Origin: Promethearchaeota archaeon
GTDB taxonomy: Archaea > Asgardarchaeota > Lokiarchaeia > Sigyniarchaeales > SOKP01
Assembly (NCBI GenBank): GCA_048938445.1
Contig: JBHLME010000038.1
Coordinates: 1-32,894 of the forward strand
DNA: 32,894 bases
Reading direction: 5' to 3'
Shown here: in pieces, positions 1-32,894 of the stretch
How the letters are laid out: each line of letters opens with the position of its first letter
Position numbering within the stretch: position 1 is the stretch's first letter
Program-made: the position numbers and the translations under genes
Notes under the pieces: model-generated
What the model saw: the letters and a program-made list of their open reading frames with translations, nothing else
Told to the model about the DNA's origin: nothing
The model's database searches: none

Positions 1-662
1 ATTTCCGTGGCATTTCCATTTGCTAATAAGTACGTGATTAGATCCTCAAAGGCCGCTTCATGAGTGCTAAAATCAGCACGAAGCGTAGTTCTTTCAGCAT
101 TTGAATCGGATCGGAGGTAATCTTGTACTATAAACACCTGTTCCATTAGTTCGGCTTTTAACATCGTGGCATTAGCTCTTGGATACATCGAATCTTGATA
201 TGTTATTAGCAACGTGATGTTTGTTTCTTGGGTTTCATGCTCATCAACGATATGATGCAATGTTTCATTTATTAAATCTAAAGTATTAAACGAACCAGTA
301 CTGTTAGTAATGGCATCATAAATTACTTCAGCATAATCTTCCATCTCAATTATCAAGGATTGTTCTTCTGGCATTAATGTAGCAACATTAGATAAATGTT
401 CATTGAATTCATTATAAGCTATATCAAACTCAGCCTCTTTCCCTTCCACTTCTCCAATTACATATTTATGATATAATAACATCATGTTTTCCATATCAGT
501 TATTGCTTCCATAGTGTTATCTGCTACAACCATCTCATGATTTGTTATATCCGTGATTGAGGAGCTTAAAGTATTAACTTGTAAGAGTCCAACTATACCT
601 ATAATTGTAGCTATGATCATAAGGAAACCGAATCCCATTGTCATTCGCCTACCTATATTCAT
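1..662 (-). CDS. Partial (runs off the left edge) membrane sensor, methyl-accepting chemotaxis protein or sensor kinase: N-terminal TM helix plus helical-bundle (4HB_MCP-like) extracellular domain
   Basis: Not in the ORF track. Manual translation from ATG at 662 gives MNIGRRMTMGFGFLMIIATIIGIVGLLQVNTLSSSITDITNHEMVVAD..., open to the window edge. It has a typical MCP TM1 start and a GGGGTG SD-like motif upstream. The signalling domain lies outside the window. Confidence 0.75.
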   Translation of the reverse strand, partial: MNIGRRMTMGFGFLMIIATIIGIVGLLQVNTLSSSITDITNHEMVVADNTMEAITDMENMMLLYHKYVIGEVEGKEAEFDIAYNEFNEHLSNVATLMPEEQSLIIEMEDYAEVIYDAITNSTGSFNTLDLINETLHHIVDEHETQETNITLLITYQDSMYPRANATMLKAELMEQVFIVQDYLRSDSNAERTTLRADFSTHEAAFEDLITYLLANGNATE

Positions 663-943
663 ACTATTACACCCCTAAAATTTCCAGTTATTTTTTTTAG
701 ATAATTAGAATTTGTTATAAGAAAATGACTTTTCTTAAATTAAAAAAAACAATTTTTGTTTAATTGATTATAATAAATTGAATATTTAAATATTTTTTTT
801 ATAATATTTACTATATTTATTATATTTTTTTATACTAAAAAAAGGATTTCTTATTAAAAAAAAAGCATAAACAATCTTTTTTTTTCATGAATTATTGTAA
901 TAATAGAATTATTTAAAAATCTTTTTTTACCTAATATAATAAT

Positions 944-1663
944 ATGAAAGAGGAAAAGCAAAAAAAACATATAGGCTTCACGATTAGTGAAGAGACTGGT
1001 GAAAAATGGAAAAAATTTGCAGACGAAAATAACATTTCTACGCTCTCAAAACTGATTAGAAATGCTGTTAACTATTTTATTGATTCTCAAGATCAAATTC
1101 AATTTTTTAATAATTTGTCAAATTTTTCAAGAGATCTCAAAAGTCCTTTAACATTAATAAAAGGATTTTCTCAATTAATACTTGAAAATAATAAAGACCA
1201 ATTGGACTTCGACGTATTAATCAAGATAAAACAGATTTATGACCAAAGTTTGATACTTGAAAATATAATTAATGATTCAATTTCAGGTACTCCAATAGAG
1301 AATTTTAAATTTGACATACTCATTGTGGATGATGATGAGGCAACTTTAAAGTTATTAATGGAATATTTTAAAAGTCAGGGATATAATGTGAAAGTAATTT
1401 CTAAAGGATTAGATGCAGCAAAAATTTTACATAATTGCATTCCAAAATTAATTCTTGTTGATATTCTACTTCCTGATATTGATGGATATAAAATATGTAC
1501 CATGATCAAAAATGATAAGATGCTACAGAAAATTCCAGTATATTATATAACAGCTCTGGATAGGTTAGAAGTAGAAAAAAAAATGAAAGAAACTAAAGCT
1601 AATGGTTATTTTTTAAAACCTTTTAATTTAAAAGAATTTAACAAGTTATTTGATCTTCTTTAA
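944..1663 (+). CDS. Ribbon-helix-helix + HisKA/DHp-like (His->Arg) + receiver domain protein
   Basis: N-term HIGFTISEETGEKWKKFADENNISTLSKLIRNAVNYF (RHH pattern); FSRDLKSPLTLIKGFSQLI (H-box with R63); REC motifs LIVDDD, LILVD173ILLPDIDG, YITA, FLKPF. Confidence 0.8.
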   Translation: MKEEKQKKHIGFTISEETGEKWKKFADENNISTLSKLIRNAVNYFIDSQDQIQFFNNLSNFSRDLKSPLTLIKGFSQLILENNKDQLDFDVLIKIKQIYDQSLILENIINDSISGTPIENFKFDILIVDDDEATLKLLMEYFKSQGYNVKVISKGLDAAKILHNCIPKLILVDILLPDIDGYKICTMIKNDKMLQKIPVYYITALDRLEVEKKMKETKANGYFLKPFNLKEFNKLFDLL

Positions 1664-1780
1664 ATGTACATGATACATGAAATTCTAATTAATTATAATA
1701 TTCATTTTATTTTTATCATAAAAATTTAAATTTATGATAAAATACTGTTATATTGGAATTAATAAAATCATGCAATTTAA

Positions 1781-2626
1781 GTGAAAAAAGTCGTGGATCC
1801 TGAAAAAACAAAAGAAATGAAACGATACGAAGAAATTACGGGTAAGTTTGCAATTTGGCGTGGTTTAGTGACAGAGGGATTTAAAAAATGGCAAAAAGGA
1901 GAAAAAATATATGAACAAGATAAAGAAAGAATTACGATTCTAGTTCCAGATGAAAAAAAAAATAAATGGAATGATTTTGCTGAAAAAAACGACTATACAT
2001 CAATTTCTAAAATGATACGAGAAGCTGTTGATACTTTTATCGATTCAAGATTAAAACATAAATCAATGAAGGGAGTATTAGAAATAACCCATGGATTAAA
2101 AGAACCCTTAACTTTAATTAAAGGTTTCTCACAAATAATTCTTGAAAACTATAAAGATGATTTAAAATGGGATGTATTAACCAAAATTAATGATATTTTT
2201 GATCAAAGCTTAATTCTTGAAAGTAGAATTAAAGAAATATCAGAACAAGTACAAGATGATGAAGTTCAATATGATGTACTAATCATTGAAGATGATACAT
2301 CAACAATTAAAGTATTAGCTAATTTTTTTGAAATTAAAGGACATACTTATAAGATCTTAATGAATGGTGCTGATGCTATAAATGAGATTATAAGGTCCAA
2401 TCCTAAAATCATATTATTAGACATTCTTTTACCTGATATTGATGGATTTGAAATTTGTAAACAAATAAAATCCATTGAGACTCTTAAAAATAATAAAGTT
2501 TTTTATATTACAGCAATACCTGGAGATGAAGTAGAAGCTAGAATGATTGAAACAAAAGCAGACGGCTATTTTTTAAAACCATTTGATTTTGGCCAATTCA
2601 ATAAATTATTACAATTTTTGAAATAA
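1781..2626 (+). CDS. N-terminal extension + RHH + HisKA/DHp-like (His intact) + receiver domain protein, paralog of the upstream gene
   Basis: RITILVPDEKKNKWNDFAEKNDYTSISKMIREAV (RHH); EITH104GLKEPLTLIKGFSQII; REC LIIEDD, ILLD214ILLPDIDG, YITA, FLKPF; GTG start. Confidence 0.8.
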   Translation: MKKVVDPEKTKEMKRYEEITGKFAIWRGLVTEGFKKWQKGEKIYEQDKERITILVPDEKKNKWNDFAEKNDYTSISKMIREAVDTFIDSRLKHKSMKGVLEITHGLKEPLTLIKGFSQIILENYKDDLKWDVLTKINDIFDQSLILESRIKEISEQVQDDEVQYDVLIIEDDTSTIKVLANFFEIKGHTYKILMNGADAINEIIRSNPKIILLDILLPDIDGFEICKQIKSIETLKNNKVFYITAIPGDEVEARMIETKADGYFLKPFDFGQFNKLLQFLK

Positions 2627-2743
2627 TTTTTTAGCATTCAATTATATTGTTCAGAATCTAATATTCATTACATAATCTTTTTTATGTGTAGTTATTTTTT
2701 ATTTGTTACCATCTAAAATGATTATTGTTTAATTATTGAAAAT

Positions 2744-4183
2744 ATGGATGTTAAAATAAAATATGGGTTTATAGCACTTTGGATAATAATATTTCAAACG
2801 ATCTTAAAGTCTATGGGAATATTATTAACAGGTAGTTTAAGTTTTTTATCAGAATCAGTTGATACTTTTGTGGATATATTTTTTGTCTCTTTAACTCTTT
2901 ATTCAGTGAGAACAAGTCTCAAACCTGCGGATTATGAACACATGTATGGTCATGGAAAAACAGATCCTATTGGTGCTCTTATCCAAGGTGTAGTTTTAAT
3001 TATCTTATATATCTTCATCTTGAATAATGCTATTCAAGTAATATTAAGTGGAACTTATTCCATATCATCTCCAGAAATAGGATTACAAATAATAATCATA
3101 TCATTTCTAATTAATATGGTTTTTTCAAGAATCTTAATATGGAAAGGGAAGAAAAATAAAAGCCTCTCATTAGAAATTCAAGGTTTAAATTTATTCCAAG
3201 ATTCTTTACGGGCAGTAGTTGTTGTGATAAGTTTTATTTTTTCTTTGTTTGAAATTTATTTTCTTGATTTTATTTTTAGTATTATTTTATCTCTTTGGAT
3301 TATCTATGGGGCATTAAAATTGATAAAAAAGGGGATTAAGGAACTAACGGACGTGAATCCTATAAACCAAATTATCATTGAACAGCTTAGAGAAAATATT
3401 TTTTATCTTGATCATGTAAATGGTGTTGAAGATATAAAAGTTAGGGCGAGTGGAAATATACTTTTTTTAGAAGTGCGATTATCCGTCGAGGATCATATTT
3501 CAGTCATACATGCGAATGAAATAACAAAATCAATACGATCTATTAGTAAAGAACTAATCCCATTTTATAATATAGAATGTATAATAGAGATGAACCCTCT
3601 GGGAGGAGAAAAATCCGTTAGCGAAAATTTGATAAATCTTATCTATTCAATCTATTCCGATTATGTAAATATTTTAAACATAAAGGATGTAAACGTGTTT
3701 AGTATTGAGAATGAATTATATTTATCAATGATACTTATTGTAGATAATTCTCTTACACTCAATGAAGCACATGAAATTTGTACTAATTTTGAAAATGAAA
3801 TAAAGAATCAAGCGACTTATTTATCAAGAATTATAACTCATATTGAGGGTGTTAAAAGATTAGAAGCCATAACACCAAAAGAATTATCTTGTTATCCTGT
3901 AGATCAAAAAAGAATGAATGAAATCCAAAACCAAGTTGAGAATGTTTTAAGAAATTATAAGAAAGTTAAGGGCTATCATGGATTGGAATTTTGGACAGCA
4001 ATAGATCATTGTGTTCTAGAACTACATGTGTTTTTTGAAGGTAATTTAAATATCTCTGAAGTACATGAGTTCATTACAGATATAGAAAAAGATATAAAAA
4101 CAACACTTAAAATTGCAAATCTTAAAGATATTATTTTACATTCAGAACCATTAAAAGGGCGCACAGATGGGATAATTTTTTGA
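2744..4183 (+). CDS. Cation diffusion facilitator (FieF/CDF family) with three tandem C-terminal ZT_dimer domains
   Basis: TGSLSFLSESVDTFVD, KPADYEHMYGHGK, six hydrophobic segments, then three repeats (SVIHANEIT / TLNEAHEIC..THIEG / NISEVHEFI..LHSEP). Confidence 0.9.
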   Translation: MDVKIKYGFIALWIIIFQTILKSMGILLTGSLSFLSESVDTFVDIFFVSLTLYSVRTSLKPADYEHMYGHGKTDPIGALIQGVVLIILYIFILNNAIQVILSGTYSISSPEIGLQIIIISFLINMVFSRILIWKGKKNKSLSLEIQGLNLFQDSLRAVVVVISFIFSLFEIYFLDFIFSIILSLWIIYGALKLIKKGIKELTDVNPINQIIIEQLRENIFYLDHVNGVEDIKVRASGNILFLEVRLSVEDHISVIHANEITKSIRSISKELIPFYNIECIIEMNPLGGEKSVSENLINLIYSIYSDYVNILNIKDVNVFSIENELYLSMILIVDNSLTLNEAHEICTNFENEIKNQATYLSRIITHIEGVKRLEAITPKELSCYPVDQKRMNEIQNQVENVLRNYKKVKGYHGLEFWTAIDHCVLELHVFFEGNLNISEVHEFITDIEKDIKTTLKIANLKDIILHSEPLKGRTDGIIF

Positions 4184-4189
4184 ATGAAA

Positions 4190-5353
4190 TTAAAAAGGAA
4201 AATTATATTTATTTAATCCAAGTTCTTGTTGCATGATTTTTATATCCTGTTGTATGCTTTTATTAATCGGAATCCCATTTTGTCTCCTTTCTAATTCTTT
4301 ATAGTATTCTTTTTCCCCTGCTGTATAAATTTTATTTTTTCCTGGAGCTTTTTTTGAGGAGCGAAGCGCTCTCATTATATTTCCAGTAATTCTTTTAAAA
4401 ATTTTCAGAGGTATGAAATTATCTATGTTAATTGCGAGAAAGAAGTGCCCTACTTTCAGCCTTTTTTGGCCATTCTCATATATTCCCATAGTATCTTTAA
4501 GATAAACGCCATCTTGTAAAGCAGAGGATAAGATCTCGACAAGGGTAGCATATCCATAACCTTTATATCCAGACATTCCCTCGCCCTTGCCTCCCAATGG
4601 TAATAATGCTGCTGAATCATCCAATAAATCATGTAATACATCATCAGGATTTGTTTTAGTATTTCCATCTTTAGTTATCACGACTCCCTTGGGTAATGGT
4701 TTATTTGAACGTTGATATACCTCTACTTTACCTCTTTGAACTATAGAAGTTGCACAATCAATTAGAAAAGGAAATTCCTCATCTGTAGGCACACCAGATG
4801 TTAAGGGATTAGTCCCTAACATTGGCTCGACACCAAATGTAGGAGGCACGGCAGGTCGAGCATTAGTCGTTGTGATCCCAATCATTCCTTCCTTGATAGC
4901 CATTAATGAGTAATAACCCGCAATCCCGAAATGAGTAGAATTTCTAACAGCTACAGCTCCAAGCCCGTACTTTTTTGCTTTTTTGATTGCCAAACTCATT
5001 GCTTCATGAGCAATAACAGGTCCCATACCACAGCCTCCATCAATAACAGCAGTTGTAGGTCCCTCCTTTACTATGTTTATTTCAGTTTTTATATTATAAA
5101 TCCCAGCTTTAATCCGGTCGTAATACATCTTGCAACGTTGAATTCCATGAGAATCAATACCCCTTAGATCGGATGTAATTAAAACGTCAGCAATAATTCT
5201 AGTATCTTTTTTAGGAACGCCTAGACAAATAAATACATCTCTCATAAAATTCATTAGAGTTTTAGCGTCAATTTTAACTATTTCCGATGATTCAGATAAT
5301 ACTTGATTTTGAATTGTCATTATTAACTCATTATTATCCTGTGATATACACAA
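4190..5353 (-). CDS. Ldh_2 family NAD(P)-dependent dehydrogenase (malate/L-sulfolactate/ureidoglycolate type), copy A; start may be ATG at 5320
   Basis: DLRGIDSHG, RNSTHFG, GTNP, GYKGYG, GHFFLAI, GEKE motifs. Confidence 0.9.
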   Translation of the reverse strand: MCISQDNNELIMTIQNQVLSESSEIVKIDAKTLMNFMRDVFICLGVPKKDTRIIADVLITSDLRGIDSHGIQRCKMYYDRIKAGIYNIKTEINIVKEGPTTAVIDGGCGMGPVIAHEAMSLAIKKAKKYGLGAVAVRNSTHFGIAGYYSLMAIKEGMIGITTTNARPAVPPTFGVEPMLGTNPLTSGVPTDEEFPFLIDCATSIVQRGKVEVYQRSNKPLPKGVVITKDGNTKTNPDDVLHDLLDDSAALLPLGGKGEGMSGYKGYGYATLVEILSSALQDGVYLKDTMGIYENGQKRLKVGHFFLAINIDNFIPLKIFKRITGNIMRALRSSKKAPGKNKIYTAGEKEYYKELERRQNGIPINKSIQQDIKIMQQELGLNKYNFPF

Positions 5354-5460
5354 AATAGATTACCAAGTTTATATATTTATCTAGATAAATATTTGTCTAA
5401 ATAGGTACTTCTTTTAATAAAAATAATGGAAATTTTTAATAAAAACCTAAGAAAATATAA

Positions 5461-6573
5461 TTAAAAAGGAAAAACATACTTATCAAGACCTAATTCTTTT
5501 TGCATGGTAATAATATCATGTTGTAGGTTCTTATTTATTGGTATTCCAATTTTTTTTCTCTCATTCTCAGCAATATATTCCTTTTCACCTGCCGTGTAAA
5601 TTCTTTCTGCTCCAGGTTCTTTTTTAGCACTTCTAAGACCTCTCATTATATTTCCTGCAGTTTTTGTAAAATTTGATAATGGTAAAAAACTCTCAATATT
5701 TATAGCTAAAAAGAAGTGCCCCACTTTTAACCTCTTTTGATTTTCTTCAACAATTCCTATTGTATCTCTTAAATATATCCCATCTTGTAACGCTGCAGAT
5801 AAAATTTCAACTATCGTGGCATATCCATATCCCTTATAACCGGAGGTTTCTTCACCTCTTCCACCTAAAGGTAATAACGCTGCCCGTTTATTAGATAAGT
5901 CTTTTAGAACTTTACTGGGATCTGTTTCAGTTTTACCATCTTCAGTAATAATTGTTCCTTCAGGTAAAGGTTTATTTATCCTGTTATATAACTCAACTTT
6001 ACCTCTTTGAATGATTGACGTAGCACAATCAAGAACAAAGGGAAATTCCTCATCAGTTGGAGCCCCCATAGTTAAGGGATTAGTACCTAGCATTGGCTCT
6101 ACACCAAATGTTGGGGGTATTGATGGGCGAGCATTAGTAACTGTTATACCAATCATTCCTTCTTTTATTGCCATAAGTGAATAATATCCAGCGATACCAA
6201 AATGAGTGGAGTTTCTCACGGCAACAGCACCTAAACCAAACTTCTTCGCTTTTTCTATAGCCATACTCATTGCTTTATGAGCTATCACATGACCCATCCC
6301 ACAGCCTCCATCTATAAGTGCTGTTGTTGGCCCATCATTTATCACTTTGATTTGAGTCCTGACTTCATATATTCCTTCTTTAATTCGATCGTAATACATC
6401 TTACACCTTTGTATTCCGTGAGAATCAATTCCTCTAAGATCTGATGTTATCAACACGTCTGCAATGATTTTAGCATCATCATTAGGGACACCAAGCCCTA
6501 AAAAAACATCCCTCATAAAATTCTCGAGAATTTCAGCATCAACATACGAAACTTTATCATTCATTATAATCAA
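5461..6573 (-). CDS. Ldh_2 family dehydrogenase, copy B; start may be ATG at 6564
   Basis: Same motif set as copy A, with long stretches identical to it. Confidence 0.9.
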   Translation of the reverse strand: MIIMNDKVSYVDAEILENFMRDVFLGLGVPNDDAKIIADVLITSDLRGIDSHGIQRCKMYYDRIKEGIYEVRTQIKVINDGPTTALIDGGCGMGHVIAHKAMSMAIEKAKKFGLGAVAVRNSTHFGIAGYYSLMAIKEGMIGITVTNARPSIPPTFGVEPMLGTNPLTMGAPTDEEFPFVLDCATSIIQRGKVELYNRINKPLPEGTIITEDGKTETDPSKVLKDLSNKRAALLPLGGRGEETSGYKGYGYATIVEILSAALQDGIYLRDTIGIVEENQKRLKVGHFFLAINIESFLPLSNFTKTAGNIMRGLRSAKKEPGAERIYTAGEKEYIAENERKKIGIPINKNLQHDIITMQKELGLDKYVFPF

Positions 6574-6713
6574 TTTATTAATTTACTCTATGATATAATC
6601 TATATCATTCCATTTCATTAAATTATTACTATTTAAAGATTAATATCAATGTTCAATGTAAAGAACCTAGAAAAAAGTTTTTATTTACATTCTAATATAA
6701 TAAACATGAGACC

Positions 6714-6968
6714 ATGGAAAATAAACCACTATGTAGTACATGCAAACATAATGCGCAAATATCATTATGTGGACCTTGTATAGAACAAGGTTCTCAAATG
6801 ATTGATAAAATTGCAATTGATTTAGGTGTTGAGATTGCTAATCCTGAAGACAATATTAATAAATATAAATATTCCTGTAAGATAATCATGAATTATCCCG
6901 AGGATTTTAATGATTTAGATCCATATAATTGCAAATATTATTTGAACTCTTGTCTTGGATTTCGATAA
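6714..6968 (+). CDS. Small Cys-rich hypothetical protein
   Basis: ATG start, CSTC, CGPC plus three further Cys; occupies an otherwise empty interval. Confidence 0.6.
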   Translation: MENKPLCSTCKHNAQISLCGPCIEQGSQMIDKIAIDLGVEIANPEDNINKYKYSCKIIMNYPEDFNDLDPYNCKYYLNSCLGFR

Positions 6969-7157
6969 TACGTATTATTATTAATAACTAGTATAGTCCT
7001 TTCAAGATCTATACGTTTTCTCCTCTCATAAAAAGTCTCCTTTTATTTAAATAATTTTAATATTCTAAATGATCAGCTTTTCCTTTACTGTCGTAATTTT
7101 ACATGTAATACATACATGATATCCCCTTTTTTGAATCTTTAAGTATACATTTATTTC

Positions 7158-7331
7158 ATGCGAATCAATGATCTTGAAAAAAAAGTCAGTGGTTTGATTT
7201 TTTCAAAGGAAATGACGGTAGAAGATGATGGGGAAGGAATAACATATGTATTTCCAGATACAAAAGAATTTCTTTCCATGGCAAAGAGAAAATTTGTTAA
7301 TAGAGGATTACTATCTGAGGAACAACTATAA
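7158..7331 (+). CDS. Small hypothetical protein (57 aa) or gene remnant
   Basis: Manual translation MRINDLEKKVSGLIFSKEMTVEDDGEGITYVFPDTKEFLSMAKRKFVNRGLLSEEQL*. The purine-rich codon usage matches neighbouring genes, and it is below the ORF-track cutoff. Confidence 0.5.
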   Translation: MRINDLEKKVSGLIFSKEMTVEDDGEGITYVFPDTKEFLSMAKRKFVNRGLLSEEQL

Positions 7332-7548
7332 AATAATCTATGATAATTGTAATTTAAATTATAGGACTCCAATATAGTACATTTTCTTGTAGGTTACTCT
7401 AATACATCTAAAAATACAATAAAACAGTAAGAAAAGAAAGCAAGGAAATAATTTAATCACCAATCTTAACTCAAAATCAAAAGATCTTTTTTAATTTTAT
7501 TTTTAAGAAATCAATAGATTTTAATTTTTAAATGCACTAGTAATAATT

Positions 7549-7852
7549 GACCGTTTAGGGCACGGTTGATACTCTTTACTGAGTGGACCACAAAATGCTC
7601 TTAGTGGAAAGTGCCTAATTTAAGGTTTTCATGAGTAGTAGTATGCCATTGTTATATTCCGGCGAAGCACCGGCTACATAGGTGGGTGCTTGGGCATTAA
7701 AACTTGTAGGAGTTTTATAAGTCCATAATGTGGAACCCGCTGAGGCCCGGGAGGGAGCAGGTGTAACACGAGGCGTTCACGCTTTGCAGTGCAGGTGTGG
7801 AGGGGTATGACAGCAGGTTATACTATTAGGATTAGAATCGAGGATTAGGTTT
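7549..7852 (+). ncRNA. ffs: Archaeal signal recognition particle RNA (7S/SRP RNA); ends approximate
   Basis: GC-rich ~300 nt island. Helix 8 motif GAGG-CCC-GGGA-GGG-AGCA (7742-7759); helix 6 TAAAACTT-GTAG-GAGTTTTA with GNAR loop (7706-7709); helix 5 pairings 7682-7691/7771-7780, 7650-7660/7802-7812 and 7636-7644/7820-7828; Alu-domain closing stem GGGCAC 7558-7563/GTGCCT 7611-7616; oligo-T at the 3' end. Confidence 0.93.
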
Positions 7853-7876
7853 TTTAATATAATCTTTCAATTTAAA

Positions 7877-8473
7877 TTATATTTTTAGACTAAACCTTAA
7901 CAATCGGTTTTTATCTTCTTCTGCATAATCAATTCCAACCCTTTTGTGTAATACAATATTTGATTTATTTATCTTTTCACCTTCGGAAAAATAAAGGTGG
8001 GTATCTTTAGAACAAGAATCTCGTCCATTAAATAAATCTTTACTTATATTAAAAGCCATGCAAAGCTTACTTGGGCCATCAACTAAATTTTTATAATTTT
8101 TACCAAGTTTTACCGTTCGATTCTTTTTCATTATATCAATACCATCAATAGGGTATAAAGCTCTTATAAATATTGCACATGGAATATCTTCAGGTTCTGT
8201 TATTACGTTTAAACAGAAATAAGTTCCATAAATATAGTAAACATACAGCGTCCCTGGCTTCATGTACATGATTTTTGTTTTTTCTGTTTTTTTATAATTA
8301 TAGCAATGACATGCTTTATCTTCAGGACCAAGATAAGCTTCAACTTCTATAATTTTACCAACCATAGTTCCATTAACCGTATTTCTAATGAGATATTTTC
8401 CCAATATATCCTTGGCTATGAGTTGGGTATCTCTTGAAAAAAAATCCCGAGTTAATCTTTTAAATTCCTTCAA
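7877..8473 (-). CDS. mpg: 3-methyladenine DNA glycosylase (Mpg/AAG family)
   Basis: IIEVEAYLGPEDKACH, PGTLYVYYIYG, CLNVIT, GPSKLC, RVGI motifs. Confidence 0.93.
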   Translation of the reverse strand: MKEFKRLTRDFFSRDTQLIAKDILGKYLIRNTVNGTMVGKIIEVEAYLGPEDKACHCYNYKKTEKTKIMYMKPGTLYVYYIYGTYFCLNVITEPEDIPCAIFIRALYPIDGIDIMKKNRTVKLGKNYKNLVDGPSKLCMAFNISKDLFNGRDSCSKDTHLYFSEGEKINKSNIVLHKRVGIDYAEEDKNRLLRFSLKI

Positions 8474-8525
8474 TATTTCATTCTGCTGACAAGTATTTTA
8501 TTATAAATGATTAGAAATTAATACT

Positions 8526-9368
8526 TCATGAGTTTAGTTTAATTAATTCATTTTTAAAAAAACTATCAAGATGCGCATTTGATGCTATAAAAGCGAATCT
8601 CAAATCAATCGAAAGTTCTTTATCAAGATCCTTTCCTTCAAAAGTAAATATTTTACCTCCAGCTTCTTTCAATATTAACAATCCTGCAGCTAAATCAACT
8701 AAACGCATTGATTTTTTAAAATTTATATAAGCATCCATACTACCTTTAGCTACTTGACACAAGCTTAAAGCACAGCTTCCCATTACTCTAACTCGATAAA
8801 TTTTTTTGATAATATCCTTATATTTGATTAAAGCATTCATTAGTTCATTCAATCTAAAATCTACTTCAAAAATACAAGAATCCCTAATTGTTTTAGTAGA
8901 AACGGATATATGTTCTCCATTTTTAAACGCTCCTTTTCCTTTTTCCGCCCAGTATAAATCTTTTGATATCAAATCAAGAACTACTCCTTTTTCTATACTG
9001 GTTATATTATCTCCAATAGCGAAAGCAATTGATACCGAACAAAAAGGTATACCTCTTACTGCATTATTACTTCCATCAATTGGATCAACAATTAATTTAA
9101 ATTTGTTTTGAATCGCTTTTTCTTTATCACCAATAAATTTTTCCCCTATTTCTTCACTAATAAGCAAAATATCAATCCTTGATTTTTCTAAGATGTCTAT
9201 AACAACTTTTTCAGCTACAATATCAATATGCATTGAAATATCACCTCCAGCACCTTTCTTTATTTTTTGATTCGCTAATTCAGTTCCTAATAGGGGATGG
9301 ACAGCGTCGTATATCTCTAATGCCATTTGTTTTAATAAATCGATTGAAACTTCCATTATCATCTTCAT
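8526..9368 (-). CDS. suhB: Inositol monophosphatase / fructose-1,6-bisphosphatase (archaeal FIG-family, SuhB-like)
   Basis: ISEE, VDPIDGSNN, RVMGS, VDLAAGLLILKEAGG. Confidence 0.88.
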   Translation of the reverse strand: MKMIMEVSIDLLKQMALEIYDAVHPLLGTELANQKIKKGAGGDISMHIDIVAEKVVIDILEKSRIDILLISEEIGEKFIGDKEKAIQNKFKLIVDPIDGSNNAVRGIPFCSVSIAFAIGDNITSIEKGVVLDLISKDLYWAEKGKGAFKNGEHISVSTKTIRDSCIFEVDFRLNELMNALIKYKDIIKKIYRVRVMGSCALSLCQVAKGSMDAYINFKKSMRLVDLAAGLLILKEAGGKIFTFEGKDLDKELSIDLRFAFIASNAHLDSFFKNELIKLNS

Positions 9369-9460
9369 GAAATTAGTATAATTATGAGAATAGTGGATTT
9401 AAAATAATATTTTTGAAGAAAATTAAATATTATTCATTTTTTATATTGACTAATTAATAA

Positions 9461-9766
9461 TTACATTAACTCGATTTCGACAAGCACGGATTCGGGGATG
9501 TGTATCTTCATGATGAGATGCATGCTTCTTTCATTGGCAATTATTTCAAAAAGGCGTTTATGAATGCGCATTTCAAATTTTGCCCAAGTAGATGTTCCTT
9601 GACCAGAGGGTGCTTTCATTACTGGTACCCTTAATCTTTTTGTAGGCAAGGGAATTGGTCCATACTTTTTAATCCCTTGGGTTTTACAAACATTCTCAAT
9701 TTGCTCGCATACAGACATTAAGGAGTCTAGCTGAGTACTTGATAATCTTATGCGAGCTTTTTGAAT
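9461..9766 (-). CDS. rps10: 30S ribosomal protein uS10 (S10p/S20e), probably initiating at ATT 9766
   Basis: GPIPLPTKRL, GQGTSTWAKFEMRIHKRL. The conserved N-terminus (I)QKARIRLSST lies in frame upstream of the track's ATG at 9718, giving 101 aa. Confidence 0.95.
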   Translation of the reverse strand: MQKARIRLSSTQLDSLMSVCEQIENVCKTQGIKKYGPIPLPTKRLRVPVMKAPSGQGTSTWAKFEMRIHKRLFEIIANERSMHLIMKIHIPESVLVEIELM

Positions 9767-9772
9767 GTTTTA

Positions 9773-9780
9773 ATCACCTT
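9773..9780 (-). promoter_or_regulatory. Strong Shine-Dalgarno AAGGTGAT for uS10
   Basis: Minus strand reads AAGGTGAT-TAAAAC-ATT-CAA-AAA-GCT. Confidence 0.8.
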
Positions 9781-9888
9781 TAATACTTTAGAATAAGTTA
9801 TATTCATTAATAATTATATTAAACGTAATTATGAAAATAAATTCTAATAAATAAATTTTTTGTCTAGAATAATCCTTTCTTGAAAATA

Positions 9889-11025
9889 TTAGAAATATAA
9901 TAGAAATTTATTACCTAAATGGACATTTTTGAGATATTTTTTTGCAATTTTCAAGCATTTTTCTGCCTGATCTCGAGGAGTAATAGGTAAATCTTTCATT
10001 TGATAATCTCCATGGAATACGAGAAGACTATATGGAATTTCATTATTTATTGATCCAATAAAACGTGCTATTTTTTCCACTTCTCTATGATTTACATAAC
10101 CAGGGACCATTAAGGTACATGCACTCATTTCTGGCATTTCCTTTTCTCTTGTCCCGAAATATTTTTCTGCTAAATAATTAAAATTTTTAAGAGTTCTTTT
10201 ATTACTCCTCCCACATAGAGCCAAATTGAGTCTTTCATCAAAACTTTTTAAATCGAATTTAATGTTTCCCCCTGTTTTAATTGCTATTTTCATACAATTC
10301 TCTATTAAATTTTGATTACCGCTTCCATTCCATTCCCAACAAAACCTAAATTTACGATCAGGCTCATTTTTATGAATAATTTTTAGTATATTATTTGCGA
10401 GATTTATAGAAAAAGGTAATTGAGCTTCAGGTGTTCCTCCGAAATAACATAAACAAGTAATATCTTTTTTTTTACATATCTGATTTGTTAAAGTATCAAC
10501 ATCAGAAAGTCTTTTATTGGATATCCATTTATGAGATGAATTTTGGCAAAAAAGACAATTAAAAGTACAACCATAGAGAAAAGCAGCATAACTAAAAGTC
10601 CCAAATTCTGGTCCATTGAAATCAGAATATTGAGGATATCCTGCCGAACTTCCCGCAGGACAAAACCATGAATTACAGCAATTTGTAGGATTTGGATCTA
10701 TATAACCATGAATATACCCTCTTTTTCTATTTGGAAAGGGTAATTCTCCGCTCTCATTTTTTTTTATGTTTCGCAACCCACAATAACTAACATCATCAAA
10801 GGAGAGTTTACATTCATTTAAACAATAATTACATTTTAATTGAACATTATTATTTGCAGAAGGGGGCGTTTTTGGTAGATTTTCTAGCTTGCGGACTTTT
10901 TCATGAACGGCCATTACATGGTCTTTAACAAGATTCCAGTCTTCATTAAGAATGCAATCCCTACAAATCTCTAATATTTCAGAGATAAGTTTATCTTCTT
11001 TTTGGCAAAATTTACACTTTCCCAT
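9889..11025 (-). CDS. Radical SAM protein (PFL-activase-like / AmmeMemoRadiSam-type) with Cys-rich N-terminus
   Basis: GCTFNCLFCQN (CxxxCxxC), FGGTPE, WEWNG, KFDLK, LKNVHLGN; extra CKFC, CRDC, CNYCLNEC..YCGLR. Confidence 0.88.
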   Translation of the reverse strand: MGKCKFCQKEDKLISEILEICRDCILNEDWNLVKDHVMAVHEKVRKLENLPKTPPSANNNVQLKCNYCLNECKLSFDDVSYCGLRNIKKNESGELPFPNRKRGYIHGYIDPNPTNCCNSWFCPAGSSAGYPQYSDFNGPEFGTFSYAAFLYGCTFNCLFCQNSSHKWISNKRLSDVDTLTNQICKKKDITCLCYFGGTPEAQLPFSINLANNILKIIHKNEPDRKFRFCWEWNGSGNQNLIENCMKIAIKTGGNIKFDLKSFDERLNLALCGRSNKRTLKNFNYLAEKYFGTREKEMPEMSACTLMVPGYVNHREVEKIARFIGSINNEIPYSLLVFHGDYQMKDLPITPRDQAEKCLKIAKKYLKNVHLGNKFLLYF

Positions 11026-11028
11026 TTA

Positions 11029-11682
11029 TTATCCTTCTTTTTTTAACAACAGAAAAGTCTGACCTGCTTTCTGTTTGGGATTATTTTTTATAATATAACC
11101 GTCAAACCCATTATCTTTAAATGAAGAACTAAATAAGTCTAATTCACTTTCATTCTGAGGATAAAATTCAATAATAGCTCTTCCTTTTCCTTTTAAAATA
11201 CCTCGTAGAAACTTAGCTGTATTATTTACTACTTTCCTTTCCTCCCTAGTTCCTTCAAGTCCATAAATTATAAAGTTGTATGCTGACACGGAAATAATGT
11301 GATCAATACTCCTTTTTCTTAATGGTAAATAATTTATATCTGCTAATATTAAGTCCAAGTTATCTAACATCCTTACATTTTTCCTTTCATTGGCCTTCAA
11401 AAGCATATCTGGTAGGACATCGATACCAATTACTCGAAATCCGTTATCAATTAGAACCTCTGACGAATATCCAGTGCCACATCCCATATCTAATATTAAA
11501 TACGGAAAATTTTCATCAATATTGTTTTTCCCTAAATTATTATCATAGAGATATTCAATGCATCTTAACGTTGTCTTTTTTTGATTTCGTTCCATCCATT
11601 TTTGATTATTATATTCCTTAGCAAATTCTCCCTTGTAAGAATCTGGAAATTTAGGTAGATAATTTTTTCGTACCAATAGCAC
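11029..11682 (-). CDS. Class I SAM methyltransferase resembling eukaryotic Bud23/WBSCR22
   Basis: ILDMGCGTG motif I plus Bud23-type blocks: QKKTTLRCIEYL, ISVSA, GRAIIEFYPQN, NGFDGYIIKNNP, FLLL. Confidence 0.8.
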   Translation of the reverse strand: MLLVRKNYLPKFPDSYKGEFAKEYNNQKWMERNQKKTTLRCIEYLYDNNLGKNNIDENFPYLILDMGCGTGYSSEVLIDNGFRVIGIDVLPDMLLKANERKNVRMLDNLDLILADINYLPLRKRSIDHIISVSAYNFIIYGLEGTREERKVVNNTAKFLRGILKGKGRAIIEFYPQNESELDLFSSSFKDNGFDGYIIKNNPKQKAGQTFLLLKKEG

Positions 11683-11762
11683 TCATAATACATAAATAAT
11701 TAAAGGTTTTTAAATGTTGAAAGGTAAATGTAAATTAAAACAAAAATATTCATCATAATATC

Positions 11763-12173
11763 ATGGCTCAAGCTCAATCTAAAAAAGTATCAAATAAATG
11801 CCGGACAATCTTGATTTGCGATGATGAAAGTGATATTGTTTATCTTGCGGAAAAAATCTTAATTTGGGGAGGATATAATACAATAACCTGCAGTAACGGT
11901 AAAGAAGTATTGGAGACAATGGAAAAAATGCATAATGAGATTGATTTAATACTTCTGGATATCAGAATGCCTGTAATGAATGGTCATGAAGCATTAAAAG
12001 AACTAAAAACTATAAAAAGATTCAAAGATACTCCTGTCGTGCTATTTACCATAAATAATTATAATCAAGACGTTCAAAAAGGTCGAGAATTAGGAGCAGA
12101 TGCATTCTTACCTAAACCATTTTCGGCAAGAGGATTATTAAAATTCATACAAGAAATGTTAGAAATCCCTTGA
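11763..12173 (+). CDS. Stand-alone receiver domain (CheY-like) response regulator
   Basis: LICDDE, ILLDIRMPVMNG, LFT, FLPKPF. Confidence 0.92.
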   Translation: MAQAQSKKVSNKCRTILICDDESDIVYLAEKILIWGGYNTITCSNGKEVLETMEKMHNEIDLILLDIRMPVMNGHEALKELKTIKRFKDTPVVLFTINNYNQDVQKGRELGADAFLPKPFSARGLLKFIQEMLEIP

Positions 12174-12386
12174 GACGTTAAAGATTATTTAAAACCTAAA
12201 TAAAAATAATTTAGTGTTAACATCCTTATATCAATGCATTTATGTTATCGTTATGATATAATGACTTTAAATATCAAAACAACTTAATATGTAATTATAC
12301 CATTTAAATTTTTAATGGGATAAAAGCCATTTGAAATATATTTAATTAAAATTAACGAACATTTTTGAACTATTACCGGGTTTTGG

Positions 12387-12806
12387 TTGGAAATGATAAA
12401 ACAGGATAATGAAAGTAGTGTCATGAAGAAGTCAATCCTAATCGTAGATGATGAGCCCGATATTGTTAATTTAACTGAGAAATTTTTGAACTTAGGTGAA
12501 TTTAAGACAATTACTTGCATTAATGGAAAAGAAGCTTTAAAAATTATAGAGGAAAGATATGAAGAAATTGCTCTTGTTTTGCTTGACCTTATGATGCCAG
12601 GTCTTTCAGGGTATTCTATCTTGGAAAGTATCAAATCAAATGAAAAATATAAAGATATTCTTGTTGTATTATTTACAGTTAAAAGTTTTAACGAAGACAT
12701 CAAAAAAGGTCGAGAAATGGGAGCAGATGGATATTTGACAAAACCATTTGCTGGAAAAGAATTAGTGAAATTAATAAAGGAGATATTAAGAAATAAGAGA
12801 AATTAA
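12387..12806 (+). CDS. Stand-alone receiver domain response regulator (start may be ATG 12393 or 12423)
   Basis: LIVDDEP, VLLDLMMPGLSG, LFT, YLTKPF. Confidence 0.92.
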   Translation: MEMIKQDNESSVMKKSILIVDDEPDIVNLTEKFLNLGEFKTITCINGKEALKIIEERYEEIALVLLDLMMPGLSGYSILESIKSNEKYKDILVVLFTVKSFNEDIKKGREMGADGYLTKPFAGKELVKLIKEILRNKRN

Positions 12807-12946
12807 GTATTTTATCTTGATTTTATAATTCTTATTTTAATAATAAAGTATTTAGCTGTTATAGATAAAGGTATTTCAAGATATTACTTGCTTTTATCTC
12901 TATAATACATAAAAATTATATATTTTTTTTAAAAAAAGAAAAAAAT

Positions 12947-14149
12947 TTAAAAAATATTTCTTAAAAAGAATAGCCATATCAAATACATTCCAATACTTAT
13001 AGTTGCTGCAATAACAAGCGTTTTTCGAATCATATGAACCTTATGAGATCGTGGGTTCCTTCCTTTTCGATCTAATAACTTAGGGAATAGAGAATGATTA
13101 TGAGGTTCTATTTGATACCAATATGCTGTAGATGACCAATCGTCGCCCCGATGGTTGTCGTGGCCATGCTCTATGGAAACGATGATCTCATTGTTAAAAT
13201 ATATTGGATCCTCAATATGATATCTATAGTAAGTGATTTTCCCCCACCAATTAAAGCCACCAGCTAATATAGTTCCATGATATGGAGCGGATTGAGTATG
13301 CCTCTGGCTATATGCTTGGTTCACGTAATCTTCCGTTCCCGTTCCATATAATGTAGGTATACCTTTTTCAACATCCTCATCAATAAAGATCATATCGTCG
13401 CCTTCACCAGGCCAGTTTAAAAATGGAAAAAATGTAATGTTATCAATATTGAGATTACATCCAACATAATGACCTTTTCCCTTCGCTTCAAGGATTTTAT
13501 AATTATATTCCAATGGATCTATATTGTTGCCACCTAAAAAATTAAAATCTACCGGTTTTATTCTCTTAAACTTCTTTCCAGTCTCACTATTTCTTTTCTT
13601 TACCTTGGTTGGATTTTCACGTCGCCATTGAGCATGAAACCTCCCATATTCTCCATCATTTTCTAATCCATCTTCATAGCTTTCATAATCGATATAATAA
13701 TAAAAAGTAAATGATTTTGCATTATCGTTTTCAAGCGTGATTTTAAATCCTTTAGAGTATGGCATTGGCCACCAACAATTGAATCCCTTTCCACTCTGAG
13801 GGCTCATCTGAAGAGGTAAAGAAACAAAATTTTTTCGCTTGGCATGACCCATTCCAAAGAAATCTCCTAATGGAGCTTCTACACTAGGATTTTTTTCAGA
13901 TTCACCATCCCAGTACATTCTTAAAATTGTATTTCGTAGATAATATTTTGCCAGACACATACAAGTACACCATATATGAGTAATACACCCTGCTCCTTCT
14001 ATTTCTCCTAAAATAGCGGTTTCTCCAGGTTTTATTACTAAATAATCGCGATTTCCGCCTTTTTTATCGTAACTTGAAATACGTCTTCTTTTCATTGAAT
14101 CAGGTCTGATTTTTGCTATGTCATGTAATGAACTTTTTCCTAACTTCAT
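12947..14149 (-). CDS. DUF2961 / glycoside hydrolase family 172 protein with C-terminal transmembrane helix (start placed at ATG 14149)
   Basis: SSYDKKGGNRD, GAGCITHIW, YWDGE..PSVEAPLGDFF, WPGEGDD, GTGTEDY, YRYHIEDPI, EHGH, SSTAYWYQ. The first 25 aa of the track ORF look like translated AT-rich intergenic DNA. Confidence 0.85.
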   Translation of the reverse strand: MKLGKSSLHDIAKIRPDSMKRRRISSYDKKGGNRDYLVIKPGETAILGEIEGAGCITHIWCTCMCLAKYYLRNTILRMYWDGESEKNPSVEAPLGDFFGMGHAKRKNFVSLPLQMSPQSGKGFNCWWPMPYSKGFKITLENDNAKSFTFYYYIDYESYEDGLENDGEYGRFHAQWRRENPTKVKKRNSETGKKFKRIKPVDFNFLGGNNIDPLEYNYKILEAKGKGHYVGCNLNIDNITFFPFLNWPGEGDDMIFIDEDVEKGIPTLYGTGTEDYVNQAYSQRHTQSAPYHGTILAGGFNWWGKITYYRYHIEDPIYFNNEIIVSIEHGHDNHRGDDWSSTAYWYQIEPHNHSLFPKLLDRKGRNPRSHKVHMIRKTLVIAATISIGMYLIWLFFLRNIF

Positions 14150-14274
14150 AATATAGTATCTATGTATAAATAAATAAAAGTATAATCGGATTTTAGCATA
14201 AAAGAATAGGCTAAAATATTTCAATAATAAGTTATTATGAAGAGTATTATATCACTATGCGATCAATATAGAAA

Positions 14275-15627
14275 ATGACGAAAATAGTTGTAATAGGTAT
14301 GGGATATGTAGGAATCCCAATGGCCGTTTTACTAGCAGATGTGGAAGGATTTTATGTTACTGGAATCCAACGCAAATCAAAGAGGTCTGGTTGGAAGATT
14401 GATCATCTCAATCAAGGTAAGAATCCATTTGAAGGAGAGGAGCCCGGTTTAGATGAATTAATTTTTCGAGTAGTAGCTAATAAAAAGTTCTACGTGACAC
14501 ATAAATATAAAGAAGCTTGTAAAAATGCGGATTATGTGCTTATTGATGTTCAAACCCCCGTAGACGATAAACAAGTTCCCAGGTATGAATCATTACGAGA
14601 AGTGTCGCATAAGATTGGCAGGCATCTAAAAAATGGGGCAACAGTCATTATAGAATCTACTGTTGCTCCAGGAACCACAGATAATATTCTTCAACCAATT
14701 ATAGAGAAAGAAAGCGGTCTTAAGAGAGGAAAGGATTTTTATTTAGTTTTTTCGTTTGAACGGGTAATGCCCGGAAAATTAATTGAATATATAACAAATT
14801 TTCCCCGAGTTATTGGTGGAGGATGTGAAGAAGCAAATGAAAAAGCAAAATTTCTATATAGTAAAGTAGTGAAAAAAGAATTACAGGTTACCGATACGCT
14901 TACAGCAGAATTAACCAAATGCATTGAAAATACATATAGAGATGTAAATATTGCTTTTGCTAATGAAATGGCATTAATATGTGAGGATTTTAATAGAAAT
15001 ATTTTTGAAATCGTAGAGTTGATTAATTATAGACATGATAGAATGATGCATTATCCTGGTTCAGGAGTGGGTGGTCATTGTTTAACAAAAGATCCTTGGT
15101 TATTAATGTATGGGCATAAAACATATACTGATAAAAAATCAAATCCTAAACTCCTCCCGGAATCCCGATATTTAAATGATTACATGCCTGAACACATGAT
15201 TGAACTCATGGAATCCAGTATAAAGGAAGCTGGGATGATAATGGATAATTTAAGAATTGCATTATTCGGTGTTTCATATAAAGCGAATACAGATGATACG
15301 AGAAACACCCCTTCAGAAAAAATTGTATCAATATTAAAGCAAAGATACCATTCTCATAATATTGAATACATTGCCCATGATCCTTATGTCAAAAAGAGAG
15401 ATTATAACGCTACAGAATTAACAGATGATTTTTTCCTTGCTGCAACTGGTTCAGACGTGTTAATTTTTGCTACTAATCATAAAGAATATTATGATATTGA
15501 TCTAAGCAAACTTAAAGATATGGTAAAAACACCTATTATTATTGACGGTCGCAATATTTTTAATAAAAGAGAAATGGAAGCCCTGGGTTTTATTTATCGA
15601 AAAGTTGGTGAAGGATCAAAAAAATAA
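14275..15627 (+). CDS. Nucleotide-sugar dehydrogenase (UDP-glucose/GDP-mannose family, WecC/WbpO-like)
   Basis: VIGMGYVG, ESTVAPGTT, ERVMPG, KCIENTYRDVNIAFANE, GVGGHC, DGRN. Confidence 0.93.
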   Translation: MTKIVVIGMGYVGIPMAVLLADVEGFYVTGIQRKSKRSGWKIDHLNQGKNPFEGEEPGLDELIFRVVANKKFYVTHKYKEACKNADYVLIDVQTPVDDKQVPRYESLREVSHKIGRHLKNGATVIIESTVAPGTTDNILQPIIEKESGLKRGKDFYLVFSFERVMPGKLIEYITNFPRVIGGGCEEANEKAKFLYSKVVKKELQVTDTLTAELTKCIENTYRDVNIAFANEMALICEDFNRNIFEIVELINYRHDRMMHYPGSGVGGHCLTKDPWLLMYGHKTYTDKKSNPKLLPESRYLNDYMPEHMIELMESSIKEAGMIMDNLRIALFGVSYKANTDDTRNTPSEKIVSILKQRYHSHNIEYIAHDPYVKKRDYNATELTDDFFLAATGSDVLIFATNHKEYYDIDLSKLKDMVKTPIIIDGRNIFNKREMEALGFIYRKVGEGSKK

Positions 15628-15801
15628 CACAACTCAATATTTTATTTAAAAATTTAATAGAATACCAAAATTACGTAAGTATCTTGTCATTTTTGTCATA
15701 TGAAAATAAGGATAACGTTTAAATACCCTATCGATTTGTTAATTATTAGGGAATAAACAAAGGTATAAATATAAAAAATCATATATTAAATAGGAAAAAA
15801 A

Positions 15802-16161
15802 ATGTCAGTTAAATGTGATTTCTGTGGGGGAGTTACTGATAGGTTTCATACAAAATTGATTAAAACCTTAAAATCTTCTAATTTAATTTCAGAGAAATAT
15901 CCAAATTTATGTGCAGATTGTTTTAAGACGTATTCTAGCGTGAAAAAACTTGAAAGATTTCTTGATGAGAATAATTTGACATGTAACGAATGTGGAAACA
16001 AGTTTACTCATTATGAAATTTTATTCGATGGAAACGGCAATACTGCTTATTGTGAATGCAAAAAATGTAATAAAACCTTTAAAGTAGAAATTTCTTCAGA
16101 TTTCTGTGCAAAGATTAACGAATGTCCTGCAGTTGAGCTAACAACAAGCATTTCTCAGTAA
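15802..16161 (+). CDS. Hypothetical protein with two zinc-finger/ribbon units
   Basis: CDFC..CADC and CNEC..CKKC pairs, plus extra Cys. Confidence 0.7.
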   Translation: MSVKCDFCGGVTDRFHTKLIKTLKSSNLISEKYPNLCADCFKTYSSVKKLERFLDENNLTCNECGNKFTHYEILFDGNGNTAYCECKKCNKTFKVEISSDFCAKINECPAVELTTSISQ

Positions 16162-16187
16162 ATCGATTTTAATCGATTTTAATTGAT
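16161..16187. repeat. Short tandem repeat (AATCGATTTT)x2 + AATTGAT
   Basis: Read directly; each unit contains the palindrome AATCGATT. Confidence 0.6.
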
Positions 16188-16313
16188 AGTAATGTAAAAA
16201 TAGTAACAAGTTTATATTTTACAATAAAAAAATTACTCTTTTAATGAATAATTGATTTCTAATTATCAATTAACTGTCTATAAAATTCAAGAATATTTTT
16301 TTCTTTAAAAAAA

Positions 16314-16646
16314 ATGTCAGGTCTCAAAGATTTAAAAAATGGAATATCTGAAGTAAATTCAGAGATAAAAGCTCTCAATTCTCAAATCAAGGAATTATCA
16401 AACATAGTAGTTGAAATGACGAACAAGATTTCTGAAAGTTTAAACGATTCTACAAAAGAAATCAACAATACAAACAACACTATAAGAGAGTCATTAGATA
16501 AAGCTACCGAAGCCTTAAAGGATATGACAAACGTCGTTGGTAAAGTGGTAGGAATATTAACGCTAGGTGGTGAAGCTAGAACCTCTCTTATAAAGAGTCT
16601 CGGGATCGATAATTTAATTCCTGATTTTTTTAAAAAAAAAGAATAA
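16314..16646 (+). CDS. Hypothetical coiled-coil/amphipathic helical protein
   Basis: Heptad pattern LKDLKNGISEVNSEIKALNSQIKELSNIV...; ATG start. Confidence 0.7.
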   Translation: MSGLKDLKNGISEVNSEIKALNSQIKELSNIVVEMTNKISESLNDSTKEINNTNNTIRESLDKATEALKDMTNVVGKVVGILTLGGEARTSLIKSLGIDNLIPDFFKKKE

Positions 16647-16667
16647 ATCCCACTAGAGCCTTTTACT

Positions 16668-16850
16668 TTACTCTTGATATTTTTTATTTAAAAAATAAAA
16701 AATTGTTATACTTACAACATATACAAGAGTAAAAATTCCCCAAAATAATGTCATTAATGCATCATTTTCAAGGATTCCGCGAATAAAAAACCAAACAAAT
16801 AAAATCGTTAATAAAAATAATAATCGAATTCTATTAGACCACTTGTCCAT
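16668..16850 (-). CDS. Small two-TM membrane protein
   Basis: Two hydrophobic segments separated by ENDA, with basic flanks. Confidence 0.55.
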   Translation of the reverse strand: MDKWSNRIRLLFLLTILFVWFFIRGILENDALMTLFWGIFTLVYVVSITIFYFLNKKYQE

Positions 16851-16998
16851 TTTAACAATATCTCAAGAGTTTTAATTAATAATTATTAAAATCTTTGATT
16901 AAATTAAAACACTAAGGTAAAAAAAAAATTATATAGAAAGAATAGAAATAAATTGAATAAAGTGTTAACTATTAATTATTACATCAATCAAAAAGGAT

Positions 16999-17214
16999 TT
17001 GAATAAGAAGATGCCAGATAAATCAAGACCTCCTTCATGTTTTTTATGTTCTAAGAATTATGAAGAAACATTAAACATGCTACATTATTGTATCTGTGAT
17101 ATAGGAATTTGCGATAATTGCATAAATTCCGTGAAGAATAGTGATACTACGTGGATATGTCCAAATTGTAAAGCCGAAAATTCAATTGAAGAAACTAAAC
17201 TGATACGATCTTAA
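16999..17214 (+). CDS. Small C4C4-type RING finger protein (start may be ATG 17011)
   Basis: C-x2-C-x13-C-x-C-x4-C-x2-C-x12-C-x2-C: CFLC..CIC..CDNC..WICPNCK. Confidence 0.75.
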   Translation: MNKKMPDKSRPPSCFLCSKNYEETLNMLHYCICDIGICDNCINSVKNSDTTWICPNCKAENSIEETKLIRS

Positions 17215-17269
17215 TTTTTATATATTCATGAATTCTTTTTATTTTCAAAAAAATATTATTATCATATTA

Positions 17270-17342
17270 AAGCCGATGATGATATATAAAAAGATGATTT
17301 AAAATTATTAAAAAGGATAAAATCAGAGGAAGGCTGAGGCTT
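17270..17342 (+). ncRNA. Candidate box C/D guide sRNA
   Basis: Terminal stem AAGCC (17270-74)/GGCTT (17338-42), box C ATGATGA (17276-82), box D CTGA (17334-37), putative D' ATGA (17294-97) and degenerate C' AGGATAA (17314-20); intergenic. Confidence 0.7.
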
Positions 17343-17630
17343 AAAAAGACAATATTTAATGATTATAGCGTAATTGAATCCCAAATTCGTAGAAATCAAT
17401 TATATCCTTTCACTTTAATTCTCAAAGGTTCATTCATAACGTTAATAATTACATTACTCTTAACTATAACAATTTGTTTTTTAAACTTCTTACTTACGAG
17501 TTTTTACTTTTCAAATACAATATTTTTATTAAAATATTGTCTTGGATTAATTTTTTGGGTTTGTATAAGTTCAATACCCTTTATAGGAATCTATTTTATT
17601 ATCAAGATTCCGATAATATCGTTTCAAATT

Positions 17631-17894
17631 ATGGATTTATTGCATATACCTTTCGAAATAAATATTATAATCTCATTATTTTCTTTTTTCACGATTGCAA
17701 TCATCGGATTCATATGTAACACCTATATTTTAATCATGTTGATAAAAAATTATTATCTTATTTCAAATGTTAAAGATAAAAATAGAAAAAAGACACAAAT
17801 TACCTTTTTAATTTCATTAGCATTAGGGGTTATTTTGATTTTCACTTCAGATTTTATATTCTTCCCAATTTATCAAGTATTAATCACTTTATAA
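17631..17894 (+). CDS. Small two-TM membrane protein
   Basis: Two long hydrophobic stretches with a basic loop KDKNRKK; ATG start. Confidence 0.5.
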   Translation: MDLLHIPFEINIIISLFSFFTIAIIGFICNTYILIMLIKNYYLISNVKDKNRKKTQITFLISLALGVILIFTSDFIFFPIYQVLITL

Positions 17895-17951
17895 AAAAAT
17901 ATATACGTTCCATTTTTAAATAAATTAAATACACATAATTGAAGAAATATC

Positions 17952-18449
17952 ATGTCAAAAGCGAATATTATTTCAAAAGTCATGGAAATTGAAAATTGTA
18001 ATAAAGATGTATTTCTAAAAGCACTTTATAAACCGGGTATTTGGGAGAAATGTTCACCTGTTAAAAAAATAGAAGTAGAATTTATAGCACCTAATGTATT
18101 TAAGAGTGATATTGTTGATGAAGTGAACGTGGTTAAGGTTCCTATTGAATTGAAGGGTGAGTTAGTAATGGATGATAGAGGAGAAGTCCCAAACAAGGGA
18201 AGATTGATTGAGGTAAATGTGAGAAACAACAAGGATGTTAAAGATTTAGAAGGTCGTGTAAGAATTAAGGAATTAACACCAAATAAGACGAAGATTGGCA
18301 TTTTTATAGATAAATTTACCTTGAGTAGTGATTTCATGAACTTGATAGGAAAAAATGCCGCAGAATTAATCCTAAGAACAAAAATTACAGGATTGCTAAA
18401 TAATCTGGAGAAATATTGTAAAAATAATGATTTAAAGAATCTATTGTAA
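17952..18449 (+). CDS. Hypothetical protein, START/SRPBCC (CoxG-like) fold suspected
   Basis: Size and pattern: N-terminal strand, 'VFLKALYKPGIWEKCSPVKKIEV', alternating beta strands, long C-terminal helix ending LNNLEKYC. Confidence 0.6.
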   Translation: MSKANIISKVMEIENCNKDVFLKALYKPGIWEKCSPVKKIEVEFIAPNVFKSDIVDEVNVVKVPIELKGELVMDDRGEVPNKGRLIEVNVRNNKDVKDLEGRVRIKELTPNKTKIGIFIDKFTLSSDFMNLIGKNAAELILRTKITGLLNNLEKYCKNNDLKNLL

Positions 18450-18623
18450 TAGTTTATAGTATGCTATAAACATCTATTCAAAATAATTACTCAAAAAGAA
18501 TAAATGGGATTATTAATTTTATGCATTATATAGCTCAACACAATCATGTTTAAATAATTTAATTCGAAAATAAAGATCATTGTCTTAAAAAAATTAGACA
18601 AAATTAGTTTTTAGAAGAGAAAA

Positions 18624-19466
18624 ATGAATATCTGGATAATGGACAGCAATTCTGGAGTAACACTATTATACAATCCATATAAAGAGTTTTCAGTGAATGA
18701 GGACTTGGTTTCGGGTCTTTTAACTGCTCTAAATCAATTTACAGTAGTGGAATTCAAGCAAGGAATAGAATCAATTGAAATGGGAGGATTGAGATGGGTC
18801 TATCTTTCGGATGAAATTTCTAATTTGTTATTTATTGCGGCAGATGACAAGTCTGTTAGTTCAGATCTCATAAGCGCAAGATTGAATGTAATTAAACATT
18901 CATTTATTGAGGAATATGTGAAGAATGAAGAATATTGGAAAGCACACTGGTTTGGAAATACGGATACCTTTGTGCCATTTAAAAATGTTATTGATGAGTA
19001 TTATAACCAATGGCTCACCGCCGAAAGGGTTAAGGACATAGCGGAGTTTTTTGATATATTAGGTATTTTTCAACAAATACTAAACTTATTACAAAATGTA
19101 ATTGAAAACCACTTGACACTAGTAAAAAAAAATACGATATTTACTAAAATTGAAAAAATGTTCGACAATTATGCCAATAATCCATACGTGCAATCTCAAG
19201 AAGAATTAAGGAAAATTAATTTTAGCCCAACGTCAGGAGTAAATATAATCAGCATAAATCCTTCAAATTGTGACATGATGATCGTTGAAAAACAAATAAT
19301 TAATTTAATTAAAAGAATCGTTGATTTGATAAAAGAATATGTTGATCCCGTATCTTTTATAGATTATTTGCGACAAGAAAATGTTTATAATTACATTTTA
19401 AATAATTTTACTCTAATAAAGGAACTTGATTTAGATGCGTTCTTACTCCAACTTTTTATCGGGTGA
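18624..19466 (+). CDS. Longin-like domain protein (Asgard type) with helical C-terminal region
   Basis: IWIMDSNSGVTLLY, DLVSGLLTALNQF, IESIEMGG, LLFIAAD, LNVIKHSFIEEY, F..FKNVID match the longin beta-beta-alpha-beta-beta-beta-alpha-alpha pattern. Confidence 0.75.
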   Translation: MNIWIMDSNSGVTLLYNPYKEFSVNEDLVSGLLTALNQFTVVEFKQGIESIEMGGLRWVYLSDEISNLLFIAADDKSVSSDLISARLNVIKHSFIEEYVKNEEYWKAHWFGNTDTFVPFKNVIDEYYNQWLTAERVKDIAEFFDILGIFQQILNLLQNVIENHLTLVKKNTIFTKIEKMFDNYANNPYVQSQEELRKINFSPTSGVNIISINPSNCDMMIVEKQIINLIKRIVDLIKEYVDPVSFIDYLRQENVYNYILNNFTLIKELDLDAFLLQLFIG

Positions 19467-19626
19467 AAATTAGCAGAATAATTATCTTCCTTTTGTATTA
19501 ATTTACTTTATCACTTCAAGATTAGAGATCAGATTTCTTAAATCTGAGAATCGAAAAAATGCTTAGATTTATTAGATGTTTTTTATTAACCTTATTAATT
19601 AAAATGCGATTATTCATTTAATAAAA

Positions 19627-20937
19627 ATGGAAAGCGTTAATATCCCTCTACTTATCATTCTGTTCATTCTTTTTGGATTGATAATCATAAGTTATAGCTT
19701 TTCGAAATTGGACTTTGTTGCGATCTCTTTATTATCCTGTTTTATTGCTGCCACGATTACTGCTTTGAATATAGAAGGGAGCGATATAGGATTTTTTATT
19801 AATTCGATTGAATGGGAAGCTATTATAATTATTCTTTCAATGAGCATCATAACAAAAATTGCCCAAGATTCGAACATATTAGAATATTTAGCAGTTAAAC
19901 TATTTAAAATTTCTAGAGGAAATCAGAGAACGTTTTTTTACCTTTTATGCACGATAACGACATTACTAGCTGCGATCATCAGTGATGTTGTTGTCGTTTT
20001 AATTCTTGCTCCTGTCGTCATTCGACTCTGTCACTTTTTAAAGATTAGATCCGGATCATATTTACTAGGAATGACGATTTGTATTAATATTGGTTCAATA
20101 ATAACTCCTTTTTCTTCAGGAGAAAATATTATAATATCCACAGCATTTAATCTAGATACAGGATTTTTTATATTTTATTTTTGGGCATTTTCATTTTTTT
20201 TATTATTTCTTACGATATTTTTATTGGATAGAAAAATCATAGGAAAGGAACCAAAAATCGAAGAACAACAAAAAAAAGTAGTTTTGGAGTTAATAGATGC
20301 GGATATAATGATAAAAAACAAGAAAATTTTTTATTTTAATGCTATAGCTATTATTATTACCATTGTCTTATTCGTAATTCTTCCGTGGTTATATTTGACA
20401 GCTGCAATATCCGCTTTAATCATGGTTCTTGTAAATAGAAAGTATACTAAGACAAAAATGAGCGACATGTTGCGAGATATAGAATGGGAGATCATTTTCT
20501 TTTTCATAGCGCTTTATGTTTTAATAGGTTGCCTCATAAAAGCAGGTTTTCAAGAAATTTTTAATGGGATTCCTTTTAATTCATTTGATATTTTTTTAGT
20601 AGCAGTTTTTATCCTTTTAATAGTTAGTGGGCTTTCAGGTTTTGTAGCTAATACTCCAACTGCCTTAATTTTTATTCCTATTATAGAATCATTAATTAAT
20701 AAATGGGGATTTTCCCCAATCCCTCTCCTTTTTGCATTAATAATTGGAATTAACCTTGGAGGTAATTTTTTACCCCAGGGTGCAGCCTGTGATATGATGA
20801 CCTTAAAAATAGCTCAAAATAGTGGAGTAGAGAACTTAAATATCAAACGATTGGGTAAAAATGGGGCACTTTTTGCTGGTGTACACATCGGGGTCTCAAT
20901 AATCTTTTTAATAATTTTAACTATATTATTTGGATAA
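19627..20937 (+). CDS. Ion transporter (IT) superfamily permease, ArsB/NhaD/CitMHS/P-protein-like
   Basis: About 11-12 TM segments with internal duplication (IEWEAII/IEWEIIF; NIGSIITP/NLGGNFLP; SGFVANTP). Confidence 0.85.
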   Translation: MESVNIPLLIILFILFGLIIISYSFSKLDFVAISLLSCFIAATITALNIEGSDIGFFINSIEWEAIIIILSMSIITKIAQDSNILEYLAVKLFKISRGNQRTFFYLLCTITTLLAAIISDVVVVLILAPVVIRLCHFLKIRSGSYLLGMTICINIGSIITPFSSGENIIISTAFNLDTGFFIFYFWAFSFFLLFLTIFLLDRKIIGKEPKIEEQQKKVVLELIDADIMIKNKKIFYFNAIAIIITIVLFVILPWLYLTAAISALIMVLVNRKYTKTKMSDMLRDIEWEIIFFFIALYVLIGCLIKAGFQEIFNGIPFNSFDIFLVAVFILLIVSGLSGFVANTPTALIFIPIIESLINKWGFSPIPLLFALIIGINLGGNFLPQGAACDMMTLKIAQNSGVENLNIKRLGKNGALFAGVHIGVSIIFLIILTILFG

Positions 20938-20952
20938 AAATATATTATTAAA

Positions 20953-22143
20953 TTACTGATAACTAATCCATTTTTCCTCTAAATTTGAATCGTTAAGTAC
21001 TTCAATGAGGTAGTTTGTGAAATCTTCTCCTGTAGAACCATCAGGTCTCCCTGTAATTTTGATTCTTTTTTCAAAAATAGCACAAATATCAAGTGCTTTA
21101 TCTAACTTTTGTGATAGATTAATAAAACCAATGTGGTTTAGCAATAATGCTGCTGCTTTAATCATACTTGAAGGATCTGCATATTTCACTCTTCCTTCTT
21201 CAACCATACGAGGTGCAGAACCATGAATGGCCTCAAACATTGCATATCTCTTTCCTATATTAGCACTACCTGCAGTTCCAACTCCACCTTGTATCTGAGC
21301 AGCCTCATCAGTAATGATATCACCATAAAGGTTAGGAGCTACTAATACTCTAAATTGATTCTGACGAGCAGGATCAATCAATTTAGCAGTAATGATATCA
21401 ATGTACCAGTCATCCCATTCAACTTCTGGATATTCTTCAGCAATTTTCTCTGCTATTGCGAGAAATTTACCATCGGTGGTCTTTATCACATTAGCTTTTG
21501 TAACAACGGTTACTTTATTGATATGATTATTTTTAGCATAATCAAAAGCTAAGCGAATAATACGTTCCGCACCTTGAGTCGTGATCACCTTGAAATCCAC
21601 TGAAAGCTCATCCGTAACATTCAAACCTTTAGAGCCTAAAACATAAGAACCCTCAGTATTTTCACGAAAGAACATCCAATCAATTTTTTTATCGGGAACT
21701 TTAACTGGGCGAACATTTGCAAATAGATCTAATTCCCGACGCATTGAAACATTAGCACTTTCAATGTTAGGCCATTTATCCCCTTTTCTGGGAGTAGTGG
21801 TGGGGCCTTTTAATAAAACATGACATTGTTTAATTTCTTCAAGAACATCATCGGGTAAGGCTTTCATTACTTTTGCCCTATTCTCAATAGTCAAGCCTTC
21901 AACTATTTTAAATTGAACTTTACCATTTTTTAAATGATCTTCTAGGAGAAATTCTAGTATTTTTTTTGCATGTTTGGATATTTCTGGACCTATTCCATCA
22001 CCATATATTATTCCAATTATAATAGGATTAAGTTTTGAGTAGTCAATCCAATCCTCTCCTTTAGAAAGTCTATCAACTCGTTCTAATTGTTCAATTAAAA
22101 TTTCTTCAAAATGTTTCTTTGCGATTTCTATTTCTTTTTTCAT
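20953..22143 (-). CDS. Isocitrate/isopropylmalate dehydrogenase family protein
   Basis: GDGIGPEI, LKGPTTTP, RRELDLFANVRP, RENTEG, KANV, NLYGDIITD, FEAIHGSAP; exact substrate not assignable. Confidence 0.92.
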   Translation of the reverse strand: MKKEIEIAKKHFEEILIEQLERVDRLSKGEDWIDYSKLNPIIIGIIYGDGIGPEISKHAKKILEFLLEDHLKNGKVQFKIVEGLTIENRAKVMKALPDDVLEEIKQCHVLLKGPTTTPRKGDKWPNIESANVSMRRELDLFANVRPVKVPDKKIDWMFFRENTEGSYVLGSKGLNVTDELSVDFKVITTQGAERIIRLAFDYAKNNHINKVTVVTKANVIKTTDGKFLAIAEKIAEEYPEVEWDDWYIDIITAKLIDPARQNQFRVLVAPNLYGDIITDEAAQIQGGVGTAGSANIGKRYAMFEAIHGSAPRMVEEGRVKYADPSSMIKAAALLLNHIGFINLSQKLDKALDICAIFEKRIKITGRPDGSTGEDFTNYLIEVLNDSNLEEKWISYQ

Positions 22144-22274
22144 CGAAATAAACCAAAAAAATTAATTTAGGTTGGTTTGTATAATTATTGATAAGCTCAT
22201 TTGAATAAATTTTTTTCTATATCAAAAAAAGAGCTAAATTACTTATTATTAAAATGAAAAAATATATTAAAAGA

Positions 22275-24989
22275 TTAGACATTTTGAAGGTACTCATCTA
22301 TGGCTTCAGCAGCTCTTTTTCCAGCACCCATCGCGGATATAACAGTTGCGCTTCCCGTTACTATATCTCCACCAGCAAAAATATCATCAATATTGGTTTG
22401 ACCCTTTTCATTAGTTTCAATGTATCTCCATTTATTAAGTTTTAATTCTGGAATAGATTTTGTCAAAATAGGATTTGCATTTGCTCCTATAGCTAAAATA
22501 ACCGTATCTGTCTCAATAATATGTTCTGAATTTTCAATTGGAATGGGCCGTCTCCTGCCTGAAGCATCTGGTTCTCCAAGTTTCATCGAGACAACCTCCA
22601 TTTCTTTAACATTATCATTTTCATCACCAATTAATCTTACAGGATTTGTTAAAAAACGGAAATCAATACCTTCTTCTTTTCCATGATGATATTCTTCGAT
22701 TCTTGCAGGCATTTCTGCTTCTGATCTCCTGTATACTAGGATAACTTTTTCGGCACCTAATCTTAGAGCCGTTCTAGCAGAGTCCATTGCAACATTACCA
22801 CCTCCGACTACAGTAACAATTTTTCCAACGTTTATTGGTGTATCATATTCAGGAAATCTATATGCTTTCATTAAATTTGACCTCGTGAGGAATTCATTAG
22901 CAGTTAAGACCCCGTTTAAATTAAGTCCTGGAATTTTAAGAAACATAGGAAGTCCGGCACCAACACCAACAAAAAATGCTTTAAACCCCATCTCTCTCAA
23001 ATCTTCTATAGTTAAGGTTTTACCAATAATCGAGTTATAATGTATTTTCACGTCTATCAATTTCAGAGTTTCAATTTCAGCTTTTACAATTTCTTTTGGT
23101 AACCTAAATTCAGGAATACCATAAACTAGTACACCTCCTCCCGCATGAAAAGCTTCAAAGATAGTAACATCATATCCTCTCATGGCAAGTTCTCCAGCAC
23201 ATGTTAATCCCGCAGGACCGGAACCAATAATCGCAACTTTTTTACTGTTTGGAGGTCTACAATCAGGGCATTCTTTAAGTTGATTTTCTCGTTCCCAATC
23301 AGCAATATATCTTTCTAAATATCCAATGGAAATGGGTTCTCCGAGATTGTTTAGCAAGCAAGTTTTTTCACATTGAATCTCTTGAGGGCATACCCTTCCA
23401 CATATAGCGGGCAACAAGTTATAATTTTTGACAATATGAATCGCATCAATATTTTTTTTTAACTTTATTTGTCTGATGAATCCTGGTATGTCTATATTTA
23501 CAGGACAACCAGTTACACATAGAGGTCTTCCACACTGTAAGCATCGCTGGCTTTCTTTAAGTGCCATTTCTGCAGTTAATCCATAAGGAACCTCATTAAA
23601 ATTATGAATACGCTCGTTGGGATCTTGTTCGATCATTTTAGGTCGTCGAGACTCTTTATAAGTTTTTTGTTTCGATTTAGAAATCTTAGAAAGTGAAATG
23701 AAGCTTTTATGATCTTCTTTTATTTCTTTCTTTTCAATTAAATCAAGGTCCAAAGCCTTTTTAAAGAGTTCAGCACCTTTTTCGGTTCTTATTATTACAG
23801 TTGACCACCCTGATTCTGAACCAATAGACCCTACTGAAATGTCTGCTTGTTCTGCTGTTAAATCATCACAGAAGAAGCATCCCAACCTGCCGTATTTTTT
23901 AATTTTTTTGAGAGGGATATCAATTGAAGAACCATCCTTATTATAGAGATAAAATCGCCCTTTATCTATATCCATTTTCTTTATATCAGTAGGTGGTGTT
24001 TGAAATTCGTTTTCTAAAAGTTCAAGAATATCTTTATAATTAAAAGATTCCATGCAAAATAATCCGATTTTAAATGAAATATTCTCATAAAATGGTTTAT
24101 TCAATGGATAAAAGGATATTTTTTTAATTGCTTCCATCATGCAAGGTGTTCCAACCACTGCAATATTATTAAATTCTTTTGAACGATTTAAAATCTTCAA
24201 TGAAGGTGAATTACTATATTTAGTTCCGGAAGTTTTCAATAAATCAACTTCATTACTTATGAAAACAGGTAAGGGATCATGTGGATTGCTAGATTCACTT
24301 ACTGCTAGTGCACCATCTATTAATCCCTCCCGAAAAGCTGTTTTAAGAAGTGTGGTAACAATACCTCCATCCTGAGCTACCCTTTGTATTTGAGAATCTT
24401 GAGTTTGAGCTGAATAAACCTCCAAATAGTGATTTAATGAATAAGAGATTTTTGTAGAAATATTTTCAGTTCCATTAGAATTTTTTAATGAATGTGGGAA
24501 AAAAGATCGTGGACAACACGCAAAACATGTTCCGCAACTTATACATTTATCTTCATTAATTTCAAAAGTTCCTTCTAAATAATTAATGGCATTAACAGGG
24601 CAAATTGATACACATAATCCACAGCCACAACACAAATTTTTATCCCTGATTATTGAAACATTAGGAAATACTCCTTCAATTTTATTTTCACTGATTATTT
24701 TCTGGAAAAATCGTGAATTTTCCCCAATAAACTCTAATAATCCTAATTCTTTTAAATATTCAATATTATATTCTATGTCTTTTTCTGAAATACCCGTTTC
24801 TGCCTTTAATTTATTAATATCTATTGAATTTAACTGCTTAATTTTGTTTAAAAGGTTTAATCTAGCATTTTCTGCACGGGTTAATGATTGAATATAGTCA
24901 TTTAATTCAGATTCAGTATATTTTCCAGCTCTTATAATTTTCTCCTTATTATATTCTAATATTTTTAATAATGTTGATCCTTGTTCCAT
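22275..24989 (-). CDS. Fusion: wHTH-like + 2x[4Fe-4S] ferredoxin + FrhB (F420-binding beta subunit family) + NfnB/SudA/GltD-like flavoprotein (start placed at ATG 24989; track uses 25019)
   Basis: CCGCGLCVSICP and CISCGTCFACCP; FrhB motifs QDGGIVT, GTKY, VGTPC, IGLFCMESF, GCFFCDD..ADISVG, GWSTVIIRT; NfnB motifs RCLQC..CVTGCP, GRVCPQEIQCE, GSGPAG, GGGNVAMD, YRRS, GDIVTGSATVISAM. GAGGT SD precedes ATG 24989. Confidence 0.9.
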   Translation of the reverse strand: MEQGSTLLKILEYNKEKIIRAGKYTESELNDYIQSLTRAENARLNLLNKIKQLNSIDINKLKAETGISEKDIEYNIEYLKELGLLEFIGENSRFFQKIISENKIEGVFPNVSIIRDKNLCCGCGLCVSICPVNAINYLEGTFEINEDKCISCGTCFACCPRSFFPHSLKNSNGTENISTKISYSLNHYLEVYSAQTQDSQIQRVAQDGGIVTTLLKTAFREGLIDGALAVSESSNPHDPLPVFISNEVDLLKTSGTKYSNSPSLKILNRSKEFNNIAVVGTPCMMEAIKKISFYPLNKPFYENISFKIGLFCMESFNYKDILELLENEFQTPPTDIKKMDIDKGRFYLYNKDGSSIDIPLKKIKKYGRLGCFFCDDLTAEQADISVGSIGSESGWSTVIIRTEKGAELFKKALDLDLIEKKEIKEDHKSFISLSKISKSKQKTYKESRRPKMIEQDPNERIHNFNEVPYGLTAEMALKESQRCLQCGRPLCVTGCPVNIDIPGFIRQIKLKKNIDAIHIVKNYNLLPAICGRVCPQEIQCEKTCLLNNLGEPISIGYLERYIADWERENQLKECPDCRPPNSKKVAIIGSGPAGLTCAGELAMRGYDVTIFEAFHAGGGVLVYGIPEFRLPKEIVKAEIETLKLIDVKIHYNSIIGKTLTIEDLREMGFKAFFVGVGAGLPMFLKIPGLNLNGVLTANEFLTRSNLMKAYRFPEYDTPINVGKIVTVVGGGNVAMDSARTALRLGAEKVILVYRRSEAEMPARIEEYHHGKEEGIDFRFLTNPVRLIGDENDNVKEMEVVSMKLGEPDASGRRRPIPIENSEHIIETDTVILAIGANANPILTKSIPELKLNKWRYIETNEKGQTNIDDIFAGGDIVTGSATVISAMGAGKRAAEAIDEYLQNV

Positions 24990-24993
24990 TTTA

Positions 24994-25866
24994 CTAAACC
25001 TCGTTTTTTGATTCTTCATATTCCTTACAATAACAATCCATGCATTCTTCTTCCTGTTCTTTGAATCTATTTGCTCGTTTTAGGAGATTATCAAAATCAA
25101 CAATATGGCCATCTACATCAGGTCCATCGACACAAGCAAAGAAAACTTCCCCGTCCATTGTCGAAAATCGACAACCCCCACACATTCCAGTTCCATCTAT
25201 CATTATTGTATTTAACGAAACATAAGTTTTTACTTTAGGTAAATCCCCCAAACCATTAGTTGTAAGGGTAACAAACTTCATCATTATCAAAGGTCCTATG
25301 GCTATGACGAACTCAATCTTTTCTTTTTGGATAATTTCTTTTAAAGGTTCTGTCACCACACCCTTTCTTCCTTCAGTTCCATCATCAGTACATATTATGA
25401 GTTCATCACTCACGGCCGCCATTTTTTCTCTCCAGAACAATAAATCAGTATTTCTTGCACCTATAATCGTTATTATCTTATTCCCTGCTTCTTTTAATTC
25501 CTTTGCTTGAGGATAACATGGAGCAATCCCAACTCCCCCTCCAATTATAACAATTGGATTTTGGAATTTATCAACATGTATTGCATTTCCTAAGGGACCG
25601 ACAACATCCAAAAGCTCATCTCCTTCATTTTGATGAGACAATAATTTAGTGCTTTTTCCTACTATTTGAAAAACAATTGTTATTGTACCCTTAGTTCGAT
25701 CATAATCCGCAACAGTTAGTGGAAATCGTTCTCCTGTTTCATTAATTCGTATTAGTATGAAATTTCCAGCGTGAGCTTTTTTTGCTATCAAAGCAGCTTC
25801 TATATCCATTTCCATTAGCGTTCCGCTATTTCCCAGTTCTTTTTTTTTAACAATCTTGTATGGCAT
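24994..25866 (-). CDS. nfnA: NfnA/SudB small subunit of NADH-dependent reduced ferredoxin:NADP+ oxidoreductase (FNR-type FAD/NAD + [2Fe-2S])
   Basis: GERFPLT, VGPLG, GGGVG, CTDDG, AIGP, MIDGTGMCGGC..CVDGP (Asp/3Cys [2Fe-2S] motif); directly upstream of the NfnB-like gene. Confidence 0.9.
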   Translation of the reverse strand: MPYKIVKKKELGNSGTLMEMDIEAALIAKKAHAGNFILIRINETGERFPLTVADYDRTKGTITIVFQIVGKSTKLLSHQNEGDELLDVVGPLGNAIHVDKFQNPIVIIGGGVGIAPCYPQAKELKEAGNKIITIIGARNTDLLFWREKMAAVSDELIICTDDGTEGRKGVVTEPLKEIIQKEKIEFVIAIGPLIMMKFVTLTTNGLGDLPKVKTYVSLNTIMIDGTGMCGGCRFSTMDGEVFFACVDGPDVDGHIVDFDNLLKRANRFKEQEEECMDCYCKEYEESKNEV

Positions 25867-26188
25867 TTTTATTACATTAATTCAGTAGTAGTTTTTATAT
25901 CAAAATATACTGTAAAATAATTATTTTGCTATTTTTTTTCTTAAGCGATTCAGTTATAAATATAAGAATTTTTAAATTTTTCTCACATTTTTTATGCACT
26001 TTCTTGAATAAATTATTTTTAAAAATTATATTTCAAAAATAATGCTATAAAATAAGATGGAAGTTGATAATTTTTAAATTAAAATAATATCACTCAATTT
26101 TTAATTAAGATGTTATTATTAAGTAACTTTAAAACAACATCTATTATTTTATTAATTAATATTAGAGTGGTTTATAGAGTAGTTTCGA

Positions 26189-27748
26189 ATGGATACAATT
26201 GTTGTTTTAGATTTCGGTGGTCAATATTGTCATTTAATAGCCCGTAGAATAAGAGATTTAGGTGTGTATTCAGAAATATTACCTTTTGATGTAGATAAGA
26301 GTAAAATAAATAACCTTGATCTAAAAGGAATAATTCTTTCTGGGGGTCCAAGTAGCGTATATGACCAAGATAGCCCGAAATTGTCAAATTGGTTCTTTGA
26401 ATTTATTTCTAAAGAAAAAATTCCAATTTTAGGCATATGTTATGGACATCATTTAATAATGCATCAAATAGGAGGAATTATTGAACCACATGACAATAAA
26501 GAATACGGAAAAACAGAATTAGAAATCATTGAATCACATCTGTTACTAGATGATCTAGATAGAGTTGAAGTTGTATGGATGTCACATGGAGATCAAGTAA
26601 AAAAGCTTCCTGATGGTTTTAAAATCTTAGCAAAGACAGAAACTTGTCCTATTGCTGCGTATGGTAGCATTGAGAGAAAGATTTTTGGAGTTCAATTTCA
26701 TCCAGAAGTCGTGCATACAATAAAAGGAAATCAAGTTTTGGATAATTTCATTACTAAAATTGCTAAAGCTAAAAAAGAATGGAAATTGGAGGATTGGATT
26801 GAACGCTCTATCAAACAAATTAAGCAAGAAATAGGATCTGATAACAGGGTCATCTTAGGATTAAGTGGAGGTGTTGATTCATCTGTAACTGCTATTTTAC
26901 TCCATAAAGCTATTGGTGAGAGACTTCACTGTATCTTTGTGAATAATGGTTTATTGCGGAAAAATGAAGATAAGCAAGTTCAAGAAACTTTTAAAGACAA
27001 ACTTGGTTTTAAGAATTTTCATTATGTTGATGCTGAAAACCTTTTTCTTGAAAAATTAAAAGGAGTAGAAGATCCTGAAGAAAAACGCAGGATTATTGGT
27101 CATACATTCATAGAAGTTTTCGAAAACAAGACATTGGAACTTGAAAAAGAACATCCAGACATTAAATACTTGGCACAAGGTACCATATATCCAGATAGAG
27201 TGGAAACTGCTGCTACGAGTAAAGCATCTGCAAAAATAAAGTCTCATCATAATCTCACTTTACCTGATGACATGAAATTAAAAATAATAGAACCCCTCAA
27301 GGATTTATATAAAGATGAAGTGAGAAAAATAGGATTAAAATTAGGGCTTGACAGTGAATTAATCGAGCGCCATCCATTCCCCGGACCAGGTCTTGCCGTA
27401 AGGTGTCTTGGGGCCGTGGAAAAAGAGAGATTAGAGACATTAAAAGATGCTGATCATATTTTAATTGAAGAAATACGAAAAGCCGGAATATATAATGATC
27501 TTTGGCAAATTTTCTGCGTTTTTTTACCAGTTAAAACCGTTGGAATCATGGGAGATTATCGAACATATGAATATATATGCGCAATCCGTGGTGTTGAGTC
27601 AAGAGACGCGATGACAGCGAATTTTGCTAAACTTGATTGGGATCTTTTGGAAAGGATAGGAACGAGGATAATTAATGAAGTTAAAGGTTTTAATAGGGTT
27701 GTGTATGATATCTCAAATAAACCACCAAGTACTATCGAATATGAATAA
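26189..27748 (+). CDS. guaA: GMP synthase (glutamine-hydrolysing), fused GATase + ATPPase
   Basis: LDFGGQY, SGGP, GICYG, QFHPEV, SGGVDS, IKSHHN, HPFPGPGL, KPPSTIEYE. Confidence 0.97.
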   Translation: MDTIVVLDFGGQYCHLIARRIRDLGVYSEILPFDVDKSKINNLDLKGIILSGGPSSVYDQDSPKLSNWFFEFISKEKIPILGICYGHHLIMHQIGGIIEPHDNKEYGKTELEIIESHLLLDDLDRVEVVWMSHGDQVKKLPDGFKILAKTETCPIAAYGSIERKIFGVQFHPEVVHTIKGNQVLDNFITKIAKAKKEWKLEDWIERSIKQIKQEIGSDNRVILGLSGGVDSSVTAILLHKAIGERLHCIFVNNGLLRKNEDKQVQETFKDKLGFKNFHYVDAENLFLEKLKGVEDPEEKRRIIGHTFIEVFENKTLELEKEHPDIKYLAQGTIYPDRVETAATSKASAKIKSHHNLTLPDDMKLKIIEPLKDLYKDEVRKIGLKLGLDSELIERHPFPGPGLAVRCLGAVEKERLETLKDADHILIEEIRKAGIYNDLWQIFCVFLPVKTVGIMGDYRTYEYICAIRGVESRDAMTANFAKLDWDLLERIGTRIINEVKGFNRVVYDISNKPPSTIEYE

Positions 27749-27750
27749 TA

Positions 27751-28419
27751 ATGGCTAAAAAAGAAATTCTAAGGGTAAAGGGAAACATTAAAGAGATGTA
27801 TGCTAAACTCAGTAAACCATATGCTATTATTGAAGAAAAATTTGAAAAAAAGATTAGAGAAAGATCTTTAAAACTACTAAACCTTCAAGAAGGAGAAAAA
27901 GTTCTTGAAATTGGATTTGGAACGGGAGTTTCCTTAATTGAAATACAAAAAGCAGTAGGAGACTCTGGGAAAGTACATGGCATTGATTTAACACCCGAAA
28001 TGATTGAAATAACTAGAGCAAGATTAACACGAATAAATCTATTGGATAAAATAGAATTGGCTGAAGGTGATGCGAGAACTTTACCTTATCCAGATAAATT
28101 TTTTGATGTTGTATATTTATCAAGCACCTTGGAACTATTTGATACCCCCGATATTCCTATTGTTCTCTCAGAAATTAAAAGAGTGTTGAAATCCTCAGGA
28201 AGATTAGGGGTGGTGAGTATTTCAAAGGAAAACCATGAATCATCAATATTAATTAAAATTTATGAATGGTTTCACCAAAATTTCACTAGATATGCAAGTT
28301 GCAGGCCAATTTATGTAGAAGATTCCGTCAAATCTGCTGATTTTAAGATAATTAAATCTGAAGAATTAATGATGGGTGGTATGTTTCCTATGAAAATTAT
28401 AGTTGCTAAACTAATATAA
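27751..28419 (+). CDS. Class I SAM-dependent methyltransferase (UbiE-like)
   Basis: VLEIGFGTG, GIDLTPEM, GDARTLPY..FD, RVLKSSG. Confidence 0.88.
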   Translation: MAKKEILRVKGNIKEMYAKLSKPYAIIEEKFEKKIRERSLKLLNLQEGEKVLEIGFGTGVSLIEIQKAVGDSGKVHGIDLTPEMIEITRARLTRINLLDKIELAEGDARTLPYPDKFFDVVYLSSTLELFDTPDIPIVLSEIKRVLKSSGRLGVVSISKENHESSILIKIYEWFHQNFTRYASCRPIYVEDSVKSADFKIIKSEELMMGGMFPMKIIVAKLI

Positions 28420-28526
28420 TACTAATTAATACAAATGGATTAATGCAAAAATTGCACTTAATTATAAATAACATTTAATCCATTCCACAATGTATTTAAG
28501 GTTGTTTTAAAAGTTGGAGAAATTAA

Positions 28527-29078
28527 TTGAGTGATTTCTTGGAGAGACAGTCGTTAGATAGAAAATTTACGACTAAAAAGATTGCAACAGCAGCAATCTT
28601 TATTGGAATAGGATTAATTTTAAGTTATTTAAATCCTTTTGCTTACTTTCTAATATTTAATACTAAAATTAATCCTTTTGTTCATATGATTAATGCTATA
28701 ACAGGTGTCTTAATTGGTTTGTTATTCTCTACCATTACTGCGACCGGAATAGCTATTTTCCGTCCTATCTTAAATATAGGAACAATCCACGCTTTTCATG
28801 GAGGTATACCTGGAGCAATTGTTGTAGGAATAGTTGCTTTTTTAATTAAAAAGAAAAATCCTAAATATATCAATTATGCTGCTTTTTTTGAACCTTTAGG
28901 AACAATTTTAATAGGTGGATCAATTGCATGGATAATTGAACTGGGGGGATTAAATCCAGAAGGAATATTTTATTATTGGGGATTATTTGCAGGGAGTTGT
29001 GTCCCAGGTAGTATAATTGGATTCATTATTTTAGGAATCTTAAAAAATGGAGGAATAACATGGGAAGATTTCAATTAA
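28527..29078 (+). CDS. thiW: ECF transporter S-component, ThiW-like
   Basis: KINPFVHMINAITGVLIG, R..LNIGTIHAF.GG..GA, EPLGT.LIG, S...G..IG; 5-6 TM segments. Confidence 0.75.
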   Translation: MSDFLERQSLDRKFTTKKIATAAIFIGIGLILSYLNPFAYFLIFNTKINPFVHMINAITGVLIGLLFSTITATGIAIFRPILNIGTIHAFHGGIPGAIVVGIVAFLIKKKNPKYINYAAFFEPLGTILIGGSIAWIIELGGLNPEGIFYYWGLFAGSCVPGSIIGFIILGILKNGGITWEDFN

Positions 29079-29100
29079 ATATAATTAATTTTAATATATA

Positions 29101-29685
29101 ATGGAAGTTTGGAAACATAATGATTATCGAAATTGTATCGGACGCTACACACTAATATATGGAGAAGTTAATACGGGAAAAACTTTTTATACTGCAAAGT
29201 TTGTCGAATTTTTAATTGAATCAGGTTTTAATCCAAAAGACATTAGTATTTTAGATTTTGCACCAAGATATGAAGAATTAAAAAAATTAAAAATTGGTGG
29301 GAAGTTAAAAGATTTTTATAAGAATATTTTATTATGTAATATAATAAATTTAAAAGGTGAAATAATACCACCACGCTTAACTGCACGTAATAAAAATGAA
29401 CTTCAGAAATTTGCACGTCAAAATTATATAAAAACTTTAGAGGCTATTGAAAAATTTAACAAAAATCATACTAATGTCTTGATTATAAATGATATTTCCA
29501 TTTATTTACAATTTGGAAATAAAAAATATTTATTAAATACAATTAAAAAATCTCAAACATTTTTTGGAAATTCTTACTTTGGGAAATCAATAAAGAGCAA
29601 TTATTTTTCTTTTTTTTTTAATTATAAGGAGAGTCGAAAAGTTAAATATCTAATTAAAAAATTGGATAGAACCATTAAATTATAG
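29101..29685 (+). CDS. Small P-loop NTPase of unknown function
   Basis: Walker A TLIYGEVNTGKT, Walker B-like VLIIND. Confidence 0.7.
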   Translation: MEVWKHNDYRNCIGRYTLIYGEVNTGKTFYTAKFVEFLIESGFNPKDISILDFAPRYEELKKLKIGGKLKDFYKNILLCNIINLKGEIIPPRLTARNKNELQKFARQNYIKTLEAIEKFNKNHTNVLIINDISIYLQFGNKKYLLNTIKKSQTFFGNSYFGKSIKSNYFSFFFNYKESRKVKYLIKKLDRTIKL

Positions 29686-29932
29686 TTTCATAGATTTTTA
29701 TTCTCTTATCAGAATTATCTGTAAATTTCTTAATAAAATTTTTTTCTTGTAATTTTTTGAGAGAATAGGCGATTGTCCTTTTAGGTAATAAGGTTTTCTT
29801 TATAATTTCGCTTTGTTTCAATGGACCCTTATGCTTTAAAAGATATAATATAAATTTACTTGAAGGAGATAATGAAATTAATTCTTTTTTATCAATATAA
29901 TCATCAATCGAATACATGTCACTAACAATCAT
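29675..29932 (-). CDS. Small winged-helix (MarR-like) DNA-binding protein
   Basis: LSPSSKFILYLL..GPLKQSEI...LLPKRTIAYSLKKL...DKR; AGGTGA SD upstream. Confidence 0.85.
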   Translation of the reverse strand: MIVSDMYSIDDYIDKKELISLSPSSKFILYLLKHKGPLKQSEIIKKTLLPKRTIAYSLKKLQEKNFIKKFTDNSDKRIKIYETII

Positions 29933-30076
29933 TTAATCACCTATTGATATAGAGTTATAGGGCTTTTTAATTCTTTACATTTATAAAAAATAAGAATGAT
30001 CTATTATAATCTGTGAATTTTATAAGTTTAAACAATGATTTGGATTCAGGTTTCAGATTTAATTCTTTTCTTGGTT

Positions 30077-30097
30077 AAAGTTTCAATTTGAAACTTT
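30077..30097. promoter_or_regulatory. Perfect inverted repeat AAAGTTTCAA-T-TTGAAACTTT, candidate operator
   Basis: 10-bp arms with a 1-nt spacer, abutting a TATA-like TATATAAAAA on the minus strand upstream of the wHTH gene. Confidence 0.55.
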
Positions 30098-30137
30098 TTA
30101 TATATTAAAAAATAAAATACATTTTTAGTAGAGAATA

Positions 30138-30701
30138 TTAAAAGTGACCACATCCCAAACATTTGCTATCTAAAAATGCCTCACATTCTTTACATATATT
30201 CCCACATTTACTTTCTTGGCTAACATTACTAAATAAATTTAACGGAAAAAATTTCGGCATATTAAAACTTGATAAAAACAAGACCTCTGTATGTAATACA
30301 CCTTTTTTATTTGATGGACCACAATGATTCAAATAATTTTGTAAAACATCTAAATTTTGACCCACTATACCTAAAATTAAGTTATATCTTCCGGAAAGTT
30401 GAGCTAATAAAAATACACGAGGACAATTCATGTATTCTTTAGTTATAATTTTAATTTTCTCAAAGTTTTCCAATTCCATTAAGAGTATAGCAGCAGTATA
30501 GTTTAAATTTTTAATACTAAGATTGCCTTGGATTTTTAACAACTTTGATTCTTCCATTTTTGTTATTCTCTTTCGAATTCCAGTATGACTCATTGATTCA
30601 TCATTTTTTTTCATAACCTGATCTGCAAGGGTTTGAAGATTTTCTCTTCCATTATTAAAAAGAACTTTAATAATTTGTTTGTCAATATTATCTAAAACCA
30701 T
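30138..30701 (-). CDS. Lrp/AsnC family transcription regulator with C-terminal Cys cluster
   Basis: LDNIDKQIIKVL..NGR, SHTGIRKRI, SGRYNL (RAM domain), tail CGNICKECEAFLDSKCLGC. Confidence 0.85.
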   Translation of the reverse strand: MVLDNIDKQIIKVLFNNGRENLQTLADQVMKKNDESMSHTGIRKRITKMEESKLLKIQGNLSIKNLNYTAAILLMELENFEKIKIITKEYMNCPRVFLLAQLSGRYNLILGIVGQNLDVLQNYLNHCGPSNKKGVLHTEVLFLSSFNMPKFFPLNLFSNVSQESKCGNICKECEAFLDSKCLGCGHF

Positions 30702-31009
30702 AATATCATTTAATTAATGTTTGAATATAAATAGGATTCGTTATTTTTTACATTTTAATTCTGACCTTAAAATTTGTTTAAATTCAATTCTAAATTGATA
30801 TTTGATATAAAAACAAATTAAATTAAGAAATTGAGAAAATATTTGTTTAAAATTTATTAATTTTATTGAGTTAAAACATTGGTTATATAAGTGCAATTAA
30901 ATAATCATAAAAGATTTTATAAGATTAATCTTAAATTTGATACTAATGATAATAAACTCAAGATTTAATAATATATTAAAAATTGAATAACTTTCTCAGA
31001 TAGAAATCT

Positions 31010-32233
31010 ATGAGACGTGTATATTTAGATTATGCTGCAACTACTCCAATGGATCCTGAGGTTATTAGTGAAATTGATAAACATTTGAGAGAGACTTATG
31101 GAAATGCCTCCAGCTTGCATGGTGATGGTCAGATTGCACATCAATTATTAGAAAAATGTCGTCAAAAAATTGCGCAATTCTTAAATGCAAATGAAGATGA
31201 AATAGTTTTTACTTCATCAGGTACAGAATCAAATAATCTCGCTTTAAAGGGTATAGCCTATAAGAATAGAGAACGAGGGAACCATATAATTACTTCTAAA
31301 ATTGAACATCATTCCGTCCTACATACATGTCAATATTTAGAAAAAATTGGTTTTAAAGTTTCATATGTTAATGTTGATAAAGATGGATTAATTGATTTAA
31401 AAGAATTAGAAGAAAACATTACTGACAAAACAATTTTAATATCAGTCATGTTTGCAAACAACGAAATAGGGACAATAGAACCAATTAAAGAGATCGGACA
31501 AATTGCTAAAAAACATAATGTTCTTTTTCATACAGATGCCGTACAAGCATTTGGAAAAATACCTATAGATGTTGAGGATTTAAATATTGATTTACTTTCA
31601 GCTAGTGGACACAAAATTTACGGACCTAAAGGTGTAGGAATGCTTTATGTGAGGGGAGGGGGTAAAAAGAAAGGTATGGGGAAATATATTGAACCTATTT
31701 TACATGGAGGAGGTCATGAAAAAGGATTAAGGTCAAGTACGGAAAATATCCCTGGAATTGTGGGATTTACCAAGGCCGTAGAGTTATGTCAACACAATAT
31801 GGAAATTGAAAGTTCCAAATTAATAAACTTTCGAGATAAAATTATTTCTAAATTCACCAGTGAAATTGATGATGTCTATTTAAATGGGCATCCTACTAAA
31901 AGATTACCTAATAATGTAAATTTAGGATTTAGATATATTGAAGGAGAATCCATCCTTTTAAGTTTAGATATAGAAGGAATTTCAGTATCAACAGGTTCCG
32001 CATGTTCTTCAAAATCTTTGGAAGCGTCACATGTGTTATTAGCCATTGGTCAAAAACCAGAAGAAGCCCATGGATCAATTAGAATCACTATGGGACGTTT
32101 TACCACGGAAGATGACATAAAATATTTGTTTGAAACATTACCAGGTATTATTATTCGATTACGAAGTATGTCTCCTCTTAAAAAGGGAAAGAAATATTTA
32201 TTGAACGATTCAAATTTACATTGCGATAATTAA
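31010..32233 (+). CDS. iscS: Cysteine desulfurase, group I (IscS/NifS)
   Basis: YLDYAATTP, FTSSGTESNN, HTDAVQ, SGHKIYGPKG, STGSACSS. Confidence 0.96.
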   Translation: MRRVYLDYAATTPMDPEVISEIDKHLRETYGNASSLHGDGQIAHQLLEKCRQKIAQFLNANEDEIVFTSSGTESNNLALKGIAYKNRERGNHIITSKIEHHSVLHTCQYLEKIGFKVSYVNVDKDGLIDLKELEENITDKTILISVMFANNEIGTIEPIKEIGQIAKKHNVLFHTDAVQAFGKIPIDVEDLNIDLLSASGHKIYGPKGVGMLYVRGGGKKKGMGKYIEPILHGGGHEKGLRSSTENIPGIVGFTKAVELCQHNMEIESSKLINFRDKIISKFTSEIDDVYLNGHPTKRLPNNVNLGFRYIEGESILLSLDIEGISVSTGSACSSKSLEASHVLLAIGQKPEEAHGSIRITMGRFTTEDDIKYLFETLPGIIIRLRSMSPLKKGKKYLLNDSNLHCDN

Positions 32234-32272
32234 AAATTTATTCAACAAAAAATAGTAATTAACGATAAAAAA

Positions 32273-32656
32273 ATGTATTCGGAAAAGGTAATGGAACATT
32301 TTAAAAATCCAAGAAATATGGGGGAAATGAAAGATGCTGATAGCATAGGAGAAGTTGGCAACCCAGTATGTGGTGACCTCATGTATATCTATATAAAAGT
32401 GAAGGATAATATCATAGAGGATATTAGTTTTCAAACTTTTGGATGTGGGGCTGCAATAGCTACTTCTTCGATGATTACAGAACTAGCTAAAGGAAAAACG
32501 TTAGAAGAAGGCATAAAAATAACAAGAAAAGATGTTGCTGACGCGTTAGATGGATTACCTCCTATCAAAATGCATTGTAGTAACCTAGCAGCAGATGGTT
32601 TACATAAAGCTATAGAAAATTATTATTCCAAAAATAAAGGAAATAATCAATCTTGA
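32273..32656 (+). CDS. iscU: Fe-S scaffold protein IscU/NifU-N
   Basis: YSEKVMEHF.NPRN, GNPVCGD, TFGCGAAIA, LPPIKMHCS. Confidence 0.96.
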   Translation: MYSEKVMEHFKNPRNMGEMKDADSIGEVGNPVCGDLMYIYIKVKDNIIEDISFQTFGCGAAIATSSMITELAKGKTLEEGIKITRKDVADALDGLPPIKMHCSNLAADGLHKAIENYYSKNKGNNQS

Positions 32657-32699
32657 ATGGTAATGAGAATTTTTTGGGCCTAATTATCTTAAATTCAAA

Positions 32700-32894
32700 T
32701 TATATATAATTTAAAGCATTTTCTAAGCATTCTCTAATTTTTTTCACTGGTTCAATACCGACAGAAATTCTCATTAAGTAGAAATTTAATCCCATTTTTT
32801 CAAGAAATTCTTTTGAATCATTATAATGAGCCATAATTACATATGGACTTAATAAGGTCTTCTCAGAACCTAAACTTGGACCTTTTAATATGGG
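32700..32894 (-). CDS. C-terminal fragment of a Cys/Met metabolism PLP enzyme (cystathionine gamma-synthase-like); gene begins outside the window
   Basis: Manual translation ...PILKGPSLGSEKTLLSPYVIMAHYND...LMRISVGIE...LENALNYI*; SLG and RISVGIE are family motifs. Confidence 0.8.
   Translation of the reverse strand, partial: PILKGPSLGSEKTLLSPYVIMAHYNDSKEFLEKMGLNFYLMRISVGIEPVKKIRECLENALNYI

Follow-up and report, generated by a model that had tools for sequence, protein, structure and literature searches.

Does a gene of an Asgard archaeon whose product resembles the eukaryotic 18S rRNA guanine-N7 methyltransferase Bud23 (WBSCR22) encode a functional counterpart of that enzyme, or a relative with a different task? 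Passages on archaea in a 2017 review (PMC5372719) and in a 2018 publication (PMC6144793) state that archaea have no Bud23 homolog and no known m7G at the corresponding 16S rRNA position. In Supplementary Tables S5 and S10 of a 2021 study, BUD23 is counted in the Asgard repertoire and stays there when presence "in at least half of the species" is required; the same study places BUD23 in the LUCA stratum, or in the LECA stratum once domain architecture is required (PMC8481954). JGI automatic names point the same way, with four of the 120 homologs listed being called "18S rRNA (guanine1575-N7)-methyltransferase" and eight "UbiE". The initial annotation of the present gene had supposed that Asgard homologs might already be known, and these tables and names bear this out.

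The gene lies in a window of 32,894 nucleotides, i.e., the whole stretch of DNA that was analysed, from a Promethearchaeota archaeon (assembly of 4.63 Mb in 256 contigs, 96.5% complete and 8.2% contaminated). The G+C content of the window is 24–34%, and neither tRNA genes nor Rfam families were found in it. Near homologs of the methyltransferase come from MAGs under Promethearchaeota or other Asgard labels. The subfamily of the gene is called NF-type here, after a residue pair in the loop following strand 4. The features are as follows.

9461..9760, minus strand: ribosomal protein uS10 gene (TIGR01046, 7e-36), downstream of the methyltransferase gene and on the same strand
9889..11025, minus strand: radical SAM gene, 378 aa, activase-like; its ATG lies 3 bases past the methyltransferase stop
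11029..11682, minus strand: NF-type Bud23-family SAM methyltransferase gene, 217 aa, stop codon included; alternative TTG start at 11676
11167..11169, minus strand: E172 in IEFYP, in place of the Q of the Bud23 Q-x-Y-P block
11272..11286, minus strand: loop after strand 4, residues 133–137 (SAYNF); N136-F137 in place of the eukaryotic Bud23 Q-W, subfamily-defining
11338..11358, minus strand: strand 3 and next residues (109–115; strand 109–113), predicted to zip onto the Trm112 C-terminal strand
11419..11421, minus strand: acidic D88 at the end of strand 2, aligned to yeast Bud23 D77
11470..11493, minus strand: SAM-binding motif I, residues 64–71 (LDMGCGTG), with G69 aligned to yeast Bud23 G57
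11683..11762, no strand: divergent intergenic region of 80 bp, A+T-rich by sequence inspection, between the methyltransferase and response-regulator genes
11763..12806, plus strand: two single-domain response-regulator genes (11763–12173 and 12387–12806), divergent from the methyltransferase gene

Translation starts at the GTG at 11682, immediately 5' of which is an in-frame TGA; the TTG two codons further on gives the 215-aa form that corresponds to the twin P0002 in the protein database. TATA-like runs about 10–35 bases 5' of the GTG may serve as a promoter. As the radical SAM gene follows after a gap of 3 bases and a GAAGGA stretch precedes its ATG, the two genes are probably co-transcribed. 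The response-regulator genes are conserved neighbours in gene order alone.

The window gene is a genuine member of the Bud23/WBSCR22 family in the broad sense, without the C-terminal extension. A phmmer search of all PDB chains matches 32 sequences at E ≤ 0.01. The 18S rRNA guanine-N7 methyltransferase, as human WBSCR22/BUD23 or yeast Bud23, takes the first four places (E 8.6e-17 to 3.2e-16); in fifth place, 9xab_1 (8.1e-12) is annotated just as "methyltransferase-like protein", and the first generic methyltransferase appears at E 2.9e-9. In the HMMER alignment to the yeast Bud23 chain 4qtt_B, residues 19–214 align with chain residues 17–199 (E 1.6e-16). The block-by-block match to yeast Bud23 described in the initial annotation is recovered there in full: all the quoted blocks are present, namely the N-terminal Q..T.R..E.L helix, ISVSA/ISISA, E/QFYP, GF.G and the FLLL/YLVL end. 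Pfam assigns generic methyltransferase domains alone, and the NCBIfam matches of both copies of the gene in this genome (see below) are generic and all sub-threshold. PF12589, the Bud23 C-terminal domain (WBS_methylT) corresponding to the basic extension, is absent from the window protein in the Pfam scan, indicating that the lack of the eukaryotic extension noted in the initial annotation is real.

Structural and profile comparisons point to the same family. The AlphaFold2 model of the window protein (mean pLDDT 92.9, from a 68-row alignment) retrieves Bud23/WBSCR22 chains only at Foldseek ranks 1–8 (7.1e-19 to 2.9e-16, TM up to 0.90), the first non-Bud23 entry following at 2.3e-12. An HMM built from 57 Bud23 sequences of the eukaryote clade scores the window protein at 138.3 bits and two unrelated methyltransferases at 27.6 and 40.0 bits, so that Bud23 is the closest family, as had been proposed. 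Across the 68 aligned rows, D65, G69 and G71 are invariant and D88 is nearly so. The yeast Bud23 substitutions G57R and D77A are described as catalytically dead in a study of this enzyme (PMC9935685), and in the alignment the equivalent SAM-binding positions are kept in the window protein as G69 and D88. Catalytic competence of the window protein, with SAM bound via the intact motifs, would best explain this conservation.

The genome contains a second Bud23-family gene, P0122 (G000:C124:36569-37195, on contig C124), encoding 209 aa with 30% identity to the window protein in BLASTP and 34% in the genome search. In pairwise comparison with yeast Bud23, P0122 reaches 87.9 bits (5.8e-24, aligned from Bud23 residue 3) and the window protein 63.8 bits. 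The idea that the window gene is merely the more divergent copy fails when the eukaryote HMM is used: P0122 scores 137.6 bits, nearly equal to the 138.3 bits of the window protein, so that both copies are full family members. Clade medians against this HMM are 126.8 for the NF-type in the window's family (n=8), 122.7 for the wider NF-type (n=22), 143.7 for the QW-type proteins of Lokiarchaeia (QW-Loki; n=9), 152.2 for family f3 (n=3) and 120.1 for DPANN archaea (n=7). Only P0122, of the two copies, has Q-W after strand 4 together with Q-x-Y-P, and it is hence referred to as QW-type.

This signature was compared across a wide set of relatives. A search of 1.84 billion representative sequences with the window protein gave 1414 matches at E ≤ 1e-3 and 133 at E ≤ 1e-10. 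Eukaryotic Bud23 was flagged via PF12589, which is carried by 33 of the 128 representatives scanned. These 128, the two copies of this genome, ORFs of fetched loci and one outgroup constitute a 146-row alignment, the two-domain fusions P0131 and P0248 and every row shorter than 180 aa being dropped ahead of tree building; in the 146-row tree, all 33 PF12589 carriers sit in the eukaryote clade. Columns conserved to 80% or more among the 57 eukaryote rows were then compared. After strand 4, the eukaryote rows have Q at a frequency of 0.98 and W at 1.00, and Q-W is present in 9/9 QW-Loki rows and 14/14 rows of the f3 group; in the window's clade, all 30 rows have N-F. Likewise, the Q before Y-P is found in 0.98 of the eukaryote rows and in every QW-Loki (9/9) and f3-group (14/14) row, and in the window's clade E occupies this position in 28 of the 30 rows. 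DPANN loci also have QW and Q-x-Y-P. With N136-F137 and E172, the window protein thus departs from the signature of Bud23 proper (Q-W, Q-x-Y-P). As Q-W and Q are common to eukaryotes and all the other archaeal clades examined, N-F and E are most simply regarded as derived.

The loop that follows strand 4 forms part of the wall of the methyl-transfer pocket in class I methyltransferases, and a structural study of Bud23–Trm112 reportedly found that the Q-W pair holds the guanine in Bud23. According to the account of that structure in the 2017 review, the purine is bound by Bud23 as in plant xanthosine methyltransferase, which was confirmed by active-site mutants (PMC5372719). Exchanges of Q for N and of W for F are chemically conservative, and an N-F loop might still bind guanine, a consideration that speaks against a changed target.

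Phylogenetic analysis resolves the clades better than their mutual order. In a careful tree (IQ-TREE, LG+C20 PMSF, 198 columns, 71 rows hand-picked from the 146), the NF-type clade is supported at 100/98 (99 in an 87-row quick tree), the QW-type Loki clade at 100/97 and the eukaryote clade at 99/97. Eukaryotes are joined there to a group of the NF-type clade and the f3 group (91/81); when 16 DPANN and other rows are added in the 87-row tree, they move beside DPANN and QW-Loki (support 80). In AU tests, holding eukaryotes and QW-Loki together lowers logL by 1.36 (p-AU 0.423), NF and QW-Loki by 12.47 (p-AU 0.113) and NF and eukaryotes by 12.73 (p-AU 0.201), and none of these three groupings is rejected. 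Because the topology flips with taxon sampling and no AU test rejects its grouping, the tree cannot name the orthologue of eukaryotic Bud23. The placement proposed in the initial annotation thus stands in so far as the window gene belongs to a robust, separate clade of the Bud23 family; the archaeal clade placed nearest to eukaryotes differs between the trees.

Both types have a restricted distribution. In a sample of 121 genomes of the window's GTDB phylum, which includes this one (G000), the window's family is represented by 15 further genomes, 10 of which have an NF-type gene (>200 bits); the two genomes of the sister family f2 and the single f18 genome have weaker copies. QW-type genes (>230 bits) are present in 12 of the same 15, with G083 having a fragment in a 125-aa open frame, and also in 2/2 f2 genomes and, at 94–101 bits, in 3/4 f3 genomes. 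The QW-type search of the 121 Asgard genomes (E ≤ 1e-12) found no Bud23-family member in the other 22 families. Three genomes, G071 (100% complete), G077 (92%) and G025 (91%), have the NF-type and no QW-type found by the query, suggesting that the NF-type can exist without the QW-type and might fill the classic role in these genomes. When species-representative genomes are considered and Asgard-labelled or unlabelled archaeal MAGs are set aside, the full-length relatives are those of DPANN, all QW-type (Nanoarchaeia, Woesearchaeota, Aenigmatarchaeota and Iainarchaeum).

Gene order links both types to small-subunit ribosomal protein genes. A total of 49 non-redundant NF-type loci, mostly from close kin and not independent, were compared after the duplicate contig L058 had been dropped. 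A divergent response-regulator gene lies 5' of the NF-type gene in 45/49 loci. Where the contig extends 1200 bases or more past the NF-type gene (44 loci), the radical SAM gene comes directly next in 36; where it extends 3500 bases or more (38 loci), uS10 is found on this downstream side in 33. In the sister family, all three distinct loci (L021, L022 and L032; L022 is the same contig as L033 and is counted once) have the order eS25 (divergent), QW-type, NF-type and uS10, and the radical SAM gene is absent from these tandem loci. In the window's family, eS25 adjoins the QW-type gene in 4/4 loci; the eS25 of this genome matches Pfam Ribosomal_S25 at 3.5e-6 and 27.6 bits, just below the 28.8 cut-off. 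The tandem occurs in reverse order, NF-type before QW-type, in a UBA543 archaeon. Most likely, a gene of this family was duplicated in tandem between two genes for small-subunit ribosomal proteins, and the pair was split later in the window's family. The tree speaks against such an origin without rejecting it (12.47 logL units worse with NF and QW-Loki together, p-AU 0.113).

The radical SAM gene that follows the methyltransferase gene is part of a widespread family with members in 92 of the 121 Asgard genomes, some of them from families that lack a Bud23-like gene. Across the window's family, eight genomes have both genes, five have neither, two have the methyltransferase gene only and none has the radical SAM gene only. 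In other families, 0 of 14 loci have the radical SAM gene near uS10 or near a Bud23-like gene, suggesting that the adjacency is recent, confined to one lineage and of little weight; functional coupling of the two enzymes was downgraded for this reason and for the wide occurrence of the family. The sole PDB match, pyruvate formate-lyase activase (E 0.0021), and the NCBIfam matches, which lie far under their cut-offs, are too weak to name the enzyme, and the Atlas places it in unnamed pan-archaeal radical SAM clusters.

Eukaryotic Bud23 works with Trm112, and this genome has a single Trm112 gene (G000:C160:476-1102, 209 aa; Pfam Trm112p 1.7e-10, NCBIfam Trm112_arch 2.2e-12). The two halves of its zinc-knuckle domain are split by an insertion of more than 100 residues, a form that is kept in 25/25 genomes of the order. 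The complex with the window protein was predicted in three runs with three controls, using a 68-row alignment for the methyltransferase and a 23-row alignment for Trm112. The predicted complex has ipSAE values of 0.91, 0.91 and 0.92, compared with 0.00 for the best control, a result that may reflect memory of solved Trm112–methyltransferase complexes. The ipSAE mark is reached by 116/157 solved complexes and by 2/215 mismatched pairs. Partner pLDDT is at least 89, contacts agree 100% between runs, and methyltransferase residues 110–115 (strand 3) are paired with Trm112 residues 166–173. This predicted interface would be of the strand-zipper type by which Bud23 contacts Trm112 (PMC5372719, section 2.5). 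The pairing suggested in the initial annotation thus passes its controls in silico; as Trm112–methyltransferase complexes have already been solved, the outcome shows likeness and is not proof of binding. Binding of Trm112 by the window protein is most likely, judging from these models.

The explanation that we prefer, with confidence and doubt about evenly divided, is that the window protein is a Trm112-dependent small-subunit RNA methyltransferase of the NF-type subfamily, with a changed target and with its origin in a QW-type duplicate. The NF-type would have arisen when an archaeal QW-type Bud23 gene lying between eS25 and uS10 was duplicated in tandem. Its product would form a heterodimer with the Trm112 of the genome, strand 3 being zipped to the Trm112 C-terminal strand, and would act on small-subunit rRNA in 30S maturation. 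Three pocket-lining positions would have been changed and then fixed, i.e., Q-W to N-F and, at the end of strand 5, Q to E; the smaller N-F and the carboxylate of E would make the base pocket larger and charged. Methylation of guanine N7 proceeds without proton abstraction, which ring NH and exocyclic amine targets need. From the roomier pocket with a carboxylate, we infer a target other than N7 of the guanine equivalent to G1575, which we take to be G1338 in E. coli; the substrate would still be rRNA, and target and chemistry would both differ from those of Bud23. The classic m7G mark, as far as the active-site residues tell, would be better assigned to the QW-type P0122 than to the window gene. 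Of the eukaryote-like step of small-subunit biogenesis suggested in the initial annotation, the archaeal Bud23-family member therefore stands; formation of m7G by this particular gene is not supported as stated, given the QW-type copy and the NF-type residues of its clade (N-F 30/30, E 28/30). A more specific scheme, tentative and rather doubtful, is that Lokiarchaeia have a two-enzyme Bud23 system, duplicated within the arrangement eS25, QW-type, NF-type and uS10, in which the QW-type enzyme would make m7G and the NF-type enzyme a second base mark on the 30S subunit, both with Trm112.

Several other explanations have to be weighed against a changed rRNA target. The window protein might be a functional equivalent of Bud23 that makes m7G at the G1575-equivalent of 16S rRNA with Trm112 and tolerates N-F and E, leaving the QW-type paralogue redundant or stage-specific. 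Such a role fits its eukaryote-profile score, which equals that of the QW copy, its fold, which is nearest to Bud23, and the presence of the NF-type alone in G071, G077 and G025; JGI automatic names give some NF-type homologs the guanine1575-N7 title, and the careful tree puts the NF clade with eukaryotes (91/81), though an exclusive NF–eukaryote clade is 12.73 logL units worse and yet not rejected (p-AU 0.201). What makes this equivalence unlikely is that three positions 98–100% conserved in eukaryotes and kept in all the other archaeal clades examined are changed in all or nearly all rows of the NF clade, and that most genomes of the order co-retain both types, as fits diverged functions. 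Equally improbable in our view is a substrate other than small-subunit rRNA, such as tRNA, 23S rRNA, a translation factor, a ribosomal protein or a small molecule. The longer-standing neighbours of the NF-type gene both encode small-subunit ribosomal proteins, and among eukaryotic or solved methyltransferase families none comes close to Bud23 in similarity, whereas archaeal Trm112 is described as having many methyltransferase partners with varied substrates (PMC6144793). With such a substrate, the protein may work together with the radical SAM enzyme whose gene starts 3 bases past the methyltransferase stop: the two genes are directly adjacent in 36/44 loci and are found or missed together in the window's family. 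This linkage, however, is recent and limited to a single lineage, and joint loss is in any case expected of adjacent genes.

The least probable explanation, which we consider very unlikely, is that the protein works mainly without catalysis, assisting assembly of the nascent small subunit or holding a place on it. Precedent for this comes from yeast, in which catalytically dead Bud23 (G57R, D77A) is described as rescuing the null mutant (PMC9935685) and, in the account of the 2017 review, methylation as dispensable for the cellular function of Bud23 (PMC5372719). Every SAM-binding position is nevertheless conserved across the NF clade, and the changed pocket residues are themselves fixed, suggesting selection on the catalytic pocket rather than decay. 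The reading of the window gene as a real but remodelled Bud23-family variant, probably writing a different mark, is thus retained, and a eukaryote-like m7G step fits the other copy of this genome better.

The Bud23 family is accordingly represented in Asgard and DPANN archaea, against reviews that deny an archaeal Bud23, and in Loki-type genomes, which encode Trm112, it is split into two conserved subfamilies beside small-subunit ribosomal protein genes. If the two-enzyme reading is true, the Bud23–Trm112 module, which occurs in Asgard and DPANN archaea, would be older than eukaryotes, at odds with the statements of 2017–2018. This raises the questions of whether a late, eukaryote-type step of 40S maturation and modification already existed in the archaeal ancestor and which new rRNA mark comes from the remodelled copy. 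In the full-text literature search, no paper was found on Bud23 with Asgard or Lokiarchaeota, and Bud23/WBSCR22 is absent from the top-ranked papers on Asgard groups in a wider full-text search. Nor was a prior description found, in a search that covered sources other than bioRxiv supplements, of the NF/QW split, the eS25–uS10 tandem or the Trm112 pairing. The weight of the window gene itself is moderate, as it is a derived copy and BUD23 in Asgard archaea has been tabulated since 2021.

Three known systems are close enough for comparison. Other Trm112-activated methyltransferases, including H. volcanii Hvo_0019–Trm112 (6f5z), Mtq2, Trm9, Trm11 and METTL5, share the class I fold with the window protein, and Trm112 is described as stabilizing class I methyltransferases through the same strand-zipper (PMC6144793; PMC5372719); their active-site motifs differ from those of the window protein, and 6f5z_B is a far weaker match to it (fold rank 19, 1.4e-11, TM 0.57). 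Yeast Bud23 and human BUD23 (WBSCR22), which with Trm112/TRMT112 form the 18S rRNA m7G1575/G1639 methyltransferase (PDB 4qtt, 4qtu, 6g4w and 7wts–7wtw), are closer: the class I fold, the Bud23-specific N-terminal helices and the Y-P and G-F-x-G blocks are common to both. Unlike Bud23, the window protein has N-F for Q-W and E for Q, has no PF12589 extension and belongs to a separate clade. The QW-type archaeal Bud23-like proteins, i.e., P0122 here and the products of single-copy genes in DPANN and other Asgard genomes, belong to the same family as the window protein and are likewise about 200–215 aa long without the extension. They differ from it in sequence (about 30% identity for P0122) and in keeping the eukaryotic Q-W and Q-x-Y-P; conversely, the eukaryote-conserved residues S73, G86, M93 and G192 (window numbering) are kept in the window's clade and partly lost in QW-Loki.

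The methyltransferase gene of the NF type, in which N-F replaces the Q-W signature of eukaryotic Bud23, is followed after 3 bases on the same strand by a gene for a radical SAM protein:

Window 9889-11025 (-): radical SAM protein gene, 378 aa

The radical SAM protein combines a Cys-rich stretch at the N-terminus with an activase-like core. In a search for solved structures no close match was found, the top match being PFL activase (E 0.0021). Of 121 Asgard genomes, 92 carry one copy of the gene each; in the Atlas, clusters of look-alikes of the protein come from Bathyarchaeota and Nitrososphaerota. A response-regulator pair adjoins the methyltransferase gene and is conserved in 45 of the 49 related loci compared. 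Within this one 33-kb window there are four response-regulator receiver genes and one four-helix-bundle sensor fragment (944-2626, 11763-12806, 3-662).

Elsewhere in the window, two neighbouring paralogous genes (4190-5353 and 5461-6573, both on the minus strand) encode Ldh_2 proteins (malate/L-lactate dehydrogenase family 2), each with a Pfam match of about 8e-121. A 914-aa fusion (22275-25019, minus strand) joins 4Fe-4S ferredoxin, FrhB/FdhB (F420 hydrogenase/dehydrogenase beta) and GltD-like pyridine-nucleotide oxidoreductase domains; a 290-aa gene at 24994-25866, whose product has domains for binding NAD and an Fe-S cluster, shares its last 26 bases with the fusion gene. Two gaps of about 1.3 kb each (6574-7876 and 16647-17951) contain no ORF of at least 100 aa, and Rfam and tRNA searches of both gave no match; the latter gap falls where the A+T content of the window is highest (24% G+C).

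The same genome carries, on other contigs, a Bud23-like paralogue that keeps the Q-W signature (QW-type) and the gene for Trm112, the predicted partner subunit of the methyltransferase. These and a tandem locus of archaeon UBA543 are as follows:

L003:79-702 (+) and L003:980-1276 (-): QW-type Bud23-like gene and neighbours, contig C124
L061:3965-5265: NF-type -> QW-type Bud23-like tandem, archaeon UBA543
G000:C160:476-1102 = L001:476-1102 (-): Trm112 gene, outside the window

On C124, the QW-type gene has as neighbours a Gtr1/RagA-like small GTPase gene (Pfam 4.5e-8) and, in divergent orientation, an eS25-like gene; this trio is found again in three other genomes of the window's family. In the UBA543 tandem the NF-type gene comes first, reversing the QW-type -> NF-type order of the Loki sister family.

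Trm112 is encoded by the sole gene of its kind in the genome. Its zinc-knuckle domain (CP.D ... C..C) is split into two halves by more than 100 inserted residues, and this split-knuckle form is kept in all 25 genomes of the window's order (25/25). Archaeal Trm112 forms described in PMC5372719 include those of 60-80 and 130-140 aa; compared with these, the present protein is longer, at 209 aa.

Follow-up and report, generated by a model that had tools for sequence, protein, structure and literature searches.

Gene pair and domain organisation

The window (the whole stretch of 32,894 nt analysed here) carries a pair of genes on the minus strand: nfnA (24994..25866; 290 aa plus stop), encoding a PyrK-like small Nfn subunit with FAD, an NAD(H) site and a [2Fe-2S] cluster, and one open frame (22275..24989; 904 aa plus stop) encoding a fused large subunit made of an N-terminal domain, a ferredoxin domain, an FrhB domain and NfnB. 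This uncultured Loki-type Asgard archaeon has the known electron-splitting NADPH/NADH enzyme NfnAB, its large subunit preceded in the same chain by a two-cluster ferredoxin domain and a coenzyme-F420-type flavoprotein. The TAG stop of nfnA (24996-24994) is followed by TAAA and then by the ATG at 24989, leaving a 4-nt gap. The longest open frame of the large subunit, uninterrupted at 22275-25019 on the minus strand, would give a 914-aa form; starting at its alternative upstream ATG (25019), the gene would run into nfnA, and M1 of the 904-aa form is nearly invariant in an alignment of 90 homologues. Residues are numbered here on the 904-aa protein from ATG 24989, and Pfam coordinates, computed on the 914-aa form, are converted by subtracting 10. 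Full-length homologues of the 904-aa fusion show 59-79% identity. The database entry for the gene product (P0037) has 627 aa owing to a later start chosen by the gene caller, the frame being unbroken.

The first 112 residues (24654..24989, minus strand) form a winged-helix-like domain, possibly a docking piece, recognised from a homologue HMM and sub-threshold winged-helix matches. No Pfam match over cut-off was obtained for this region, and the sub-threshold matches were to winged-helix families only (HVO_A0114, E 0.001; RPA_C; CggR_N). The HMM was built on those 90 homologues and finds, besides them, a free-standing FrhB paralogue encoded on C4 (E 3e-10) and, on C187, a protein with a double wHTH (E 1e-6); mean identity of the homologues to the Promethearchaeota sequence over this domain is 47%. 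A 2x[4Fe-4S] ferredoxin domain follows (aa 113-162; 24504..24653, minus strand; Pfam Fer4_10, Fer4_9 and Fer4_7; Fer4 dicluster at 123-172 in 914-aa numbering), with two CxxCxxCxxxCP motifs whose eight cysteines (C120/123/126/130 and C149/152/155/159) are invariant in the 90-sequence alignment. The FrhB-type F420-oxidoreductase domain, with FAD and one [4Fe-4S] cluster (aa 191-425; 23715..24419, minus strand), matches FrhB_FdhB_N (201-277, 72 bits) and FrhB_FdhB_C (284-435, 153.5 bits; both in 914-aa numbering), and its four cysteines (C283 in GTPC, C312 in LFC, C371/C374 in CFFC) are likewise invariant.

At the junction (aa 426-459; 23613..23714, minus strand) the C-terminal FrhB helix runs straight into the NfnB N-terminus. 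FrhB homology ends at about aa 441-443 and that to NfnB sets in at aa 448, so that only about four residues lie outside both blocks, and the region is gap-free in the 90 homologues. The segment SKSKQKTYKESRRPK (nt ~23637-23681), previously taken for a short linker, is thus no free spacer. Beyond it lie the NfnB domain with two [4Fe-4S] clusters, the ferredoxin-facing branch in canonical Nfn (aa 460-570; 23280..23612, minus strand; Fer4_20 at 470-580 in 914-aa numbering, 135.5 bits), and the FAD and NADPH Rossmann domains, which hold the bifurcating-FAD site in canonical Nfn (aa 583-890; 22320..23243, minus strand; Pyr_redox_2 at 593-900 in 914-aa numbering, 131 bits). Invariant across the 90 sequences are C483/C486 of RCLQC, C491/C495 of CVTGCP, C534-P-Q-E537-x-Q-C540, C544 and Y753-R-R, and C530 is conserved in 89 of them. 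E-values for the domains and homologies of the fused protein range from 1e-20 to 1e-171, well beyond chance. Apart from the linker, the initial annotation had described the locus accurately: nfnA, the 4-nt gap, the single ORF, both ferredoxin motifs, the FrhB set and a complete NfnB all lie where it had placed them, and the Pfam families that it proposed as a check (Fer4, FrhB_FdhB_N/C, Fer4_20, Pyr_redox_2) were all matched.

Integrity and distribution of the fused gene

The junction is crossed with 0 differences by three contigs (X2 record 3, X4 record 20 and X3 record 11) that stem from two studies, both distinct from the likely source sample. It was found in at least 59 of the 135 species genomes of the same GTDB family and in 0 of the remaining 265 genomes of the phylum, and the frame runs on unbroken in no fewer than 59 genomes as well as in 89 other protein clusters. 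A join of two genes through an assembly chimera or frameshift, a concern raised along with the first description, is effectively ruled out by the crossing contigs and these genomes, and the junction is not unique to one contig. Only one full-length cluster with this architecture was present among 1.84 billion representative proteins. The arrangement with nfnA immediately upstream is conserved in all 20 other loci, as had been proposed for checking. The module was deleted in two genomes (G255 and G244), where a tail of about 30 aa of FrhB remains on an NfnB that is otherwise 74-75% identical; on this comparison the module is dispensable.

Identity of the Nfn part

The NfnB half scored 574 bits against T. 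maritima NfnB (4ylf_B, over aa 448-902), 526 bits against P. furiosus NfnI (5jca_L) and 267 bits against GltD (6s6s_G), and exceeded the TIGR01316 cut-off (584 bits vs 472). Its cluster motifs, RCLQC...CVTGCP and CGRVCPQExQCExxC, agree with those of T. maritima NfnB. The nfnA product scored 367 bits against NCBIfam PRK06222 (cut-off 220), 275 bits against 5jca_S, the small subunit of P. furiosus NfnI, and 251 bits against T. maritima 4ylf_A, and its cluster motif DGTGMCGGCR...FACVDGP aligned with the solved small subunits. Judging from these scores and from the upstream nfnA at every other locus, the pair is of the true Nfn type, with all cofactor motifs of canonical Nfn present in the NfnB half and NfnA.

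Compared with canonical NfnAB (T. maritima 4ylf, P. furiosus 5jca), the two-gene nfnA-nfnB operon is the same and the cluster, FAD and NADPH motifs all align with the NfnB half, whereas NfnB in the fusion is longer by about 446 residues at its N-terminus, which bring the flavins and the hydride sites to three each and add three clusters. A 2019 review of Nfn, as far as its text was available, describes four Nfn patterns, none with an FrhB module, and the word F420 occurs 0 times in it (PMC6405883).

The F420-type module and its relatives

The FrhB part scored 199 bits against M. barkeri FrhB (6qgr_B) and 178 bits against M. marburgensis FrhB (3zfs_C). All of its 12 best solved relatives (FrhB x4, ACDS-zeta, FwdI, Fsr x3, FdhB x3; 76-199 bits) are named F420-dependent, and the fused ferredoxin domain, taken with the FrhB domain, aligns to its counterparts at the N-termini of ACDS-zeta (8riu_B), FwdI (8rja_E) and Fsr (7np8). 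The FAD loops given for M. marburgensis FrhB (24QDGG, G73-T77 and I132-F138 including Cys134; PMC3930138, in excerpt) align to AQDGG, GTKY and GLFCME in the fusion, which are kept in 79-90 of the 90 homologues. The added module is gap-free and on average 65-70% identical to the Promethearchaeota sequence. Its motifs provide for an FAD site and three [4Fe-4S] clusters, two of ferredoxin type and one of FrhB type. Its scores lie below the NCBIfam cut-offs for both the frhB equivalog (228 vs 331.5) and the subfamily PRK09325 (265.6 vs 269), and Pfam FrhB_FdhB_C also matches control genomes, e.g., Bacteroides thetaiotaomicron and Synechococcus elongatus, so family membership alone is no proof of F420 use. 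The FrhB and Fsr structural papers, in the portions available, describe no F420-bound FrhB structure, and F420 reactivity is for this reason unreadable from sequence.

The nearest relatives of the FrhB domain are the FrhB subunits of F420-reducing [NiFe] hydrogenase (6QGR, 4OMF/3ZFS, 9R51; 163-199 bits), whose four cysteines and FAD loops are conserved in the fusion. Unlike FrhB, the fusion has no FrhA or FrhG partner, lies under the frhB equivalog cut-off, and has its ferredoxin domain fused in front rather than provided by FrhG. The same build, a ferredoxin domain followed by an FrhB-like FAD/[4Fe-4S] domain, is seen in ACDS-zeta and FwdI of Ca. Ethanoperedens thermophilum (8RIU, 8RJA), to which the module aligns over the ferredoxin and reductase domains with 180 and 177 bits. 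In Ca. Ethanoperedens, a subunit that combines an F420-reductase domain with a 2x[4Fe-4S] ferredoxin domain at its N-terminus docks to CODH or Fwd, its ferredoxin domain sitting on the partner's distal cluster, so that F420 is reduced by an enzyme that had been thought ferredoxin-dependent; the rates of these enzymes with ferredoxin are eightfold lower (PMC11493965, in excerpt). This redirection is the logic shared with the fusion, and it is a close functional precedent that the initial annotation lacked. The two systems differ in that ACDS-zeta and FwdI are separate subunits on CODH or formylmethanofuran dehydrogenase with measured F420 activity, while the Nfn fusion is covalent, has a bifurcating transhydrogenase as partner, bears the extra winged-helix-like domain and is known from sequence alone.

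Group I Fsr (7NP8, 7NPA; 145-147 bits to the module) likewise combines in one polypeptide an N-terminal ferredoxin domain, an FrhB-type F420H2-oxidase and a C-terminal catalytic enzyme fed via a [4Fe-4S] relay (PMC10229431, in excerpt); that enzyme is a siroheme sulfite reductase instead of NfnB, with neither a second subunit nor a bifurcating flavin. In the HdrA proteins with inserted NfnB/GltD (ANME-1 HdrA9-11, 'type III HdrA'), an NfnB-like NAD(P)H flavoprotein is joined to a bifurcating enzyme at the latter's ferredoxin site, an insertion argued to alter the electron carrier of HdrA (PMC9012536, PMC12054007), but there the host is HdrA, the NfnB-like part is the insert, and FrhB and NfnA are lacking. 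The same two Pfam families also share a chain in an FrhB_N-GltD-FrhB_C chimera (G000 C137, 817 aa; P0193) and in a protein with GltD-like then FrhB parts (P0228), in another order (insertion, or C-terminal FrhB), with a GltD-like part only 36-38% identical to the NfnB core of the fusion and a partial Fer4_20; the C137 gene adjoins HdrB-HdrA-MvhD, not nfnA. No description of NfnB fused to ferredoxin and FrhB was found in the literature search, in agreement with the earlier statement that no characterised enzyme has this architecture.

F420 metabolism of the genome

Profile searches of the genome placed cofG (362 bits vs 213), cofH (463 vs 374), cofD (320 vs 257) and cofE (260 vs 181) all over cut-off, bearing out the suggestion that cof genes be sought, and F420-dependent Mtd was present (353 bits). 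No FrhA (best 149 vs 392.5) and no Fno over cut-off were found in the genome. An Fno-like gene (92 bits vs 150) lies near cofGH and, if active, would already connect F420 and NADPH, which counts against wiring of F420 into Nfn. The fused gene is the sole NfnB over cut-off in the genome. The remaining FrhB paralogues sit in HdrA, HdrBC-like or MvhD clusters, and the closest free-standing ones exceed the FrhB subfamily cut-off (274.6 and 274 vs 269). Among the 59 fusion-bearing genomes, cofH was not found in seven (completeness 99% for G167, 95% for G258, 94% for G145, 90% for G146, 88% for G229, 71% for G242 and 69% for G148), and it is no commoner with the fusion (52/59) than without (63/76).

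Proposed function and alternatives

The initial annotation had inferred from sequence an enzyme linking F420(H2), NAD(H) and NADP(H), possibly with ferredoxin. By analogy with the F420-reductase subunits of Ca. Ethanoperedens CODH and Fwd, we propose, at about an even chance, that F420 is wired into the low-potential, ferredoxin-facing branch of Nfn. The host would be an NfnAB-type flavin-based electron-bifurcating transhydrogenase with this branch extended by a covalent F420-oxidoreductase module. NADPH would exchange electrons with the bifurcating FAD in NfnB; the first electron would pass through the NfnA [2Fe-2S] cluster and NfnA FAD to NAD+, and the second would enter the NfnB [4Fe-4S] pair, cross both clusters of the fused ferredoxin and reach, through the [4Fe-4S] cluster of FrhB, the FAD of that domain, a flavin that would gather two electrons and hand a hydride to F420. 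The net reaction would be 2 NADPH + NAD+ + F420 + H+ <-> 2 NADP+ + NADH + F420H2, with F420 in place of free ferredoxin or in addition to it. If so, F420 could probably substitute for ferredoxin in this enzyme. The potential of F420 is about -340 to -350 mV, near that of NAD(P)H. Calculation from standard potentials indicates that a branch ending on F420 forfeits the energy that bifurcation normally banks in ferredoxin and also disfavours confurcation towards NADPH, both of which count against the proposal.

Ferredoxin may still be the main partner, with the module as a side outlet or as a ferredoxin:F420 oxidoreductase tethered to the enzyme, so that four carriers rather than three are linked. 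In Methanosarcina, FpoF, which has the ferredoxin-plus-FrhB build, is reported to work in soluble form as a ferredoxin:F420 oxidoreductase, and any ferredoxin-linked Nfn activity of this genome would need to stem from the fusion, the only NfnB over cut-off. N-terminal polyferredoxin domains also occur without FrhB on other NfnB proteins (P0171, P0234, P0140, P0136), and the Ca. Ethanoperedens enzymes do still take ferredoxin, if eightfold more slowly; by analogy with those same complexes, however, an attached module is expected to impede ferredoxin access (PMC11493965, in excerpt), and this alternative seems unlikely. Similarly doubtful is a domain that makes no use of F420 and serves another partner (the precursor Fo, a flavin or a small molecule) or is a mere electron-transfer or structural extension. 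The sub-cut-off FrhB scores, the matches in control genomes for which no F420-dependent metabolism is known, the lack in the available structural texts of an F420-bound FrhB that would define specificity residues, and the missing cofH, in four cases from genomes 90-99% complete, all speak for it. The cofH absences come from metagenome bins, however, and may be assembly gaps, and this alternative is opposed by the F420-dependent names of all 12 solved relatives, FAD loops conserved under selection, the F420 biosynthesis enzymes and Mtd of the genome, and paralogues over the FrhB subfamily cut-off.

That the fusion merely keeps an F420 enzyme and an Nfn co-expressed or in fixed ratio, with no internal electron wire, would suit the free-standing modules on C4 (43% identity) and C204 (42%), which measure about 500 aa and share the N-domain, and the loss of the module with NfnB retained. 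It is improbable, since the module alone has no second substrate site, its clusters supply a partner enzyme in every solved relative, the joint is tight, with 0 gaps in 90 sequences, and the module is always N-terminal on NfnB, directly before the cluster domain. Still more remote is a non-bifurcating, GltD-type subunit of glutamate synthase or a similar enzyme, an outcome for which the first description had allowed. Public labels of homologues do read 'NADPH-dependent glutamate synthase', a historical name that TIGR01316 bears as well, but the large subunit is placed with bifurcating NfnB by more than twice the GltD score, its partner gene is of NfnA/PyrK type in 20/20 other loci, and no GltB-like gene occurs within the window.

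Under the proposed wiring of F420 into Nfn, the enzyme may serve to pass reducing power from NAD(P)H, produced by neighbouring catabolic dehydrogenases, into the F420 pool of a genome with F420-dependent Mtd and several FrhB modules within Hdr clusters but neither an F420-reducing hydrogenase nor an Fno over cut-off. Candidate suppliers are an isocitrate-dehydrogenase-family enzyme at this locus and glutamate-dehydrogenase types at others. A co-oriented gene of the isocitrate/isopropylmalate dehydrogenase family (20953..22143, minus strand; Pfam Iso_dh, 231 bits) lies 131 nt downstream of the fusion gene, possibly on the same transcript. This arrangement recurs in one of the 20 other loci (L050 of G154), and in nine of the 20 the co-oriented downstream gene encodes a Glu/Leu/Phe/Val (ELFV) dehydrogenase.

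Architecture of the fused transhydrogenase

The nfnA gene (24994-25866, minus strand; 290 codons, stop TAG) is separated by TAAA from the ATG at 24989 of the fused gene (22275-24989, minus strand), which comprises 904 codons in an unbroken frame. Translation from the upstream ATG at 25019 would yield a product of 914 aa whose gene overlaps nfnA; the 904-aa form was adopted because homologues begin at the position of ATG 24989, M1 being nearly invariant among 90 aligned homologues. Pfam was run on the 914-aa form, and 10 was subtracted to obtain the numbering used here. The domains recognized are a ferredoxin dicluster domain (aa 113-162), FrhB_FdhB_N (aa 191-267, 72 bits), FrhB_FdhB_C (aa 274-425, 153.5 bits), Fer4_20 (aa 460-570) and Pyr_redox_2 (aa 583-890, 131 bits), while the first ~112 residues gave no Pfam match over cut-off. 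The ORF map and Pfam thus bear out the description in the initial annotation of nfnA, a 4-nt gap and a single uninterrupted ORF with ferredoxin, FrhB and NfnB parts, and the motifs quoted there are all present, showing little or no variation across the 90 aligned sequences. Its short linker at ~23640-23680 did not hold up as a free spacer, given that homology to methanogen FrhB extends to residue ~441-443 and homology to Thermotoga maritima NfnB starts at 448. A free flexible linker was rejected on the near contact of these homology blocks, and the alignments indicate that the FrhB and NfnB parts are joined almost end to end. The protein collection's own entry for this product (P0037) is a 627-aa call, 69% of the ORF, that starts at an internal Met within the FrhB domain, which indicates that gene callers can mask the fusion.

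The small gene is of the NfnA/PyrK type (PRK06222, 367 bits against a cut-off of 220) and scored 275 bits (5jca_S) and 251 bits against solved small subunits, with the [2Fe-2S] motif aligned. The NfnB half scored 584 bits against TIGR01316 (cut-off 472), 574 bits against T. maritima NfnB (4ylf_B) and 526 bits against Pyrococcus furiosus NfnI (5jca_L), compared with 267 bits against GltD (6s6s_G). A grouping of the large subunit with GltD, which would have undone the proposal of the initial annotation, is therefore not seen; a GltD or glutamate synthase identity was rejected on the 574 versus 267 bits, and by these scores the large subunit is of the NfnB/SudA type. The two NfnB [4Fe-4S] motifs, including CPQE...C, match those of T. 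maritima NfnB residue for residue; none of C483, C486, C491, C495, C534, E537, C540 and C544 varies among the 90 sequences, and C530 is conserved in 89 of them. The Glu of the CPQE motif is reportedly a cluster ligand in the T. maritima structure. In the Rossmann region, VYRRSEAEMPAR of the NfnB half aligned with IVYRRTEREMPAR of T. maritima NfnB, and Y753-R-R is kept in 90/90 sequences. The fused gene is the sole NfnB over cut-off in its genome.

In the FrhB domain, the cysteines of the four-Cys [4Fe-4S] site (C283, C312, C371 and C374) are likewise invariant in 90 sequences. The FAD-binding loops described for Methanothermobacter marburgensis FrhB (QDGG, G73-T77 and I132-F138; PMC3930138) correspond to AQDGG, GTKY and GLFCME in the window, and these are kept in 79-90 of the 90 homologues. 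All 12 of the best solved relatives of the FrhB part are enzymes deposited as F420-dependent. Its scores were 163-199 bits against FrhB of four methanogens, 180 bits against ACDS-zeta of Ca. Ethanoperedens, 177 bits against FwdI, 139-147 bits against Fsr and 76-99 bits against FdhB. The module (the ferredoxin and FrhB domains) reached 228 bits against the frhB equivalog TIGR03289 (cut-off 331.5) and, just below the cut-off of 269, 265.6 bits against the FrhB subfamily. With the equivalog cut-off missed and no FrhA over cut-off in a profile search of the genome (best 149 against 392.5), an FrhB-family domain is indicated rather than FrhB proper, the hydrogenase subunit. Mean identity to the window across the 90 sequences is 65% in the FrhB region and 70% in the ferredoxin domain, both ungapped, and 69% in the NfnB cluster domain and 79% in the NfnB flavin domains. 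The ungapped module at 65-70% mean identity indicates that it is under purifying selection. A single heterodimer thus carries the complete Nfn cofactor-binding motifs and, in addition, motifs for three more [4Fe-4S] clusters and another FAD.

Occurrence of the fusion

Independent contigs across the junction (nt ~23640-23680) were taken from public sequencing runs other than the probable source sample. One (X2 record 3, 23503-25513), from another sample of the likely source's study, and two from a second study (X4 record 20, 23518-24389; X3 record 11, 23553-23712) span the junction with 0 differences. An assembly chimera, which the initial annotation had considered, was ruled out by these contigs and by the recurrence of the same junction among genomes of the family.

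A word-index search of the protein collection found ~100 clusters (90% identity) with FrhB and NfnB domains, of which 89, alike in full length at 855-935 aa and 59-79% identical, entered the alignment. Their named sources are Lokiarchaeota or Promethearchaeota bins and they are labelled 'NADPH-dependent glutamate synthase', a label under which the fusion will have been missed by automated reconstructions. When 400 species genomes of the phylum were surveyed with a 301-aa query across the junction (E <= 1e-100), 58 gave matches among the 135 genomes (the window's own included) of the GTDB family to which the window belongs. In one more (G212) the fused gene is interrupted by a contig end, so that at least 59 of the 135 carry the fusion; five genomes hold two copies. 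None of the 265 phylum genomes outside this family gave an across-junction match, the best one being to the NfnB part alone. Among 1.84 billion representative proteins at 50% identity, the full-length architecture was found in one representative only (P0066), together with two N-terminal fragments, the remaining top matches being to the NfnB part only. Pfam was run on 24 of the 150 representatives among the matches listed, chosen by length or several matched stretches; no second family with the same build was found among these 24, which included two other FrhB/GltD-like chimeras (P0193 and P0228) and NfnB proteins with N-terminal polyferredoxins.

The synteny and architecture searches proposed at the outset gave a uniform picture, nfnA lying directly upstream of the fused gene in 20/20 other loci examined. 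In the window, the next gene, co-oriented and 131 nt downstream of the fused gene, belongs to the isocitrate/isopropylmalate dehydrogenase family. Across the 20 other loci, where Pfam was run on 31 of 101 flanking ORFs, the downstream gene is a Glu/Leu/Phe/Val dehydrogenase in nine (at most three consecutive), an Iso_dh in one, an AAA ATPase in five, a sulfotransferase in two and an opposite-strand ORF without Pfam match in three. Upstream, an Mpt_N (MtdA-type) protein was identified in both such ORFs scanned, and CCG-domain proteins precede nfnA in three other genomes (L065, L067 and L068). The recurrence of NAD(P)-linked catabolic dehydrogenases as neighbours agrees with a role of the enzyme in redistributing the NAD(P)H of these dehydrogenases.

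Origin and apparent loss of the module

Nine FrhB-family matches were found in the genome. The two closest paralogues, on contigs C4 (502 aa; 43% identity to the window over the module) and C204 (498 aa; 42%), are free-standing, their ferredoxin and FrhB domains being preceded by an N-terminal extension. The N-domain of the fused protein is common to the C4 paralogue (BLAST E 6e-5, HMM E 3e-10), and it recurs on an FrhB paralogue situated in an Hdr cluster. It is termed winged-helix-like here on account of an HMM match to a double winged-helix protein on C187 (E 1e-6) and sub-threshold winged-helix Pfam matches. Immediately 3' of an FrhB paralogue (488 aa) on C204 lies a Gtr1/RagA-type small GTPase, a eukaryote-like signature protein (L004:48-953, minus strand).

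In a FastTree phylogeny of 215 NfnB cores, cut by a core HMM and without rows of fewer than 400 matched positions, a single clade with 96 rows in all (support 99) took in 89 of the 91 rows assigned to the fused class. Nested within it (support 100) are the unfused nfnB genes of genomes G255 (L046:4142-5602) and G244 (L047:2693-4150). Both genes start right after nfnA and begin with a ~30-residue stretch homologous to aa 417-447, the tail of the FrhB domain, an apparent secondary deletion of the module. Judged by the tree and these remnants, the module is an add-on which the NfnB core can lose. Junction-query matches that begin at the same point were also seen in G243, G247, G199 and G200.

F420 in the host genome

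Among the F420 biosynthesis genes, for which the initial annotation had proposed a genome search, cofG, cofH, cofD and cofE are all present over cut-off. The F420-dependent methylene-H4MPT dehydrogenase Mtd is also encoded (353 bits), by a profile that among control genomes matches only the two methanogens. The remaining FrhB paralogues lie within HdrA, HdrBC-like and MvhD clusters. From the cof genes, Mtd and these paralogues, F420 appears to be a working carrier in the organism; the cof genes and Mtd also lend indirect support to the predicted hydride exchange with F420 at the FrhB FAD. Neither Mer (TIGR03555, best 72 bits against 349) nor Fno was found over cut-off in the genome. It appears that the link of F420 to other pools must run via FrhB-module enzymes, the fused Nfn being the NAD(P)H-facing one.

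An Fno-like gene of 216 aa is present on contig C47 (L040:1450-2097, minus strand; npdG 92 bits against 150, Pfam F420_oxidored 76 bits), ~7 kb from cofG-cofH and adjoining a pterin-binding/DUF4346 protein. If active as F420:NADP+ oxidoreductase, it would form with an F420-coupled Nfn a ferredoxin-free NADPH-to-NAD+ transhydrogenase.

A possible route for electrons to F420

The module has the same order of an N-terminal 2x[4Fe-4S] ferredoxin domain and an F420-reductase domain as ACDS-zeta and FwdI (PMC11493965). This plug-in layout was recovered with a 361-aa query piece, the ferredoxin and reductase domains of which align to 8riu_B (ACDS-zeta; query residues 18-333) and 8rja_E (FwdI; query residues 13-341). 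In the CODH and Fwd complexes of Ca. [quoted passage not shown] A similar relay is described for Fsr, from the F420H2-oxidase FAD to its own cluster, then to two N-terminal ferredoxin clusters and the catalytic domain (PMC10229431).

By analogy, the fused ferredoxin domain would be positioned on the distal [4Fe-4S] cluster of NfnB, the place at which canonical Nfn binds free ferredoxin. It would hand single electrons to the FrhB FAD, which in turn would pair them into a hydride for F420, giving a putative net reaction of 2 NADPH + NAD+ + F420 + H+ <-> 2 NADP+ + NADH + F420H2. The added module in itself suggests that the low-potential partner of Nfn may have been altered. That F420 is wired to the NfnB distal cluster through the fused ferredoxin domain is a proposal to which we give an even chance. 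Somewhat below even we place the broader proposal that in this Lokiarchaeial family F420 takes the place of ferredoxin as third substrate of the bifurcating Nfn. The enzyme would then equilibrate NADPH, NADH and F420H2, and, given also the FrhB modules of the Hdr clusters, electron flow in the cytoplasm of Asgard archaea without F420-reducing hydrogenase would centre on F420.

The standard potential of NAD(P) is -320 mV. F420 is placed at about -340 to -350 mV (PMC10229431), so close that the net reaction would be nearly isoenergetic and its direction set by the ratios of the pools. Where the NADPH pool is reduced and the NAD pool oxidised, net flow would be to F420H2 and NADH; the reverse, NADPH formation from NADH and F420H2, would be less favourable than with ferredoxin.

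Other readings of the fusion have to be weighed. Ferredoxin may still serve as the chief partner, F420 being no more than a side outlet; the eightfold lower ferredoxin rates of the Ethanoperedens complexes point the other way, and we regard this as unlikely. A similar weight is given to an FrhB-like site that acts on something other than F420. F420 specificity is not provable from sequence, as no F420-bound FrhB structure that would define the specificity residues is reported in the accessible text of the relevant studies (PMC3930138, PMC10229431). The distribution of cofH also bears on this point. It was found in 115 of the 135 family genomes (52/59 with the fusion, 63/76 without), with no association in either direction, and was undetected in seven of the 59 fusion-bearing bins, four of them 90-99% complete. 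This was counted against strict F420 dependence, though the bins are incomplete. On the other side stand the uniformly F420-dependent solved relatives and the cof genes of the window's own genome. Two halves without any wiring between them, for which the loss of the module in two genomes might be quoted, appear very improbable beside the almost direct joining of the two parts.

Relation to known Nfn enzymes

Flavin-based electron bifurcation has its simplest model in Nfn, which to our knowledge has so far been linked to ferredoxin in every case. A full-text literature search, with subscription journals and supplements largely outside its coverage, found no account of an FrhB-NfnB fusion. The accessible text of a 2019 Nfn review distinguishes four architectures; FrhB is part of none of them, and the term F420 does not occur (PMC6405883). 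In the accessible text of the Imachi preprint, NfnAB is named among Asgard enzymes without comment, and it figures as a plain ferredoxin enzyme in Lokiarchaeia models. A different fusion, with NfnB/GltD inserted in HdrA, is on record (PMC9012536, PMC12054007). The parts and the plug-in logic are known; their pairing with a bifurcating transhydrogenase is not on record in the literature searched.

If the F420 coupling is true, an Nfn-class enzyme would for the first time have a two-electron carrier on its low-potential branch, and the plug-in F420 reductase strategy, demonstrated as recently as 2024 with CODH and Fwd from an ethane-oxidising organism, would extend to bifurcating transhydrogenases in a different archaeal phylum. 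It would raise the mechanistic question of what purpose bifurcation serves with both acceptors near -320 to -350 mV. It would also explain how F420 is charged or discharged for the H4MPT pathway in these archaea, and would bear on the Lokiarchaeia metabolic models used in eukaryogenesis scenarios.

Other redox and signalling genes

A second, distinct FrhB/GltD chimera is encoded on contig C137 (L044:5947-8397, plus strand). In this 817-aa protein a GltD/NfnB-like module (Fer4_20 and Pyr_redox_2, aa ~204-600) is inserted into FrhB, with FrhB_FdhB_N (75-146) ahead of it and the end of FrhB_FdhB_C (662-732) behind it. The gene directly follows HdrB, HdrA, MvhD and a 419-aa ORF, and its build is shared with the 821-aa representative P0193. 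On C68, a 905-aa fusion (L019:514-3228, minus strand) combines a ferredoxin dicluster and a GltD-like flavoprotein, 44.6% identical to the NfnB core of the window, with two CCG domains of the HdrB type. Contig C218 carries an extended series of co-oriented redox genes (L043:878-15585, plus strand) in the order HdrA (1013 aa), MvhD, 347-aa ORF, HydB/AsrA-like, HydG/AsrB (PyrK)-like, ferredoxin-FrhB (374 aa), HdrC/B-like, HdrA, MvhD and HdrA (1016 aa), so that F420-type and NAD(P)H-type modules are set between heterodisulfide-reductase-like genes.

Elsewhere in the window, two stretches of ~1.3 kb each (6574-7876 and 16647-17951) hold no ORF of at least 100 aa, the second with a G+C content of 0.235-0.25 (1-kb bins, 16001-18000), and tRNA and Rfam scans of the whole window gave 0 matches. 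The window opens with the gene of a truncated 4HB_MCP-like sensor (3-662, minus strand). Three response-regulator receiver proteins are encoded at 944-1663, 1781-2626 (plus strand) and 11763-12173 (plus strand), the first two with N-terminal parts of 120-165 aa without Pfam match. Tandem Ldh_2 (malate/L-lactate dehydrogenase type 2) paralogues are found at 4190-5353 and 5461-6573 on the minus strand, each scoring 404 bits.
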